Shown in pieces: positions 1-64,000 of a stretch of DNA of 64,000 nucleotides (the stretch's first letter is position 1; each line of letters starts with the position of its first letter). The notes below the pieces were generated by a model that saw only the letters and a program-made list of their open reading frames with translations, had not been told where the DNA came from and did no database searches. This DNA is from Burkholderiales bacterium (GTDB taxonomy: Bacteria > Pseudomonadota > Gammaproteobacteria > Burkholderiales > WYBJ01). A program made the position numbers and the translations under genes. The stretch is from the NCBI GenBank assembly GCA_020848435.1, contig JADLAC010000037.1, positions 108,355-172,354 of the forward strand. Reading direction: 5' to 3'.

Positions 1-1027
1 GCAGCTTGTAGGCCGATGCCACCGGGACGGTGCGATCGACGTCGGCATGGACGATGAGAAACGGCATGGTGATCCTGGATGCCACATCGGCGAGCGAGAA
101 CTTCTCGGCCTTCTTGATCGCTTCGTCCGCGCTCTCGCAGCCCATGATCCAGCGGAAATGGAAGCTCGACTGGGCGGTGTTGCTCGGCTCCTGCTCGTGG
201 CGGCGCTTGATCTCGCGCTGCCAGGCCGCCAGGTCCCAGTGCAGCGCGGCGAACGCGATGCCGCCGCGATAGCGCGGCTCGAAAGCGGCGACGCGCGCGG
301 CGTAATAGCCGCCGAAGCTGTAGCCCATGACGAAGACGCGCTCGGCGTCGACCTCGGGGCGCTGCGCCACGTAGTCGAAGGCCGCGGTTCCGGCGACTTC
401 GTAATCATGGCGCGCGTACAGCTCGCGCAGGCGTAGCGATTCGCCTTGTCCCGGCCCGTCGATGGCCAGCGTGTTCCAGCCGCGGGCCGCGAATTCCAGG
501 CCGTTGAACAGCACGCTCATTTCCTTGCAGTTGTCCATGCCGTCGAAGACGACGACGGTCGGCACCGGGCCGCTGGCATGGGGCGCTTTCAAGAACAACG
601 CGGGCAGCGTGGCGCCTTCGTACGGCACTTCGACCTTCTCCATGTTGGGATAGCGCCGCAGCAGGCCTGCGTGATGCAGCTCCAGCGCCTTGCGCCCGAT
701 CTCGCGCTTCTGCGGCCCGGGCGGCACGAAGCGCTCGCCGGTGAAGTAGTACATGCCGGCACGCAGGTAGTAGTTGCCCGCGGTGTGCTCGCGGCCTTCG
801 GCGGCGGCGCGAGCGGCGACCCGCTCCAGGCGCGCCCCCATGGCACACCATTCGCGCCGCCAAGCGTCCGGGTCGTGCTGCTGATCCATCAAGCGCTGGC
901 AGACTTCGTCGATCTCGCCCAGCGCGACCGATCCGCCGTAGGGCGCCATCGCCTTGGTCATCAGGCAGGCGTTGGACCATAGCAGGTTGCCGGGAAACTG
1001 GTCTAACCAGGTAGAGTGTGTTGCCAT
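1..1027 (-). CDS. alpha/beta-fold hydrolase (dienelactone-hydrolase-like); 3' end runs off the window
   Basis: Absent from the ORF track because no stop lies in the window. My reverse translation from the ATG at 1027 reads MATHSTWLDQFPGNLLWSNACLMTKAMAPYGG... and stays open to position 1. It has a nucleophile elbow GYSFGG and a DGPGQGES motif. It is a paralogue of the 18785..20014 product (shared VEVP, DGPGQG, QRPEVD blocks). Confidence 0.7.
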   Translation of the reverse strand, partial: MATHSTWLDQFPGNLLWSNACLMTKAMAPYGGSVALGEIDEVCQRLMDQQHDPDAWRREWCAMGARLERVAARAAAEGREHTAGNYYLRAGMYYFTGERFVPPGPQKREIGRKALELHHAGLLRRYPNMEKVEVPYEGATLPALFLKAPHASGPVPTVVVFDGMDNCKEMSVLFNGLEFAARGWNTLAIDGPGQGESLRLRELYARHDYEVAGTAAFDYVAQRPEVDAERVFVMGYSFGGYYAARVAAFEPRYRGGIAFAALHWDLAAWQREIKRRHEQEPSNTAQSSFHFRWIMGCESADEAIKKAEKFSLADVASRITMPFLIVHADVDRTVPVASAYKL

Positions 1028-1066
1028 CGAGACATGCTCCAGTGATATCCGACGCCGCGAGATCGA

Positions 1067-3187
1067 TCAGCCAGCTCGCTCCATCGCCGCGAGGATGCGC
1101 TCGCGCGTGAACGGAAGGTCGCGCACGCGTATGCCGAGTGCATTGGCGAGCGCATTGCCGATGGCGGCCACGGCCGGGCCCGCCATGCCTTCACCGACGC
1201 CGAGCGAGGTTTCCTCGGGCCGATCGATCAGGACGGTGTCCACGCGCGGTGCCTCGGCGAAGGTGAGAATGGGGTAGTCTTCCCAGCTTCGGCTCAGGAT
1301 GCGGCTGCGATCGAAGCGGACCTGCTCCTTGAGCGTCCAGCTCGTCGCCTGCACGATGCCTCCCTCGGCCTGGTTGACGAGGCCGTCGGGGTTGACGATG
1401 CGCCCGCAATCGAGCGCGGTCCACACGCGCGGAACGCGCACGCTCTGGCCGACATCGACCTGCGCCACGACCGCCACGTAATTGCCGGAGCCTTTGTAGC
1501 GCGCGTAGCCGATGCCCATGCCGCGTTGGCCGTCGCCTTTGCTGCCGGGTTGCCATCCGGAGCGCTCGACAGAGCGTTCGATCACGGCGCGCGCGCGCGG
1601 ATCGCGCAAGTGCCGCAGCCGCAAGCTCACCGGGTCGATACCGGCGCGTTCGGCCAACTCGTCGAGGAACGATTCGATGGCGAATACGTTGATATAGGCG
1701 CCGAGCGCGCGCAGCGTCGAGATGCGCACCGGCATCGCCTTGAACGTGTGGTTGACGACGCGCTGATTCGGAAAGTCGTAACCGGGGATCGCATTGCGCT
1801 GGCTGGAGCCCCCCGTGCTCAAGGGCAGGTCGATGGCTGGCGGCGGCTCGTAGCCCTTGTCCAGGTGCCATGCGGCGAGCAAGCCCGGGTTGGGATGTCG
1901 GCCCGGCCGGCAGATGTGTCGATTGGTATAGTGGTCCTGGCGCCAGTCGACGATGTTGCCGGCGCCGTCGATCGCGCCCTGCATGCGCACGAGCATCGCC
2001 GGCCCGAAGGGCTCCCAGGCGAATTCGTCTTCGCGCATCCATTGCAGGCGCACCGCTCGGCCGGGTACGGCACGCGCGAGCAGCACCGCGTCGAAGGCGG
2101 CGTCGTCGGCGCCGTTGTGACCGTAGCAGCCCGCACCCTCCAGGTGGCGAACGACGATCGCGCTTGCATCGAGGCCGAGGATCTTGGCGATTTCGTCGCG
2201 CAAGGGATACGGGCCTTGGCTGTGCGACCACAGCTCGAGCTGGTCGCCGTCGTGCCAGCGCGCCACGGCACACGAGGGACCGATCGAGGCGTGGGCGAGA
2301 TAGGGGCGGGTGAATACCGACTCCAGCCTGATGTGCGCTGCGCCCGCCGGACCGCGCTTTTCGCTCAGTACATCGTCGTCGGTCGGTTGGCTGGTCAGAA
2401 ACTCGGCCAGGTTGTCCGCATCCGGGAGATCGGCGGGAACCTGCCAGCGCGCCGCGGCGGCGAGCGCGCGCGCCGCCTTGATCGCCTGCTCCTCGCGCTC
2501 GGCGATCACGCCGAGAAAGCTGCCTTCGCGCACGACCGCGACCACGCCCGGCAGGGCCTGGGCTGGCGCCGCATCGAGCGCGTCGAGCCGCGCGCGGTAG
2601 GTGGGCGGGCGCACCACGCGCGCGTGCAGCATGCCGGGCAAGTCGAGATCGTGCACGTAGGCAGCCCCGAACAGCTTGCCCGGCAGGTCGAGACGAGGGA
2701 GGCTGCTGCCCACGATCTTCAGTGCGGCGGCCGGTTTCGGCGCGATGTCACCGCGCGCGTCGCGGGCGAGATCCACCTCCGGCGCGAGCTGCCAGTAGGT
2801 CAGCGTATCGTCGCGACCGCGCACGCGGATGGTGCCGTCGTCGATGCTCAAGCTCTCCAGGCTTGCACCGAGCCGTCGCGCCGCCGTTTGCAGAAAAAGA
2901 TCGCGCACTTCGGCCGCGGCATGGCGCAATGCCGTGCCGCCTTCCTCGACCGAGCGGCTGCCCGAGGTCGTGCCCTCGTCGGGACTGCGGGTCGTGTCGA
3001 CCGGCACCATGCGTATGCGAGCGACCGCCACGTCGAGCTCGTCCGCAGCCATCTGTGCCATGGCCGAGACGATGCCTTGGCCGATCTCGACCTTGCCCGT
3101 GAGCACGCTCACCGTGCCGTCGGCGCCGATACGTAGCCAGCGATCCAGACGCTTGTTGGTGGCGAGAGCGTAGGGGAGCTTGTCCAT
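1067..3187 (-). CDS. xanthine dehydrogenase family molybdopterin-binding subunit (IorB / aldehyde oxidoreductase beta-like)
   Basis: This is the 3' 706 codons of track ORF 1067..4786. It starts at MDKLPYALATNKRLDRWLRIGADGTVSVLTGKVEIGQGI, which is typical of IorB-type Mo subunits, and ends ...GVGEGMAGPAVAAIGNALANALG. An alternative start at 3235 (MIGVRP...) is possible. The upstream part of the long ORF overlaps the sulfatase gene on the other strand and was rejected. Confidence 0.85.
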   Translation of the reverse strand: MDKLPYALATNKRLDRWLRIGADGTVSVLTGKVEIGQGIVSAMAQMAADELDVAVARIRMVPVDTTRSPDEGTTSGSRSVEEGGTALRHAAAEVRDLFLQTAARRLGASLESLSIDDGTIRVRGRDDTLTYWQLAPEVDLARDARGDIAPKPAAALKIVGSSLPRLDLPGKLFGAAYVHDLDLPGMLHARVVRPPTYRARLDALDAAPAQALPGVVAVVREGSFLGVIAEREEQAIKAARALAAAARWQVPADLPDADNLAEFLTSQPTDDDVLSEKRGPAGAAHIRLESVFTRPYLAHASIGPSCAVARWHDGDQLELWSHSQGPYPLRDEIAKILGLDASAIVVRHLEGAGCYGHNGADDAAFDAVLLARAVPGRAVRLQWMREDEFAWEPFGPAMLVRMQGAIDGAGNIVDWRQDHYTNRHICRPGRHPNPGLLAAWHLDKGYEPPPAIDLPLSTGGSSQRNAIPGYDFPNQRVVNHTFKAMPVRISTLRALGAYINVFAIESFLDELAERAGIDPVSLRLRHLRDPRARAVIERSVERSGWQPGSKGDGQRGMGIGYARYKGSGNYVAVVAQVDVGQSVRVPRVWTALDCGRIVNPDGLVNQAEGGIVQATSWTLKEQVRFDRSRILSRSWEDYPILTFAEAPRVDTVLIDRPEETSLGVGEGMAGPAVAAIGNALANALGIRVRDLPFTRERILAAMERAG

Positions 3188-3367
3188 GGCGCGGGTGTCG
3201 AGCTTCTGCTTCGTCGAAGGCCGGACGCCGATCATATTGGAGAACGATGGCCGTGACCATGCTTGCGGGCAGCGACGCGTGCGGCGAAGAACCGCCCGTT
3301 CGATGCCCGTCCGAACGTGCCCGAGAGCCGTGACGCCGGTTTGAGCAATGCTTCCTGCGATGGCATC

Positions 3368-4888
3368 ATGTGGCGTCGCCAGCGATGCCCCGGAGGGCTC
3401 TTGACCGTTCCCGCCAATCTGCTGTTTCTCGTCTCCGACAACCACAACCGCCAGGTGACCGGGTGCTATGGTCATGCCATCGTGCGCACGCCGAACCTGG
3501 ACCGGCTCGCCGCGCGCGGCGTGCGGTTCGCGAACAGCTACGCCGCGAGCGCGCTGTGCGTCCCCTCGCGCGCGAGCCTCGCTACCGGCCGCTACGTACA
3601 CCAGAACCGCTGCTGGGACAACGCGATTGCGTACGACGGCCGGATCCCGAGCTGGATGCATCGCATGCGCGAAGCAGGCACCGAGATCTCCGCGATCGGC
3701 AAGCTGCACTTCCGCAGCAGTGGGGACGACAACGGTTTCTGCGAGGAAATCGTGCCGATGCATCTCGACCAGGGCAAGGGAGCGATCCGCAACCTGCTGC
3801 GAGGCTACGATGCCGAGCTGCCCTGCACCGACGGCGCCCGCTGGAAGCTGTACGCGGATCGCTCGGGCAGCGGTGAAACCCACTACCAGACGTACGATCG
3901 CGACATCACCGCGCGAACGATAGCCTGGCTGCGGGCGCACGCCGGCGCCGGCAAGCCCTGGGCACTGTACGTCGGCTACGTCAGTCCGCATCCGCCATTC
4001 AGCGTGCCCAAGCGCCTGTACGATCTCTACCCGGAAGAGCGCATGCCGCTGCCCGTGAGCTGCCGGCCCGGCGAGCGTCCGGAGCATCCGGCGCTGCGGC
4101 ACATGCGCGAGCTCGACGGCTGGCTGGACATGACCGACGAGCGGATGCTCAGGCGCGTTGCCGCGGGCTACTTCGGCTTGATCACCCACCTGGACGAGCA
4201 GATCGGCGCAGTATTGCAGGCGCTGGAGGCGCTCGGGCTGCTGGAGACTACGCGCGTGGTGTATACCAGCGACCATGGCGATCTCTTCGGGGCGCAGGGA
4301 ATCTTCGGCAAGAAGAATCTGTACGAGGGCTCCATAGGCGTGCCTCTGATCGCCGCCGGGCCTGGACTGCCTCGCGCACGCAGCTGCGCTCAGCTCGTGT
4401 CGCACGTCGACCTCTATCCGACGCTGCTGGAGAGCGTCGGCGTCGCGCCGTACGAGGCGGACAGCGCGCTTCCCGGCATCTCGCTCTTCCCCGCGATGAC
4501 GGGGTGCGAGGACCTCGAGCGGCCGGTGTTCGCGGAATACCACGCGCAGGGCTCCAAGGCGGGCAGCTTCATGCTGCGCCAGCGCAGCGAGAAGCTGATC
4601 TACCACGTCGGCATGCCCTCGCAGTACTACGATCTCGATGCCGATCCCGACGAGACGCAGGACCTCGGCTCGTGCATCGGCGCTGTGTCCAAGATCGACG
4701 CCTTGGCGGCGCGGCTGCGCCGGGTCTGCAACCCGGAGGCCGTCGACGCGCAGGCGAAAGCCGACCAGCGGCGCATGGCCGAGCACTGGGGCGGCCCGCA
4801 GCAGCTACGCCAGGCGGTGAACATCGTCTTCACGCCGCCCCCCGGGGTCTCGAAGGAGGACGCATGGCGAATCGACGCGTCCGCTTGA
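3368..4888 (+). CDS. sulfatase-family hydrolase (Cys-type, no signal peptide)
   Basis: Carries LLFLVSDNHN and the CVPSRASLATGR (C-x-P-x-R formylglycine) motif, with metal-binding SDHGD further on. The start was placed at the ATG at 3368 (MWRRQ...) inside track ORF 3263..4888. Confidence 0.85.
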   Translation: MWRRQRCPGGLLTVPANLLFLVSDNHNRQVTGCYGHAIVRTPNLDRLAARGVRFANSYAASALCVPSRASLATGRYVHQNRCWDNAIAYDGRIPSWMHRMREAGTEISAIGKLHFRSSGDDNGFCEEIVPMHLDQGKGAIRNLLRGYDAELPCTDGARWKLYADRSGSGETHYQTYDRDITARTIAWLRAHAGAGKPWALYVGYVSPHPPFSVPKRLYDLYPEERMPLPVSCRPGERPEHPALRHMRELDGWLDMTDERMLRRVAAGYFGLITHLDEQIGAVLQALEALGLLETTRVVYTSDHGDLFGAQGIFGKKNLYEGSIGVPLIAAGPGLPRARSCAQLVSHVDLYPTLLESVGVAPYEADSALPGISLFPAMTGCEDLERPVFAEYHAQGSKAGSFMLRQRSEKLIYHVGMPSQYYDLDADPDETQDLGSCIGAVSKIDALAARLRRVCNPEAVDAQAKADQRRMAEHWGGPQQLRQAVNIVFTPPPGVSKEDAWRIDASA

Positions 4889-5853
4889 GGTGCGCCGTCG
4901 CGTTCTCGGCCGCGCTCGCAGCGGGCGGTGCGCCGCTTCCCGTGGCGCACGCAGCCGGCGCTTACCCCTCCAAGCCGATTCGCATCATCGTCAACGCCTC
5001 GCCCGGCGGCGCGCCGGACATTCTCAGCCGCGCGCTCGGCCAGAAGATGACCGAGAGCACCGGGCAGCCGATCGTGATCGACGCGCGCCCCGGCGGCGGC
5101 GGCGTAATCGCCGGCGAGATCGCAGCGCGCGCGCTGCCCGATGGCTATACGGTAGTCATGACGGGCGCTTCGATGTTCGGCGCCTTGCCGGTGACGCGCA
5201 AGCGCTTGCCGTTCGATCCGTTCAAGGACTTCGCACCGATCACGCTGGTGGCCGATGCCGCGAACATCGTCGTCGTGCCCCCGAGCCTGGCGGTGAAGAA
5301 CGTCGCCGGACTGATCGAGCTCGCGCGTACCACCCCGGTGCTGTTCGCCTCCGCCGGGATGCTCACGCCGGCGCATCTGGGCGGCGAGCTGCTGAATGCG
5401 CTGGCCGGTCTGAAGATGACCCATGTCGCTTACAAGGGCGCAGGACCCGCCCTGGTCGACCTGATCTCGGGTCAGGTGCAGGTCTTCATCACTTCGCCGG
5501 TGTCCGCCGCACCGCACCTGCAAAGCGGCCGCCTGCGGGCGCTGGCGACCACCGGGACGACGCGCACCGCCGCGCATGCGGATCTCCCGACCGTCGCGGA
5601 GACCGTTCCCGGCTACGAGATCACGCAGTGGTGGGGTTTGGCCGTGCCGGCGGCCACCCCTGTGGCCATTCGCGCGCGCTTACACGAAGAAACGGCGAAG
5701 GCATTGCGCGCGCCCGAGCTGCGGGCGCGCTTTGCTTCGCAGGGTGCGGCGGCGGGCGGCGGCAGCCCGCAGCAACTGGCGGAATTCATGCAGGCCGAGC
5801 TCGCGCGCACCCGCAAGATCGTGCAGATGGCGGGCATCCCGATCGAGCAGTGA
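4864..5853 (+). CDS. Bug/TctC-family tripartite tricarboxylate transporter substrate-binding protein
   Basis: Signal peptide MANRRVRLRCAVAFSAALAAGGAPLPVAHAAGAYPSKPIRIIV, then the Bug hallmarks PGG..D, PDGYT and HV.YKGAGPA. The start overlaps the sulfatase stop by 25 nt. Confidence 0.9.
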   Translation: MANRRVRLRCAVAFSAALAAGGAPLPVAHAAGAYPSKPIRIIVNASPGGAPDILSRALGQKMTESTGQPIVIDARPGGGGVIAGEIAARALPDGYTVVMTGASMFGALPVTRKRLPFDPFKDFAPITLVADAANIVVVPPSLAVKNVAGLIELARTTPVLFASAGMLTPAHLGGELLNALAGLKMTHVAYKGAGPALVDLISGQVQVFITSPVSAAPHLQSGRLRALATTGTTRTAAHADLPTVAETVPGYEITQWWGLAVPAATPVAIRARLHEETAKALRAPELRARFASQGAAAGGGSPQQLAEFMQAELARTRKIVQMAGIPIEQ

Positions 5854-5941
5854 GCCGGCCCATCGCACCGCAGCTCGGCAGAGCGCAGGACGTAACGGCG
5901 GCTGCAGGTCGGCGAGGCCCGGCGGCTTAATGCAGGCACGA

Positions 5942-7657
5942 TCACCAACCCAGCGCGTAGCACAGCCGGCGCGGATCCGCGCCGGCTTCCAGGGTGCCGC
6001 GCTCGGGGTCGGCGCGGATGGCACAGACCGCACCCGCGCGCCACTCGAGATCCGGCCACCATTGCACGTCATGCCCGAGCCGCGCGAGCGCCTCACCGGT
6101 CGCACGCGGAATGCGCGCTTCCAGGTTGAGCCGCGCCGGATAATAGGCGTGCGGCGCCGATGAAGCCGGGAAGCTGTATGTCGCGAAGCGCGGCGCCTCG
6201 ATCGATGCCTGCACGTCCATGCCGAATACATGGAGGTTCAGAAACACCTGTAGCATCGCCTGCGGCTGGACGTCGTTGCCCGGTGAGCCGAACGGTAGGA
6301 ACGCCTTGCCGCGGCGCAGCGCCAGCGCCGGGCTGCAGGTCAGCCGCGGCCGCTTTCCGGGGGCGACCGCGGCCGGCAGCGCCGGGTCGCACCACGACTG
6401 CGAGCCGCGCGACGAGGGGCACAAGCCCGTGCCCGGAATGATCGGCGTCGCCGACGAGGCATCGCTCGGCGTGGCCGAGAACGCATTGCCGTGCCGGTCG
6501 ATCACGCACACATAGGATGTGTCCGGCTCCTGGCTCGATGCGCCGCGCGCCGCCGCGGGCAGCGCTCCGAAGGATGCTCCGCTGCCGAGGGCGTCGCCCG
6601 GCTCGGGCATGCCCGGCGCGGCCCGCTGCGGATCGATGGCGCCGCGGCGCTTCGCGGCGTAAGCGCCGCAGAGCAGCACATCGAGCGGTACCTGCACGAA
6701 GCGCGGATCACCGTAATAGCGGTGGCGGTCGGCGAAGGCGAGCTTGAGCGCTTCGGTGACGGTATGGATGTACTGCGGCGAGTTGTGGCCCAGAGCGCGC
6801 AGGTCCAGGTCCGAGACGATGTTCAACGCTTGCGGCAGCACCGGGCCCTGGCACCAGGGTCCGCAGGCGTAGAGGTCGATCTCGCCGAAGCGCGTATGCA
6901 CCGGGGGCTCGAAGCGCACGTCATAGCCGGCCATGTCTTCCAGGGTGAGCCAGCCTTCGTGCTCGCGGTGGTAGCGGGCGATGGCCGCCGCGATATCGCC
7001 GCGATAGAACGCGTCGCGCGCCGCGCGCAGCCCCTCGCCCCGGCCGCGTTGCCGCTGCGCTGCCTCTTGATCGGCCATGTACTGCAGCGTTCGCGCGAGG
7101 TCGCGTTGCACGAACAGCTCGCCGACCGCGGGCGGCCTGCCGTTGGGGAGGAAGACCGCGGCGCTCGACGGCCAGCGGCGGTAATCGTCCTGGTGCGCCG
7201 CTATGAACTCGGCCATCAGCCAGTGCATGGGGAAACCGTCGCGCGCGAGCCGGATGGCGGCCTGCGCCACCTCGCCGAAGCTCATCGTGCCGAAGTGCTC
7301 CAGCGCCGTGAGCCACGCGCAGGGAGCGGCCGGAATCACGGTGCGCAGGATTCCCGGCGGCATCTTGCCACCGTGTCTTTCGATGAAGACGTCGATGCTC
7401 GCCGCGCGCGGCCAGGTGCCGAGCCCGTCGATCGTGACGACCTCGCGCCGCTCGGCGCGGTAGATCACCATGGGCGCGACGCCGGCGAAATTCACCAGGT
7501 CGGTGTGCACGACGCCGAGCGCGATGCCCGCGGCCACGCCCGCGTCCACGGCGTTGCCGCCCGCCTCCAGGATCGTGAAGCCGGCGTGCGCGGCCGCGTG
7601 GTGGCCTGCCGAGACGGCGTGGCGCGTCGCGCTCAGGGTCGGGCGGTAGGTGGCCAT
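5942..7657 (-). CDS. ggt: gamma-glutamyltransferase family protein
   Basis: 571 aa. N-terminus ...AVSAGHHAAAHAGFTILEAGGNAVDAGVAAG, and the autoprocessing/nucleophile region EPDTSYVCVIDRHGNAFSATPS. Confidence 0.9.
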   Translation of the reverse strand: MATYRPTLSATRHAVSAGHHAAAHAGFTILEAGGNAVDAGVAAGIALGVVHTDLVNFAGVAPMVIYRAERREVVTIDGLGTWPRAASIDVFIERHGGKMPPGILRTVIPAAPCAWLTALEHFGTMSFGEVAQAAIRLARDGFPMHWLMAEFIAAHQDDYRRWPSSAAVFLPNGRPPAVGELFVQRDLARTLQYMADQEAAQRQRGRGEGLRAARDAFYRGDIAAAIARYHREHEGWLTLEDMAGYDVRFEPPVHTRFGEIDLYACGPWCQGPVLPQALNIVSDLDLRALGHNSPQYIHTVTEALKLAFADRHRYYGDPRFVQVPLDVLLCGAYAAKRRGAIDPQRAAPGMPEPGDALGSGASFGALPAAARGASSQEPDTSYVCVIDRHGNAFSATPSDASSATPIIPGTGLCPSSRGSQSWCDPALPAAVAPGKRPRLTCSPALALRRGKAFLPFGSPGNDVQPQAMLQVFLNLHVFGMDVQASIEAPRFATYSFPASSAPHAYYPARLNLEARIPRATGEALARLGHDVQWWPDLEWRAGAVCAIRADPERGTLEAGADPRRLCYALGW

Positions 7658-7667
7658 GCGGATGTCC

Positions 7668-8633
7668 TCACTCGATCTTGATGCCGTACTGGCGCACGAC
7701 CTTGGCCCAGTGCGCGGCTTCCTCGCGCAGCTTGCTCTGGAAGGCCGCGGGCGTCGTCTGCAACGGTTCGACGCCCATCTTCCGCAGGGTCACACTGGTC
7801 TCGGGTGCGCTCATGAGCTGGTTGATTTCCCGGTTGAGGCGCGCGGTGATGTCGTTCGGCAGGCCTGCCGGTCCGAACGCGCCATACCATACCAGCGCTT
7901 CGTAGCCGGGCAGCGATTCGGCAATCGCCGGTACATCGGGCAGCATCGCCACGCGTTGGGCGCGGGTGACCCCGAGCAGCCGCAAGCGGCCTGTGCTCGC
8001 ATGTGGCAGCGTCTGGGTCGCGGCGGTGATGATCATCTGCGTCTGTCCGGCCACGGTATCGAGCACCGCAGGCGCGCCGCCTTTGTAGGGAACGTGCAAC
8101 AGCTCGATGCCCGCCAGCTTCTCGAACACCGCCACGTTCAGATGGGTCGATGAGCCCGTTCCTGCTGATGCATACGCGATCTGACCCGGTCGTGTTTTCG
8201 CCAGCGCGATGAGCTGCTTGACATCCCGGGCAGGCAGCGAAGGGTGGATCGCCATTGTGGTGACAACGTCCGCGAGCATCGCAATCGGCGTGAAATCGGC
8301 GACGCCGTCGAACGGCAGCTTCGGGTAGAGCGCTTGATTCACCACGTGGGTGTTCATCAATCCGACCAGCAGGGTATAGCCGTCGGGCTTCGCCTTGGCC
8401 ACGAGCTCGGTGCCGATGTTGCCGGCGGCACCGGCACGGTTCTCTACGATCACGCTCTGACCGAGCACGGCCGGGAGCGCGCGCGAGAGCATGCGCGCCA
8501 GGATATCGGTGGTGCCGCCGGGCGCGAACGGCACGACGATCCGAACGGGCTTCTCGGGATACGCGGCATGCAAGGGTGCCGCGATAGCCGCCAGCACGAT
8601 CATCGCGGCCGGCGCGACGCTCGAAGTTTTCAT
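7668..8633 (-). CDS. Bug/TctC-family substrate-binding protein
   Basis: Starts at MKTSSVAPAAMIVLAAIAAPLHAAYPEKPVRIVVPFAPGGTTD, with PDGYTLLVG and HVPYKGGAPA. The in-frame length check gives 966 nt. The longer 490-aa track ORF was rejected. Confidence 0.9.
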   Translation of the reverse strand: MKTSSVAPAAMIVLAAIAAPLHAAYPEKPVRIVVPFAPGGTTDILARMLSRALPAVLGQSVIVENRAGAAGNIGTELVAKAKPDGYTLLVGLMNTHVVNQALYPKLPFDGVADFTPIAMLADVVTTMAIHPSLPARDVKQLIALAKTRPGQIAYASAGTGSSTHLNVAVFEKLAGIELLHVPYKGGAPAVLDTVAGQTQMIITAATQTLPHASTGRLRLLGVTRAQRVAMLPDVPAIAESLPGYEALVWYGAFGPAGLPNDITARLNREINQLMSAPETSVTLRKMGVEPLQTTPAAFQSKLREEAAHWAKVVRQYGIKIE

Positions 8634-8671
8634 GCGATTCCCCAGTGGGCCGAGCCGGCGCAGGAGCATCT

Positions 8672-9433
8672 TTACCGAAAGGCGCGCGGGCGCAAGCCGG
8701 CATGAAACCAGCAAATCATGGAATAGATATCGTAGACGGGCAAGCCGAGCTCCGCCTGGAGTGCGGCCGCATAGGGCGGCATGTTGGTGCATTCGAGCAC
8801 GATGGCGCCGACCTCCGGATGGCGGGCAAGCAATGTCCTGCCCGCCGCCACGATGTCCTCGCGCGCGAGCGCGATATCCATGTCCTGTTTTTCCGCCAGG
8901 ATCAACACGCGGAAGAATTCGCGGCCGTCCTCCGTCCCCACGAGCGGCGTGTCCGGCGGCACACCCGCCGCGTCCAGATGGGCGGGCGTGAGCGTGGCCG
9001 CGCTCACGGTGATCACGCCTACCCGTTTTCCGGGGGGAAGCGTCGCCTGCACCCACGCTACCTGCAGCAGGGAAGACGTCGCGACGGGAACGCCGGCGGC
9101 TGCCGCAAGCTCGCGCTGAAAGAGCGACAGGAAACCGCAATTGGTCGTGATGGCCTCAGCGCCGAGATCGACCAGGTCACGTGCGGCGGCGATGAAGTCC
9201 GGCAGCAGGCCGCGTGCGCCCTTCAGCACGACCCGCTCCGGACTCGCACCGCGCACGACCCGAAACAGCACTGGAAAGGGCCACGTCGTCGCGTTGCCCA
9301 TGTCGCCCGCGATGCGCGGAAAGCGCGCCTCGAGCATCAGGATTCCGAGCGGCGCACCGTAGAGCGCTTTGCCGCCGCGGGCGAGCCCTTCGAGACCGGA
9401 AATAGGCATGCGGCAGTGCTCCTGATCGTCCAT
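8672..9433 (-). CDS. Asp/Glu/hydantoin racemase superfamily protein
   Basis: Two catalytic-Cys blocks typical of the superfamily (AITTNCGFL and IVLECTNMPPY). The start was chosen at MDDQEHC (9433); starts at 9523 or at MPISGL are also possible. Confidence 0.7.
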   Translation of the reverse strand: MDDQEHCRMPISGLEGLARGGKALYGAPLGILMLEARFPRIAGDMGNATTWPFPVLFRVVRGASPERVVLKGARGLLPDFIAAARDLVDLGAEAITTNCGFLSLFQRELAAAAGVPVATSSLLQVAWVQATLPPGKRVGVITVSAATLTPAHLDAAGVPPDTPLVGTEDGREFFRVLILAEKQDMDIALAREDIVAAGRTLLARHPEVGAIVLECTNMPPYAAALQAELGLPVYDIYSMICWFHAGLRPRAFR

Positions 9434-9635
9434 CGTGCGAGGTCCCGCTGCAACTCGAGTTGGCTGCCGCTTTGGCAGATCGGTACGTACGGACAGCATA
9501 TGCCGGCGGGTTATCCGCGGCAAGACGAGCGCGTGCCGTGCCCCATCGGGCGGCGAGGCTGTTCGATTGCTTTACGCGCCGTGGGGCAACGGTTACAGTA
9601 CGCGCCGAGCAGCACCACAGCCAAGGAGGAGACCC

Positions 9636-10781
9636 ATGGGAGTTCGTACTCGTGTCGCTGCCATCGCGCTCGCGCTCGCTCTCCCGGCCGCTGCGCAGAC
9701 CCTCAAGCTGCCGCCGACGCTCACGCTCACCGCTTACGATACCGGCTCGTCGGGTTTCAATATCGCGGTTGCGATCGGCAAGGCCGTCAAGGACAAGCAC
9801 GGCGCCGACGTACGGGTGTTGCCGGCCGGCAATGACGTCGCCCGACTGGCGCCGCTCAGGGCGGGGCGGGCGCAAGCCTCTGCCATGGGCATCGGCGTCT
9901 ATTTCGCGCAGGAGGGCGTGTTCGAGTTCGGCGTCAAGGAATGGGGGCCGCAGCCGCTCGGGCTGATGCTCGCCTCCAGTGCCTGCAATGCGATTTCGCT
10001 CGGCGCGGCCAAGGACACCGGCGTCAAGGAGGTCAAGGACCTCAAGGGCAAGCGGGTCGGCATGGTGGTCGGCTCGCCCGCGCTCAACCAGAACGCCTTC
10101 GCGGTGCTCGCTTTCGGCAATCTCACGCGCAACGATGTCAAGCTGGTCGAGTTCTCCAGCTACGGCGCGATGTGGAAGGGCGTGGTGAACAACGAGGTCG
10201 ATGCAGGCATCGCCTCGACCATCTCCGGCCAGGCCAAGGAAGCCGAGGCCTCGCCGCGCGGCCTGGTGTATCCGCCGACACCGGCGGCCGACAAGGCGGG
10301 TTGGGAGCGGCTGCGCAAGTTCGGGCCGTATTACTCGCCGCACAAGACCACGTGCGGCGTCGGCGCAACGCCGCAGGCCCCGATCGAGCTGCCGAATTAT
10401 CCCTATCCCATCTTCGTCGCGTATGCCAATCAATCGGCCGATGTCGTGTATGGCTTGACCAAGTCCATGATCATCGACTATGCCGCGTACAAGGATGCCG
10501 CTCCCGGCGCCGACGGCTTCGAGCTGTCGCGGCAGAATCTCGCCTGGGTCTTGCCGCTGCATCCCGGCGCGGTGCGCGCGATCAAGGAAGCGGGTGCGTG
10601 GAAACCGGAGCACGAAGCCCATCAGCAGGCCATGCTCAAGCGCCAGGAGACGCTGGCGGCGGCGTGGAACGGCTTCCTCAAGACCAACCCGCCGGAGGAC
10701 AGGGACGCGTTCCGCAAGGGCTGGATGGCGGCGCGTGCGGTTGCGCTTAAGAAAGCCGGCATGGAAACGATCTTCGATTGA
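9636..10781 (+). CDS. TRAP transporter solute receptor, TAXI family
   Basis: AAGGAGGA ribosome-binding site 6 nt upstream of the ATG at 9636. Signal peptide MGVRTRVAAIALALALPAAAQ. The layout is TAXI-like and a fused 4TM/12TM permease follows directly. Confidence 0.8.
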   Translation: MGVRTRVAAIALALALPAAAQTLKLPPTLTLTAYDTGSSGFNIAVAIGKAVKDKHGADVRVLPAGNDVARLAPLRAGRAQASAMGIGVYFAQEGVFEFGVKEWGPQPLGLMLASSACNAISLGAAKDTGVKEVKDLKGKRVGMVVGSPALNQNAFAVLAFGNLTRNDVKLVEFSSYGAMWKGVVNNEVDAGIASTISGQAKEAEASPRGLVYPPTPAADKAGWERLRKFGPYYSPHKTTCGVGATPQAPIELPNYPYPIFVAYANQSADVVYGLTKSMIIDYAAYKDAAPGADGFELSRQNLAWVLPLHPGAVRAIKEAGAWKPEHEAHQQAMLKRQETLAAAWNGFLKTNPPEDRDAFRKGWMAARAVALKKAGMETIFD

Positions 10782-10806
10782 GACGTTCTCGGCGCGACGC
10801 CGGCTC

Positions 10807-12813
10807 GTGACTCCCGCTTCCGCCGCGGTCGGCGCATTGGCCGAAGCGCACGCCGCCGCGCCGCTCGAAGCCGAGACGCGCCGCATCCGTTCGCTCGCCG
10901 GGGTATGGCGCTGGCTGCTGATCGGCGCGAGCGCGCTCACGATCTTCCTGTGCATCAACCAGCAGTTCGTCCTGCGCTTCTTCATCGGCTTCACGCCGCT
11001 CAACACCGAGTATTACTACGCGCTGGTGCTGGTGATGCTGCCGTTCGTGTTCGTGGTGTTCCCAGGCACGGCGCGCGCCCCGTTGCGGCGGGTGCCGTGG
11101 TACGACGTGCTGTTGTTCGCCGTCACGCTCGCCGCCTCGCTGCTGCTGCTGCTCAACATCCGCAAGGCGGCCGAGCTGGGCTGGGAGTTCGCCGGTGCCC
11201 CGACGCCCATCGTGTGGGCCGGGTACGTCATGTGGATCCTGCTGATGGAGGGCTTGCGGCGCACCGGCGGTTGGGGTCTCGTCCTGTCGGTCGCGCCGTT
11301 CACGCTCTACCCGCTGTTCGCCGACGCGGCTTGGCTTGGACCGCTGAAGGGCACCCAGTCGTCGCTCGATCTGGCCGCCGCCTACCACGTGCTCTCGCTC
11401 GAGAGTCTACTTGGAATACCGATCCAGGCTTTCGCCGAAACGGTGATCGGTTTTTTGATCTTCGGCACCGCCTTAATGATGACCGGTGCCGGCAAGTTCT
11501 TCATCAACGTGGCGTTCGCCCTGTGCGGCACGTTTCGCGGCGGCGCCGCCAAGGTCTGCATATTCGCCAGCGCGCTGCTCGGCATGATGTCGGGCTCGAT
11601 CGTGAGCAACGTGCTGACCGCGGGCACCATGACCATCCCGGTGATGAAGCGCACCGGCTTTCGCGCGAGCTACGCCGGCGCGATCGAAGCCTGCGCCTCG
11701 ACCGGCGCGGTGCTCGCGCCCCCGGTGATGGGCGCGACCGCGTTCGTCATGGCGCAGTTCCTCAACGTGAGCTACGCCCAGGTCGCGCTCGCCGCGACCA
11801 TTCCGGCGCTGCTGTACTACTTCGGCTTGTTCATGCAAGTCGATGCCTACGCGGCGCGTCACAAGCTCAAGGGCCTGCCGCGCGAGGAGCTGCCGAGCCT
11901 GTGGCAGTCGGTGCAGGAGGGCTGGTATTACGCCTTCGTCATCGTGCTGCTGGTCTTCATGTTGTTGGTGATGAAGCGCGAGAGCCACGCGCCGTTCTAC
12001 GCGACCGCGCTGCTGCTGGTATTGAACCAGCTCTTCAACCCCGAGAAGTGGGGCTGGCGCACCGTGGTCAAATTCCTCGAGGTCAACGGCCAGACCTTCG
12101 TCGAGCTGGTCGGCATCCTGGCGGGCTGCGGGCTGCTGATCGGCGCGTTCTCGTTGACGGGCGTGATCTCGAGCCTCGCCAACGACATGCTCACCATCGC
12201 CGGCAACAACGCCCTGCTGCTGCTCGCGATGGCGGCCATCACCAGCCTCGTGCTCGGGCTCGGGCTCACGACCACCGCGTGCTACATCTTCCTCGCGATC
12301 CTGGTCGGCCCAGCGCTGGAGAAGGCGGGCCTGAACAAGATGGCGATCCACATGTTCGTGTTCTACTGGGGCATGCTGTCCTCGATCACGCCGCCGGTGG
12401 CCATCGCCTCCTTCGCCGCCGCCGGCATCGCGGGCTCGCCGCCGATGCAAACCGGCTGGGAGTCGATGCGCGTGGGCTCGATCATCTACTTCATCCCGTT
12501 TTTCTTCGTCCTCAATCCGGCCTTCGTGCTGGAAGGACCGGCGTGGGAATCGTTGCTCGTGACCTCGACCGCCGCAGTGGGCATCGTCTTCATCTGCGGC
12601 GGCTTGCAGGGCTATCAGATGCTGGTCGGCGATCTCGGCCGAGCCGGCCGCGTGCAATGGCCGCTGCGCGTCCTGCTCGCCATCGGCGGCATCGCGCTGG
12701 CGGCACCGGGCGGGGGTATCATGGCGTTGGACCATACGCAGATGATCGCGCTCGCGGCTGCGGTGCTGGTGCCGACGTTGGCGGCAGCCATCTATTTCAT
12801 GCGTCGCGCCTGA
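10807..12813 (+). CDS. TRAP transporter fused (DctQ-DctM type, 4TM/12TM) permease
   Basis: About 668 aa and extremely hydrophobic, with many predicted TM segments. It directly follows the TAXI receptor. No ATG lies between the upstream stop and the first TM segment, so I use the GTG at 10807. The start is uncertain. Confidence 0.75.
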   Translation: MTPASAAVGALAEAHAAAPLEAETRRIRSLAGVWRWLLIGASALTIFLCINQQFVLRFFIGFTPLNTEYYYALVLVMLPFVFVVFPGTARAPLRRVPWYDVLLFAVTLAASLLLLLNIRKAAELGWEFAGAPTPIVWAGYVMWILLMEGLRRTGGWGLVLSVAPFTLYPLFADAAWLGPLKGTQSSLDLAAAYHVLSLESLLGIPIQAFAETVIGFLIFGTALMMTGAGKFFINVAFALCGTFRGGAAKVCIFASALLGMMSGSIVSNVLTAGTMTIPVMKRTGFRASYAGAIEACASTGAVLAPPVMGATAFVMAQFLNVSYAQVALAATIPALLYYFGLFMQVDAYAARHKLKGLPREELPSLWQSVQEGWYYAFVIVLLVFMLLVMKRESHAPFYATALLLVLNQLFNPEKWGWRTVVKFLEVNGQTFVELVGILAGCGLLIGAFSLTGVISSLANDMLTIAGNNALLLLAMAAITSLVLGLGLTTTACYIFLAILVGPALEKAGLNKMAIHMFVFYWGMLSSITPPVAIASFAAAGIAGSPPMQTGWESMRVGSIIYFIPFFFVLNPAFVLEGPAWESLLVTSTAAVGIVFICGGLQGYQMLVGDLGRAGRVQWPLRVLLAIGGIALAAPGGGIMALDHTQMIALAAAVLVPTLAAAIYFMRRA

Positions 12814-12853
12814 TCGCACGCCGGCGCGCCGACAATACCAACGCACTACGGCT

Positions 12854-13837
12854 ATGACCCCGAGCGAAATCGTCAAGCGGCTCGATCAGTACGTGATCGG
12901 CCAGGACGAGGCGAAGAAAACCCTCGCGGTCGCGGTCTATTGGCATTTCCGCAAGTCGGACAGGGCGCTCGCCGATGCCGTCGAGGTCGCGAAGAGCAAC
13001 GTGCTGCTGATCGGCTCCACCGGCACCGGCAAGACCCTGCTGTGCGAGACCTTGTCGCGCATCCTCGGCGTGCCCTTCGTGACGGCCGATGCCACCTCCC
13101 TCGCGCAAACCGATTATGTCGGCCACGAGATCGAGGCCATCCTGCAGCGGCTGGTGGACAAGGCCGGGGGCGACGTCGCGCGCGCGCAGCGCGGCGTGGT
13201 ATTCATCGACGAGATCGACAAGCTCAAAGCCGCGAGCGGACAGGCGCGCGCGGCCTCGGGCGAGAGCGTGCAGCATGCGCTGTTGAAGATCATGGAAGGC
13301 TCGCAGGTGCGGCTACGCAGCAGCGCCTACATCGATACCACCCACGTCCTGTTCATCTGCGGCGGCGCCTTCGTCGGCCTGGATGACATCCTGCGCGACT
13401 CGCAAGCCTTCGGCTTCATCTCGCTCTCGGGCAAGGAAAGCCCGCGCGTGCTGCGCAGCCTCAATGCGCGCGTGAAGCCCGGCGACCTGCGCAGCTTCGG
13501 CCTGATTCCGGAATTCGCCGGCAGGCTGCCCATCATCGCGCGGCTCGATGATCTGTCCAAGCCGATGCTGGTGCGGATCATGCTCGAGCCGCGCGACTCG
13601 ATCTACAACCAGTTTCGCGCCATCTTGCGCAGCGACGGCGTGGAGCTCGCCATCGACCCTATCGTGTTCGAGCAGATCGCCGAGCTTGCGCTCGAATACA
13701 AGGCGGGGGCGCGCAGCCTGCGAGGCATATTCGAGGGTCTCATGACCGATGTCTTGTACGTTCTCGCGGATGATCCAGCCATCAGGAGGGTTGCCATCGG
13801 CTCGCTATTCGAGGAGCCGGTGTATACGAAGACTTGA
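12854..13837 (+). CDS. ClpX-like AAA+ ATPase lacking the N-terminal zinc-binding domain
   Basis: Colinear with the ClpX AAA+ body: LDQYVIGQDEAKKTLAVAVYWHF, Walker A GSTGTGKT (13013-13036), Walker B VVFIDEIDK, FGLIPEFAGRLP, and sensor-2 GARSLRGI. No C4 zinc finger. The pore loop is DYVG instead of GYVG. Confidence 0.85.
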   Translation: MTPSEIVKRLDQYVIGQDEAKKTLAVAVYWHFRKSDRALADAVEVAKSNVLLIGSTGTGKTLLCETLSRILGVPFVTADATSLAQTDYVGHEIEAILQRLVDKAGGDVARAQRGVVFIDEIDKLKAASGQARAASGESVQHALLKIMEGSQVRLRSSAYIDTTHVLFICGGAFVGLDDILRDSQAFGFISLSGKESPRVLRSLNARVKPGDLRSFGLIPEFAGRLPIIARLDDLSKPMLVRIMLEPRDSIYNQFRAILRSDGVELAIDPIVFEQIAELALEYKAGARSLRGIFEGLMTDVLYVLADDPAIRRVAIGSLFEEPVYTKT

Positions 13838-13984
13838 GCGGCCGCGGCCGGGCGATCGCATCCCTTGCGGCTCCGCGCTAGCGAGCTCGCCCGTTGCCGG
13901 CGCCGCCGCGCCCGCGACCAGCGGGCCCTGCTCCAGGCGGCAAACGGACGCGGCTCTCTGTGCCTGTGACGACCGGCCGGGGAT

Positions 13985-16633
13985 TCAGGTCCCTTGCTGG
14001 GCGAACAGCGGCGCACGACCGGACAGCCGCAGCTTGCACAGCAGCCCGTTCATGATGCGGTCGAACAGGGATTCCTCCGGCGGCTCATCGAGCCTGACCG
14101 CCTCGCCCAGGCGCAGCCGCCGGCCCATTTCGGCGCGCGTGCATTGGATGATTTCCTTGCCGGCGCGGTCGGTCGCGAACAGGTAGCGGGTCTTGCGCGG
14201 GCTGATGAAAATCAAGCGGCCGGTGCGGCGCGAGCCTTCGTTGCCCGGATCGTGAAACTCAATCCATTGCCCCATTTTCAGATTGTCGAGGGCGCGGCGA
14301 ATGCTCGCTTCACGCTTCAGGCGGGCGTTTTCGGTAGCCTCCGCGGTGAAGTCGAGATCGACCTCCGGATTGTCGACGCGCACTTCGCCCTCGCCGAAGG
14401 GATTCTTGACCGTGAGCGGCGCCGTGAAGTCGAGCGATAGCGCCGGCGGAGCCTCGCCGGCGGGCTCGGCCGCGGCGGCCGCGATCGGCGAGGGTGCGGG
14501 GAGCATCTCCGTGCTCGCGGCGGATACAGGCGCGGACAGAACCGACGCTTGTGCCGGCGCGCCGAGGGCCTGCGTATGGAACTTGAGCAGCTCGGCAAAG
14601 AACTGGTCGCGTACCTCGTCCTCGATCTGCGCGCTCTTCAGTCCCGAGGTGAGCTGCTTGATCAGCCCAGGCACCAAGGCAGCGAGCTTGCGCCGGTCCT
14701 CGGTCGTCTTCTTGACCTCGATGCTCCAGATGAGCTGATCCATGGCTTCGAGCGCCTGGCGCCATGCCTCGCTCTCGCCCCCGTCCTTGACGTGAGCCAA
14801 CAGCAGAAACTTGACCCAGTGCAGGGCGAGAAACTCGATCACGGCGGGGGGCAGCGCGTGCTCTTGCATGCGTGCCTGGATCTCCTTTTGCGCCGCGGCC
14901 CGCGCCAGGGCGAGATTCTCCATCTCCTCGGCCTGCCTGGTGACGCTCAGCGATTCCGTCTCGATGCGCGCGTCTTCCTCGGCCATCATCGCGAGCAGCT
15001 CGTCGCGCGTCGCGGCGAAGATCTCCAGGCTGTCCTGATAGCCCTCGACCAGCTTCTGCACGCTGGCGTCGAGGCGGCCGAACAACGGATTCGAATCGGT
15101 GAAATCGGCGGGCAGGCGTAGCGCCACTTGGCCCACCGCGTCGAGCAGGCGCCGCGCCGGGTGCGACTTGGTGGCGAAGAACGACTTGTCGGCGATCGCG
15201 ACCTTGAGCATCGGGATCTGTAGCCGTCCGATCAGGCCCTTGATCGCGTTGGGCACCTTCGGGTCGTCGAACAGCTCGTCGAACAGCATCGCGATGATGT
15301 CGAGCGTCATCCGATCGAGATCGTTCATGCCCGCGCCGACGCTGCTCGTCTTGATCTGATGCAAGACGTTGGTCGTGAGCGCCACGCCGGCGGGGATCTG
15401 GATCGGCGCCGATTCGCCATCACCTTGCGTGGTCGCCGCCGCGCTTCCATCGCTGTCGCCGCGTTGAATGCGCGTGAGCGCGCTGAGCAGCTCGGTGCCT
15501 TGCAGGAACACCACGGGATTGCCGATCAGCGGCAACGCGCTCGGCGTGCCCGCGCCAGTTGCGTCGGCAAGCACGGGGCCGGTCGCGGCCCCTGCCGCGA
15601 ACCCCATGCCGGTCGCCATTGCGCTCTGGCCGGCAGGAATGGCGAACACCCCGCCCGCGGCTGCGCCACCGGCGGCAGCGATACCGCCTGCCGCCATCCC
15701 GGCGCCGATCGGCCCCACCCCCGCAATCATGCCGCCGGCGGAGGCTGCGCCGGCATCAGCCGCCGCGGCCCATCCCGCGGGCGCTGCGCGCGCACCGGGA
15801 TTGCTCGCCACCAGGGATTGCAACATCGAGAACAAGTCCTGGGCGGCGCCCGCGCCCATCGGGCCCGGCGCGGCGGCCTGGGCGACGCTTGCAGCGCCGG
15901 CGGCGCTTGGTCCGTCGCCCGCGCGCGCAACGCTGTAGCGGATCTGCGGCAGGATCGAGTGGCGCACCAGCAAGGCGTTGACGGCTTTGTAGACCGAGCG
16001 GATCTCGTCCAGCACCTGGTCGTCGAAGAGCTTGAGCAGCACGCGTCTTACGGGGACGCTGCACTCGAGCTGGCGGCACGCGAGCTTGAACGCATCGCAG
16101 ATGACGTTGGGGCTGAACGGGTTGTCCTTGCTCTCGAGGCTGGCATCGCCGAGCAGTACGCCCACGCGCTGATCGAGGGCGCTCAGCTCTTCCTCGCAGT
16201 AGCCGCGCAGCTTGTGCGCCATGTCGTTGAACTTCAGCGTCTCGTCGTAATCGTCCTCGCCGATCAGCTCCAGCTCGTTGCACGAATACGCCAGCTTGTC
16301 GAACGGCTTGCCGATCTTGCGCGCGCGGTCGCTGCGGCGTTGGAAATCCACCCGGTAGGCGCTGCGGAAATGCTCTTCGATGGTTTCGCGCTGCTGGGTG
16401 GCGACTTCCCGCGCTTCCTCGTACAGCCGCCACTCTTCGCGCACCTGCGTTTCCTTGATGAGCGTGGTCAGGAGCTCGTGCGCGCTGTCGAGCATCACGG
16501 CGACTGCCTCGTCGAGGCGCGCGCAGATGAGGTCGCGGCTCCTCTCCAGGATGCCGTCGAAAGGGCTTGGCTGGTACGCGTCCCGGGTCTGGGCCGTGGC
16601 GGTGGCGAAGATGTCGGACTGGGCGGGCGGCAT
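13985..16633 (-). CDS. DUF1631-like large conserved protein with an internal Ala/Gly-rich low-complexity insert
   Basis: 882 aa from MPPAQSDIF (ATG at 16633). The N-terminal region (DLICARLDEAVAVMLDSAHELL...YEEAREVATQQRETIEEHFRSAY) and the C-terminal region (GQWIEFHDPGNEG..GRLIFISPRKTRYLFATDRAGKEI) match my memory of the DUF1631 family. The family assignment is from recall only. Confidence 0.6.
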   Translation of the reverse strand: MPPAQSDIFATATAQTRDAYQPSPFDGILERSRDLICARLDEAVAVMLDSAHELLTTLIKETQVREEWRLYEEAREVATQQRETIEEHFRSAYRVDFQRRSDRARKIGKPFDKLAYSCNELELIGEDDYDETLKFNDMAHKLRGYCEEELSALDQRVGVLLGDASLESKDNPFSPNVICDAFKLACRQLECSVPVRRVLLKLFDDQVLDEIRSVYKAVNALLVRHSILPQIRYSVARAGDGPSAAGAASVAQAAAPGPMGAGAAQDLFSMLQSLVASNPGARAAPAGWAAAADAGAASAGGMIAGVGPIGAGMAAGGIAAAGGAAAGGVFAIPAGQSAMATGMGFAAGAATGPVLADATGAGTPSALPLIGNPVVFLQGTELLSALTRIQRGDSDGSAAATTQGDGESAPIQIPAGVALTTNVLHQIKTSSVGAGMNDLDRMTLDIIAMLFDELFDDPKVPNAIKGLIGRLQIPMLKVAIADKSFFATKSHPARRLLDAVGQVALRLPADFTDSNPLFGRLDASVQKLVEGYQDSLEIFAATRDELLAMMAEEDARIETESLSVTRQAEEMENLALARAAAQKEIQARMQEHALPPAVIEFLALHWVKFLLLAHVKDGGESEAWRQALEAMDQLIWSIEVKKTTEDRRKLAALVPGLIKQLTSGLKSAQIEDEVRDQFFAELLKFHTQALGAPAQASVLSAPVSAASTEMLPAPSPIAAAAAEPAGEAPPALSLDFTAPLTVKNPFGEGEVRVDNPEVDLDFTAEATENARLKREASIRRALDNLKMGQWIEFHDPGNEGSRRTGRLIFISPRKTRYLFATDRAGKEIIQCTRAEMGRRLRLGEAVRLDEPPEESLFDRIMNGLLCKLRLSGRAPLFAQQGT

Positions 16634-16975
16634 GGCGTGCGAACGGTCGAACCTGTGAACCAAGGACAAGCGGCTGCGGCCAAGCGGGTGTCGCACGTCG
16701 CCGATCGCCTGGCGCTTCGAAACCGTTTCTCCGCATAGGAAATATCGACGCTGATCGAGGGCGCTTGAGGGCCGCGGCGGGGTCTGCCGCGGCAATTGTT
16801 CACGCTCTGGAGCAAGATGTGAGCGACGGGCGGTGATTTCGCACGGCGCCGCGATACGCCGCGGGCCCGCGCTCGGGCACACGGCGGCGGTCGGGATGGG
16901 CGGCGCGAGGGCCGCGGTATCCCGTGGCGAGACCGGATGAAGCGGCGAAGCGGCGCGGGATCCCCGCGCCCGCGG

Positions 16976-17956
16976 TTACTGCATCTTGACGCCGGAATCC
17001 TTCACGACCTTGCCCCACAGGGCGATTTCCTGCTTCAGGATGTCGCCGGCTTCCTCGGGGGTAGTCACCTTGGCATCCACCCCTTGTGCTGCCAGCTTGT
17101 CGATCACATCCTTGCTGGCGAGCGCCTTGCCGAGCTCCTGATTGAGCTTGACTACCGCGGCGCGCGGCGACCTGGCGGCCGTCAGGATGTAGAAGTTGAC
17201 GCCCACGTCGAGGCTCGGGAAGCCCGCTTCAACCATCGTCGGCGTATCGGGCAACACGTCGATCCGGTCCTTGCCCGACACGCCGATGATCCGAACCTTC
17301 CCGCCTTTTGCCAGCGGTATGCCCGTGGCGGTGGTCGTGAACCAGATTCCCACCCGATTCGCGATCACGTCCGCAACGGCATCGCTGGTGCTCTTATAAG
17401 AGACCAGCGAAATATCGATCTGGCCCGCGGATTTCAGCATCTCGCCCATGAAATGCGAGGCCGAGGCGTAGGTGCCCGCGTAGCTAAACTTGCCCGGATT
17501 GGCTTTGCACAGGGCGACCAGCTCCTTGATGGACTTCGCGGGCGAGGCGGTGGCTACGGCGAGCACGTACGGCAGCGTGGCCGGCACGATCACCGGCGCG
17601 AAATCCTTCAGCAAGTCGTAGTTGACCTTCTGCACGTGCGGATTGATAGTCTGGCTGGTGCTCGCGATCATGATGGTGTGCCCGTCCGGCGGCGCTTTCG
17701 CCGTGAGCTCGGTGCCGATCGCGCCGGCTGCGCCGGAGCGGTTCTCGACCACCAGGGCGTGCCCCATCGAATCGCCCACCTTCTGCGCGATCACCCGCGC
17801 GATCAGGTCGTTGCCGCTACCGGGACCATAAGGGACGATGAAGGCGATCGGCTTGATCGGAAAGGTCTGTGCCCAGACGGACTGCGCGGCGAGACCGAAG
17901 CCAGCCGCTGGCAACAGCGCGGCCACGGCCGCGCGAGCGCTGCAACTCCTCATCAT
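16976..17956 (-). CDS. Bug/TctC-family substrate-binding protein
   Basis: GGAGGAGA 5 nt upstream of the ATGATG at 17956. Signal peptide MMRSCSARAAVAALLPAAGFGLAAQSVWAQTFPIKPIAFIVPYGPGSGND, plus PDGHTIMI. Confidence 0.9.
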   Translation of the reverse strand: MMRSCSARAAVAALLPAAGFGLAAQSVWAQTFPIKPIAFIVPYGPGSGNDLIARVIAQKVGDSMGHALVVENRSGAAGAIGTELTAKAPPDGHTIMIASTSQTINPHVQKVNYDLLKDFAPVIVPATLPYVLAVATASPAKSIKELVALCKANPGKFSYAGTYASASHFMGEMLKSAGQIDISLVSYKSTSDAVADVIANRVGIWFTTTATGIPLAKGGKVRIIGVSGKDRIDVLPDTPTMVEAGFPSLDVGVNFYILTAARSPRAAVVKLNQELGKALASKDVIDKLAAQGVDAKVTTPEEAGDILKQEIALWGKVVKDSGVKMQ

Positions 17957-18371
17957 GAATCTCTCCTCCATCGCGATTGATCGTCAGCATCGGCCGTGGG
18001 CGGACCGAGCGCGCTACCTGCGGCGGTGGCCGCGCGCCTGAACCGAACGCACGCGACAGCGACCTCCTGGTACCTATCGACCTCCAGCCTGCGGCGGCGG
18101 CTGCGCGCCGGACCGAACGCACGCTACTCGGCGCCGTGGGACTTTACCACGTGAACGCTGCCCGCACCGGCAGCGAAGACGATGGCGCCGCCGGCCTTTC
18201 AGGCGCGTGCCGCTCGCGATCCCGTTTCACAGCGCGGGCGCTACGCGTGACGGCCGGGACGCGCGTTCTCGCTGGCGGGTGCACTCATGGTGGCGGTGCA
18301 GACAGCATCATCGCCATTAGCTTTCCGAGCTCTGGAGCAGACTGTGATCTCTGAGAATCATCCTGGCGCGA

Positions 18372-18737
18372 TCACTGCGACTTCTTCGCTGCCAGGCGCG
18401 CCTTCAGGTCGGCGAAGGGATTGAACGTCGCGGGCGCCGACGCGGGCTGCGCAGCGTCGCGCCCAGCCAGATCCTTCAGCTTGGAATGCTCGTGCTCGTG
18501 GCAATAGGTGCAGAGCAACTCCCAGTTGCTGCCGTCGGGCGGGTTGTCGTCGTGGTTGCCGTTCTTGTGGTGGACTTCCAGCAGCTGGAGATTGGCGTGC
18601 GTGAAGCTGCGCGCGCATACGCCGCAGACCCAGGGAAACATTTTCAGCGCCTGCTCGCGATAGCCGGCGGCGCGTTGCTCGGCGTTGCGCCGCGCTTCGC
18701 GCACTACTTGGTCCAGTCGGTCGTTTGGCTGTGCCAT
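18372..18737 (-). CDS. yajD: YajD-family HNH nuclease-fold protein
   Basis: 121 aa from MAQPND. GYREQALKMFPWVCGVCARSF...LEVHHKNGNHDDNPPDGSNWELLCTYCHEHEHSK...FNPFADLKA closely parallels E. coli YajD as I recall it. Confidence 0.85.
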   Translation of the reverse strand: MAQPNDRLDQVVREARRNAEQRAAGYREQALKMFPWVCGVCARSFTHANLQLLEVHHKNGNHDDNPPDGSNWELLCTYCHEHEHSKLKDLAGRDAAQPASAPATFNPFADLKARLAAKKSQ

Positions 18738-18784
18738 GGCTGCTCGCCCTTCGCTGCGTGGCGCGCAAGGCGGATGCCCGCCGA

Positions 18785-20014
18785 TCAGAAATACGCCTGT
18801 CCGCGCCGGATCGGCGGGGTCCACGAGCAATCGCCGAACGGACCGTCGCCGTGCTCGCGTATGTAGGCGATCCGGCGGTGGCGGCGCGAGAGCTTCCTGC
18901 CCATCATGGTCATTTGCAGCCAGTCGAGCACGTAGTCGTGGCAATCCAGTCCGCCCAGGTTGGCAATGCTCCACAGCGGGTGGTACTGATTCTCGAACAC
19001 CCACATTTCCTTCGGCACGCGCAGGTCTTCGAACGCCTCGACCGCGTCCTCCAGCGGGCACAGTGGATCGAATTCGCCGGTGACGAGCAGCGTCGGGCAG
19101 GTGATCTTGTCAAGGTGTCCGCGCACCGTCATGTTGTTCGCGACTTCCTCGTCGAACTGCTCTTCGTCCTCGTAGCCCGCCATGTACATGAACATCTGTT
19201 TGAAGCGCGGCGAGGACTGGGTGAAGATGGTGTTGTTCGGGTTGAAGCAGGCGACCGAGCTGACCACGCAGGCGGCCCGGTGATCGTAGCTCGACAAGCG
19301 CAGCGACCAGTAGCTGCCCATGCTGATGCCGTAGATCGCGATCTTGCGCCGGTCGACCTCGGGCCGCTGCTGCAGGTAGCTGATCACCGCCGCGCCCGCG
19401 CGCTCGTAGTTGTCGCCGATGGCTCGGATCTTCTGCAGGTTCGAGCTGCCTTGGCCGGGACCGTCCATCGCGAGCACATGGAAGCCGCGTTCGATGGCGA
19501 TGTTGTGTGCGGCTTTCGGAAACACCTCCTTGGTCTGATCCATGCCGGGCACGTAGATGACGCAGGGTGCCTTGCGCCGATCCGGCAGTAGGTGGAGCAG
19601 GCACGATATGGTCTTGCCGTCGTCGAAGGGCACTTCCACCCGCTCGATCGGGTAGGAGGCGACTTCGCTGCGCCGGTCGACCATTTCGTTGAGCTTGCGC
19701 ACGAGCTGTTTCTTGACCGGGTGGTTGTCGAAGTAGATCGGGTGCTGCGCCATCCGGTAGGCTTCGACGGCATGATCGTAGTGCGCGGTGGCGGATGCAT
19801 GCGCGCCCTTGGCGTGCGCCCTGCGCGCGAGCGCTTCGTGGCGTTCGGCGGCTTCGCGCCAGACCTTCGGCAGCATGCGATAGTTGCGCGCCCGCTTGCC
19901 TGGCGGCACTTCCAGGTCGTCGCGCTCGAAGTTCTGCACCCGCCCGCGCATGTTGAGCGCGAGATCGAGCATCCACTGCTGGTTGTCGCGCGCGGTCCTC
20001 AGTTTGCGAATCAT
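18785..20014 (-). CDS. alpha/beta-fold hydrolase (paralogue of the 1..1027 gene)
   Basis: GGAGG 8 nt upstream of the ATG at 20014 (MIRKLRTARDN...). Contains DGPGQGSS, a nucleophile elbow GISMGS, and a C-terminal acid/His region (LVTGEFDPLCP). The track ORF start at 20065 is possible but has no ribosome-binding site. Confidence 0.8.
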   Translation of the reverse strand: MIRKLRTARDNQQWMLDLALNMRGRVQNFERDDLEVPPGKRARNYRMLPKVWREAAERHEALARRAHAKGAHASATAHYDHAVEAYRMAQHPIYFDNHPVKKQLVRKLNEMVDRRSEVASYPIERVEVPFDDGKTISCLLHLLPDRRKAPCVIYVPGMDQTKEVFPKAAHNIAIERGFHVLAMDGPGQGSSNLQKIRAIGDNYERAGAAVISYLQQRPEVDRRKIAIYGISMGSYWSLRLSSYDHRAACVVSSVACFNPNNTIFTQSSPRFKQMFMYMAGYEDEEQFDEEVANNMTVRGHLDKITCPTLLVTGEFDPLCPLEDAVEAFEDLRVPKEMWVFENQYHPLWSIANLGGLDCHDYVLDWLQMTMMGRKLSRRHRRIAYIREHGDGPFGDCSWTPPIRRGQAYF

Positions 20015-20145
20015 CGACGCATCCTCCCCGTTCAAAACGTTCAGCGCAGTGTCGACTCGGCGCAAGCGGTGCCGGCGCCGGTTTGCGGACGGGTCTCGAT
20101 TATAGATGGGCGGGCGCAGCGGTCAGTGGCGACCGACGCCGCGCT

Positions 20146-21456
20146 TCACTGCAGCATGCCCGAGAGCAGCGTCGCGATGCCGAGAAACGACAGAAAGCCC
20201 GTCACGTCGGTGACCGTGGTGAGAAAGATCGAGGAAGCGGTCGCCGGGTCCTGGCCGAAGCGCCGCATGACGATCGGCACCATGGCCCCCGCAATGCAAG
20301 CGATGCTCATCGAGATCACCATGGCCGAGGCGATGATCGCGACCAGCCCGGCCGAGCGGCTCCAGATCCAGACCCCGAGGGACGTGGTGAGCGCTACCGC
20401 GAGGCCGTTGATGAAGCCCGCCCCGGCTTCCTTCCACAGCAGGCGCGGCCACTGGCGCAGCGATACCTCGCGCAGCACCAGTCCGCGCATGGTCACCGCC
20501 AGCGCCTGCTGGCCGGCGTTGCCCGATTGTCCGGCGACCACGGGCATCAGCACCGCGAGCGCGGTGAAGCGCGCGATCGTGCTCTCGAACACGCCGACGA
20601 TCGAGGCGGCCATGAACGCGGTGAGCAGGTTGAGCTGAAGCCAGGGCAGGCGCTTGCGCACCGCGAACAACGAGCCCGACAGCGCGCGTTCATCGCGGCT
20701 CGCGCCGACCATCGTCTGCATATCGACGCTCGTTTCCTGCTCCAGCGCGGAGATCAGCGCCGCATGGCGAATCACGCCGACGAAGTGGCCTTCGGCGCTC
20801 ACGACCGGCAGCTCGGTGATGGGCTGCTGCTGCAAAATGGCGACGACGTCTTCGCGCGGATCGAGCTCCTTCGCCACGGCCAGCAACGGGCGTACGATCG
20901 CGCCGAGCTGCGTGGCCGCCTCGGCGATGGCGAGATCCTGGATCTCGACCCGGCCGGTCAAGCGGCCGTCATGATCGATCACGAACAGCTCGCGTAAGCC
21001 ACGGCGCTTCAACTGCCGCAGGCGTACTAGGGTCTCGCCGACGCTGTGGTCGGCGCGCACCGGGCTGATCACGGGATCCATCAAGCGCCCGGCGGCATTC
21101 TCGGGATAGGCGAGCAGATCGCACAGCTCGCGCGCCACGCTTGGGTCGAGCGATGCAAGCAGGCGTTCGCGTTCGGCGGCGTCGGATTGCGCCAGCACGG
21201 CGGCGCTCGCGGCAGGGGCTGCCTCGCTCAACAGCCGGCGCCCGAAGTCCGGTTCGAGCTCGGCGAGCACGGCGCGCGCGATATCGGGCGCCAGGCGCTG
21301 CCACGGCCGCACCGCCGCGGACACCGGGTGCGACGCAAGCACGGCGGCGATTTCGCCTGCAGGAAGGCTCTCGAGTTGGCGTGCAGCCTCGTGCGGGAAG
21401 TCGGCGAAATAGCGCCGGTCGAGCGCGAGCGCAGCCGCCGCGGCAAGGGCGTTCAT
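20146..21456 (-). CDS. mgtE: magnesium transporter MgtE
   Basis: 436 aa from MNALAAAAAL. It has an MgtE-N region, a CBS pair, and the TM domain with LPWLQLNLLTAFMAASIVGVFE and LMPVVAGQSGNAGQQAL. The 600-aa track ORF extension was rejected. Confidence 0.9.
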   Translation of the reverse strand: MNALAAAAALALDRRYFADFPHEAARQLESLPAGEIAAVLASHPVSAAVRPWQRLAPDIARAVLAELEPDFGRRLLSEAAPAASAAVLAQSDAAERERLLASLDPSVARELCDLLAYPENAAGRLMDPVISPVRADHSVGETLVRLRQLKRRGLRELFVIDHDGRLTGRVEIQDLAIAEAATQLGAIVRPLLAVAKELDPREDVVAILQQQPITELPVVSAEGHFVGVIRHAALISALEQETSVDMQTMVGASRDERALSGSLFAVRKRLPWLQLNLLTAFMAASIVGVFESTIARFTALAVLMPVVAGQSGNAGQQALAVTMRGLVLREVSLRQWPRLLWKEAGAGFINGLAVALTTSLGVWIWSRSAGLVAIIASAMVISMSIACIAGAMVPIVMRRFGQDPATASSIFLTTVTDVTGFLSFLGIATLLSGMLQ

Positions 21457-22304
21457 GGTTCCTCGGGCAGCACGCGTTTCGCCGGCGGCAACAGGGCCAC
21501 GGTCGCGCTGCTCAAGCCGGACACGACTTGCCAGTAGCTCGACGCCAGCGCGGCGCCGAGCGTTGCGAAGCTCCCGTGCGCCTCCGGGGAGCGCTCGCGT
21601 GCGCGTACCGCCCGCGTCAGCGCGTCGCGGTGCAATACGCCGATCAGGCGCCGCTCGTGCTCGACCACCGGCAGCGCCAGGGCGCGTTCCCAGGCAGGCA
21701 GCGAGCGTGCCGATGCCAGGGGCATCATCACGGGCAAGGTCGTGACGACCGGGCGCATCAAGGCCGAAAGCGAGGCGTCTTGCGGCGCGCGCAGCAGCGC
21801 GCGCAGGCCGGCGCATCCCAGCAGGCGGTGCTCGCCGTCGACCACGTACACGACATCGAGCCCGCCGCCCTCGGCCGCGCGCAAGCGGCTCAACGCCGTT
21901 TCGACCAGCATGCTCGGCGGCAGCGCATCGACCTGCGGATCGGTCCATGCGCCCACGGCATCGTCCGGAAATCCGAGCAACATTTGCGAGGCGAGGGCGG
22001 AGGCGCTCGGCAGGCCGGCGATGAGCCGAGAGCGCTTACGCTCCGGGATATGGCGCAGCATCGACACGGCGGCATGCGTGGATGCCGCCTCGAGAATGCC
22101 GGCCGCCGCGGCCTCGTCGAGCACGTTCATCAGGCGCGCCGCCGCCGTGGGGAGCATGGCGGCGAAAACCTGGGCAGCGAGCCCGCGCGGAATCGAGCCA
22201 AGCAAGGCGCCTGCCTCGCTCGCCGGCAGGGCTTCGAGCACGCGGGCTGCCTGGGCCGCGTGGGCGCGCAAGAATGCCAGCGTCAAGTCGGAGGCATCAG
22301 CCAT
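21453..22304 (-). CDS. soluble MgtE-N plus CBS-pair protein (no membrane domain)
   Basis: 283 aa with an MgtE intracellular N-domain-like helical repeat (LEALPASEAGALLGSIP..AAQVFAAM) and then a CBS-like pair (VVYVVDGEHRLLGCAGLRALL; LPVVEHERRLIGVLHRDAL). No TM segments. Its stop overlaps the mgtE start in an ATGA. Confidence 0.7.
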   Translation of the reverse strand: MADASDLTLAFLRAHAAQAARVLEALPASEAGALLGSIPRGLAAQVFAAMLPTAAARLMNVLDEAAAAGILEAASTHAAVSMLRHIPERKRSRLIAGLPSASALASQMLLGFPDDAVGAWTDPQVDALPPSMLVETALSRLRAAEGGGLDVVYVVDGEHRLLGCAGLRALLRAPQDASLSALMRPVVTTLPVMMPLASARSLPAWERALALPVVEHERRLIGVLHRDALTRAVRARERSPEAHGSFATLGAALASSYWQVVSGLSSATVALLPPAKRVLPEEP

Positions 22305-23121
22305 GGCTCGGATGGCCGAGCACGGCGATCGGCTGGTCGTTGTAGATGCGTCCTGGCAACGTGACGCGCCCCTCCGCGGTTTCCAGGATGAGCGCGGTCG
22401 CGGTGATCTCCAGGATGCGTCCCTGGTGACCCGCCGTGCGTACCGTCTGTCCGACGGCGAACGCCTGGCGCAGGTAGTGCGCGCCGATCAGGTTCGCGAT
22501 GTAGTCGCGTGCACCCAGGCCCACGGCCAGCGCCACGCCGCCGGCGATCACGCCGCCGATCGCGGCGGCGAAGATGGCGAGAAAGGTGATGCGGATGCCG
22601 ATCTGGTCGGCGCCGACCAGGATGGCGCCGGTAAGTATGGTCACTTGCGCCACGCGCGCGAGCAGCGCCCGATGCGCGGCATCGATGCGCGGCGAGGCCG
22701 CCAGTACCAGGTTGGAGACGAAGCGCGACAGCACGTAACCGGCGATGACGATGAGCACGCCGGCGGCGAGCGTGGGCAGGTAGCCCACCAGCCGTGCCAG
22801 CCAGTCGGTGAAGGAGGTCAGCTCGAGCACGTCGGTCGCCGCCGTCACGAACACCAGCATCACCGTCCAGAAGACGATCTCGCCGATGACCATCGAGGCG
22901 CGGCGCAACCGCAGCGGTTCGGCGGCGCTCTGGGTGCCGATGCGAGCCGCCAGCGTCTCGACCAGCAACACTGCTCGCATGGCGAGCGCCCGCGTGATGC
23001 GGGCAAGCAACCAGCCGGCGAGGATCAGCAGCACGGCACCGAGGACGCTCGGCACAAAGGCGACCGCGCGCTCGACAATATCGGCGCTCGCGCGCTTGAG
23101 CGCTTCACTCAGATTGTTCAT
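22297..23121 (-). CDS. small mechanosensitive-channel (MscS-like) family membrane protein
   Basis: 274 aa from MNNLSEALKRA, with several TM helices and a C-terminal beta-domain-like GQTVRTAGHQGRILEITATALILETAEGRVTLPG. It overlaps the next gene's start by 8 nt. Confidence 0.65.
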   Translation of the reverse strand: MNNLSEALKRASADIVERAVAFVPSVLGAVLLILAGWLLARITRALAMRAVLLVETLAARIGTQSAAEPLRLRRASMVIGEIVFWTVMLVFVTAATDVLELTSFTDWLARLVGYLPTLAAGVLIVIAGYVLSRFVSNLVLAASPRIDAAHRALLARVAQVTILTGAILVGADQIGIRITFLAIFAAAIGGVIAGGVALAVGLGARDYIANLIGAHYLRQAFAVGQTVRTAGHQGRILEITATALILETAEGRVTLPGRIYNDQPIAVLGHPSHG

Positions 23122-23275
23122 GGCAGATGTTATCGTCGAGGCGCTGGGAGCGCGGCTGCTCCTCACCGCGCTCGATTCTAACGTAGCGTGCCGCTGTTCC
23201 GAGTGCCTTCCCGGGCCTGCTTCACCGGCTCGTCTTCAAGTGCGAGAATCGGCCGCCTGGGATTCAAGGAGGGTC

Positions 23276-25600
23276 ATGGACGCACAACGCTACTTCGACG
23301 TCGGCGGCATGCGCGCGCTGCGCCTGGAAGACCCGCGGCTCATCACGGGGCGAGGCCAGTATGCCGCCGACTGGAATCTCGACGGCCAATTGCACGCGGT
23401 GTTTCTGCGCTCGGATCGCGCCCACGCCCGCATCGTGAAGCTCGATTGCGCGCGCGCCCGCTCGGCTCCGGGGGTGCGTTGGATCGCCACCGGCGAGGAC
23501 GCGGTGCGTGCCGGCTTCATCAAGGCGCCGCACCAGCTCACGTTCATCGGCGTCGATGGGCGCAAGGCGCGAGTACCCGATCGCCCCGCGCTGGCCCACG
23601 AGCGGGTGCGCTACGTCGGCGAGCCGGTGGCGATGGTGGTGGCCGAGCGCGCGCTGCAAGCTCAAGACGCGGCCGCTGCCATCGATGTGACCTACCAGGA
23701 CTTGCCCGCGGCGATCGGCGCCGAGCACGCGCTCTCGCCGCAGGCCCCGAGGATTCACGACGACGTTCCGGGCAATCTCGCGCTCGAGCTGGAGGTCGGC
23801 GACCGGGCGGCGGTGGACGCAGTCTTCGCCCGCGCGCACCGCATCACGCGCCTCAAGGTCGACTGCACGCGCGTGACACCTTCTCCCATGGAGCCGCGAG
23901 CCTGCTTGTCGAGCTACGATCAGGCGCACGACTGCTACACCATTCGCGTTTGCCTGCAGGGCATCAACACGATGAAGCAGCAGATCGCCGCCTACATGAA
24001 CCTGGACGAAGCCAAGATGAGGGTGATCGGTCGCGATGTCGGTGGCGGCTTCGGCCAGCGCAGCACCGTCTATCCCGAATACTGCATGAGCTTGCATGCC
24101 GCCAAGGTCCTGGGCCGTCCGGTGAAGTGGGTGTCGAGCCGCTCCGAGAGCTTCATGACCGACACCCACGGCCGCGCCAATATCGGTGCGGGCGAGCTCG
24201 CCATGGATGCGAACGGGCGCTTCCTCGCCCTGCGCTTCGACTGGATCACCGATCAGGGCGGCTACGTCTCCTCCGGCGGCGTGGGCTACATCCGCAACAT
24301 CGTCAACTGTCTCACGGGCGTCTATGCGATACCGCTGGCGCATGCGCGTTTTCGCGTCGCGCTCACCAACACCGGCCTGGTGGCTTCCTTTCGTGGCGCG
24401 GGACGCCCGGACATCGCTTACGCCGTCGAGCGCCTGGTGCAGCAGGCCGCGGCCGATGTCGGGCTCGATGCGGTCGCATTGCGCCGGCGCAACTTCATTG
24501 CGCCGCATGCGTTCCCGTACCGCACGGCGACCGGCACGGTGTACGAGATGGCGGATCTGCCGGGCTTGCTCGAGGAGGCGCTCGCGCGCGCCGATTGGGC
24601 GGGCTTCGAGCGCCGCCGTGCTGCGGCGAGTGCCCAAGGCAAGCTTCGCGGCATCGGCATTTCGACGGTGATCGAGGCCAGCGGCGCGGGCACGGCCCCT
24701 AGGGACGAGGTCCTGCTCGAAGTCGCTGCCGGCGGCAAGATAACGGCATACTCGGCCTCGCACTCGCAGGGCCAAGGGCACGAGACCACCCTGGCGATGA
24801 TCATCGGCGCCGCGCTCGGCATCGCGCCGGAGCAGGTCGTGCTGCGCCAGGCGGTGGACGAAAAGAATCTCGCCGGCAATGCCACCAACGGCTCGCGCAC
24901 CATGGTTGGCGCGGGCAGCGTATGCAAGATCGCCGCCGAGCGCCTGATCGAGCGCGGGCGCGCGCTGGCGGCCGAGGAATTCGCTGTCGAGCCCTCCCAG
25001 GTCGATTATTCGCATGGGGTGTTCCGCGAACGCGAAAGCGCACGGATGCTCACTCTGGCCGAGGTGGCACAGCGCGGGGAATTCAGCGCCAGGGGAGAGG
25101 GCACGTTCGGCTCGACCTGGCCCAACGGTTGCCACATCGCGGAGGTCGAGATCGATGCCGAGACCGGCAAAGCCGAGATCGCAGCTTACGTCGCGGTCGA
25201 TGATTGCGGGGTCGTGATCAATCACAGCATCGTCGAAGGCCAGATACATGGCGCGGTCACGCAGGGTGCGGGCCAGGTATTCGGCGAGCACGTCGTCTAC
25301 GACCGCGACAGCGGCCAGCTCCTCACCGGCAGCTTTATGGATTACGTCATGCCGCGCGCGGGCTGGGTGCGCGAGATCCGCATGGCGGAGCGGCCGACGC
25401 CCTCGACGCTCACCCCGCTCGGGGTGAAGGGCGCGGGCGAAGCCGGCTGCACGGCCTCGCTCGGCGCGCTCAGCAATGCCGTGCACGATGCGCTGCGTCC
25501 GCTGGGTATCGGCGCGCTCGACATGCCCCTGACCGCGGCCAAGCTTTGGGGCGCGATCACGGCCGCGCGCAACCATCTCCACCGTGGGAGGATCGCATGA
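23276..25600 (+). CDS. xanthine dehydrogenase family molybdopterin-binding large subunit (CoxL-like, non-CO-dehydrogenase type)
   Basis: AAGGAGGG ribosome-binding site before the ATG at 23276. MDAQRYFDVGGMRALRLEDPRLITGRGQYAAD is a typical CoxL-family N-terminus. The active-site loop reads VASFRGAGRP, not the VAYRCSFR of true CO dehydrogenases. GVKGAGEAGC lies near the C-terminus. Confidence 0.85.
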   Translation: MDAQRYFDVGGMRALRLEDPRLITGRGQYAADWNLDGQLHAVFLRSDRAHARIVKLDCARARSAPGVRWIATGEDAVRAGFIKAPHQLTFIGVDGRKARVPDRPALAHERVRYVGEPVAMVVAERALQAQDAAAAIDVTYQDLPAAIGAEHALSPQAPRIHDDVPGNLALELEVGDRAAVDAVFARAHRITRLKVDCTRVTPSPMEPRACLSSYDQAHDCYTIRVCLQGINTMKQQIAAYMNLDEAKMRVIGRDVGGGFGQRSTVYPEYCMSLHAAKVLGRPVKWVSSRSESFMTDTHGRANIGAGELAMDANGRFLALRFDWITDQGGYVSSGGVGYIRNIVNCLTGVYAIPLAHARFRVALTNTGLVASFRGAGRPDIAYAVERLVQQAAADVGLDAVALRRRNFIAPHAFPYRTATGTVYEMADLPGLLEEALARADWAGFERRRAAASAQGKLRGIGISTVIEASGAGTAPRDEVLLEVAAGGKITAYSASHSQGQGHETTLAMIIGAALGIAPEQVVLRQAVDEKNLAGNATNGSRTMVGAGSVCKIAAERLIERGRALAAEEFAVEPSQVDYSHGVFRERESARMLTLAEVAQRGEFSARGEGTFGSTWPNGCHIAEVEIDAETGKAEIAAYVAVDDCGVVINHSIVEGQIHGAVTQGAGQVFGEHVVYDRDSGQLLTGSFMDYVMPRAGWVREIRMAERPTPSTLTPLGVKGAGEAGCTASLGALSNAVHDALRPLGIGALDMPLTAAKLWGAITAARNHLHRGRIA

Positions 25601-26577
25601 AACACCGTGCTTTCGGCCGCACCGGCCTCGAGGTTTCCGAAATCGTTTTCGGCGGCGGCGCCGTGGGCGGGATCATCATCCGCAAGGACGATGCAATCAA
25701 GCGCGAGGCGATCCGCCGGGCGCTCGCGGGCGGCATCAACTGGATCGATACCGCCGCGCAGTACGGCGAGGGCAAATCGGAAGAAGCGCTCGGTTGGCTG
25801 TTGCCCGAGTCCGGCGCGACGCCCTATCTGTCCACCAAGTTCAACCTGGACGTGGCCAACCCGGGCGACATCCCGGCACAGATCGAGCAGCGCCTGATGC
25901 AAAGTCTCGGCCGGCTCAAGCGCTCGTCGGTCGATCTGCTCCAGCTTCACAACCGCATCGGCGCGACGCCCGGCGAGCGGGTGGTGACGGTCGAACAGGT
26001 GCTCGGCAGCAATGGGGTGGCCGAGGGTCTCGAGCGGCTGCGCGCGCGCGGATTGATTCGTCATATGGGTATCACCGCTCTCGGCGAAACGCCCGCCGTG
26101 CTCGAGGTGATTCGCAGCGGGCGCTTCGATTCGGCTCAGGTGTACTACAACCTGCTCAATCCGAGCGCGGGGCGCGACATGCCACCCGCCTGGACCGGCC
26201 AGAGCTTCGCCGGCATCATCGCGGCCTGCCATGCTCAGGACATGGCGGTCATGGCGATTCGCATTTTCGCTGCCGGCGTGATCGCCACGGACGAACGGCA
26301 CGGGCGCGAAAGCATCCTGACCTCCGATACCAGCGTGGCCGAGGACGAGCGCAAGGCGCGCGCGCTGTTCGCGGCGATCGGTACCGAGCACGGCACCCGC
26401 GCCCAGGTCGCGCTGCGATTCGCGCTGTCCCACCCCGGCATCACTTGTGCCGTCATCGGCAGCGCCGAATTGCAGCACGTCGACGAAGCGTTGCGGGCGC
26501 AGGCCCTGGGGCCGCTGCCCGCCGCTGTGCTGGCGCGCCTGGATGACGTATATGCCAGCGATTTCGGCCGGGTGTAG
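25597..26577 (+). CDS. aldo/keto reductase
   Basis: MKHRAFGRTGLEVSEIVFGGG...INWIDTAAQYGEGKSEEALGWLL. Its ATG overlaps the preceding TGA in an ATGA, and GGGAGGA lies upstream. Confidence 0.85.
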   Translation: MKHRAFGRTGLEVSEIVFGGGAVGGIIIRKDDAIKREAIRRALAGGINWIDTAAQYGEGKSEEALGWLLPESGATPYLSTKFNLDVANPGDIPAQIEQRLMQSLGRLKRSSVDLLQLHNRIGATPGERVVTVEQVLGSNGVAEGLERLRARGLIRHMGITALGETPAVLEVIRSGRFDSAQVYYNLLNPSAGRDMPPAWTGQSFAGIIAACHAQDMAVMAIRIFAAGVIATDERHGRESILTSDTSVAEDERKARALFAAIGTEHGTRAQVALRFALSHPGITCAVIGSAELQHVDEALRAQALGPLPAAVLARLDDVYASDFGRV

Positions 26578-26663
26578 CCGCCAGCGATCGGTCGCGGATG
26601 CGGAAAAAATACATCTTGCATGCCGGACGACTTGGTTACTATTGACGAGCCTCCTTCTTTGTC

Positions 26664-27746
26664 TTGCCGATGGAGTACATCGACATGTCCATGGATCGCT
26701 TTTCGGAAGCTTATGTTGCCGCGCAGACGGTGGTGAAGTCCGAGCGCTTCCCGACCGACTGGGATGACGTGATCGTCGAAACGCGCGCGCTCCTCGCCGG
26801 CGAGGATGGCCCGGTCGCTGCCAAGGCGAGGGTGGTGACGGATCTGCGCAAGAAGATCGCCGAAGGCGAAAAGGCCAGCGGCACCGCGAAGGGCAAGGCC
26901 GCGTGCGAGCAGATCATAGAGGCAGCCAAGGGTACCAACGCCATTGAATCGAAGCGCGCCGCGACGCTGAAGATGTTGAAGCACCTGTACCTGGTCGGCG
27001 AAGACGGCAGCCAAAAGCTTTGGGTCTATTCGCCGCCGAAGGGCTATACGCAATGGGTTTTCGACGAGTTGGACGGCCTCGGCGAAACGGCGATGAAGGC
27101 GAAGCTCGAGGACGAGGCCGAGCTCTACAGCGCGGACCATCGAACCGTGATGGCCGAGGCTGCGCTGCAAGCGCGCAAGGTGTGCGGCAAGGTGCAGGCG
27201 GCGCTGGGCGCGAACGAGGTCGAGGCGAATACCAAGAAGCTGGTGAAGAAATGGATGTTCGGCGACGACGAGCCCTCGAAAGACGAGATGACGGCGGCGA
27301 TCAGCAAGCTGCGCGACGGTTTCAAGAACATCGGTGTGGCTTGCTGCAACGGCAGCCTGATCTTCTCCGACGAGCCCACCTACCGGGCCAAGCCCGGCAA
27401 ATGGGAGAACTTCGGGATGATCAAGACCACCGAGAAGATGATGGTGCTCTATCTCATGAAGGGATTCCTCGACCAGGCCGGCAAGCCCAAAGCGGCGGAA
27501 CGCTGGTTATGCGTCGAGACGATCATCCACGAGCTTTCGCACAAGATCGTGAAGACTGACGACTACGCCTACGACTTTCACGGTCTGAAGCCGGGCGGAA
27601 CCAAGTTCCCGTCCGGCGCCGGCCTCGACAATGCCGATAGCTGGGGCTACTTCGCTTGCGAGCTCGACGGCATCCTGCCGAGCTCCGAAGAAGCCAAGGT
27701 GTACAAGATCCCGACCAAGGTGCTCAAGGTCTGGAGCAAGGCCTAG
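26664..27746 (+). CDS. aspzincin-type (peptidase M35-like / peptidyl-Lys metalloendopeptidase-like) zinc protease with unassigned N-terminal region; no signal peptide
   Basis: HELSH at 27528-27542, KTDDYAY at 27552-27572 (fits aspzincin GTxDxxYG at T, D and Y), and DNADSWGYF at 27627-27653. The track start is the TTG at 26664. ATGs at 26670, 26685 and 26691 are alternatives, and there is no convincing ribosome-binding site. Confidence 0.75.
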   Translation: MPMEYIDMSMDRFSEAYVAAQTVVKSERFPTDWDDVIVETRALLAGEDGPVAAKARVVTDLRKKIAEGEKASGTAKGKAACEQIIEAAKGTNAIESKRAATLKMLKHLYLVGEDGSQKLWVYSPPKGYTQWVFDELDGLGETAMKAKLEDEAELYSADHRTVMAEAALQARKVCGKVQAALGANEVEANTKKLVKKWMFGDDEPSKDEMTAAISKLRDGFKNIGVACCNGSLIFSDEPTYRAKPGKWENFGMIKTTEKMMVLYLMKGFLDQAGKPKAAERWLCVETIIHELSHKIVKTDDYAYDFHGLKPGGTKFPSGAGLDNADSWGYFACELDGILPSSEEAKVYKIPTKVLKVWSKA

Positions 27747-27801
27747 CCGCGGATACATCACCAGGCCGGCCCGGCGAAACGGCGAAGTGCTCGACGCGGC
27801 G

Positions 27802-28221
27802 ATGCGAATCGCGGTTGCGCTGGTGATGGTTCTCGGGCTGCTGGCAGCGGGGTGCAGCCCCTCGGTGGCGCTCAAAAAGGAGGCAAGCATGGAACAGGAA
27901 AAACGAGGGCCGCTGCCCGAGGTCGCGCCGGTATCGCGCGGCGGTGTCCGCTACGAGCCCGTCACCTTCGAAAAGAGCGAAGGTCTCGACCAGAACAGCG
28001 GCTACATCGCGGCGGTCGACGAAGCGACCGGGATGCGCAAGTGGGTGCTCAAGGTCTACGCCGTGTCCTACAACAACGACCTCGAGGCCGATTTGCAGGA
28101 CGTTTTCATCAAGCGCCTGGAGCTCAGTGCCGACGGCAGCCGGCTCTACGTCACCAACGAAGAGGAGCGCCGCTTCGAGGTGAAGCTCGATGATCGCACG
28201 GTAAGAGAGCTGAAGAAGTAG
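27802..28221 (+). CDS. small lipoprotein of unknown function
   Basis: 139 aa from MRIAVALVMVLGLLAAGCSP (lipobox LAAG-C). It lies 55 bp downstream of the metalloprotease on the same strand. The upstream part of track ORF 27631..28221 was rejected. Confidence 0.65.
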   Translation: MRIAVALVMVLGLLAAGCSPSVALKKEASMEQEKRGPLPEVAPVSRGGVRYEPVTFEKSEGLDQNSGYIAAVDEATGMRKWVLKVYAVSYNNDLEADLQDVFIKRLELSADGSRLYVTNEEERRFEVKLDDRTVRELKK

Positions 28222-28271
28222 CCCGTCAGCGCGTTGGTTCCGCTGCGGAGCGGCCCGATGGAATAGCCGGG

Positions 28272-28865
28272 CTAGTTCTCCGGCAGCGGCGCTCGAACGA
28301 GGCGAGCCGGCCTGCGCGACAGGCCGAGCAGCCCGAGCACGCCGAGCCCGGCCAGCAGCATGGCCCAGGTGCGCGGCTCGGGCACGGGCAGCGCCATGGC
28401 GTTGGTCAGCGTGAAGGCGAGGTCTTCGTAGGTATCGTTAGTAGCGTAGAGATCCTCGAAGCGAACACGCAGCGTGTTGCCCCCGAGCTCCTCGACGATC
28501 GCGTGCGTAAAGCCGTCGGGATTGCGGCTCGCCGGGCCGGTGTAGTAGATGGCTTCCAAGTCCCCGCCGAGGCCGTCGGGGTAGACCTCGATACCGAACT
28601 TGAGCTCGCCCGAGGCGAACGTGCCCAGATTCACTTCCGTACCGGGGGCCGTCGCTTGATTGTTGAAGATATTGGGCAGCGGGTTATCCGGGTGGTCCAG
28701 GAACAGCAGGCTGGTGTAGCTCGCGCCGCCGTTGCCTTCGAAGGTCGCCACGACATCGATATTCGAGTCCACGGCGAAAATCAGGTCGCCCAAGCCGGCA
28801 TGCGCGAGTCCCGAGAGCCCGATCGATGCGGCGGCTGCGAGCGCTGCGGCGAATCTTCTTGTCAT
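28272..28865 (-). CDS. PEP-CTERM-anchored secreted protein (possibly DUF4114-like domain)
   Basis: 197 aa. Signal peptide MTRRFAAALAAAASIGLSGLAHA, and a C-terminal PVPEPRTWAMLLAGLGVLGLLGLSRR, which is the PEP motif + TM + basic tail. VRFEDLYATNDTYEDLAFTLTN resembles the DUF4114 signature; that match is tentative. Confidence 0.8.
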   Translation of the reverse strand: MTRRFAAALAAAASIGLSGLAHAGLGDLIFAVDSNIDVVATFEGNGGASYTSLLFLDHPDNPLPNIFNNQATAPGTEVNLGTFASGELKFGIEVYPDGLGGDLEAIYYTGPASRNPDGFTHAIVEELGGNTLRVRFEDLYATNDTYEDLAFTLTNAMALPVPEPRTWAMLLAGLGVLGLLGLSRRPARLVRAPLPEN

Positions 28866-28963
28866 AGCTGTCTCCCGGTCGAATGACTTGCACCGAAGCA
28901 GTAACCACGTGGCGGCGACCGCACGATTGTGCCACGCTGCTACGCCGCGGCAAGTGAACTGAA

Positions 28964-29998
28964 TCACGCGCGCTCTGGGACGTGGACCACTTCGGTGCGT
29001 CCCAGGGAGTCGACAAAATATGCGCGTGCCGAGGCATAGCGCGCGAGCAGGGCATGGGCGCGCGGCGGCGCCAGCAGTGACAGGGTGGTGGAGAGACCAT
29101 CGGCCAGGGTGGCGCGCGGGGCCGCCGCGGAAACCGAAAGGTAGTGGTTGGCGCTGCGCCCCGTGTAGGGATCGAGCAGGTGATGGATCCGCGGGTCGGG
29201 ACCGAAGGTCGTGCCGTAGCCGGCCGAGGTCGCGAGCGCCGGGAAGGCACCGGGGCCCTCGCCGAGCGCGAGGGTCGCCAGCATACGCGCGGGGTCGCGC
29301 GGGTCGCGCACCGCGGCCTGCCAGGGGAGGCCGTCGGCGCGTTGTCCGAGCGCGCGCGCTTCGCCCAGGTCGACCAGGACGTGATCGAATCCGGCGGCGC
29401 GTAGCCGATCCGCCGCGCGGTCGGTGATGAAGCCTTGCGCGATCCCGTTGAGCGTGATCGCCATGCCAGGCTTGCGCAGCCGGATGCGATCCGAGCCGAC
29501 TTCGATCGAACGGTAATCGACCCGCCGCAGGACGCGCGCAATCTCCTCCTGCGAGGGCGCGCGAACGGCGCCGCGCGCGAAGTGGCAGGCATAAAGCCGG
29601 TACAGCGGCTGAATGCTCGGGTCGAACGCGCCTTCGCTCGCCCTCGCCAGGGCAAGCCCGAAGGCGAGCAATTCGACCAGCTCGTGCGGCGGGGCGTACA
29701 GCGCGCCGGCCGCGTTCAATCTCACCAGCGCCGAGTCGGCGCGGTAAAGGCTGAAGATCGCCTCCAGCCGCGCGATCTCGTCCACGCAGGCGTCGATCGC
29801 CGCGCGTGCCTTGGCGCGATCCGGATGCACCAGCGTCATCGCCGCGGCCGCGCCCATGACCGTGCCGCGCCACGTGCTCACGGCCGGCGCCGTCATGCCG
29901 CGGGCCAGTGCGATCGGCCCGGCCGCCGCGCACGCCGCGACGATGGAGAGGAATCGACGGCGCGTCTTCATGGCGAGCGGGTGGGCGTGTTTCGTCAT
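28964..29998 (-). CDS. apbE: FAD:protein FMN transferase (ApbE family)
   Basis: MTKHAHPLAMKTRRRFLSIVAACAAAG (Tat-like signal) followed by the ApbE body (FDPSIQPLYRLY, ITLNGIAQGFITDRAA, DGLSTTLSLL). The start could also be 29971 or 30028. Confidence 0.85.
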   Translation of the reverse strand: MTKHAHPLAMKTRRRFLSIVAACAAAGPIALARGMTAPAVSTWRGTVMGAAAAMTLVHPDRAKARAAIDACVDEIARLEAIFSLYRADSALVRLNAAGALYAPPHELVELLAFGLALARASEGAFDPSIQPLYRLYACHFARGAVRAPSQEEIARVLRRVDYRSIEVGSDRIRLRKPGMAITLNGIAQGFITDRAADRLRAAGFDHVLVDLGEARALGQRADGLPWQAAVRDPRDPARMLATLALGEGPGAFPALATSAGYGTTFGPDPRIHHLLDPYTGRSANHYLSVSAAAPRATLADGLSTTLSLLAPPRAHALLARYASARAYFVDSLGRTEVVHVPERA

Positions 29999-30013
29999 GC
30001 GCGTGCCTGTCGT

Positions 30014-30110
30014 GCGGGTCGGATCCATCAGCGGGTCGGGTCCATCATCGGGGATGGGTCTATCGGCCGGGTCGGGTCCATCACGTGGCTCGGGTCCGTC
30101 ATGCGGGTCG
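30014..30110. repeat. imperfect tandem repeat, 17-18 bp period, 5-6 units (consensus about GCGGGTCGGGTCCATCA)
   Basis: Read directly from the sequence: gcgggtcggatccatca / gcgggtcgggtccatca / tcggggatgggtctatcg / gccgggtcgggtccatca / cgtggctcgggtccgtca / tgcgggtcg. It fills most of the 136-bp spacer between the nosR-like stop and the apbE start. Confidence 0.8.
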
Positions 30111-30134
30111 TATCTCGCGGGCGCCGCACTGCGG

Positions 30135-32387
30135 TCACGGCGCGGTCTCGGCCGGGCGCTGCGCGTGAGCCGCAGCCGCGGCGCCGCTTTCGGCGCCTAG
30201 CGCGGGCGCCATGGCCGAGCGCCGCTCGCGCTTCAGGCGCCGCTGAATGCGCACCGGGCACTTGTGGTCGTGGTAATACAGCATCTGGCAGTGCAGGCAG
30301 GAAATGCACTCGTTGGGATTGATGTGCCCTTCGGGATGAATCGCTTCGACCGGGCAGTCCTTGAAGCAGCGCTGGCAAGGATTGCCGCATTCGCGATAGC
30401 GCTTGAGCCAATCGAACATGCGAATGCGCCCCGGAATCGCGAGTGCCGCGCCGAGCGGACACAGGTAGCGACAGAAGAAGCGCTCGATGAACAGTCCCGC
30501 CGCCAGCAGCACAAGCGCGTAGGCCACGAACCACCATTCGCGCATGAAGCGCAGGATGACCGCGGTCTTGAACGGCTCGATCTCCGAGAGCATTTCGGCG
30601 TAGGCGAGGGAGCCGAGCGATACGCCGAACAGGCCGAGAAAGATGATGTACTTGATCGGCCACAGGCGCTCGTGCACGCGCCAGGGAATCTTGTATTGCG
30701 GTACCTTCAAGGCCCGTGCGGCCCGGTTGGTCAGCTCTTGCAGCGCGCCGAACGGGCACAGCCAGCCGCAGAAGGGGCCGCGGCCCCAGAACAGCAGCGC
30801 CGCCGCCACCGAGCACCAGAGGATGAAAATGAGCGGGTCGACCAGGAACGCCGACCAATGGAAGCCTTCGCGCAGGGCAGTGGTGAACGTGAGCACATTG
30901 ACCACCGAGAGCTGCGCTTGCGCTGTCCACCCCAGCCAGACCAGGACGCCGGCAAGATACGCGTAGCGCACCCGCAGATAGAGCGTCTCGCGTCTCACCA
31001 GGAAGTCCTGGAAGAAGAAGATGACCGTGAGCACGCCGAGCATCAGGGCCAGCACGGCGATCGCGGCCGCCCTGCTGTACCAGATGCGCTGCCACAGCGG
31101 CGGTCCGGAGTCGAGGGCCTCAGGGGCCGCGTGCGTGCTGGATGCTGCCGTGCTCGCGCCGCCACCTGCCGGCGCCACGGCCTTGGTGTAGATCTCGGGC
31201 AACTGGTAGGCGAGGTCGAACGCGACGAACGCCTTGTCGAGCGCGCCGGTCGTGCGTTGCACGAGCAACTGCAGCCGCCATGGCGCGACCGGGTCGAAGT
31301 CGCTGTCCGCCGGGATGAGGAATGCGTCGATATCCTTGAGCTCGGGCGCGCCGGGCGCGTGCACGCTCGCCACGCGCCGGTGGTGACGGTCGCGAAAACG
31401 GATCGTCTCGGCGCCCTGGATGAGCTGGATGCGATCGAAGCTGTCCCCCGGGACATAGCCCGGCCCCTTGTACGAGTAGCCGCCGCCGCTCGCCACCAGG
31501 ATCGCCTGTTCTCCCGGTTCGAGCGACTTGGCAAGCGTCTCGTAGGCCTCCTCGCCGAGCAGGCTGCGGCCGATCGCCGGATGCGAGACGAGGGCGACGT
31601 AGAGGTCACTGAAGGTGTTTTCGCTCGGCGCGATTTCAGGGCGCTGCGCCGCTTCCTTGTCGCCCGAATCGACGAACGCCTTATTCACTTGTCCTACCGT
31701 GAGGAGCATGCGGCGTACCGCGCCCGCCTGCAGCAAGCCGTTCCAATCGACGCTCGGGCCGGCTTGGGGATCGAGCACGCGCGCCGCCGGCGCCGGCGCG
31801 GCGCCGCCCGCTTGCAGCGCGCGGCTCACCCGCACCGCGGAGCGTACGACGCTCTCGCCCATCACCAGCACCGTCACCGTGGCACCGCTCACGATGTCCG
31901 GATGCGGCGAGCCTTTGCCCGACGCGGCGGCCTTGACCGGGTTATAGCCCACGAACGATTGCAGATAGGCGACGACCTTGCGCTCCGGAATGCCGATCAG
32001 AACGATGGGCTCGCTGTGCTCGACCAGCTTCGCGCCGACGATGGTGCCTTCGAGATCGAGGCCGATGAGAATATGGATCGGCTTGCCGGAGTAACCGTTC
32101 GCGTCCACGTACTGCGAATTGAGGTAGACGTGGCCGAGCAGCTTGTCGGCGCGATACGCCGGCGCGACGAGCGGGGATTCGCGTACCGGCCCGAAGCGAT
32201 CCGCGCCCGGAATCACTTCACCCGGTGCCACCCTGGCGAGAAAGCCACCGAGGCTCGCCGCGGCGGATTGCGCGCCTGAGGGCCCCGTCGTGCTCGCCGT
32301 GCCGGGTTGCGCGTCTGCCGCCGCGGCGCATAGGCAAAGAAACCATGCTACGACTGCGAGCGCGGTATGGCGCATACGAAAGCTCAA
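30135..32387 (-). CDS. NosR/NirI-family membrane flavo-iron-sulfur protein
   Basis: 750 aa with a signal/anchor, a periplasmic FMN-binding domain carrying the flavinylation motif DIVSGATVT, multiple TM segments, CPFGALQE and CPLGAALA (CX3CP) motifs, and C-terminal ferredoxin-type Cys clusters (CGNPCQRCFKDCP; CISCLHCQ...KCP). Confidence 0.85.
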   Translation of the reverse strand: MSFRMRHTALAVVAWFLCLCAAAADAQPGTASTTGPSGAQSAAASLGGFLARVAPGEVIPGADRFGPVRESPLVAPAYRADKLLGHVYLNSQYVDANGYSGKPIHILIGLDLEGTIVGAKLVEHSEPIVLIGIPERKVVAYLQSFVGYNPVKAAASGKGSPHPDIVSGATVTVLVMGESVVRSAVRVSRALQAGGAAPAPAARVLDPQAGPSVDWNGLLQAGAVRRMLLTVGQVNKAFVDSGDKEAAQRPEIAPSENTFSDLYVALVSHPAIGRSLLGEEAYETLAKSLEPGEQAILVASGGGYSYKGPGYVPGDSFDRIQLIQGAETIRFRDRHHRRVASVHAPGAPELKDIDAFLIPADSDFDPVAPWRLQLLVQRTTGALDKAFVAFDLAYQLPEIYTKAVAPAGGGASTAASSTHAAPEALDSGPPLWQRIWYSRAAAIAVLALMLGVLTVIFFFQDFLVRRETLYLRVRYAYLAGVLVWLGWTAQAQLSVVNVLTFTTALREGFHWSAFLVDPLIFILWCSVAAALLFWGRGPFCGWLCPFGALQELTNRAARALKVPQYKIPWRVHERLWPIKYIIFLGLFGVSLGSLAYAEMLSEIEPFKTAVILRFMREWWFVAYALVLLAAGLFIERFFCRYLCPLGAALAIPGRIRMFDWLKRYRECGNPCQRCFKDCPVEAIHPEGHINPNECISCLHCQMLYYHDHKCPVRIQRRLKRERRSAMAPALGAESGAAAAAHAQRPAETAP

Positions 32388-32468
32388 CGCCCTCGACCTG
32401 ATTGTGGGATCATTGCGACGTGAAACCCTGTCCCGCGATGCTGCCGTTTCGTCGCTAGCGGAGCCCGG

Positions 32469-33395
32469 ATGATGCGCGAGCCGTTACTCCAGCGCAACCC
32501 TGATATCGGCCCGATTACACTCGCCTCGCTCGTGGGCATTGCCAACGCGATCGAGCAGGAAGCCGTGCGGCGCTATGGCTTGCTCGCCGAGAGCATGGAG
32601 AGCCGCGGCGAAGCACAAACGGCGGCCGCGTTTCGTACCATGCTCGAAGAGGAGCGCGCGCACGTGGTCGCGGTGGCACGCTGGGCGGCGACCCTGCACG
32701 AGCCGGTGCCCGAGGCCGCGCTGTTCGAATGGCGCTTGCCGGCCGATCTGTCGAAACCCTGGGAAGAGGTCGCTCGCAGCGCGCGGTTGACGCCGTACCG
32801 GGCGTTCGCCATCGCGGTCGACAACGAGCAGCGCGCGTTCGCGCTCTACAGCTATCTCGCGGCACAGGCCGACGACCCGGCGGTCGCGGCCCAGGCCGAG
32901 CAGCTCGCGCGCGAAGAGCTGCGTCACGCGGCCGTGGTACGCCGCTGGCGCCGCCAGGCGTGGCATCGCGAGCGCGACGCACTGAAGGAGCCTCTGACTG
33001 CCGTGGCGCCGGCCATCACGTCGGCCGCCGCCTTGCACGCGCTACTTGCATCTCGCGAAGCCGCGGTGGTGGCTTGTCAGCGCGCGCTCGGCGCGCGACT
33101 GCGTGCCCTCGGCGATCTCGACAGCGCTCGGTTGCTCGAGGAGCTGGCCGCGCTGCCGCCGTTGCCGCCCGCGGCGGAGGCTTCGCAGGCAATCGAGACG
33201 CCTGCGAGCGACAACCCCGCGCATTTGTTGGCCGCGGCGCAAGCGCCGCTCGAAGCGCTCAGCGAAACCTTGGAGGGGATCATGCGTACCACCGAAGGCG
33301 AGCTGTTCGCGCAAGTGGAGCAGGCTTACTCCAGCGTGATCGCGCGTATCGCGAAGATCGCGCTGCAAACCGAGCGCCGGTTGCACCCGCGATAG
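32469..33395 (+). CDS. ferritin-like (rubrerythrin-type di-iron four-helix bundle) domain protein with Ala/Leu-rich C-terminal extension
   Basis: Four helix motifs in the expected order: AIEQEAVRRY, LEEERAHV (ExxH), AVDNEQRAFALY and AREELRHA (ExxH). The roughly 130-aa C-terminal part is unassigned. Confidence 0.6.
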   Translation: MMREPLLQRNPDIGPITLASLVGIANAIEQEAVRRYGLLAESMESRGEAQTAAAFRTMLEEERAHVVAVARWAATLHEPVPEAALFEWRLPADLSKPWEEVARSARLTPYRAFAIAVDNEQRAFALYSYLAAQADDPAVAAQAEQLAREELRHAAVVRRWRRQAWHRERDALKEPLTAVAPAITSAAALHALLASREAAVVACQRALGARLRALGDLDSARLLEELAALPPLPPAAEASQAIETPASDNPAHLLAAAQAPLEALSETLEGIMRTTEGELFAQVEQAYSSVIARIAKIALQTERRLHPR

Positions 33396-33417
33396 CCGCC
33401 CGTGGTGGGGCACCGTG

Positions 33418-33554
33418 GTGGGGTCTTGCACGTTCCAGTTAGGTGCTTTGCATTACATCCTGTGCAACGTGCAAGAGCTGACCCCGAATAAAGCGCCGTG
33501 CAATGTGCAAGACCTGACGCCGAATGCCCCAATGCCCAGGACCTGACACCGAAT
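33418..33554. repeat. dispersed intergenic repeat family, locus 1 (core GTGCAA-GTGCAAGACCTGAC-CCGAAT)
   Basis: Direct units at 33462-33489 and 33498-33525 (25/28 identical, 36-bp period), plus a degenerate third unit at 33535-33554 that contains the bicupin ATG. An inverted partial copy ggtcttgcacgtt lies at 33422-33434. CGTGGTGGGG occurs twice at 33401-33423. Confidence 0.7.
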
Positions 33555-34371
33555 GACCGCGACCACGCTGGTGCACGTCGACGAGGTGGCGCCCGAGAAC
33601 ATGCGCGCGGGCGAGGGCTGGGCGATCTCGGAATTCCGCTTGCCGATCTCGGGCAAGCACGGCAGCGCCAGCACGGTGTTCCACTCGATCTTCCGCCCCG
33701 GCTCGACCCACGCCAAACATTTGCACAGCCGCTGCGACGAGATCGCGGTCTATCTGCGCGGCCGCGGCGTCGTCGGCCAGGGCGATGAGCGCACCGAAGT
33801 GCGCCCAGGGCATTGCCGGTTGATGCCGAGGGGCTCCGAGCATTTCTTTTTCAACGAAACAGAGGATGAAGAAGCCCTGGTCGTGGGCTTCTATGTCGGC
33901 GCGAAGAGCGTCGAAGACACGGGCTACGCATTTCGCGGCAATGTCACCGCGGCCGATACCGCGATGCCGCGCGCAGCCGGCCTGCGCCACGGGATATTGG
34001 TCCATGTGGACGCGGTGAAGCCGATGCGCACTGGCTTGGGCTTTCAGGCTGACGGCGTCGACTTGCGCTTTCCGATCGGGCGCCACAACGGCGCCGACCA
34101 TGCGCTGTTCTGGCTCACGCTCGCGCCCGGTGCGACGTATCCCGTCCACCGCCACGAGCGCTGCGAGAAGGTCTATTACGTCATCCGCGGACATGCGCTG
34201 GCAGGCGTGGGGCAGGACCGGGTCGAGATTCGAGCAGGTCACGTGCACCTCATTTCCCGCGGCGTCGAGCATTCCCTCGCCAATACCAGCGCAAGCGAGC
34301 CGCTCGAGCTGATCGGGGTCTATACCGGCGCGGGCAGCTTGGAGGAATCCGGCTACTTGCGCCAGCAATAG
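33553..34371 (+). CDS. bicupin (two cupin domains)
   Basis: Two cupin metal motifs: HAKHLHSRCDEIAVYLRGRG...GSEHFF and YPVHRHERCEKVYYVIRGHA...GVEHSL. Confidence 0.7.
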   Translation: MTATTLVHVDEVAPENMRAGEGWAISEFRLPISGKHGSASTVFHSIFRPGSTHAKHLHSRCDEIAVYLRGRGVVGQGDERTEVRPGHCRLMPRGSEHFFFNETEDEEALVVGFYVGAKSVEDTGYAFRGNVTAADTAMPRAAGLRHGILVHVDAVKPMRTGLGFQADGVDLRFPIGRHNGADHALFWLTLAPGATYPVHRHERCEKVYYVIRGHALAGVGQDRVEIRAGHVHLISRGVEHSLANTSASEPLELIGVYTGAGSLEESGYLRQQ

Positions 34372-34961
34372 ACGCGGATGGGCGGGATGTTGAGCAGCTC
34401 GACGTCGGCGATTTCGGCCGAGCCGAAGACCCCACGGCCGAGGACCGCTACCCGGTCGCGCAGCTGGTAGGCGACGAAGCGCCCGCCGGGCGCGAGCACC
34501 TGGCGAATGGCGTGCAGAATGCTCTCGCCGACATGCCGCGGCATGGTGGAAAACGGAATGCCGGATATCACCACATCGGGCGCGGGCAGGGAATACCGCG
34601 CGAGCGTGCCGGCGATATGCTCGGCGCTACCTTCGTGCGCGATCAGACGCGGGTCGGCGATCTCCGTACGCACCAGCTCGGTGAAGCGGCGGTCGATTTC
34701 GATCGCCAGCAGCCTGCCCTCCCGCGGCATCGCGTTGAGCAGCGCCTGCGTGGTGCCGCCGGTGCCCGGCCCGAGCTCCACCACCGTGCGCGCTTCAGCC
34801 ACCGCACCCATGCGCACCAGGCGCCGCTCGAGAAACCCCGAGCTGGGCGCGACCGAGCCGACCTGCTTGGGCCGCGCCAGGAACCTCATGAAAAAAGCGA
34901 GCGCCTTCTCGGCTTGCGACGCGTTCTTCGCGACTTGTGCGGGGTCGAAGGAATCGTTCAT
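34353..34961 (-). CDS. class I SAM-dependent methyltransferase (phospholipid N-methyltransferase/COG3963-like)
   Basis: SAM motif I VVELGPGTGGTTQALL, then LLAIEID and VISGIPF. Its 3' end overlaps the convergent bicupin gene by 19 nt. Confidence 0.75.
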   Translation of the reverse strand: MNDSFDPAQVAKNASQAEKALAFFMRFLARPKQVGSVAPSSGFLERRLVRMGAVAEARTVVELGPGTGGTTQALLNAMPREGRLLAIEIDRRFTELVRTEIADPRLIAHEGSAEHIAGTLARYSLPAPDVVISGIPFSTMPRHVGESILHAIRQVLAPGGRFVAYQLRDRVAVLGRGVFGSAEIADVELLNIPPIRVYCWRK

Positions 34962-35138
34962 CGTGGCGCGAGTGTATCCCAGGTCGATGCTGTCGGGACA
35001 AGCGCCGGCGCGAATCGGGCGCGCTGCCGCCAGTCCATATCGTGGTCGCGCGACACTTGCCGGCGCCAGCCGATTGGCGATGACAAGGGCGCCGGTCTCG
35101 TAGAAAATGAACTATTTCGCGTGCCGAGAGGAACGAAC

Positions 35139-36011
35139 ATGAGCGCGATGCGCTACGAGAGGCCGGGAACGCTGGAGGCGGCGGTAGCGCTGCTTTCCGG
35201 TGCGACAGGCGCGGCGAGGGTGCTGGCCGGAGGCACCGATCTGCTGGTCCAGATGCGCACCGGCCGGATCGAGCCGCAGTTGCTGGTCGACTGCAAGGAC
35301 ATTCCCGAGATGACCGCCATCGTCGCCGATGACGGCGGCTTTCGCTTCGGCGCTGCTACGCCGTGCATGGCGCTGGTGGAACATGAAGCCTTCACCAAGG
35401 CGTGTCCGGGCGTGATCGACGGCGTCAAGCTGATCGGTTCGATCCAGGTGAAAGGCCGCGCGAGCGTGGGCGGGAACGTGTGCAATGCCTCGCCGGCGGC
35501 CGACAGTGTCCCGGCGCTCATCGCCGCCGGCGCCGTGGCGACCATCATCGGCCCCGGCGGCAGGCGCGAGACCCGGGTCGAGAACATCGCCACCGGTCCC
35601 GGCAAGACGTCGCTTGCGCGTGACGAGATACTGGTGTCGTTGCTGGTTCCACGCAAGCCGCCGCATTCCGCCGACGCCTATCTGCGCTTCACGCCCCGCA
35701 CGGAGATGGATATCGCGGTCGTATCCGCGGGGGTCAACCTGACGCTCGATCGCGACGGCGTGTGCCGCAAGGCGCGCGTGAGCCTGGGCGCGGTTGCCGA
35801 GCGCGCGTTGCTCGTGTCCGAAGCCGGCGCCGCCCTGATCGGCACCACGGTGGACGAGGCCGCTCTGGAGAAGCTCGCTGCGGCGGCGGCCGCGGCCTGC
35901 AAGCCGATCGACGATAAGCGCGGGACCAAGGCGTACCGGATCAAAGTGGCGGGCGTGCTGGCGCGGCGCGCCGCTCAAATTGCGCTCGACAGAGCAAGGA
36001 AGGTGAACTGA
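35139..36011 (+). CDS. xanthine dehydrogenase family FAD-binding (medium, CoxM-like) subunit
   Basis: MSAMRYERPGTLEAAVALL...RVLAGGTDLLVQMR...GGNVCNASPAADSVPALIA is typical of the FAD_binding_5/CO_deh_flav_C architecture. It lies inside track ORF 34512..36011. Confidence 0.85.
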   Translation: MSAMRYERPGTLEAAVALLSGATGAARVLAGGTDLLVQMRTGRIEPQLLVDCKDIPEMTAIVADDGGFRFGAATPCMALVEHEAFTKACPGVIDGVKLIGSIQVKGRASVGGNVCNASPAADSVPALIAAGAVATIIGPGGRRETRVENIATGPGKTSLARDEILVSLLVPRKPPHSADAYLRFTPRTEMDIAVVSAGVNLTLDRDGVCRKARVSLGAVAERALLVSEAGAALIGTTVDEAALEKLAAAAAAACKPIDDKRGTKAYRIKVAGVLARRAAQIALDRARKVN

Positions 36012-36487
36012 TGGCCAAGCATCATGTGACGGCGACGCTCAACGGCAGTCCCGTCGAATTCCTGTGCGAGACCCAGCAGACGCTGCTCGAGGTGCTGCGC
36101 GATGAGCTGAACCTCACCGGGACCAAGGAAGGATGCGCAACCGGCGACTGCGGCGCGTGCAGCGTCACGGTGGGCGGACGCCTGGTGTGCTCTTGCCTGG
36201 TGCTCGGCGCCGAAGTGGAAGGCAAGCGCATCGAAACCATCGAAGGCATGGCCTCGGGCACCGAGTTGCATCCCTTGCAGCAGAAATTCCTGGAGCACGC
36301 CGCCCTGCAATGTGGCATCTGCACGCCGGGGATGCTGATCGCGGCGCGCTCTTTGCTGGAACGCAAGCCCGACCCGACTGAGGAAGAAGTGCGTTACTGG
36401 CTGGCGGGCAATCTGTGCCGCTGCACCGGATACAACAAGATCGTCGATGCGGTGCTCGCCGCCGCCGGCGAAATGCGGAGGGCTTGA
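36011..36487 (+). CDS. (2Fe-2S)-binding small (CoxS-like) subunit
   Basis: GCATGDCGACSV and CGICTPGM...CRCTGY cluster motifs. Its start overlaps the preceding stop. Confidence 0.9.
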   Translation: MAKHHVTATLNGSPVEFLCETQQTLLEVLRDELNLTGTKEGCATGDCGACSVTVGGRLVCSCLVLGAEVEGKRIETIEGMASGTELHPLQQKFLEHAALQCGICTPGMLIAARSLLERKPDPTEEEVRYWLAGNLCRCTGYNKIVDAVLAAAGEMRRA

Positions 36488-36489
36488 CC

Positions 36490-38775
36490 ATGGCCGATAC
36501 CGTCCTATATCCCGAACGCGAGCTCAAGGTCGTCGGTACCCAGCCGGTGCGTCCGGACGGCGTGCCGAAAGTCACGGGCCTCGCGCAATACGGCGCGGAC
36601 TTCACGCTGCCCGGCATGTTGTGGGGCAGGATCCTGCGCTCGCCTCACGCGCACGCACGCATTCGCGCGATAAACACCAAGAAGGCGGAAGCCTTGCCCG
36701 GCGTGAAAGCGGTCATCACCGCCGCGGATCTGCCCGAGCAGAAGTTCGACTATGTCGGTCCCGAGCGGGTCGCGATCAACTTCTGGCACATGACGCGCAA
36801 CATCCTCGCGCGCGAAAAGGTCCTGTACGAGGGCCACGCGCTGGCCGCGGTGGCCGCGACCAGCAAGTCGATCGCCGAGGAAGCGCTGAAGCTGATCGAA
36901 GTCGACTACGAGGTCCTGCCGCACGTGATCGACGTCGACGAAGCGATGCAGCCCGATGCGCCGCTGTTGTTCGAAGACATGATCACGCGCGGCGTGCAGC
37001 CCCCGCCGACCAAGCCCTCGAACGTATCCAAGCGCATCGAATTCAAGCTCGGCGACGTGGACAAGGGCTTCGCGGCCGCCGACGAGATCGTCGAGGCGAG
37101 CTACAAGACCAAGCCCGTGCACCAGGGCTATATCGAGCCGCACGCCTGTCTCGCGCGCTTCGACACCGACGGCCAGGCGGAAGTCTGGTCGTCGAGCCAG
37201 GGACATTTCGTCGTGCGCACCTTCACCTCCCGCCTGGTCGGGATGAAGGTGGGCGACCTGCGCTGCCACGCGGCCGAGATCGGCGGCGCTTTCGGCGGCA
37301 AGACCGTGGTCTATGTCGAGCCGATCGCCGTGGTGCTGTCGAAGAAGTCCGGCCATCCGGTGAAGATCATGATGAGCCGCGAGGAGGTGTTCAAGGCGAG
37401 CGGGCCGACCTCCGGGGCGTCGATGACGATCAAGCTCGGCGTCATGCGCGACGGCAGAATCGTCGCGGCCGAAGGCATATTCAAGTACCAGGCCGGCGCG
37501 TTTCCGACCTCGCCCGTCATGAACGGGTGCATGTGCAGCTTCGCGCCCTATGACATCGCCAACGTGCGCACGATCGGCTACGACGTCGTCTGCAACCGGC
37601 CGAAGACCGTCGCCTACCGGGCGCCGGGATCGCCCATCTCGGCGTTCGCCGCCGAGAGCACGATGGACTTGGCGGCGCGCCGGATCGGGATGGATCCGAT
37701 CGAGTTCCGGCTGAAGAACATCGCCCGCCCGGGCAGCCAGACGGTATGGGGCGCGAAGCTCGCCCATGCGGGTTTCGCCGAGACGCTGCACGCGCTGCAA
37801 AAGCATCCCGGCTACAAGGCCCCGCTCGGCAAGAACCAGGGCCGCGGGGTCGCGGCGGGGTATTGGTTTAACGGCGGCGGCGAATCGAGCGCGACCGTGC
37901 ACGTGAACGAGGACGGTACCGTGGTCGTGGCGGAAGGCAGCCCGGATATCGGCGGCTCGCGCGCGTCCATCGCGCTCATGGCGGCCGAAACCTTGGGCAT
38001 CCCGTACGAGAACGTGCGCCCCATCGTCGCCGATACCAACTCCGTCGGCTACACCCAGGCCACCGGCGGCTCGCGCGTGACCTACGCCACCGGCATGACG
38101 GTGATCAATGCCTGCAACAAGGTGATCGACGAAATGTGCGTGCGGGCTGCGAAGCTGTGGAAGGTGGAGCGTGCCGACGTGATCTGGGAAGACGGCCATG
38201 CCCGGCCGGCGGGCAAGCGCGCCGGCGAATTCGAGCCCCTGTCGTTCAAGGCCATCGCCGCCAAGCGTACCGCGACGGGCGGGCCGATTACGGCCTCGGC
38301 AGCGATGAACGCGGAAGGCCAGGCGCCGGGGTTCTCCGCCCAGTTCTGCGACGTCGAGGTCGATCCGGACACCGGTTACGTCAAGATCCTGCGCTACGTC
38401 GCCGCGCAAGATGTCGGCCGTGCGATTCACCCCGGCTATTGCGAGGGCCAGATCCACGGCGGCGTGGTGCAAGGCATCGGCTGGGCGCTGAACGAGGAGT
38501 ACATCTACGATCGCAACGGCCGCATGGAGAACCCGGGATTCCTCGATTACCGCATCCCGGTGGCATCCGACGTACCGATGATCGAAGCGATCATGGTAGA
38601 GGTGCCCAATCCGAATCATCCCTACGGCGTAAAAGGGGTGGCAGAGGCGAACATCGTGCCGCCGACGGCGACGATCGCCAATGCGGTTCATAGCGCGACC
38701 GGGCTGCGCCTGACGGATCTGCCGATGTCGCCACCGAAGGTGCTGGCGGCGCTCGATTCGGCGCGCAAGCGCTGA
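36490..38775 (+). CDS. xanthine dehydrogenase family molybdopterin-binding large subunit
   Basis: 761 aa from MADTVLYPERELKVVGTQPVRPDGVPKVTGLAQYGAD. Contains GGAFGGK, and YGVKGVAEANIVP near the C-terminus. Gene order is M-S-L. Confidence 0.9.
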   Translation: MADTVLYPERELKVVGTQPVRPDGVPKVTGLAQYGADFTLPGMLWGRILRSPHAHARIRAINTKKAEALPGVKAVITAADLPEQKFDYVGPERVAINFWHMTRNILAREKVLYEGHALAAVAATSKSIAEEALKLIEVDYEVLPHVIDVDEAMQPDAPLLFEDMITRGVQPPPTKPSNVSKRIEFKLGDVDKGFAAADEIVEASYKTKPVHQGYIEPHACLARFDTDGQAEVWSSSQGHFVVRTFTSRLVGMKVGDLRCHAAEIGGAFGGKTVVYVEPIAVVLSKKSGHPVKIMMSREEVFKASGPTSGASMTIKLGVMRDGRIVAAEGIFKYQAGAFPTSPVMNGCMCSFAPYDIANVRTIGYDVVCNRPKTVAYRAPGSPISAFAAESTMDLAARRIGMDPIEFRLKNIARPGSQTVWGAKLAHAGFAETLHALQKHPGYKAPLGKNQGRGVAAGYWFNGGGESSATVHVNEDGTVVVAEGSPDIGGSRASIALMAAETLGIPYENVRPIVADTNSVGYTQATGGSRVTYATGMTVINACNKVIDEMCVRAAKLWKVERADVIWEDGHARPAGKRAGEFEPLSFKAIAAKRTATGGPITASAAMNAEGQAPGFSAQFCDVEVDPDTGYVKILRYVAAQDVGRAIHPGYCEGQIHGGVVQGIGWALNEEYIYDRNGRMENPGFLDYRIPVASDVPMIEAIMVEVPNPNHPYGVKGVAEANIVPPTATIANAVHSATGLRLTDLPMSPPKVLAALDSARKR

Positions 38776-38896
38776 GGCTGCCATAGGAGCCTGTCGGACT
38801 TGATTTCGCGCGACGCGTGGTGGCCCACGCCTGCGCGCGAGGCGGGCGGATCGCCGGGCAGGCGTGGTCGGTCTCGAACGACGGACAGACCGCGAT

Positions 38897-38919
38897 GCCC
38901 GCCTTACGGTGAGGCGGGC
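38897..38919. terminator. candidate bidirectional stem-loop between convergent genes
   Basis: gcccgcct-tacggtg-aggcgggc: an 8-bp GC stem with a 7-nt loop. No flanking U/A tract, so this is weak. Confidence 0.25.
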
Positions 38920-38979
38920 GCGAACGCAAGAGCACCGGACTCCATCTGGTCCGGTCCGGCGCCGCGGCAAGGATCGGCG

Positions 38980-39672
38980 TTACTTCATCGGCGAGAACGC
39001 GCTCGGGCGCAGGATGGTTGTCGTCACCTGCTCCACGAGCGCGCCGTGGCGCTCGCTTTCGCCGAACACCCGCGCGCGCTCGGGATCCTTGGCGAAGGTA
39101 TCGAACTTGGCCACGCGCTCGTTCAGGCTTTCCCACGCCAGCATGTAGACCAGCTGGTGGTCGTTGCCGCCGATGCGGTTCAACCAGTAGCCCACCTGGC
39201 GGAAGCCGTGCTTCTTGAACGCCTCGCAGGTGAAGCCGCCGAAGCGCTCGGTGATGTTGACGATCTTCTGCGGCATCGCCTGGTATTCGCGCAGCTCGAA
39301 TAGATACGGCGCGCGGCTCGATGCATCCGGCCCGTAGGCTTCGCCCCTGTCGAGCTGCGAATACGCGGTGGGCTCCATCAGCTGGTTGTAGACGCGGTTC
39401 ACCAGCGGTCCGTCCTTCTCGCTCTCCGCCCATTTCTTCGCGCGCTCCGGATCGGCGCGCCACGTCGCGCTTTTCCGGGTGCGTTCCTCATAGCTCTCCC
39501 AGGCCCACAGGTAGATCACCTGGTTGCTCTTCTCGCCCAGCAGCGGCGTCCAGAAGCCGACCAGGCGAAAGCCGTGATCGCGCCACTTCGCGACGGTGAA
39601 GCTGCCGAAGCGATCGATCAGCGCCGGCAGCTTGCCGGCGGCCACGTCGTAACGGCGCAGTTCGTAGAGCAT
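38980..39672 (-). CDS. NIPSNAP family protein (two tandem NIPSNAP domains)
   Basis: MLYELRRY... and a second LFELREY... half. Both are followed by GF.LVG.W and LWAWES/MLAWES blocks. Confidence 0.8.
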   Translation of the reverse strand: MLYELRRYDVAAGKLPALIDRFGSFTVAKWRDHGFRLVGFWTPLLGEKSNQVIYLWAWESYEERTRKSATWRADPERAKKWAESEKDGPLVNRVYNQLMEPTAYSQLDRGEAYGPDASSRAPYLFELREYQAMPQKIVNITERFGGFTCEAFKKHGFRQVGYWLNRIGGNDHQLVYMLAWESLNERVAKFDTFAKDPERARVFGESERHGALVEQVTTTILRPSAFSPMK

Positions 39673-39729
39673 CGACGTTCCTCCCTCGGGTTGATGGCTG
39701 CGCGCCCTCGATAGGGCGCGCGAAGCGCC

Positions 39730-40920
39730 TTACACGACGCCCTTGGCACGCAGTGCGGCGATCGCGTCCTGGTCGTAGCCCAGTGCGCGCAGCACCTCCT
39801 CGCTATGCTCGCCGGGCTCAGGTGTGTGCCCGAGCTGCTCGGGCTGCGGATAGCGGCTCAGGTGAATCGGCTGGCCGACGACTTTCTGCGGCCCGTACTT
39901 GGGATGCTCGACGGGCTTCGCGATCCCCAGGTGACGCACCTGCGGATCGGCGAATACCTTGTCGATGGTATTGATGGGGCCGCAGGGCACGCCGGCCTGG
40001 TTCAGCACTTCGACCCAGTAGTCGTTCGGATGGCGGCGAATGACCTGCGCCAAGCGGACGTTGAGCGCATCGCAATTCTTGACGCGCGCGGCCACCGTGG
40101 CGAAGTCGGGATGGTCGAGCAGGTCCGTGGCTCCGGCCGCCTTGCAGAAATGCTGCCACAGGCTGTCGCCCGAGGCGGCGATGTTGATGTAGCCGTCGGC
40201 CGTCTGGAACATGCCGGTGCCGGCGGAGGTGGGATGGTTGTTGCCGGCCTGACCGGCGACCTCGCCGCGCATGAGATAGCGCGCCGCCTGGAAATCCAGC
40301 ATGAAGATCTGGGCTTCGATCAACGAGGTCGACACCCATTGACCTTCGCCGCTGCGTTCGCGGTCGAGCAGCGCGAGCACGATGGCGTTGGCGAGCAGGA
40401 TGCCGGCCGAGGTGTCGTTGATCGCGATGCCGACCCGCACCGGCCCGCCGCCTGGGTGGCCCGTGATCGACATGAGACCGCCCATGCCTTGCGCGATCTG
40501 ATCGACGCCCGGGCGCCCCGCGTACGGTCCATCCTGGCCGAAACCCGAGATGCTGCCGTAGACGATGCGCGGATTGACTTTCTTCACCGCTTCGTAGTCC
40601 ACGCCGAGCTTGTACTTGACCGTCGATTTGTAGTTCTCGACCACCACGTCGGCCGTCTTGGCGAGGTCGAAGAAGATGGCCAGCCCCTCGGGCGTCTTCA
40701 GGTTGAGCGTAAGGCTGCGCTTGTTGCGATGCAGGTTCTGGAAGTCGGGACCGTCGCGGCGGCTGCCGGTCACGTCGATCGACGGCCCAGGGGCCTCGAT
40801 CTTGATCACATCGGCGCCCCAATCGGCCAGTTGGCGCACCGCGGTCGGCCCCGCCCGATGGGCGGTCAAATCGAGCACTTTGAAACTGGCGAGAGGCATC
40901 CGGCGGCTGGTCGTGACCAC
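39730..40920 (-). CDS. family III CoA-transferase (CaiB/BaiF family)
   Basis: FKVLDLTAHRAGPTAVRQLADWGADVIKIEAP is the characteristic N-terminus, and the length of about 390 aa fits. The start may be MPLASF at 40899. Confidence 0.85.
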   Translation of the reverse strand: MVTTSRRMPLASFKVLDLTAHRAGPTAVRQLADWGADVIKIEAPGPSIDVTGSRRDGPDFQNLHRNKRSLTLNLKTPEGLAIFFDLAKTADVVVENYKSTVKYKLGVDYEAVKKVNPRIVYGSISGFGQDGPYAGRPGVDQIAQGMGGLMSITGHPGGGPVRVGIAINDTSAGILLANAIVLALLDRERSGEGQWVSTSLIEAQIFMLDFQAARYLMRGEVAGQAGNNHPTSAGTGMFQTADGYINIAASGDSLWQHFCKAAGATDLLDHPDFATVAARVKNCDALNVRLAQVIRRHPNDYWVEVLNQAGVPCGPINTIDKVFADPQVRHLGIAKPVEHPKYGPQKVVGQPIHLSRYPQPEQLGHTPEPGEHSEEVLRALGYDQDAIAALRAKGVV

Positions 40921-41004
40921 ATTCCCTCCTCATGGCAAGACGCGAGCGGTGTAGCATGCGAAGTATCGCACCGAAGCTCCCGCGAGGGGGTCGGGTAAAG
41001 GTCG

Positions 41005-42114
41005 ATGGCCGGGATGCGATCGCGCCCGGCGGTTTTCTGCGGAGGCGTCGGGATGGCACTCGATCATGCGGCATACCAGTTTCGCGGCAACGCGTATCGG
41101 CAAGACCTGGTGGAGCTGAACGCTTGGACCAGGCAACGCCACGAACCCGCGCTGGAGCCCGATCTGCCGATCATCGACCCGCACCATCACGTCTGGGACC
41201 ACCGGCGCAGCCGTTACCTGCTCGACGAGCTGATCGAGGATACCGCGACCGGGCACAACATCGTCGCGACCGTGTTCATCGAGTGCGGGGCGATGTACCG
41301 CGCCGACGGCACGGTGGAAATGAAGCCGGTCGGCGAGGTCGAATTCGTCAACGGGCTGGCGGCGATGAGTGCGAGCGGGCGCTACGGTAAGAGCCGGCTT
41401 TGCGCCGGTATCGTGGGCCACGCCGACCTGACGCTCGGCGAGCGCGCCCGTCCCGTGCTCGAGGCGCTGATCGCGGCGGGCAACGGGCGGCTGCGCGGCG
41501 TACGCCACGGCGTCACCTGGGATACGGGCAACGCGGCCCACTTCAGCCGCCTGCGGGTTCCGCCGCATCTGGTGCTCGATCCGCGCTTTCGTCGCGGCTT
41601 TGCCTGCCTTGCGCCGCTGGGGCTGTCGTTCGAATCGTGGCAGTTCCACCCGCAGCTCCCCGACCTGGTCGAGCTGCTGCGCGAGTCTCCGGCGACCAAC
41701 GTGATCCTCAATCACGCCGGCGGCTTGCTCGGCATCCCGCCGCACGACGGCGATCGCGCCGCCGTGTTCGACATCTGGCGCGGCCACATGCGCGAGCTGG
41801 TGCAGTTCCCGAATCTCAGCGTGAAGCTCGGCGGACTCGGCATGCTGTACTGCGGCTTCGACTTTCACTTGCGCGACATGCCGCCCGCGTCGGAAGAGCT
41901 GGCCGCGGCATGGCGCCCGTATATCGAGACCTGTATCGAGCTCTTCGGCGTCGAGCGCTGCATGCTCGAGAGCAACTTTCCGGTCGACAAGCAATCCTGC
42001 GGCTACGGCGTGCTATGGAACGCGTTCAAGCGCATCACCGCGGGCTGCTCGCCGGCGGAGAAGGCCGCGCTCTACCACGACACCGCGCGCCGCGTGTATC
42101 GTTTGTCGGTTTGA
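41005..42114 (+). CDS. amidohydrolase-2 family (TIM-barrel metal-dependent hydrolase)
   Basis: IIDPHHHVWD metal motif, ILNHAGG, and MLESNFPVDK. An alternative start is at 41053 (MALDHAAY). Confidence 0.8.
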   Translation: MAGMRSRPAVFCGGVGMALDHAAYQFRGNAYRQDLVELNAWTRQRHEPALEPDLPIIDPHHHVWDHRRSRYLLDELIEDTATGHNIVATVFIECGAMYRADGTVEMKPVGEVEFVNGLAAMSASGRYGKSRLCAGIVGHADLTLGERARPVLEALIAAGNGRLRGVRHGVTWDTGNAAHFSRLRVPPHLVLDPRFRRGFACLAPLGLSFESWQFHPQLPDLVELLRESPATNVILNHAGGLLGIPPHDGDRAAVFDIWRGHMRELVQFPNLSVKLGGLGMLYCGFDFHLRDMPPASEELAAAWRPYIETCIELFGVERCMLESNFPVDKQSCGYGVLWNAFKRITAGCSPAEKAALYHDTARRVYRLSV

Positions 42115-42216
42115 ATCGAATCCAACGGTATCGGGCGAGCGCACGCCGATGTCGTGATCCAGGACGCGTGTCTCGCTTGTCGGTTTGAGTCAACCCCAAC
42201 GGAAGGAGGAACGCGT

Positions 42217-43182
42217 ATGACAGGCACGCATTGGCTCACCGGAATCGCGCTCGCCGTCTGCGCGGCAAACGCATTCGGCCAGGCGCAGAAGTTTCCTTCC
42301 AAGCCCATACGCATGCTGGTGGGATTCGCGCCCGGCGGCGCAACGGATATCGTCGCACGCGCGATCGCGCCCGGATTGTCGGAGCTGACGGCGCAATCCG
42401 TCGTGGTCGAGAATCGCCCGGGCGCGAGCAGCCAGATCGCCGGCGAGCTCGTGGCCAAGAGCCCGCCCGACGGCCATGTGCTGATGATGACCACGCAAAC
42501 GCTCATGACCTCGATGATGATCGAGCGCAAGACCTTTCCCGACATCGTCAAGGATTTCTCGCACGTGGCCTTGGCCGCGACCAGCGTGCTCATCCTGGTG
42601 GCGAATCCCTCGTTTCGACCCAAGTCGGTGAAGGAGCTGATCGAGCTTGCACGCGCGCGGCCGGGAGAAATCAACTATGCCTCGGGCGGTGTCGGCACCA
42701 CGCCGCACCTTTCGGGGGAGCTGTTCGCGACCATCGCGCGGCTCAAGATCACACACGTGCCGTACAAGGGCGAGGCGCCCGGGCTGGTGGACGTGATCGG
42801 CGGGCATATCCCGTTCATGTTCTCGAACGTATCGGCCTCGCTCGGGTTCGTGCAAAGCGGGAAGCTGCGCGCGCTCGCGAGCACGGGGCTGGAGCCTTCG
42901 CCCGCGGTGCCGGAGCTGCCCACCATGGCCTCGGCCGGCTTGCCGGGATTCGAAGTCGTCGGCTTCTTCGGCGTGCTGGCGCCGGCCAACACGCCGCGCG
43001 AAATCGTCGCTCGATTGAATGGCGACATCCTGAAGGTGCTCGCCCGGCCCGACATCAAGAAGCTGTTCGCCTCCCAGGCGCTCGATTCCGGCGCCATGAC
43101 CGCGCCCCAGTTCGGCGACTACGTCAAGGCCGAGGTGAGCCGCTGGGGCAAGCTCATCCAGGAGGCCGGCATCAAGTCCTGA
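42217..43182 (+). CDS. Bug/TctC-family substrate-binding protein
   Basis: GGAAGGAGGA ribosome-binding site. MTGTHWLTGIALAVCAANAFGQAQKFPSKPIRMLVGFAPGGATD, PDGHVLMM and HVPYKGEAPG. Confidence 0.9.
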   Translation: MTGTHWLTGIALAVCAANAFGQAQKFPSKPIRMLVGFAPGGATDIVARAIAPGLSELTAQSVVVENRPGASSQIAGELVAKSPPDGHVLMMTTQTLMTSMMIERKTFPDIVKDFSHVALAATSVLILVANPSFRPKSVKELIELARARPGEINYASGGVGTTPHLSGELFATIARLKITHVPYKGEAPGLVDVIGGHIPFMFSNVSASLGFVQSGKLRALASTGLEPSPAVPELPTMASAGLPGFEVVGFFGVLAPANTPREIVARLNGDILKVLARPDIKKLFASQALDSGAMTAPQFGDYVKAEVSRWGKLIQEAGIKS

Positions 43183-43259
43183 CCCGTGGTCGCTGCGGCG
43201 CGAATGCGCCGGATTCGGTGTCGGTCGCGGCGTGGCGCCGCGTCGGATCGCGCTCGGCT

Positions 43260-44471
43260 TTATCCGCTTTCGCCGGGTCCGCGAGTCGGTGACGATGCGC
43301 GCGGCTCGGAGTTTTCGCGCTCGGCGGCGAACGCGCCCGACTCGACTTCGGCGCGCCGCCGCGGGCTTTGCCGGCGCGTGCGCCAGAACAGGATCAACAG
43401 CACGCCGAACGCGCTCGACCAACTCAGCGCCGAGAGCAGCAACCAGGGTCCGGGAACGAACGCGCCCAGCACGCGCAGCGCGGTGCTGAGCGCGATCAAC
43501 ACGGTCCCCCAGACGATGCCCGTGGCGTGTGCCGGCGCATGCCGCGTTTTGCTCATCCACAAGCTCGCCATGACGCTGAAGGTCAGCGTGCCCAGGGCGC
43601 CGACCGTGATCACGTGTATCGCCGCGTTCACGTGCGCACCGATCGCCATAGCCGCGCCCAGGGCAAGAAGACCCAGGCCGAGCCAGGCGTAGCCCGCGGC
43701 AAGGCAAAGCAGGTCGGGACGCCCGCGCAGCAGCCATAGGCGCCAGCGCGCCAGGCGCACGAGCGCGACGATGCCCGCCAGCGCCGCCAGGCCAGCGGCG
43801 ATAGCCGTCGAGCGTGGAACGACGCTGAGTACCGCGGCGGCGCCGCTTGCGACCAGCAGGGCGGCTTCGAGGCGCGGCTGCACGCGCGCGTCGAGGCGCA
43901 GGCGCTGGCGGTACAACTGGCCGGCGACCGCCGGTGCGATGAGGCGCCCACCCATGAAGAGCATGAGTGTCGCGAACAACAGCACCATGGCGTGGACGAG
44001 CGCGCGCGCCGCCGCGGGCTCGCCGGCATAGCGCGTGAACGCCCAGGCGAGGGCGCCCGACGCTATGGCGGTGATGACCGCGGGCAGCGCCCGGTTGCGC
44101 CACTTCTTCGCCGCACCGAGCAGTCGAGGCACGACCCTCGCCGCCAGCGCGGCCGCGAATGCCGCGTCGAGCGCGTTGGCGACTAGACTCGTCGGCGCGA
44201 ACAGCGACGTCGCCCGGGCCGCGAGCCACAGCAGCAACATCGCCGCCACGAATCGACCGCGCGCGCTGCCGAGCTGGTTGCCGGCCACGACCGCCAAGGC
44301 GAAGCCGACCAGCATTTCGTGCGCGTGTACCAGTGGATCGGCGAGCGCCGGCAGCAGCCGTGTCCTGCCCGTCATCGCCAACACTGCGACGGGCAGCACG
44401 AGCGCTGCGTAACACGCCGCCGCCGGGTAGAAGATTTCGGCCGCGGACCAGCGCGAAAGTGTCTGTCTCAT
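43260..44471 (-). CDS. nnrS: NnrS family membrane protein
   Basis: About 12 TM segments, with the NnrS hallmark HAHEMLVGF near the N-terminus and conserved His residues (HVNAAIHVITVG). Confidence 0.8.
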   Translation of the reverse strand: MRQTLSRWSAAEIFYPAAACYAALVLPVAVLAMTGRTRLLPALADPLVHAHEMLVGFALAVVAGNQLGSARGRFVAAMLLLWLAARATSLFAPTSLVANALDAAFAAALAARVVPRLLGAAKKWRNRALPAVITAIASGALAWAFTRYAGEPAAARALVHAMVLLFATLMLFMGGRLIAPAVAGQLYRQRLRLDARVQPRLEAALLVASGAAAVLSVVPRSTAIAAGLAALAGIVALVRLARWRLWLLRGRPDLLCLAAGYAWLGLGLLALGAAMAIGAHVNAAIHVITVGALGTLTFSVMASLWMSKTRHAPAHATGIVWGTVLIALSTALRVLGAFVPGPWLLLSALSWSSAFGVLLILFWRTRRQSPRRRAEVESGAFAAERENSEPRASSPTRGPGESG

Positions 44472-44541
44472 ATCCGGTCCTCGCGTATCGCGGCCGCGCG
44501 CCGGCGGGAGTCGAGCGCTGATGGGCTTGCGGCTGTCGCGG

Positions 44542-45708
44542 TCACATCGACCTCAGCGCATCGACGATGCTCAGGCGCGCGGCGCGGATGGCGGGCAGGA
44601 CTCCTCCGCACACACCCATGACGAGCGCGAACAGCATCGACTGCACGGCGATTTCCCACGTCAGGATGAAGCGAAACGACAGGTCGGCGAAGGTCTGGAA
44701 GTTCACCGTGGAGAACGAGGCGTGCTGCATGAAGGAGGCGAGCAGCAACCCCGCCGCGCCGCCGGCCAAGCCGAGCAGCATCGCTTCGCAGAGGAAGGCC
44801 GCGAGCACGGCGCGGCGCTTGTAGCCCAAGGCGCGCAAGGTGCCGATCTCGCCTACGCGATTTGCCACCGAGGCGTACATGGTAATCATGGCGCCGATCA
44901 TCGCCCCGATCGAGAAGACGATGGACAGCGTGAGGCCGAGCACGTTGATGAAGGTGGAAAGCGCCTTCGACTGGTCGCTGTAGAACACCTGCTCGCGCTT
45001 CGATTCCAGGGTGAGCCGCGGATCGGCATCGAGGTCGGCGCGCAAGCGCTCGAACCGGCCGGTGCTCGCCAGGCGTACGACCATCGAGGAATAGGCCTGG
45101 CGGCGAAACGACTGCATCAGTTGGTCGGCGTCGCCCCAGACTTCGGAATCGAAGCCGCTTGCGCCGGCATCGAATATCCCGACGACGCTCCACTCGCGCT
45201 GGGCGAAGACGAGCCGCCCGCCCAACGCCGCCGCGTCGAAGCGCGCCGCGATGTTGCTCCCGACCACGATCTCGCTCGTCCCGGGGCGGAACATGCGTCC
45301 CGCGCGCACCTGCACTTGCGGGCGAAGCGCCAGTCCTCTGCCCGAGGTGCCTCGAATCACCACGTTGGACGGCCGGGCGTCGCCGCGGCGGAGCAAGGAG
45401 ATCAGTACCACGGTCTCCTTCGATGCCAGCGGCATCCCGTCGGCCGCCAGCGCCACCGCCGGATGCAGCTCCACCAGCGCCGCCTGGTCGCGCGGGATGC
45501 CGCTTTGGATCTCGGTCTCGGCGCCTTTGCGAATGACGACGGCGTTGTCGTACTCGCCGGTGGTGACGAGCGTGCGCTGGAGCCCGGCATCGAGCATGAG
45601 CACCGTCGCGAACACGAATACGACCAGCGCCAGCCCGCCCGCCGTCAGTGCCGTCGTCAAGCGCCGCGCCCACAGGTTGCGAGCGACGTAGATCAACGGT
45701 ATCGTCAT
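44542..45708 (-). CDS. ABC transporter permease, FtsX/MacB-like
   Basis: N-terminal TM, a large periplasmic domain, and a C-terminal FtsX domain (EIGTLRALGYKRRAV...). 388 aa. Confidence 0.85.
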   Translation of the reverse strand: MTIPLIYVARNLWARRLTTALTAGGLALVVFVFATVLMLDAGLQRTLVTTGEYDNAVVIRKGAETEIQSGIPRDQAALVELHPAVALAADGMPLASKETVVLISLLRRGDARPSNVVIRGTSGRGLALRPQVQVRAGRMFRPGTSEIVVGSNIAARFDAAALGGRLVFAQREWSVVGIFDAGASGFDSEVWGDADQLMQSFRRQAYSSMVVRLASTGRFERLRADLDADPRLTLESKREQVFYSDQSKALSTFINVLGLTLSIVFSIGAMIGAMITMYASVANRVGEIGTLRALGYKRRAVLAAFLCEAMLLGLAGGAAGLLLASFMQHASFSTVNFQTFADLSFRFILTWEIAVQSMLFALVMGVCGGVLPAIRAARLSIVDALRSM

Positions 45709-45720
45709 CGCGGCGTCGCC

Positions 45721-46875
45721 TCAACCGATCGCACGCAGACCCTCCACGATCCGCACGCGTCCGGCGCGAACCGCCGGTACGATCGCCGCCGCGAGCGCGA
45801 TCGCCAGGGCGCACGCCGCCTGCAATGCTAACGTGAGGTTCGAGACCTCGAAGATCGGGAAGTAAGTCCCGGCGAAATGCTTGAACGCGCTTGCCGCATG
45901 CGGCATGGCGGCGATCGCGAGCCCACCGCCGAGCGCGCATATCGCCGCCGACTCGCCCACGATCAGCAAGGCGATGAATCCCGGCCGGAAGCCCAGCGTC
46001 TTCAAGGTCGCATACTCCGCCGTGCGCTCGCGCGCGCTCATCGCCATGGTGTTGGCCATCACCGCCATGATGATCACGATGACGACGTAGGAGACGATGC
46101 GTATCGCCGCGATGATCTCGTTCGACATGGCGATGAAGCCGAGCTGGAACGCCTGCTCGGTCTCGGTCAGGGTCTCCGCGAGCGAATTGCGAAAAGTCGC
46201 ATCGATCGCCCGCGCGATGCTTGGCGCGCTGTCGGCATGCTCGATACCGACGATGTAGATCCCGACCTGGTCGGCGCGCTGCCTGGCGCTTTTGCGCAAG
46301 GTCTCGTTCAGATAGTCCCAGTGGAACATCATCTGGCGGGTGATCTTGCCCGCATCGGAGCCCTCGAAAATCCCGCGCACGACGAATTCCCAGGTGCCCG
46401 GAAAGATCGTGCCCCGCAGCGGCAGCACGTCGCCCACCTTGAAACCGTACAAATCGGCGAGCTGCCGGCCCACCAGGCAGCCCTTGCGATCGCGCAACCA
46501 CGCCTGGCGCTCGGCATCGGAGAGGACGAACTCGGGATAGAGATCGAGGTAGTTGGGCGTCACGGCGAACTGCGCGAAGAAATTCTTCGGGCTCTGATAG
46601 ACCCCGCCGAACCAGCTCGAGCGCGCGACGCTCGTCACGCCCTGGATGCCGCGGATGCGCGCTTCGTAATTGAGCGGCAGAGGGAAGACGAGGGAAATGG
46701 CATTGCGCGTGATCAAGCGCGCATTGGATGCCGCCTGCGCGCCCGCGTACCAGGCATCTACCACCGTTTGCAGCAAGCCGAAGGCCAGCACCGCCACCAG
46801 CAGGCCGATGACGGTCAGCCCGGTGCGCAGCCTGTGGCGCAGCGCATTGCGCACGATCAGCTTGAGCATGAACAT
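45721..46875 (-). CDS. ABC transporter permease, FtsX/MacB-like (second copy)
   Basis: From MFMLKLIVRNALRHRLRTGLTVIGLLVAV, with an FtsX domain containing ERTAEYATLKTLGFRPG. The start was trimmed from the track ORF (46983) to 46875. Confidence 0.85.
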   Translation of the reverse strand: MFMLKLIVRNALRHRLRTGLTVIGLLVAVLAFGLLQTVVDAWYAGAQAASNARLITRNAISLVFPLPLNYEARIRGIQGVTSVARSSWFGGVYQSPKNFFAQFAVTPNYLDLYPEFVLSDAERQAWLRDRKGCLVGRQLADLYGFKVGDVLPLRGTIFPGTWEFVVRGIFEGSDAGKITRQMMFHWDYLNETLRKSARQRADQVGIYIVGIEHADSAPSIARAIDATFRNSLAETLTETEQAFQLGFIAMSNEIIAAIRIVSYVVIVIIMAVMANTMAMSARERTAEYATLKTLGFRPGFIALLIVGESAAICALGGGLAIAAMPHAASAFKHFAGTYFPIFEVSNLTLALQAACALAIALAAAIVPAVRAGRVRIVEGLRAIG

Positions 46876-46897
46876 CGGGTATTCCGAGCGGGCCGGA

Positions 46898-47602
46898 TCA
46901 GTCGCGGAGCTGAATCGGCTCGGTGCTGAGCTCGCCTTTCTCCAAATGGACCAATCGCCGCGCCGAGCGCGCGGCATGGACATCGTGCGTGACCATCAGG
47001 ATGGTCGTGCCGAGCTCGTCGTTCAAGCGCCGCAACAAGGCCAGCACCTCGCTCGCCGAAACCCGATCGAGGTCGCCCGTGGGTTCGTCGGCAACGAGCA
47101 ACGCCGGGTCGGTGACCACGGCGCGGGCGATGGCGACGCGCTGCTGCTGCCCGCCCGAGAGCTCCGACGGATAGTGCGCCTTGCGGTCGTCCAGCCCGAC
47201 GATCGCAAGGGTGAGACCGACCCGCTCGCGGCGCTGCGCGCGCGACAAGCGGGTCAGCAGCAGCGGCAGCTCCACGTTCTCGAACGCGGTCAACACGGGC
47301 ATCAGGTTGTAGAACTGGAAGACGAAGCCGATGTGGCGTGCGCGCCAGTCGGCCAGCTCGGATTCCGACAGCGCGGTGATGTCGATGCCGCCCACGCGCA
47401 GCTCGCCGCTGTCGGGCTTGTCGATGCCCGCGATCAAGTTGAGCAAGGTGCTCTTGCCCGAGCCCGAAGGGCCCATCAGCGCGGTGAATTCCCCGGCCGC
47501 GACTTCGAGGCTGATATCGTTGAGCACCGGCACGATCTGTCCGCCGCGCCGATACGCCTTGAATAGCCGGCGGATGATGATGAAGGGCTCAGCTTCGTCC
47601 AT
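46898..47602 (-). CDS. ABC transporter ATP-binding protein (MacB/LolD-like)
   Basis: Walker A GPSGSGKST, signature LSGGQQQRVAIARA, and Walker B LLVADEPTGDLD. Confidence 0.9.
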   Translation of the reverse strand: MDEAEPFIIIRRLFKAYRRGGQIVPVLNDISLEVAAGEFTALMGPSGSGKSTLLNLIAGIDKPDSGELRVGGIDITALSESELADWRARHIGFVFQFYNLMPVLTAFENVELPLLLTRLSRAQRRERVGLTLAIVGLDDRKAHYPSELSGGQQQRVAIARAVVTDPALLVADEPTGDLDRVSASEVLALLRRLNDELGTTILMVTHDVHAARSARRLVHLEKGELSTEPIQLRD

Positions 47603-47629
47603 GCCGAGAGTCGCTCGGTGCGAGGCGGA

Positions 47630-48847
47630 TCAGCTCTTCGGCGCCGCAACGGCCACGCGCGCGCCATCGTGCAGTTGCGGCGTCGGAGCCGCGACCACCT
47701 TGTCCCCAGGCGTCACGCCCTTGATCACTTCGACCAGCTCGCCGAGCTTCTCGCCCAGCTCGACCGGCGTCTCGACCACGCGATCGCCGCGCAAGACGAA
47801 GACGACGCGCGTGCCGCGGCGCTCGACCACCGCGCTGGGCTGGATCACGGTGCGCGGCGTGCGCAGCTCGGCCGCAAGCGCCTTGGACAGGAACGCGACC
47901 TTGGCGCTCATCTCGGGCAGCACGCGCGGGTCCTTGTCGACGAAACGCACCTTCACCGTCACCGTCGCCTTCGCCCGGTCGACCGTCGGCACCATGCGTG
48001 CGACGACGCCGCGAAAGCGCATGTCGGGCAGCGCATCGAGCTGCATCTCGCACGGCTGATCGAGCGCAACCTTGCCCACGCTCGCTTCGGATACGTCCGC
48101 TTCCACTTCCAGGGTCGACATGTCGGCCATGGTGACCACCGCGGCCTGCGAGCCTGTCGCCGAAGAGAACGGCGTGATGACATCGCCCACGTTGGCGTTC
48201 TTGGTGAGCACCACGCCGTCGAACGGCGCGCGGATCAAAGTCTGCTCGACATCGACTTGCGCGGCGCGCAGGTTGGCCTGCGCGACCGCGATTGCTGCGC
48301 GTTGTCCGCTGATCGCCGCGCGCGCCTTGTCCAGGCGGGCGATGGCGCTATCGTGGGCGGCCTGCGACACGAACTTGCGCTCGAGCAGCTCGCCAGAGCG
48401 CTGGAATGCGCGCTCGGCCTCCTGCGATTCGGCCTGTGCCTGCTCCAGGTTCGCCTGTGCGAGGGTGACGTTGGCGGCGGCCTGTTCGAGCTTGGCGCTG
48501 ACGTCGCGGTTCTCCAGGCGTGCCAGCACTTCGCCCTGCTTGACGCTGCTGCCCTCGCGCACGCCTAGCCATTCCAGGCGGCCCGTCGCCTTCGAGGCGA
48601 CCGCGGCCTTACGCTGCGCTACGACATAGCCGGTCGCGTTGAGCAAAGTGTACGCCTGCGAAGGATAGGCGGTCCCGACGCTATGCAGCTCGACCGCGAG
48701 CGGCGCGGTGGAGCGCCAATAGATGAAACCCGCGATGGCAACGAGCAGCGCGAGCGCCCACGAGAGCATGCGCCAGCCGGGTCGACCCGGGCGTGGCGTT
48801 GCTGAGCCGCGCTCGATGCGCAGCTTGGAAAGATCGGGCTCGGTCAT
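47630..48847 (-). CDS. efflux periplasmic adaptor (HlyD/membrane fusion protein family)
   Basis: 405 aa from MTEPDLSKLRIERG, with one TM anchor, a coiled-coil hairpin (AKLEQAAANVTLAQANLEQAQAE...) and beta-barrel motifs (IRAPFDGVV). Confidence 0.85.
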   Translation of the reverse strand: MTEPDLSKLRIERGSATPRPGRPGWRMLSWALALLVAIAGFIYWRSTAPLAVELHSVGTAYPSQAYTLLNATGYVVAQRKAAVASKATGRLEWLGVREGSSVKQGEVLARLENRDVSAKLEQAAANVTLAQANLEQAQAESQEAERAFQRSGELLERKFVSQAAHDSAIARLDKARAAISGQRAAIAVAQANLRAAQVDVEQTLIRAPFDGVVLTKNANVGDVITPFSSATGSQAAVVTMADMSTLEVEADVSEASVGKVALDQPCEMQLDALPDMRFRGVVARMVPTVDRAKATVTVKVRFVDKDPRVLPEMSAKVAFLSKALAAELRTPRTVIQPSAVVERRGTRVVFVLRGDRVVETPVELGEKLGELVEVIKGVTPGDKVVAAPTPQLHDGARVAVAAPKS

Positions 48848-49089
48848 GGATCGAGCGCGAGAAGCGCCGACAAACGCCGTATCGGGGCGCGCGCGAAGAG
48901 GTTCAATCGCAGCGATTCTAACCCACCACAACCGTGAACCCCCCGCGGTGCCGTCGCGATTGACGCCGGCGGGCCGGAGCCGCGACACTTGGCGCGTGCG
49001 CTCGAGGCGACCGAGCCGCTTCGGCGTGTCCCGAGCCCTGGTGCCGCACACGGCGCGGGGAAACCGGCAATTCGAGCGAGGAGGAGAAA

Positions 49090-50055
49090 ATGAAGCGCTT
49101 CGCGGCATTCGCGGGCGTCATGATGATGGCCGCAACCATGGCGCCGGCATACGGCCAATCGTTCGGCGCCAAACCGATCCGCTTCGTGGTCGGCTTTCCG
49201 CCCGGCGGTCCGACCGACTTCACGGCCCGCCTGCTGGCCGAAAAGATGCCCGGCCTGCTCGGCACCAACGCGATCGTAGAGAATCGCGCCGGGGCGAACG
49301 CCACCATCGCCGCCGACTTCGTGGCCAAGGCGGCTCCCGACGGGCACACGCTGTATTTCACGACCTGCGGGGCGGTGGCCATCAGCCCGCACATCGGCCC
49401 GAAGCTGTCCTACGACCCGCTGCGCGATTTCGCGCCCGTCACGCAGGTGGTGGCGGCGAATAGCACCATCGCGGTCCATCCGTCGCTGCCGGTGAAGGAC
49501 GCGAAGCAGTTCGTGCAACTCGCGCGCGCACGCAAGGGCCAGGTCACCCTGGCGACCAGCGGTGTCGGCAGCATCCCCCACCTGGCGCTCGAGCTGCTGA
49601 AAGCCGCCGCCGGCATCGATCTCGTGCACGTCCCGTACAAGGGGGCGGCGCCGTCGGTGACCGACGCGATGGGCGGGCAGGTGAGCGCCATCATCCTCGA
49701 CGTGACGCCGCTGCTGCCGCATCTGCGTGCCGGCAAGCTGCGGGCGATCGGCATCGCCGGCGAAAAGCGCGTCCAGGTGCTGCCCGAGGTCGCGACCATG
49801 GCCGAGCAAGGATTCGCCAACGTGGAAGCGAATAATTGGTACGCCTTGCTGGCACCGGCCAAGACGCCGCGCGAGATCGTCGAACGGCTCAACGGCGCCG
49901 TGCGCAAGGCGCTCGCTATGCCGGAGGTGCGCGAGCGGCTGATAGAAACCGGCGCGGAGCCCGTGTCCGGTGCGCCCGAGCAACTGGCCCAGTTGCTGAA
50001 GCGCGACTACGACAAGTGGGGCAAGCTGATCCGCGAGAAGAACATCACCGAGTGA
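49090..50055 (+). CDS. Bug/TctC-family substrate-binding protein
   Basis: GAGGAGGAGAA ribosome-binding site. MKRFAAFAGVMMMAATMAPAYGQSFGAKPIRFVVGFPPGGPTD, PDGHTLYF and HVPYKGAAPS. Confidence 0.9.
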   Translation: MKRFAAFAGVMMMAATMAPAYGQSFGAKPIRFVVGFPPGGPTDFTARLLAEKMPGLLGTNAIVENRAGANATIAADFVAKAAPDGHTLYFTTCGAVAISPHIGPKLSYDPLRDFAPVTQVVAANSTIAVHPSLPVKDAKQFVQLARARKGQVTLATSGVGSIPHLALELLKAAAGIDLVHVPYKGAAPSVTDAMGGQVSAIILDVTPLLPHLRAGKLRAIGIAGEKRVQVLPEVATMAEQGFANVEANNWYALLAPAKTPREIVERLNGAVRKALAMPEVRERLIETGAEPVSGAPEQLAQLLKRDYDKWGKLIREKNITE

Positions 50056-50130
50056 CCCCCGAGGCCGGGCTTAACCCGATCGGCATAGCTTTGCGTTTAT
50101 GCGCAGGTCCCTCAACCAGCGGAGCTTCGT

Positions 50131-50949
50131 ATGAAACGCCTACTGCTCGCCGTGCTCGCGGCGGTCGCGACCTTCGTGCCACCGGCGCTCGCCGGTACGC
50201 TTGCCGATCTCCACGTCCTTAGCCGGTCGACCGGGCAGCGCTTGCCGGTGTATGCGCACGGCGGCAAGCTCTACATCGCCGGCCAACCGGGCGAGCGCTA
50301 TTCGGTGCAGGTCGTCAATCGCAGCGGGCGGCGCATTCTCGCCGTGGTCTCGGTCGATGGCATCAACGTCGTCAGTGGCGAGACCGCGGCTCCCGATCAG
50401 ACCGGCTACGTGTTCGCGCCCTGGCAATCCTACGACATCATGGGCTGGCGCAAGAATGCGGACGAGGTGGCGGCCTTCTACTTTACGGCGCTCCCCGACA
50501 GCTATGCCGCACGCACCGGTCGTCCCGCCAATGTCGGGGTGATCGGCGTGGCCGTATTCCGGGAATGGTCGCCACCACGCCCCCGGCCGCATTCCCAGCC
50601 GCGAGGCACGCCGGAAGGCGCAGCGTCCGAGGATCGCGCCGAAGCGCACCGCGCGGAGGCTCCGGCTGCCGCGGACGCGGCTGCGAACGAAATGCGCGCG
50701 CAGGAAAGCGTGCCGGGATCGGCGCGCATGCCGGAGAAGCTCGGTACGGGCCATGGCGAGCGGACCCGCTCTGCCGTCACGTTCACGGATTTCCGGCGTG
50801 CGAGCGAGCAGCCGAACGAGGTGATCACGCTCTACTACGATCGCTACGAAAACCTGCTGGCGCGCGGCATCATACCCGCCACGGCGCCGCACCACGCCCA
50901 CCCGGTGCCATTTCCTCGCGCCGTGGGATTTGTGCCGGATCCGCGGTGA
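50131..50949 (+). CDS. secreted conserved hypothetical protein
   Basis: Sec signal MKRLLLAVLAAVATFVPPALAG. A compact N-terminal domain (to about ...IGVAVFRE), a Pro/Ala/Glu-rich linker, and a C-terminal region GTGHGERTRSAVTFTDFRRA...ITLYYDRYENL. I cannot name a family. Confidence 0.6.
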   Translation: MKRLLLAVLAAVATFVPPALAGTLADLHVLSRSTGQRLPVYAHGGKLYIAGQPGERYSVQVVNRSGRRILAVVSVDGINVVSGETAAPDQTGYVFAPWQSYDIMGWRKNADEVAAFYFTALPDSYAARTGRPANVGVIGVAVFREWSPPRPRPHSQPRGTPEGAASEDRAEAHRAEAPAAADAAANEMRAQESVPGSARMPEKLGTGHGERTRSAVTFTDFRRASEQPNEVITLYYDRYENLLARGIIPATAPHHAHPVPFPRAVGFVPDPR

Positions 50950-50960
50950 TATCCGTGGAT

Positions 50961-51091
50961 GTCGTGCATGTTGCAGCGTGGGATTTTGTGCGGCCAGCGT
51001 ATGGCCGCTTGCAAGGTGCGAGACCTGACCGCGGGGCGCCTGAGACCTGACCCCGGGCGCCGCGTGCAACGTGCACGACCTGACCGCGTCG
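50961..51091. repeat. dispersed intergenic repeat family, locus 2
   Basis: Three GACCTGACC cores at 51016-51036, 51039-51057 and 51064-51088. The last, gtgcaacgtgcacgacctgaccgcg, is near-identical to the locus 1 unit. An inverted-like copy gtcgtgcatgttgcag lies at 50961-50976. Confidence 0.6.
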
Positions 51092-51102
51092 TCCGAGACG
51101 GG

Positions 51103-52494
51103 CTAGGCGACCGCGGATTCGACCTGGGCGCAGGCCAGCAGATCGATGAGCTCACGCGCGCTGTGGCGCTCGATATCGAGTGCCACGGCGGCGATGCGCT
51201 CGGTCGGCAGTAGCGGATTGATGCCCCGGAACTTCTCCGTGATGCCGGCGGCGTCGATCGGCCGCGCGCTGGAGCCGCTGGGGTCGAGCACGTCGACACG
51301 CATCCAGTCGGTGCCGTTCTTGGCCGCGACCCAGCCGGCGAAGTGCGCCGGATAGAGCTTGTCCAGCTCGGCATCGCCGACCAGCTCGAGCGCGGCCGCG
51401 AGCGCACCCAAGCGCGGATCGCGCATCTTGTCGGCACTGAATTGCTGCGGCAATACCTGGCCCTCCGCGAGCGCCGCGGCGATGCAATAGCGCAAGCTCA
51501 TCTGCGCGTTCAGCGCCGTGCTCGGGACGTAGTCGAAGCCGCACTGCACGTCGACGACCTTGCTCATGCCCACGCGCACCGGCCGGGCCGGATCCCAGGC
51601 GCCACCCAGTCGGCGCCGCAGCTCGAGCGCGGCATCGATGTACGCATGCGTGCTGCCGCAGCAGGAATAGGGCTTCACCGCGGTCGTCTCGAGATGAAAG
51701 TGGGTACCCAGGTCTCGGGTGAGGCGGGTGGGATCGGAGGCATCCGAATGCGCCTTGAGAAACCCGCCGTCGTGGAACTCGTAGACTTGGGTCGGACCCG
51801 TGAAGCCGGCAGCGGCAAGCTCGGCCGCGAGCACGCCGGCGTGCGCGGCCTTGCCGGCATGCAGTCGCTTGCTCATCGCGCCGTCGGCATTGAACGCCCA
51901 CAGCCCGGCGCCTTGGGTGCCGGCGAGACCGAGCGCCCAAGCGGTGCGCTCGGGATCGAGACCGAGCAAGACGGCGGCTGCCGCCGCCGCACCGAAGGGT
52001 CCGCATACCCCCGTCAAGTGCCAGCCCCGCAGGCGCGCGGCCGAGGGCTCGAGCGCGAGGCTGGACCGGATCATCACTTCGTAGCCCGCGCCGATCGCCA
52101 CGGCCATGCGCTCGCCGCTCGCCCCGGTCTGCTCGGCGATGGCGAGGGCCGCGGGAATCACCACCGCCCCCGGATGAATCTTGGAATTGTGATAGTCGTC
52201 GAGCTCGAATGCGTGCGCCGCGGTGCCGTTCACCAGCGCGGCATCGGCGGCGCGCAGTCCGGGCCGTCCGAGCGCCCAAGCCCGTGACTTGCCCCGGCCG
52301 CCGCCCGCCAGTGCCCAATCGAGCAGCGTTCGCGTCCACGGCGTCTCGAAGCCAAAAACCCCGCAGCCCAGCGTATCCAGCAGCGCCAGCCGAATCACTT
52401 CGCGGGTGCGTCGCGGCAGATCGTTGTAGGCAAGAGTCGAGACCCACTGCGCGAGCGCCAGCGTCGGTCCGAGTTCCTTGTTGTCGAGCGGCAT
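51103..52494 (-). CDS. MmgE/PrpD family protein
   Basis: 463 aa from MPLDNKELGPTLALAQWVSTLAYNDLP, with TAAHAFELDDYH and KPYSCCGSTH blocks typical of the family. Confidence 0.85.
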   Translation of the reverse strand: MPLDNKELGPTLALAQWVSTLAYNDLPRRTREVIRLALLDTLGCGVFGFETPWTRTLLDWALAGGGRGKSRAWALGRPGLRAADAALVNGTAAHAFELDDYHNSKIHPGAVVIPAALAIAEQTGASGERMAVAIGAGYEVMIRSSLALEPSAARLRGWHLTGVCGPFGAAAAAAVLLGLDPERTAWALGLAGTQGAGLWAFNADGAMSKRLHAGKAAHAGVLAAELAAAGFTGPTQVYEFHDGGFLKAHSDASDPTRLTRDLGTHFHLETTAVKPYSCCGSTHAYIDAALELRRRLGGAWDPARPVRVGMSKVVDVQCGFDYVPSTALNAQMSLRYCIAAALAEGQVLPQQFSADKMRDPRLGALAAALELVGDAELDKLYPAHFAGWVAAKNGTDWMRVDVLDPSGSSARPIDAAGITEKFRGINPLLPTERIAAVALDIERHSARELIDLLACAQVESAVA

Positions 52495-52909
52495 GAAGCT
52501 TCCTTCCGATGTGTGACGGGCTATCTTACGGCAAACGGCGCGCAGCCTCGAACACACGCGACCTCGTTCTGCCCGATTCGTAGCGGTGTGCTCTTCGCTC
52601 GATCGCGCGCTGCGTACGCCCGCTGCCGCGCAGGACGTTCCGGTGGCGCCCCCCCCCCGTGCCGCGTGCACCTCGCAAGGTGCCTTCCGGGGTATTTCCG
52701 TACGGCAGTACCCCAGGCGACGGTGCTTGCCGCCGCGCTTGTCCACGGCATCCGTCGCAATTCGTTTGAATTGCGACGCCGCGGTGCTCCATAATGTGGA
52801 CCCTGCGGCCTACAGGCGGGACGAATCGCCACGCAAGAGGAATCGCGCATGGCTGCAAAGGCCGGCCCGGCCGTGGAATCGATCGAGCCACCGCGCGAAG
52901 GAGGAGACG

Positions 52910-53863
52910 ATGCCCACGCTACGCCGGCTCATGCTTGCGCTCGTCGCGTGGAGCGCGATCGCCGCGGCGCAGGACTATCCCGTCAAGCCGGTACGGCTGC
53001 TGGTACCGTATCCCGCCGGCGGACCGGTCGATGCCATCGCGCGCATCCTCGTACCCCAGCTCGGTCTCGGCCACAACGTCATCGTCGAAAACCGTTCCGG
53101 CGCGGGCGGGAGCCTCGGCGCGGAAGTCGTCGCGAAGGCGGCGCCCGACGGCTATACGCTGCTGATCGGCAATTCCGGGCCCGTCACCATCAATCCGGTG
53201 TTGCAGCCCAAGCTGGGCTATGACCCGCGCAAGGATCTCGCGCCGGTCACGTGGCTTACCGCGGCGCAATTGGTCCTCATCGTCCATCCGTCGCTTCCGG
53301 TGCGCTCGGTGCCGGAGCTGGTGGCGCTCGCGCGCACGCATCCCGGTGCGCTCAACTACGGCTCCGCCGGCGTGGGCAACACCACCCATCTCGGCATGGA
53401 GCTGCTGCAATCCATGGCCAAGGTGACGCTGGTGCACGTGCCGTACAAGGGTGTCGCGCCGGCCTTCGTCGATCTCATGTCGGGACAGCTCGCGACCATG
53501 TTCGGCAACGTGAGCGGGCCGCTCGCACATATCCGCGCGGGCCGCTTGCGCGCGATCGCGGTGACCGGGCCGAAACCCTCGCCCGTACTGCCCGGGGTGC
53601 CGCGCATCGCGCAGGACTATCCCGGCTTCGAACTCGTCACGTGGATGGGGATCTTCGTCCCCGGCGGCACGCCGGACGCCATACGCGCCAAGCTGCAAGC
53701 CGAGTTCATCCGGGTGCTGCGCACGAAGGAGATCAACGATCGGCTGGTCGACCTCGGCAACGAAGTCGTTGCCGGCAACGGCGAGGAGCTCGCGGCCATG
53801 GTCGACCGCGAGCTCAAGCTCTATGCGGGCATCATCAAGACGGCCGGCATTCGTCCGCTGTGA
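52910..53863 (+). CDS. Bug/TctC-family substrate-binding protein
   Basis: GAAGGAGGAGA ribosome-binding site. MPTLRRLMLALVAWSAIAAAQDYPVKPVRLLVPYPAGGPVD, PDGYTLLIG and HVPYKGVAPA. Confidence 0.9.
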   Translation: MPTLRRLMLALVAWSAIAAAQDYPVKPVRLLVPYPAGGPVDAIARILVPQLGLGHNVIVENRSGAGGSLGAEVVAKAAPDGYTLLIGNSGPVTINPVLQPKLGYDPRKDLAPVTWLTAAQLVLIVHPSLPVRSVPELVALARTHPGALNYGSAGVGNTTHLGMELLQSMAKVTLVHVPYKGVAPAFVDLMSGQLATMFGNVSGPLAHIRAGRLRAIAVTGPKPSPVLPGVPRIAQDYPGFELVTWMGIFVPGGTPDAIRAKLQAEFIRVLRTKEINDRLVDLGNEVVAGNGEELAAMVDRELKLYAGIIKTAGIRPL

Positions 53864-54013
53864 GTTTCACCGTGCATTGAGGAGGGGCGCACACCGGAGC
53901 TCATGATGCCGCCCGCACCGACGGGGTGTGCCCGAACGAAGCGCGCAAGGTCCTCGGGATCGTCCGCGGGCAATTCGACGTGCGCCATCACGATCCACCT
54001 CGCGCGCGAGCGC

Positions 54014-54892
54014 TTATGCGCCTGCAACGTCCTTGAATCGGCGCAGCGTCTCGATCTGCTGGTCGCAGCTCGGCATGCGAAACATGGGATAGAGCATGAG
54101 CATGTGCGCGCCCAGCTTGCGCCAGCCCGCGGCCGCCGCCGCCCAACGCCACGGATCCGGATCGTGCATCCGCACCCAGGCTTCGAGGCCGAAGGTCGCC
54201 GCATCGCGCCCGTGACGCGCGAGCTCGGCACGCAGCAGCGCAAGCTTCTGCTCGGCCTGCGCATCGGGCGCCATGATGGGCATCCAGCCGTCGCCCAGCC
54301 GCGCCGCGCGCTTGACCACGGCATCCGAAACGCCGCCCAGCCAGATCGGTATCGGCCGCTGCACCGGCGGGGGTACGATCGTGACCGCACGCAGATCGTG
54401 AAAGCGGCCCTGGTAATCGGTGATATCGCCGCACCACAAGCGCCGCAACACCTCGATCTGCTCGGCTTGGCGCGCGCCGCGCGTGTGCCAGTCTTGCCCC
54501 AGCGCTTCGTACTCGACGCGGTTCCAGCCGACCCCGATGCCGAGCCGGAGCCGGCCCCTGCTCAGCACGTCGACTTCGGCGGCCTGCTTGGCGATGAGCC
54601 CGGTCTGGCGCTGCGGGGCGATGAGCACGCCACTGGAGAGACGGATCGAACGTGTGATCGCGGCGAGAAAGCCCAGCGTTACGAAGGTCTCGTGAAACGC
54701 ATCGTTCTCGTCGTATAGCGGCGTCCAGCCCTGGCGCGCCGCCGCACCGAAGACATGGTCCGGGACTTCGATATAGCCGTAGCCGAGCTCTTCAGCCGCT
54801 TGCGTCCAATCGCGAATCTTGACGGGATCGTTGCCGATGTCGCGGGTCGGAAACATCGCGTTGAGCAGCATGCGATCTCTCGTGGGGGTCAC
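54014..54892 (-). CDS. luciferase-like (LLM class) flavin/F420-dependent oxidoreductase
   Basis: 292 aa. EELGYGYIEVPDHV, RLRLGIGVGWNRVEYEALG and PIPIWLGG blocks are typical of small LLM oxidoreductases. Confidence 0.8.
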   Translation of the reverse strand: MTPTRDRMLLNAMFPTRDIGNDPVKIRDWTQAAEELGYGYIEVPDHVFGAAARQGWTPLYDENDAFHETFVTLGFLAAITRSIRLSSGVLIAPQRQTGLIAKQAAEVDVLSRGRLRLGIGVGWNRVEYEALGQDWHTRGARQAEQIEVLRRLWCGDITDYQGRFHDLRAVTIVPPPVQRPIPIWLGGVSDAVVKRAARLGDGWMPIMAPDAQAEQKLALLRAELARHGRDAATFGLEAWVRMHDPDPWRWAAAAAGWRKLGAHMLMLYPMFRMPSCDQQIETLRRFKDVAGA

Positions 54893-54926
54893 ACACTCGA
54901 TCAGCGCTCGAGCTGCGCAAGTTGGG

Positions 54927-55802
54927 TTAGCGTTGGCGCACGAACTTGTCGACGCTGTGGTCGCCCGTCAGTCCGGCGTAGATGTCGCCGTGCGAGTCGA
55001 CGCCGACGCCATGGATATGACGGCTCTCCAGGCGGGCGAGCACGTTGCCCTCGCCGTCGCGGACGCAGATGTAGGCGGGCTGGTCGCCATCCTCCTGCTC
55101 GGCGATGTAGAACGTGCCATCGTTGCCGAGCGCGATGTCGTTCGGCCCGCCCATGCCGGTCCACATGCCGAGGAATTCGCCCTCTGGCGAGAAGATCTGG
55201 ATGCGCTTGTTGGAGCGATCGGCCACATACAGGCGCCCGGCACGGTCGACCACGATGCTGTGCGGCAAGTGGAACTCGCCCGCGCCCTTGCCCGGAGTTC
55301 CCCAGGACTTGATCAGGCGGCCGTCGGCGCTGAAACGGTGCACCCGGCAGTTGCGATAGCCGTCGGTGACGTAGAGGTCACCGTTCGGATGGGCGATCAT
55401 CTCGGTGGGATGATTGAAAGGAGCGCCGGCGCGCAACGCCAGCCAGGGACGGCCGTCGCAGCCGGTGTCCGAATGCACGCCGCGCTTGCCCAGCACCAGC
55501 AGCGGTTTGCCGTCCAGCGTGAACGCGACCGCGACCGAGTCGGGACGGTCGGTAGTGTAGGCGACATCGCCGACGATCTTGAGCCCGTGCGCCTCCTTCA
55601 CCGCGCCGGCGCCCCAGCAACCCAGGTAGCTGCCGTCGCGATCGAACATGACCACGGGCGGATCCTTGCGCTGGAAGACGTAGATGCGATCGCGCGCATC
55701 GGCCACGACTCGGCTCACGACGCCCAGCGATTCGCCGGCCGGCAGCTTGGGCCAATCGCGGATTACCTCGTAGGTGTGCTTGCCGCTGCCGACCTGGGCC
55801 AT
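54927..55802 (-). CDS. NHL-repeat six-bladed beta-propeller protein
   Basis: Repeated D..G.(I/L)YV(A/T)D blocks (GDLYVTDGYRNCRVHRF, GRLYVADRSNKRIQIF, GTFYIAE, GDIYAG). The start was chosen at MAQVGSGKH (55802). Confidence 0.7.
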   Translation of the reverse strand: MAQVGSGKHTYEVIRDWPKLPAGESLGVVSRVVADARDRIYVFQRKDPPVVMFDRDGSYLGCWGAGAVKEAHGLKIVGDVAYTTDRPDSVAVAFTLDGKPLLVLGKRGVHSDTGCDGRPWLALRAGAPFNHPTEMIAHPNGDLYVTDGYRNCRVHRFSADGRLIKSWGTPGKGAGEFHLPHSIVVDRAGRLYVADRSNKRIQIFSPEGEFLGMWTGMGGPNDIALGNDGTFYIAEQEDGDQPAYICVRDGEGNVLARLESRHIHGVGVDSHGDIYAGLTGDHSVDKFVRQR

Positions 55803-55906
55803 GGACCCTCTCCTGTGCGTGAACCTTCGCGATGCCACTAGAATGGTACACCCGCGTGCGTGCCTCGGGCAGCCACGCGCTCGAGAATCATCACAGGAGT
55901 AGCCGC

Positions 55907-56887
55907 ATGAAAGCCGTCGTGTGCAGGGATTGGGGACCCCCGGAATCGCTCGTGGTCGAGGAGCGCGCGGCGCTCGTGGCCGAGCCGGGCAAAGTGGTCG
56001 TGAGCGTGAAGGCGGCGAGCGTGAAGTTCGCGGACACGCTCATCATCCAGGGCAAGTACCAGACCAGGCCGGAGTTGCCCTTCATCCCGGGCTCCGAGGT
56101 CGCGGGGGTCATCAAGTCCATCGGCGCCGGCGTGCAGGGTTGGAAGCCCGGCGACCGGGTGAGCGTGCAAACCGAATACGGCGGCTTTGCCGAAGAGGTG
56201 AACGTCCTGCCGGAGCGCCTGGTGGCGCTGCCCGATTCGATCGACTTTGCGAGCGCCGCGGGCCTCTCGTCGGCTTACGGCACGTCGTATTACGCGCTCG
56301 CCGACCGCGGCAATCTGCGCGCCGGCGAAACGCTCATGGTGCTCGGTGCCGCCGGCGGCGTGGGCCTCGCCGCGGTCGAGATCGGCAAGGCGCTCGGCGC
56401 AAGCGTGATCGCATGCGCCTCGAGCGAGGAAAAGCTTGCCGTATGCCGAGCGCACGGCGCCGACGAAACCATCAACTACGCCAGCGAGGACATGCGCGCT
56501 CGCGTCAAGGCGCTCACCGGCGGTAAGGGGATCGACGTGGTCTACGATGCGGTCGGCGGCGCCTACTCGGAGCTCGCCTTGCGCGACATGGCTTGGGGCG
56601 GGCGCTTTCTCGTCATCGGCTTCGCTGCCGGCGAGATTCCCAGGATCGCGCTCAACCTGCCGCTCATCAAAGGATGCAGCATCGTCGGCGTATGGATCGG
56701 CGCCTTTTCGAAGCGCGAGCCCGAGCGGCATCGCCGCAATACCCTCACGCTGTGGCAGTGGTTCGCCGAAGGCAAGATCAAGCCGCACGTGTTCGCGACC
56801 TATCCGCTCGAGCGCGCCGCCGATGCGCTCGATGCGCTCGCCCAACGCAAGGTGGCGGGCAAGGTCGTGTTGACGACCGGGGCGTAG
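55907..56887 (+). CDS. NADPH:quinone oxidoreductase (medium-chain dehydrogenase/reductase family)
   Basis: MKAVVCRDWGPPESLVVEE..., PFIPGSEVAGVI, a Rossmann motif LVLGAAGGVGLAAVEIGK, and a C-terminal GKVVLT. Confidence 0.85.
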   Translation: MKAVVCRDWGPPESLVVEERAALVAEPGKVVVSVKAASVKFADTLIIQGKYQTRPELPFIPGSEVAGVIKSIGAGVQGWKPGDRVSVQTEYGGFAEEVNVLPERLVALPDSIDFASAAGLSSAYGTSYYALADRGNLRAGETLMVLGAAGGVGLAAVEIGKALGASVIACASSEEKLAVCRAHGADETINYASEDMRARVKALTGGKGIDVVYDAVGGAYSELALRDMAWGGRFLVIGFAAGEIPRIALNLPLIKGCSIVGVWIGAFSKREPERHRRNTLTLWQWFAEGKIKPHVFATYPLERAADALDALAQRKVAGKVVLTTGA

Positions 56888-56988
56888 CGCAACCGGATCG
56901 CCGCCCGGTGCGACGTGCAAGACCTGAACCCGGAGCACCGGAGCACGGTGTTGACCACTGGGGCGTAGCGCAACGCGATCGCCGCCCG
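56867..56988. repeat. 41-bp direct duplication of the qor 3' end flanking a copy of the dispersed repeat (locus 3)
   Basis: Copy A at 56867-56907 (gtgttgacgaccggggcgtagcgcaaccggatcgccgcccg) and copy B at 56948-56988 (gtgttgaccactggggcgtagcgcaacgcgatcgccgcccg) share 37/41 positions. Between them lie gtgcgacgtgcaagacctgaacccgg (56908-56933) and a ggagcacc/ggagcacg doublet. Confidence 0.75.
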
Positions 56989-57051
56989 TTTGTAGGCGGG
57001 ACCCCATACGGGCGATACTTCGAATCTCATCGCAGTCGAGCGGAGACCATC

Positions 57052-57435
57052 ATGACATTGCAGCGCGTGCATCACATCGTGGTACGAGTCAAGGACCTGG
57101 AACAGGGCATCGCGGCGTATCAGGCGCTGGGACTCACGCTCGAGCGCACCGCGGAGAGCGCCGCGCTCGGCATCAAGCAAGCGTTCTTCCCGCTCGCCGA
57201 CGGCGCCTTCATCGAGGTCGTCTCGCCGACCCGCGCCGATTCCGCCGTCGGCAAGGCGCTCGAAGGCCGTGGCGAGGGTATACACTCGATCGTGTTCAAG
57301 GTGGACGATGTCGCGCGGGCGGCGCAGGGCATGAAAGCGCGCGGCGTCGCCCTCATCGGCGAAGGCGGTCCGCAGGTCTTCGTCCATCCGAAATCGAGCC
57401 ACGGCGTGCTGGTGCAGCTCACCGATAAGCAATGA
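57052..57435 (+). CDS. VOC (glyoxalase/bleomycin-resistance/dioxygenase) family protein
   Basis: 127 aa. LQRVHHIVVRVKDLEQGIAAYQALGL...GEGIHSIVFKVDDV matches the VOC/methylmalonyl-CoA-epimerase-like fold pattern. Confidence 0.75.
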   Translation: MTLQRVHHIVVRVKDLEQGIAAYQALGLTLERTAESAALGIKQAFFPLADGAFIEVVSPTRADSAVGKALEGRGEGIHSIVFKVDDVARAAQGMKARGVALIGEGGPQVFVHPKSSHGVLVQLTDKQ

Positions 57436-57457
57436 CGCATTACCACGGGAGCCTAGC

Positions 57458-58423
57458 GTGAATCTCTCGACGGCAGTCGCACTCGTGTCCGTGATCGGTG
57501 TGTCCCCGGTGTTCGCGCAAGGCGCTTACCCGAGCAAGCCCATACGCTGGGTCATTCCCTATGCCGCGGGCGGCGGCACCGACGTGATCGCGCGCCCGAT
57601 CGCGCTCAAGATGGGCGAGGCGCTCGGCCGAGCGATCGTGTACGAGAATCGTGGCGGCGGCGGCGGGCTGATCGCGGGCGAATATGTCGCCAAGGCCGCC
57701 GCCGACGGCTATACGCTGCTGGTAGGTTCGGGCAATACCCACACCTTCCCCACGCTGCTCTTCAGCAAGGTGCCGTACGATCCGGTCAAGGACTACGCAC
57801 CCATCAGCAATTTCGTCATCGTGCCCAACCTGCTCGTCGCACATCCGTCGCTGCCGGCGAAGAGCATCAAGGATCTGATTGCCTACGGCAAGGCCAACCC
57901 CGGCAAGATCAACTGGGCGTCCTCGGGCAACGGCTCGGGCGGGCACCTGGCGCTGGTGCTGTTCGCGCAGCAGGCGGGCATGAAGGTCTTGCACGTTCCC
58001 TTCAAGGGTGCGGGGCCGGCGGTAGCCGCCATGCTGGGGGGCGAAACCGATCTGCTGTTCGCGAATACCGGGGTATTCCTGTCGCATATCCAGGCCGGGA
58101 AGCTGCGTCCCCTGGGCGTATGCGCGCTGGAGCGCCTGCCGCTATTCCCCGAGCTGCCGACGTTGCACGAATCCGGCTTTCCCAAGTTCGAATCGAGCAC
58201 CTATTACGGCCTGCTCGCCCCGGCCGGCACGCCGCGGGCCATCGTCGATCGCCTGCACGCGGAGCTGGTGAAGATCATCAGGTCGGCCGAATCGATTGAA
58301 CGGCTGGCGGGCGTCGGCGCCTTCCCGGTCGCCAATACCCCGGAGCAGTTCGCCGAGTTCCTGCGCGCGGACGTCGACAAGTGGGCGAAGGTGATCAAGG
58401 AACACGGCATTAAAGCGGACTAG
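57458..58423 (+). CDS. Bug/TctC-family substrate-binding protein
   Basis: GTG start. MNLSTAVALVSVIGVSPVFAQGAYPSKPIRWVIPYAAGGGTD, ADGYTLLVG and HVPFKGAGPA. Confidence 0.9.
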   Translation: MNLSTAVALVSVIGVSPVFAQGAYPSKPIRWVIPYAAGGGTDVIARPIALKMGEALGRAIVYENRGGGGGLIAGEYVAKAAADGYTLLVGSGNTHTFPTLLFSKVPYDPVKDYAPISNFVIVPNLLVAHPSLPAKSIKDLIAYGKANPGKINWASSGNGSGGHLALVLFAQQAGMKVLHVPFKGAGPAVAAMLGGETDLLFANTGVFLSHIQAGKLRPLGVCALERLPLFPELPTLHESGFPKFESSTYYGLLAPAGTPRAIVDRLHAELVKIIRSAESIERLAGVGAFPVANTPEQFAEFLRADVDKWAKVIKEHGIKAD

Positions 58424-58427
58424 CGCG

Positions 58428-59489
58428 ATGGAATTCGGCGTCAGCGTCGGCCACATCTCGGCGCTCGATTACGCGCAGCACGGCGAGCGCTTGGGGTTCA
58501 CCCGCTGCTGGGTGACCGATACGCCGCTGCTGCGCTCGAATCTGTTCGCGACCATGGCCGCGGTGGCGATGAAGACGCGCACTATTCAGCTCGGTTGCGG
58601 CGTCGCCGTATGCGCCATGCGCCTCGCACCCGAGGCAGCCAACGGGATCGCCACCATCAATGCGCTCGCGCCCGGGCGCACCTTCGCGATCTTCGGCACT
58701 GGCAATACCGCCATGCGCATGCTGGGGCAGCGGCCTACTGGCGTCAAAGCGCTGCGCGAGTACGTGCGCGTGGTGCGTGCGCTGCTGCACGGCGAAGAAG
58801 TGGCCTATTCGCTCGGCGGCGAAGCGCATCCCATCCGCTTCACCGCGCTCGAGCACGACCCCATCCGACTCGATCCGCCGCCGCCGGTTCACGTGGCGGC
58901 CAACGGCCCCTTGGGATTGGCGCTCGCGGGCGAGATCGCAGACGGACTGTGCACCGCAATTCCCCGTGCCGGCACCATGGCCGAGATCATGGCGCATGTG
59001 CGCCGCGGCGCCGCCAAGGCGGGACGGGAGCTTGCGGCCGGATTTCACACCGCGGCCTTGGTCAACGTGCTGATGCTCGAGCCGGGCGAGCCGCTCACTT
59101 CGGCGCGGGTGATCGGCGAAATCGGCCCGGCGGTAATGACCAATTTCCATTACCTGTTCGATCGGGAGCGCGAGACGGGCGAGGAGCCGCCGCCTTACGT
59201 GCGTCCGGTCTGGAACGAGTACATGGCGTTTCGCCGCAGCCGCGCGGGTGCCGATGCGCATCTCTCCATGCACGCGAGTCATTACGCGACGCTGGATCCG
59301 GCCGAGGCGCGCTTCATCACCCCCGAGATCGTGCGCGCGCTGTGCATCATCGGCGAGCCGCCCGAGCTGGTGGAGCGGCTGCGCCAGCTCGAAGGCGACG
59401 GCTTGAAGCAGATCACGTTCCATCCCCCGTTCGAGCAGCGCTACGAGGTGATGGCGCGCTTCGCGCGTTCGGTCATGGAGAAGATGTAG
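58428..59489 (+). CDS. luciferase-like (LLM class) flavin-dependent oxidoreductase
   Basis: MEFGVSVGHISALDYAQHGERLGFTRCWVTDTP and later LLM blocks. It starts 5 nt after the preceding Bug stop. Confidence 0.8.
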   Translation: MEFGVSVGHISALDYAQHGERLGFTRCWVTDTPLLRSNLFATMAAVAMKTRTIQLGCGVAVCAMRLAPEAANGIATINALAPGRTFAIFGTGNTAMRMLGQRPTGVKALREYVRVVRALLHGEEVAYSLGGEAHPIRFTALEHDPIRLDPPPPVHVAANGPLGLALAGEIADGLCTAIPRAGTMAEIMAHVRRGAAKAGRELAAGFHTAALVNVLMLEPGEPLTSARVIGEIGPAVMTNFHYLFDRERETGEEPPPYVRPVWNEYMAFRRSRAGADAHLSMHASHYATLDPAEARFITPEIVRALCIIGEPPELVERLRQLEGDGLKQITFHPPFEQRYEVMARFARSVMEKM

Positions 59490-59580
59490 CGCAGGCGACA
59501 CGTGCTGCGCACCGCGCGTGGATCGAGCCGCGCTGAGCGCGCGCAGGCGATGAATCGACCCTTTGCCACAGGAGGCGAGC

Positions 59581-60492
59581 ATGGCGGATGTGACAATTCT
59601 GGCGTCGGGGCTCGGCTTTCCGGAAGGCCCGGTGGCATGCGCCGATGGATCGGTCGTCTTGACCGAGGTTCGAAATCAGCGCTGCACCCGCATCGGCGCC
59701 GACGGCAAGGTAAGCGTTTTCTCGCAATGCGGCGGCGGGCCGAACGGACTCGCCATCGGACCCGACGGCTTCTTCTACCTGTGCAACAACGGCGGCAACC
59801 GCTACGCCGCAGGCCACTGGGCGGGGCTCGGGCCGCACCCGGACTACCGCTGCGGCTCGATCCAGCGTATCGATCCGAACACCGGCGCGGCAACGCTGCT
59901 CTACCAGGAGGTGAACGGGCGCGCGCTGTCGGCGCCGAACGACCTGGTGTTCGATCGCGACGGCGGCTTCTATTTCACCGACATGGGCAAGCGCTATCCG
60001 CATCGGCGCGACAACGGCGGGGTCTACTACGCTTTGCCCGACGGCTCGAAGGTGGTCGAGATCGCTTATCCCATGCTGGCGCCCAACGGGTGCGGGCTCT
60101 CGCCCGACGGGCGCACGCTCTACGTGGCCGATACCGAAGGGGCGCGGCTGTGGGTTTTCGAGGTGCACGGTCCGGGCAAGGTGAAACCGAAGAGCGAGCA
60201 CGCGCCGCATAGCGGGACGATCATCGCGGGGCTGGGCGGCAATGCCCGTTTCGACAGCCTCGCGGTGATGGCGAGCGGCAACGTCGCGGTGGCGACGCTC
60301 AATGCCGGCCAGATCACCGAGATCTCCCCGGCCGGCGAGATCGTGCGCAGCGAGAAGATGCCGGGCACTTATCCCACCAATATCTGTTTCGGCGGCCCCG
60401 ACATGCGCACGGCATACGTGACACTGTCGGACAGCGGCCAACTGGGCATGCTGCGCTGGCCGGAGCCGGGACTGAAGCTTCACTTCGGCTGA
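59581..60492 (+). CDS. SMP-30/gluconolactonase/LRE family protein
   Basis: AGGAGG ribosome-binding site before the ATG at 59581. GLGFPEGPV, PNGLAIGPDG, NDLVFDRDGGFYFTD and PNGCGLSPDGRTLYVADT are propeller blocks. Confidence 0.8.
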   Translation: MADVTILASGLGFPEGPVACADGSVVLTEVRNQRCTRIGADGKVSVFSQCGGGPNGLAIGPDGFFYLCNNGGNRYAAGHWAGLGPHPDYRCGSIQRIDPNTGAATLLYQEVNGRALSAPNDLVFDRDGGFYFTDMGKRYPHRRDNGGVYYALPDGSKVVEIAYPMLAPNGCGLSPDGRTLYVADTEGARLWVFEVHGPGKVKPKSEHAPHSGTIIAGLGGNARFDSLAVMASGNVAVATLNAGQITEISPAGEIVRSEKMPGTYPTNICFGGPDMRTAYVTLSDSGQLGMLRWPEPGLKLHFG

Positions 60493-60599
60493 GGCGTCAT
60501 CCATGGCAAACGGCATCGCAGCGAAAGCAGCGTTGCACCACGATGCGAGCTCGCGCCGACGCAGGCGCGCGACCAAGACGACTCGCGAGGAGTAATGCA

Positions 60600-61565
60600 G
60601 TGAAAGCTGTGCGGTTATCGATAGCGCTCGGCGCGGGGCTCTTGGCTACGGCGAGCGCGCAGGCGCAAACATGGCCCGAGCGGCCGATCCGCTTGATCGT
60701 GCCGTTCTCGCCCGGCGGCACCAGCGATTTGATCGGCCGGGTGATCGGCCAGCGCCTCGCCGAAGGCCTGGGTGCGACGGTCGTGATCGACAACCGCGGC
60801 GGCGGCGGAGGCACCATCGGCGCCGCGCTCACCGCGCAGGCGGCGCCGGACGGCTACACCCTGCTCGTGCCGCACGTAGGCCTGGCCGTCAACGAGACCA
60901 TGTATGCGAAGAAGCAGTACAACGCGCTCAAGGATCTCGCGCCGGTATCGCTGCTCGGCGAGACGCCCAATGCCGTCATCGTCGGCAACACGCTGCCGGT
61001 GAAGTCCATGCAGGATTTGATCGCGCTCGCCAAGAAGCAGCCGGGCAAGCTCGCTTGCAGCTCCGCGGGGATAGGCAGCGCCGCGCATCTCGCCATGGCG
61101 CTGCTCGAGTATTCCGCCGACATCAAGCTGAACCACATCCCCTTCAAGGGCGGCGGACCGTCCATGATCGCGATCATGACCGGAGAGGTGGCGTTTTCGA
61201 TTCCCGCCTACCCGACGGCGGTGCCGCACCTCAAGGCCGGCAAGCTGCGCATTCTGGCGGTGACGGGCGCCAAGCGCGAGCCGACGGTCCCCGATGTGCC
61301 GACGGTGGCCGAGGCGGGCGTTCCCGGCTATGAATTCGGCATCTGGTTCGCGCTGTTCGCGCCCGCGGGCACGCCGAAGCCCATCATTACCCGGCTCAAC
61401 CAGGAGATCGTGAAGGCGCTGGCCGAGCCCGACATGCGCGAGAAGCTCGCGCGCACGGGCGTCAACGCCGGCAGCTCCACGCCCGAGCACCTGGGTAATC
61501 ACCTGCACGCCGAGGTGGCGAAGTGGGCCAAGATCATCAAGGCCGCGGGAATACCGATCAACTGA
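60600..61565 (+). CDS. Bug/TctC-family substrate-binding protein
   Basis: GTG start at 60600 after GAGGAG. (M)KAVRLSIALGAGLLATASAQAQTWPERPIRLIVPFSPGGTSD, PDGYTLLV and HIPFKGGGPS. Confidence 0.9.
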   Translation: MKAVRLSIALGAGLLATASAQAQTWPERPIRLIVPFSPGGTSDLIGRVIGQRLAEGLGATVVIDNRGGGGGTIGAALTAQAAPDGYTLLVPHVGLAVNETMYAKKQYNALKDLAPVSLLGETPNAVIVGNTLPVKSMQDLIALAKKQPGKLACSSAGIGSAAHLAMALLEYSADIKLNHIPFKGGGPSMIAIMTGEVAFSIPAYPTAVPHLKAGKLRILAVTGAKREPTVPDVPTVAEAGVPGYEFGIWFALFAPAGTPKPIITRLNQEIVKALAEPDMREKLARTGVNAGSSTPEHLGNHLHAEVAKWAKIIKAAGIPIN

Positions 61566-61664
61566 CGGAGGCGATTCGGCTTTGGCGGGTGCGACGAATC
61601 GACCAGCGGGTCAGCACCCGCGGATGCGGCGGACGAGCTGGACCTGCCGCGGTAGCGCAGCGAT

Positions 61665-62657
61665 TCACTGCGGCTCGATGCCGGCTTCGCGCGTCACCTT
61701 GATCCATTTCGCGATCTCGGCGCGGGTCTGCGCTTCCTGCTCTTCGGGGGTGCTGCCCACGCGCTCGGCGCCGAGCCCCAGCAGGCGCTTGCCGACCGCG
61801 GGATCGTCCAACGCAGCGAGCAGCGCGTTGCGCACGCGATCGACGATCGGTCGCGGGGTGCCCGCCGGCGCGAGCAGTCCGAACGGGCTCGAGACGACGA
61901 ATCCGGGCAGCCCCGATTCGATGACGGTAGGCACCTCGGGCATCGAGGCGGAACGGGTCTTGCCCGTCTGCGCCAACATCCGCACCTTGCCATCGCGCGT
62001 TTGCTGGACGACACCCGGCAGCGCGGCGAACAGGAGCTGGACGTGGCCAGCGATCAAGTCCACCAGCGCGGGTCCGGCGCCCTTGTAGGCGACGTGGACC
62101 ATCTTCACGCCTGCCATGGAGCTGAACAGTGCCGCCGCCAGATGGCCGAGGGTGCCGCGTCCCGGGCTGGAATAATTGAGCTCGCCTGGCCTCGCCTTTG
62201 CCAGCGCAATCAGCTCGGCCACGTTGCGCACCGGCAGGACCGGATGCACGACCAGCGCCGAGGGCACTTCCGCCATGAGGGAGACGGGCGCGAAGTCCTT
62301 GACCGAATCATAGGGCAGCTTCTTCACCATCGCGGGGTTCATGACGTAGCTGCCCGATACCATCAGGATAGTGTAGCCATCGGGCGGGGCTTTCGCCGCG
62401 AGCTCGCTGCCGATCGCGCTGCCCGCGCCCCCGCGATTGTCGACCAGGACCTGCTGGCCGAGCGCTTCGCCCATCTTCGGCGCGATGCTGCGCGCGACCA
62501 CGTCCACCGGTCCGCCGGGAGCAAACGGTACGATCAAGCGCACGGGCTTGCGCGGATAATCCGCAGGCGCGCCCGACTGGGCAGCGGCCGCCGCGGCCAG
62601 GCAGCACGACGTACCGAGACAGGTCGTAACGAGCGCTCGCAATGATCGAAGTTTCAC
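61665..62657 (-). CDS. Bug/TctC-family substrate-binding protein
   Basis: GTG start at 62657. (M)KLRSLRALVTTCLGTSCCLAAAAAAQSGAPADYPRKPVRLIVPFAPGGPVD, PDGYTILM and HVAYKGAGPA. The 567-aa track ORF was rejected. Confidence 0.9.
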   Translation of the reverse strand: MKLRSLRALVTTCLGTSCCLAAAAAAQSGAPADYPRKPVRLIVPFAPGGPVDVVARSIAPKMGEALGQQVLVDNRGGAGSAIGSELAAKAPPDGYTILMVSGSYVMNPAMVKKLPYDSVKDFAPVSLMAEVPSALVVHPVLPVRNVAELIALAKARPGELNYSSPGRGTLGHLAAALFSSMAGVKMVHVAYKGAGPALVDLIAGHVQLLFAALPGVVQQTRDGKVRMLAQTGKTRSASMPEVPTVIESGLPGFVVSSPFGLLAPAGTPRPIVDRVRNALLAALDDPAVGKRLLGLGAERVGSTPEEQEAQTRAEIAKWIKVTREAGIEPQ

Positions 62658-62677
62658 GGCCGTCTCCAAACTGGGGT

Positions 62678-63727
62678 TCAAGCGGGCGCGGCGCCACGCA
62701 GCATATCCTCGACCAGCGCGAGATTCGAGGGATGCGGGCGCAGCTCGCCCGCCCGGATGCGCGCGTTCACCTGGGCGACCGCGGCATTCGCGGGCGTAGG
62801 CACGTTGACGGCTTGGCCCTTCGCCACCACCACCCCGGTCAGGCAATCGACCTCGGTGCGCCGGCCCCGCAGGTAGTCTTGCAGCACCACGCCGCGTGCT
62901 TTGCGCGCATTGGGCCCGAGGTGTCCGAGCACCGCGCGCAGCAGCTTTTCCACGGTCTCGTCGGTGGAGCCGAGCATCTGCTCGGCGGTGAAGCCGAAGA
63001 TCGGCTCCAGCGTAAGGCCGAGCGCCGCACCGACCGCCATGGTCTCGCGGCCGACCTGGATGCAGAGCTTGAAGACCTCCGGTATGTCGGTGGCCTGCCA
63101 CGATTGCAGCCCCAGCATGCCGAACACCGACAGGATCATCGAGCTGTTGACGAGCTTGGTCCATTTCGCGCCGGCGATGTTGGCCGTGAGCGAAACCTTG
63201 GCCGTGCAGCGCATGAGACTCTCGATCTCGCGCAGCCGCGGCGTGATCGCGCCGTCGTATTCGCCGAAGCCGAACCAGGTCGCCTGCCGCGTGGTATTGC
63301 GCATCACGACGCCGGGCGTGAACACTTCCGCCGAAAGCTCGACCACGCAGCCTGCGGTGCGCCCGCACCCGGCGATGGCGGCGATGGCATCGTCATTCAT
63401 GCCGTTCTGCAATCCGACCACCACGCCATCGGACTTGAGGTAGGGCGCGATCAGCTGCGCCATCCAACGTGTATCGTAGGACTTGGGCGCCAGCATCACG
63501 ATGTCGAAGGCGGGATCGATGCGGGCGAGGTCGCAGAGATGATAGGCACGCACCGGCGCGACGAAGTCGTCGTCCGACATGACCACCCGCAGCCCGCGCG
63601 AGCGCATCGCCTCGACGTGGGCGGGCCACTGATCGAGCAGCGTCACATCGTGGCCGGCGCGCGTGAGATCGGCGCCTACGCTTGCGCCGATCGCGCCCGT
63701 GCCGACGATGGCGATGGCTCGTGTCAT
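62678..63727 (-). CDS. 2-dehydropantoate 2-reductase (ketopantoate reductase, ApbA/PanE) family oxidoreductase
   Basis: MTRAIAIVGTGAIGASVGADLTRAGHDVTLL Rossmann motif, and a later KWTKLVNS block typical of the KPR family. 349 aa. Confidence 0.8.
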   Translation of the reverse strand: MTRAIAIVGTGAIGASVGADLTRAGHDVTLLDQWPAHVEAMRSRGLRVVMSDDDFVAPVRAYHLCDLARIDPAFDIVMLAPKSYDTRWMAQLIAPYLKSDGVVVGLQNGMNDDAIAAIAGCGRTAGCVVELSAEVFTPGVVMRNTTRQATWFGFGEYDGAITPRLREIESLMRCTAKVSLTANIAGAKWTKLVNSSMILSVFGMLGLQSWQATDIPEVFKLCIQVGRETMAVGAALGLTLEPIFGFTAEQMLGSTDETVEKLLRAVLGHLGPNARKARGVVLQDYLRGRRTEVDCLTGVVVAKGQAVNVPTPANAAVAQVNARIRAGELRPHPSNLALVEDMLRGAAPA

Positions 63728-63867
63728 GGTTGTGCGGGCCGTGTCGTGCATTCCGGCATCGCGACGTGCGCTAGCGGCCCTCGTGCGCAAGCACGCTGTG
63801 CGGTCGGCTTTCCATTCGCTGCCGGCGACCCGCTCGCTGCTCGAGCTCGACCGAATTGCATGCGGCG

Positions 63868-64000
63868 TCAGTAGAAGAAGCGCCCAACCTTGACGCCGCT
63901 GACCCAGGGCTTGTCCTGATTCTCGATCTCCATGCGGTATTCCAATTGCACCCGCAAGGATCCGTCGGGCATGGCATCGACGGCGAGCAGCTTCGAGCGG
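63868..64000 (-). CDS. C-terminal fragment of an unidentified protein (possibly an outer-membrane beta-barrel); 5' part outside the window
   Basis: My reverse translation gives ...LLAVDAMPDGSLRVQLEYRMEIENQDKPWVSGVKVGRFFY-stop (stop at 63868-63870). The alternating pattern and aromatic terminus are only suggestive. Confidence 0.3.
   Translation of the reverse strand, partial: RSKLLAVDAMPDGSLRVQLEYRMEIENQDKPWVSGVKVGRFFY

Follow-up and report, generated by a model that had tools for sequence, protein, structure and literature searches.

A leaderless aspzincin protease and a neighbouring lipoprotein gene with two candidate translation starts: a probable orphan effector-immunity pair of type VI secretion

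The locus and its protease

The window, which is the whole 64-kb stretch of Burkholderiales DNA that was analysed, contains two consecutive genes on the forward strand that sit between metabolic genes. The first encodes a leaderless two-domain protein whose C-terminal half is an aspzincin, an assignment based on profile, fold and invariant motifs. The second encodes a small protein with a lipoprotein signal peptide. As a practical result, two genes of the "hypothetical" kind can be given a confident functional annotation.

The reading frame of the protease at 26664-27746 (+) has the 360 codons reported in the original prediction when it is counted from a TTG. This TTG is a mechanical ORF start, and all protease residues are numbered from 26664. 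Judging from the sequence, ATG 26685 is likely to be the start codon. The cluster that holds this protein in the database (P0001) uses this ATG and gives 353 aa, and alignments with homologues begin at MDRFSEAY. Full-length homologues number at least 153, at a coverage of 94% and a length of 330-390 aa. The N-terminus of the protease (MSMDRFSEAYVAAQ...) has no hydrophobic stretch on inspection of the sequence and thus no signal peptide, which agrees with the earlier view, and the distance from the stop codon of the upstream aldo/keto reductase gene (26577) to the reading frame is indeed the 86 bp that had been given for the leader. The features of the protease gene are the following:

26664-27218 (+): N-terminal family-specific, mainly helical domain, residues ~1-185 (AF2 model, phmmer)
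26672-26675 (+): Shine-Dalgarno-like GGAG, 9 nt 5' of ATG 26685, read from the sequence
26685-27746 (+): protease (putative effector) gene, 353 aa from ATG 26685, from the ORF list
27225-27659 (+): aspzincin (M35) catalytic domain, residues 188-332 (Pfam, Foldseek, family profile)
27528-27542 (+): HELSH zinc-binding/catalytic motif, residues 289-293 (H289, E290, H293), from the sequence
27555-27575 (+): TDDYAYD, the aspzincin third-ligand motif TxDxxY (family alignment and alignment to 1g12)
27630-27653 (+): NADSWGYF helix, the counterpart of NADNHEYF in solved M35 enzymes (aligned with 1g12 and 2x3a)

The aspzincin domain, previously proposed from motifs only, was recovered with both a profile and a structural model. 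The Pfam profile PF14521 (Aspzincin_M35) matches residues 188-332 over profile positions 6-142 of 142, with 50.4 bits against a cut-off of 30 (E = 4e-13). The AF2 model of the protease (pLDDT 86.3) finds AsaP1 (2x3b, E 5.4e-4) and deuterolysin (1eb6, E 9.1e-4) in Foldseek, both with a probability of 1.00 and with TM scores, normalised to the target, of 0.41 and 0.64 respectively. Among PDB sequences, a profile of the family finds peptidyl-Lys metalloendopeptidase (E 2.1e-6) and AsaP1 (E 1.7e-5); the single protease sequence gave no match there, and a search of NCBIfam rendered nothing relevant.

HELSH, KTDDYAY (27552-27572) and DNADSWGYF (27627-27653) lie where the original prediction had placed them. 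In an alignment of 20 family members H289, E290 and H293 are invariant, as are T298, D300, Y303 and D304 in the second motif and N323, A324, D325, W327, Y329 and F330 in the third, while G328 is kept in at least 90% of the members. TDDYAYD is aligned with GTKDYAYG of the solved peptidyl-Lys metalloendopeptidase (1g12), and D300 is the predicted third zinc ligand; the flanking glycines of GTxDxxYG are not conserved in the protease family. H289, H293 and D300 would bind zinc, with E290 as the predicted catalytic base.

The classical secreted aspzincins (MEROPS M35) include the peptidyl-Lys metalloendopeptidase of Grifola frondosa (1g12), AsaP1 of Aeromonas salmonicida (2x3a/2x3b) and deuterolysin (1eb6). 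The catalytic fold is common to these enzymes and the window protease, together with HExxH, (G)TxDxxY(G) and NADxxxYF. The classical enzymes are extracellular and are made with a signal peptide and a propeptide, whereas the window protease is leaderless with a different helical N-terminal domain, for which a profile alignment showed no similarity to the AsaP1 propeptide. Such a secreted precursor is usual among the characterised aspzincins but does not define the catalytic family. The linker from HExxH to the Asp is two residues shorter in the window protease, and Gly328 stands where the Glu of NADNHEYF is found in the solved M35 enzymes. This Glu helps to form the Lys-specific S1' pocket, and because it is replaced by Gly the specificity of the window protease may differ.

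The first ~150 residues were left unassigned in the original prediction. They are part of a domain of ~185 residues that is confidently modelled as helical (pLDDT about 90, mostly >90), conserved in the family and not of low complexity, with helices at residues 13-106 and a small sheet at 108-122. No fold match to it was found in the PDB with Foldseek. A phmmer search with this domain against 1.84 billion representatives gave 140 proteins, all of ~330-390 aa or fragments, indicating that it is always attached to this protease. Judging from these matches, the domain is conserved across the protease family and occurs only there. A role as a modular T6SS marker of the MIX/FIX type was considered and rejected because all 140 matches are the same type of protein or fragments of it.

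The small gene and its two candidate starts

The small gene begins 55 bp past the protease stop codon, and its features are as follows:

27802-28221 (+): putative immunity gene, long form, a 139-aa prolipoprotein (ORF and sequence)
27802-27855 (+): lipoprotein signal peptide MRIAVALVMVLGLLAAG-C, Cys18 codon at 27853-27855
27879-27883 (+): internal Shine-Dalgarno GGAGG, in the context AAGGAGG (27877-27883), 5 nt 5' of the in-frame ATG 27889
27889-28221 (+): putative immunity gene, short form predicted to be cytoplasmic, 110 aa starting at Met29 (MEQEKRGPLPEV...)
27931-28212 (+): conserved immunity domain with eight beta-strands, two blades of a PQQ/BamB-like beta-propeller (model)

The long form begins with MRIAVALVMVLGLLAAG-C and is the lipobox protein of the original prediction, with the same length and position. 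Its N-terminus (MR-IAVALVMVLGLL-AAG-C) has the charged n-region, the hydrophobic h-region and the Cys expected from the lipobox consensus, and the hydrophobicity of the signal peptide reaches a Kyte-Doolittle maximum of 3.05 over 11 residues. The lipobox is thus upheld, but the protein probably does not face the periplasm only, as the conserved internal Shine-Dalgarno and ATG probably also give a cytoplasmic form.

The conserved domain models as a roughly 95-residue fragment resembling two blades of a beta-propeller (AF2, pLDDT 86.8, pTM 0.78). Foldseek matches are to pieces of propellers and to BamB (E 2e-3 to 3e-2), and weak matches to Pfam PQQ_2 were found in 48 of 83 members of the immunity family (best E 8e-4); a Pfam search with the small protein of the window alone gave nothing. 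Such a fragment would be an unusual fold for an inhibitor and may oligomerise.

Public start calls for the small gene are split roughly evenly between the two starts. Database cluster P0121 and several homologues are annotated with the short form, whose start falls within the same few residues, ahead of the conserved domain, as that of leaderless paralogues in other loci. Annotation that adopts only one of the starts would miss half the biology.

In most relatives a leaderless immunity gene is accompanied by a paralogue with a signal peptide, and such a pair was found in 30 loci. An internal Shine-Dalgarno-like motif followed by an in-frame ATG at the start of the domain is present in 20 of 22 single-gene loci (the exceptions are L052 and L111) and in none of the 30 paired loci, a count that includes two hand corrections and that reads 20/23 against 1/30 when uncorrected (Fisher p = 1.7e-10). 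This signature was found in at least eight groups that are distinct in sequence, and in them the small gene may precede or follow the protease gene. In the window clade, GGAG is located 5-6 nt 5' of the conserved internal ATG in all six genes even though the encoded residues differ. The presence of the internal Shine-Dalgarno and ATG only where the leaderless paralogue is missing implies immunity in two compartments from one gene. The small gene therefore appears, from its sequence, to be built to give both a membrane-anchored periplasmic form and a cytoplasmic form, and we infer that both starts are used.

Alternatively, only one protein might be made from the small gene: the 110-aa cytoplasmic protein, with the leader left untranslated, or the lipoprotein, with the internal Shine-Dalgarno and ATG as a by-product of a conserved Glu-x-x-x-Met peptide. 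This is considered unlikely. The divided opinion of gene callers is in its favour, as is the lack of a recognisable Shine-Dalgarno at ATG 27802. The conserved GGAG also overlaps a conserved Glu codon, so that part of its conservation could be at the protein level. On the other hand, the in-frame hydrophobic leader ending in Cys is kept in six of six clade members despite their divergence, and such a leader is also found in every other single-gene lineage. The internal start is restricted to loci without a leaderless paralogue, and the residues around it differ between lineages (KKEAS, QEGKK, KEEHT, SEEVKV, LEAE, QEKK and others).

On balance, we lean towards the more general reading that this protease family needs immunity in both compartments, and that the need is met interchangeably by a pair of paralogues or by a single lipoprotein gene with an internal ribosome-binding site and start. 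The single-gene solution would have arisen or been kept in at least eight lineages, including that of the window, with a free-standing two-blade beta-propeller fragment as the immunity module. No report of this arrangement was found for the family. The comparative signal suggests that the targets of the protease, or at least the danger from it, are on both sides of the inner membrane. Loci with two paralogues and loci with one two-start gene complement one another and amount to a natural experiment, and dual-localised immunity could be tested with a few point mutations.

Gene neighbourhood, composition and delivery

The protease family, with proteins of about 340 aa, is distributed among Beta-, Gamma- and Alphaproteobacteria, Gemmatimonadota and Polyangia. 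In nearly all of 65 distinct protease loci the protease gene has a homologue of the small gene as its neighbour, both in contigs of the window clade and in distant loci. T6SS core genes were found in the fetched flanks of 22 of the 65 loci, where the protease gene is inside or next to the cluster and usually placed directly after clpV. In Azoarcus sp. DD4, for instance, the order is tssC-hcp-hcp-impE-tssE-tssF-tssG-clpV-M35-small-small-TPR/methyltransferase, and the same placement was found in Plasticicumulans, Methylomonas, Methylobacter, Xenophilus, Crenothrix, Rhodanobacter, Sedimenticola, Vibrio albus and others. The available flanks of the other 43 loci contain no T6SS gene. The small gene was also found without an adjacent HExxH protease in at least 27 loci from distant phyla, and these stand-alone loci resemble orphan immunity genes.

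No T6SS core gene (tssC, hcp, tssE/F/G, clpV, vgrG) was detectable in the 64 kb of the window, as had been noted originally, and the window copy is thus an orphan module. None was seen in five other members of the window clade, whose contigs are mostly short. T6SS delivery of the window copy is therefore extrapolated from relatives with 35-45% identity. The original prediction of an effector/immunity pair is strengthened by the co-location of the two families and by the loci in T6SS clusters. The export route, which had been left fully open, is narrowed, in that the relatives point specifically to the T6SS.

In our judgement the two genes probably form an orphan effector-immunity module of the type VI secretion kind, in which the small gene has two translation starts. 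This model builds on the domain identity, the fold, the gene linkage, the T6SS linkage in relatives and the sequence signature of the two starts. The protease would be made in the cytoplasm without a signal peptide, and as a cargo effector it would presumably be delivered into adjacent bacterial cells, where the cleavage of target proteins would be toxic. We infer both this toxicity and a dependence on T6SS in the window organism. The small protein would be the cognate immunity protein or inhibitor, most likely binding over the cleft of the protease and, by analogy, inhibiting it by occlusion. Protection would be needed on both sides of the inner membrane, provided in most genomes by two paralogous genes and in the window genome and its clade by one gene with two starts. 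Translation from ATG 27802 would give a lipoprotein guarding the periplasm against incoming toxin, and translation from the strong internal Shine-Dalgarno and ATG 27889 would give the 110-aa form, which in the cytoplasm would neutralise freshly synthesised toxin and might also act as its chaperone.

The two genes were originally described as an islet of lower GC content, suggesting horizontal acquisition. The lower GC is real, 0.60-0.64 compared with 0.65-0.73 in the surroundings (500-nt windows), but it is rejected as a sign of acquisition since GC3 and codon usage match the flanks. GC3 of the protease gene is 0.853, compared with 0.857 +/- 0.020 for 32 other genes in the window, a CAI-like index is 0.717 compared with 0.694 +/- 0.041, and the use of AAG/AAA is alike (36/40 in the protease gene and 387/432). 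The GC deficit of the protease gene is confined to codon positions 1 and 2 because the protein is rich in Lys, Glu and Asp (26% compared with 12.6%). For this window, low GC should hence not be taken as evidence of recent transfer. No tRNA was found in the window, and no flanking direct or inverted repeats above chance level. An empty-site comparison based on the upstream aldo/keto reductase (35 loci, 68-79% identity) is uninformative because these loci keep none of the neighbours in the window, apart from one exception with a Mo-hydroxylase. Between 26400 and 28500 there was no promoter-like site, and the two terminator-like sites correspond to chance level.

The module might no longer serve as a weapon in this organism, and instead be a selfish cassette of the toxin-antitoxin addiction type or be kept for immunity against attackers with the same toxin. 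The orphan position between metabolic genes, in a window that lacks T6SS genes throughout its 64 kb, would fit, and judging from their contigs all members of the window clade are orphans too. Immunity-only loci are common, and the fully host-like codon usage suggests long residence. However, the protease reading frame is intact with every residue that is invariant in the family preserved, and its identity of 64-79% to the other intact members of the clade points to purifying selection on the toxin itself. It is also commonplace for a distant T6SS to serve effector-immunity pairs in an orphan position. This explanation is therefore regarded as improbable.

Weakest is the case for a conventional secreted protease with a periplasmic inhibitor outside T6SS (compare AprA/AprI), in which the protease would exit by another route and the lipoprotein would protect the envelope during transit; a leaderless protease with an exported partner and the lack of T6SS genes in the window and in the fetched flanks of 43 loci agree with it, but it is very unlikely considering that no T1SS, T2SS or other secretion genes adjoin the pair here or in annotated orphan loci, that one third of the loci are embedded in T6SS clusters directly after clpV, that protection of the periplasm alone would not lead one to expect a leaderless paralogue or an internal start, and that orphan inhibitor copies in many phyla fit an immunity arms race.

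Comparison with known systems

Protease toxins are, to our knowledge, among the least understood T6SS effectors, and we know of no M35-type example with a known substrate. The protein that by description comes closest to the window protease is T6EC12 from Methylocaldum szegediense O-12, a T6SS-linked two-domain protein with PF14521 presented in a recent preprint (bioRxiv 10.64898/2026.09.28.754971, 2026-09-28). According to that preprint, T6EC12 is toxic to E. coli from the cytoplasm as well as from the periplasm, which matches the immunity in two compartments suggested for the window pair. The abstract states that cognate immunity was validated for two of three toxins without naming them, and a rescue assay with T6IC12 is described in the methods.

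As described there, T6EC12 has PF14521, HELSH and an Asp 11 residues after the first His, all as in the window protease, and likewise consists of two domains with the catalytic one at the C-terminus and no signal peptide. It is described as a cargo effector next to T6SS core genes, comparable to the T6SS-linked relatives of the window protease, and it belongs to Methylococcaceae with homologues mostly in Betaproteobacteria. Its partner T6IC12 is, like the small protein here, encoded adjacently and is predicted to cover the cleft. One difference is the conserved Glu described for T6EC12 at +40 from the first His. This position is Tyr329 in the window protease and Tyr, not Glu, in all 65 loci, and no protease with HExxH at 301 and Glu at +40 was found among them. 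The preprint refers to a single immunity protein, and paralogue pairs or internal starts are not mentioned there. Two genome-collection scans, with the protease profile and with an immunity profile, gave no Methylocaldum locus, and the two proteases are compared by description only. On that basis they are probably related, and the Tyr at +40 together with Gly328 in place of Glu indicates that T6EC12 may represent a sister subfamily.

Validated T6SS effectors of the metallopeptidase type include VgrG2b and Tpe1, whose immunity proteins are periplasmic or lipoproteins (PMC6899460, PMC10673891). The Tpe-Tpi family comprises the C-terminal metallopeptidase of VgrG2b with PA0261 in P. aeruginosa, Tpe1 with Tpi1 in A. 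baylyi and M35-PAR in E. coli PAR. As proposed for the window pair, an HExxH metallopeptidase toxin of this family is delivered by T6SS and has an adjacent immunity gene, and the immunity proteins are targeted to the envelope and are lipoproteins in Enterobacteriaceae. Intoxication by Tpe disturbs cell division and morphology (PMC6899460, PMC10673891). Unlike the window protease, the Tpe toxins are either fused to VgrG or dependent on a DUF2345 adaptor, and they act only in the periplasm, the cytoplasmic form being harmless (PMC6899460); reports on them mention no leaderless form of the immunity protein. Their immunity proteins appear unrelated to that of the window; the T6EC12 preprint describes the immunity protein of that homologue as "totally different". 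VgrG2b was not found among the Foldseek matches listed or among profile matches to PDB sequences (E up to 10), although the searched copies may lack its solved C-terminal domain.

A precedent for dual localisation is Tli of Enterobacter cloacae, a lipoprotein immunity factor that is also made as a cytosolic form from internal starts, with distinct roles for the periplasmic and cytosolic pools (bioRxiv 10.1101/2023.03.28.534661). In that system the toxin Tle is a phospholipase, the fold of Tli is unrelated to that of the window immunity protein, and cytosolic Tli activates the toxin rather than (only) protecting from it. The internal starts of Tli were deduced from mutants, while those of the present family are suggested by the conserved Shine-Dalgarno and ATG and by the complementary distribution of the leaderless paralogues.

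The protease and its family

T6SS-linked relatives and adjacent small genes support the original prediction that the aspzincin protease and the lipoprotein encoded beside it are an effector and its immunity protein, and the pair is read here as a putative orphan within an M35 effector-immunity family linked to T6SS. The features of the pair are as follows.

26664-27746, + strand, protease ORF, a 360-codon frame (ORF list and sequence)
26685, + strand, probable protease start ATG, with GGAG 9 nt upstream
27528-27542, + strand, HELSH
27552-27572, + strand, KTDDYAY
27627-27653, + strand, DNADSWGYF
27802-28221, + strand, small gene encoding MRIAVALVMVLGLLAAG-C..., starting 55 bp past the protease stop
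27889, + strand, internal in-frame ATG just ahead of the conserved domain, with AAGGAGG upstream and a 5-nt spacer

The three motifs and the lipobox protein on the same strand were read in the sequence where they had been predicted. The ATG at 26685 is the probable start because of the GGAG spacing, the length of the protease's database cluster P0001 (353 aa) and the alignment of homologues from MDRFSEAY. The proposed aspzincin assignment was confirmed in Pfam, where Aspzincin_M35 was the only match (E 4e-13, 50.4 bits with a cut-off of 30, residues 188-332 counted from 26664). No useful match came from NCBIfam or from searching PDB sequences with the protein sequence by itself.

At least 153 homologues were found in a search of 5.8 billion proteins, mostly 330-390 aa long, and PF14521 is present in all of them among the matches listed. 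For most, the alignment covers about 94% of the query, thus the N-terminal half is conserved too. Invariant residues in an alignment of 20 family sequences include H289, E290, H293, T298, D300, Y303, D304, N323, A324, D325, W327, Y329 and F330. In the AF2 model (pLDDT 86.3, pTM 0.87) a helical N-domain, well ordered, precedes the C-domain, and the model's only significant fold matches in PDB are the aspzincins AsaP1 and deuterolysin. The first ~150 residues had been described as helical-looking and unassignable; the model agrees with the former, and nothing among PDB folds matches the N-domain, yet it is well ordered and conserved. Searched alone, the N-domain gave 140 representatives among 1.84 billion, every one the same protein type or a fragment of it, which rules it out as a portable delivery tag.

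The family profile matched peptidyl-Lys metalloendopeptidase (E 2e-6) and AsaP1 (E 1.7e-5) among PDB sequences. The motifs HESSH, GTKDYAYG and NADNHEYF in the solved aspzincins correspond to HElsH, TdDhrYD and NADsWgYF in the family, and the last alignment places Gly in the family where the solved M35 enzymes have Glu.

The small gene and its two predicted starts

Direct search found 15 close homologues of the window lipoprotein, several of them on short contigs shared with protease homologues. The ORFs next to distant protease homologues showed more: these homologues are usually followed by two small genes with one common conserved domain (rough pattern KRxGPxxVxPV..RYE..WG..RGLxQNGGY..A.D..G..LW.L.VY...YD...E.DVQDVFI...L...DE.GR.Y.VD), the first leaderless and the second with a signal peptide or lipobox. 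Profile search gave 401 members of this domain, none with a Pfam assignment, and weak PQQ_2 matches occur in 48 of 83 family members. The AF2 model of the small protein (pLDDT 86.8) has eight strands, and its fold matches are beta-propeller fragments of two blades, for example from BamB.

All six genes of the window clade (six members, window included) have a hydrophobic in-frame leader ending in Cys, and all six have GGAG 5-6 nt upstream of the conserved internal ATG. The residues encoded at the internal GGAG vary (KKEAS, AEKP, REEH, QEKR, VEKR, TERT), and no SD is visible at the upstream start codons of the clade. Public gene calls are divided between the two starts. When every small gene was anchored on the domain HMM and then classified, 20 of 22 signal-peptide genes that are sole beside the protease had an SD-like motif and an in-frame ATG no more than a few residues from where the domain begins, as against 0 of 30 with a leaderless paralogue alongside. 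These counts follow reassignment of two misclassed genes, in loci L023 and L009; the uncorrected script count was 20/23 versus 1/30 (Fisher p = 1.7e-10). The genes with this signature belong to at least eight groups distinct in sequence. The peptides surrounding the Met differ, and the small gene lies upstream of the protease gene in some and downstream in others, so the pattern is no single inherited accident. Only a leaderless small gene is found in eight loci.

The simplest reading is that cytoplasmic and exported immunity forms would both be needed, and that one gene could supply both. An experimental precedent is Tli of Enterobacter cloacae, a lipoprotein immunity gene also translated from internal starts (bioRxiv 10.1101/2023.03.28.534661), whereas the internal start in the window is predicted from sequence. 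What seems to be new is an immunity arranged for two compartments, together with the form in which one gene with two starts would provide it; the window appears to have this form.

One leaderless-only locus (L026, WNWL01000006.1, 509-kb contig), with a protease homologue, is labelled Oceanobacillus sp. HTM 045, a Gram-positive genus. It could be a genuine monoderm carrier, consistent with no exported form, or else the assembly may be contaminated or wrongly labelled. In at least 27 loci of the domain genome scan, from Verrucomicrobiota, Planctomycetota, Myxococcota and other phyla, the domain also occurs with neither a family protease nor an HExxH ORF next to it. This may be the behaviour of orphan immunity genes; alternatively, the domain may have other partners. 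Protease-less loci L097-L133 (e.g. L112, L116, L119, L125, L131 and L132) come from Spirochaetes, Planctomycetes, Verrucomicrobia, Myxococcota, Omnitrophota and a MAG labelled archaeon.

Relation to type VI secretion

Scanning genomes with the protein and with its family profile turned up 52 distinct protease loci, the closest named one in Rhodocyclus purpureus (66% identity). The called-gene order in Azoarcus sp. DD4 is VipB, Hcp, Hcp, ImpE, TssE, TssF, TssG, ClpV, M35, 114 aa, 137 aa, TPR-methyltransferase, and tblastn with its T6SS proteins and a VgrG found this layout again in many Gamma- and Betaproteobacteria. Homologues do lie near secretion loci: after duplicate removal, T6SS core genes are present in the flanking sequence retrieved for 22 of 65 loci, far above expectation for a random gene. 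Free-standing three-gene modules are found elsewhere, e.g. in a Caulobacteraceae MAG and Motiliproteus. The same tblastn found no T6SS core homologue in the window, as originally noted. The export route, then left open, is narrowed to a probable T6SS, by relatives only.

Metallopeptidases are an established kind of T6SS effector: VgrG2b C-ter and Tpe1 are active only in the periplasm, and their respective immunity proteins, PA0261 and Tpi1, are envelope-targeted (PMC6899460). Wang et al. termed that domain M35 and showed a DUF2345 adaptor (PMC10673891). Neither the PDB fold search nor the family profile against PDB sequences linked the protease family to VgrG2b. The nearest characterised relative is probably T6EC12 from Methylocaldum szegediense (preprint dated 2026-09-28, bioRxiv 10.64898/2026.09.28.754971), which by its published description agrees with the family in almost every respect. 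It is described as a new two-domain scaffold with PF14521, HELSH at 301-305, D312 and E341, its gene beside T6SS genes; it is reported as toxic in the E. coli cytoplasm and periplasm and in yeast, with filamentation, and active-site mutants are attenuated. T6IC12, its presumed immunity protein, is predicted to cover the cleft, and in an AF3 model the toxin sits in an Hcp ring. The Glu reported at +40 has no match in the family; because of this, and because the comparison is by description, T6EC12 is taken as a probable relative, short of proven family identity. Its reported toxicity on both sides of the membrane would explain the need for two-compartment immunity.

In many T6SS clusters the module is followed, often right before vgrG, by a protein of ~450 aa that combines TPR repeats with a SAM-methyltransferase domain at its C-terminus (L014:11824-13179; also L003, L005, L007, L008, L009, L022, L031 and L035); this gene is absent from the window. 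Some clusters have a second, divergent protease paralogue (~35% identity, HELTH or HEFSH) with its own single signal-peptide immunity gene, likewise with internal SD and ATG (L009:8143-9162 plus 9266-9565; L038:18093-19121 plus 19436-19738). A third M35-like ORF type (L035:5856-6785, 309 aa, HEATH...TDDEAY...NADSYAW; PF14521 26 bits, under the cut-off) has the family protease on one side and the gene for the TPR-methyltransferase on the other.

Composition and neighbourhood

The lower GC claimed for the pair holds for the protease gene, which at 0.612 is the lowest among the 46 window ORFs selected as likely genes, but the horizontal acquisition suggested from it is not supported. GC3 (0.853 versus 0.857 +/- 0.020 in 32 reference genes), a CAI-like index (0.717 versus 0.694 +/- 0.041) and AAG/(AAG+AAA) (36/40 versus 387/432) are host-like, and the small gene deviates by no more than ~1.4 sd in GC3 and ~1.1 sd in the codon index; on these two measures the pair matches the window reference genes. 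Lys, Glu and Asp make up 26% of the protease versus 12.6% in the reference set, thus the low GC is due to amino acid content. Neither a tRNA nor flanking repeats nor a promoter or terminator signal sets the pair off as an islet, and a synteny test via the aldo/keto reductase gene was uninformative. The module is accessory because its neighbourhood differs in each window-clade member, and nothing points to recent arrival in the window.

The pair does lie between unrelated genes of metabolic and membrane types, including a molybdopterin hydroxylase subunit and an aldo/keto reductase. Directly downstream is a PEP-CTERM sorting-signal protein (28272-28865, - strand), followed by an ApbE flavin transferase (28964-30028, - strand) and a membrane protein of 750 aa bearing FMN_bind and Fer4_5 domains, NosR/NirI-like by architecture (30135-32387, - strand); no link to the pair was seen for these three. 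Long antisense ORFs over real genes (23264-25582, 25342-26478 and 26235-27170, all - strand) are the usual artefact of ~67% GC DNA and not genes; coding frames have GC3 ~0.85.
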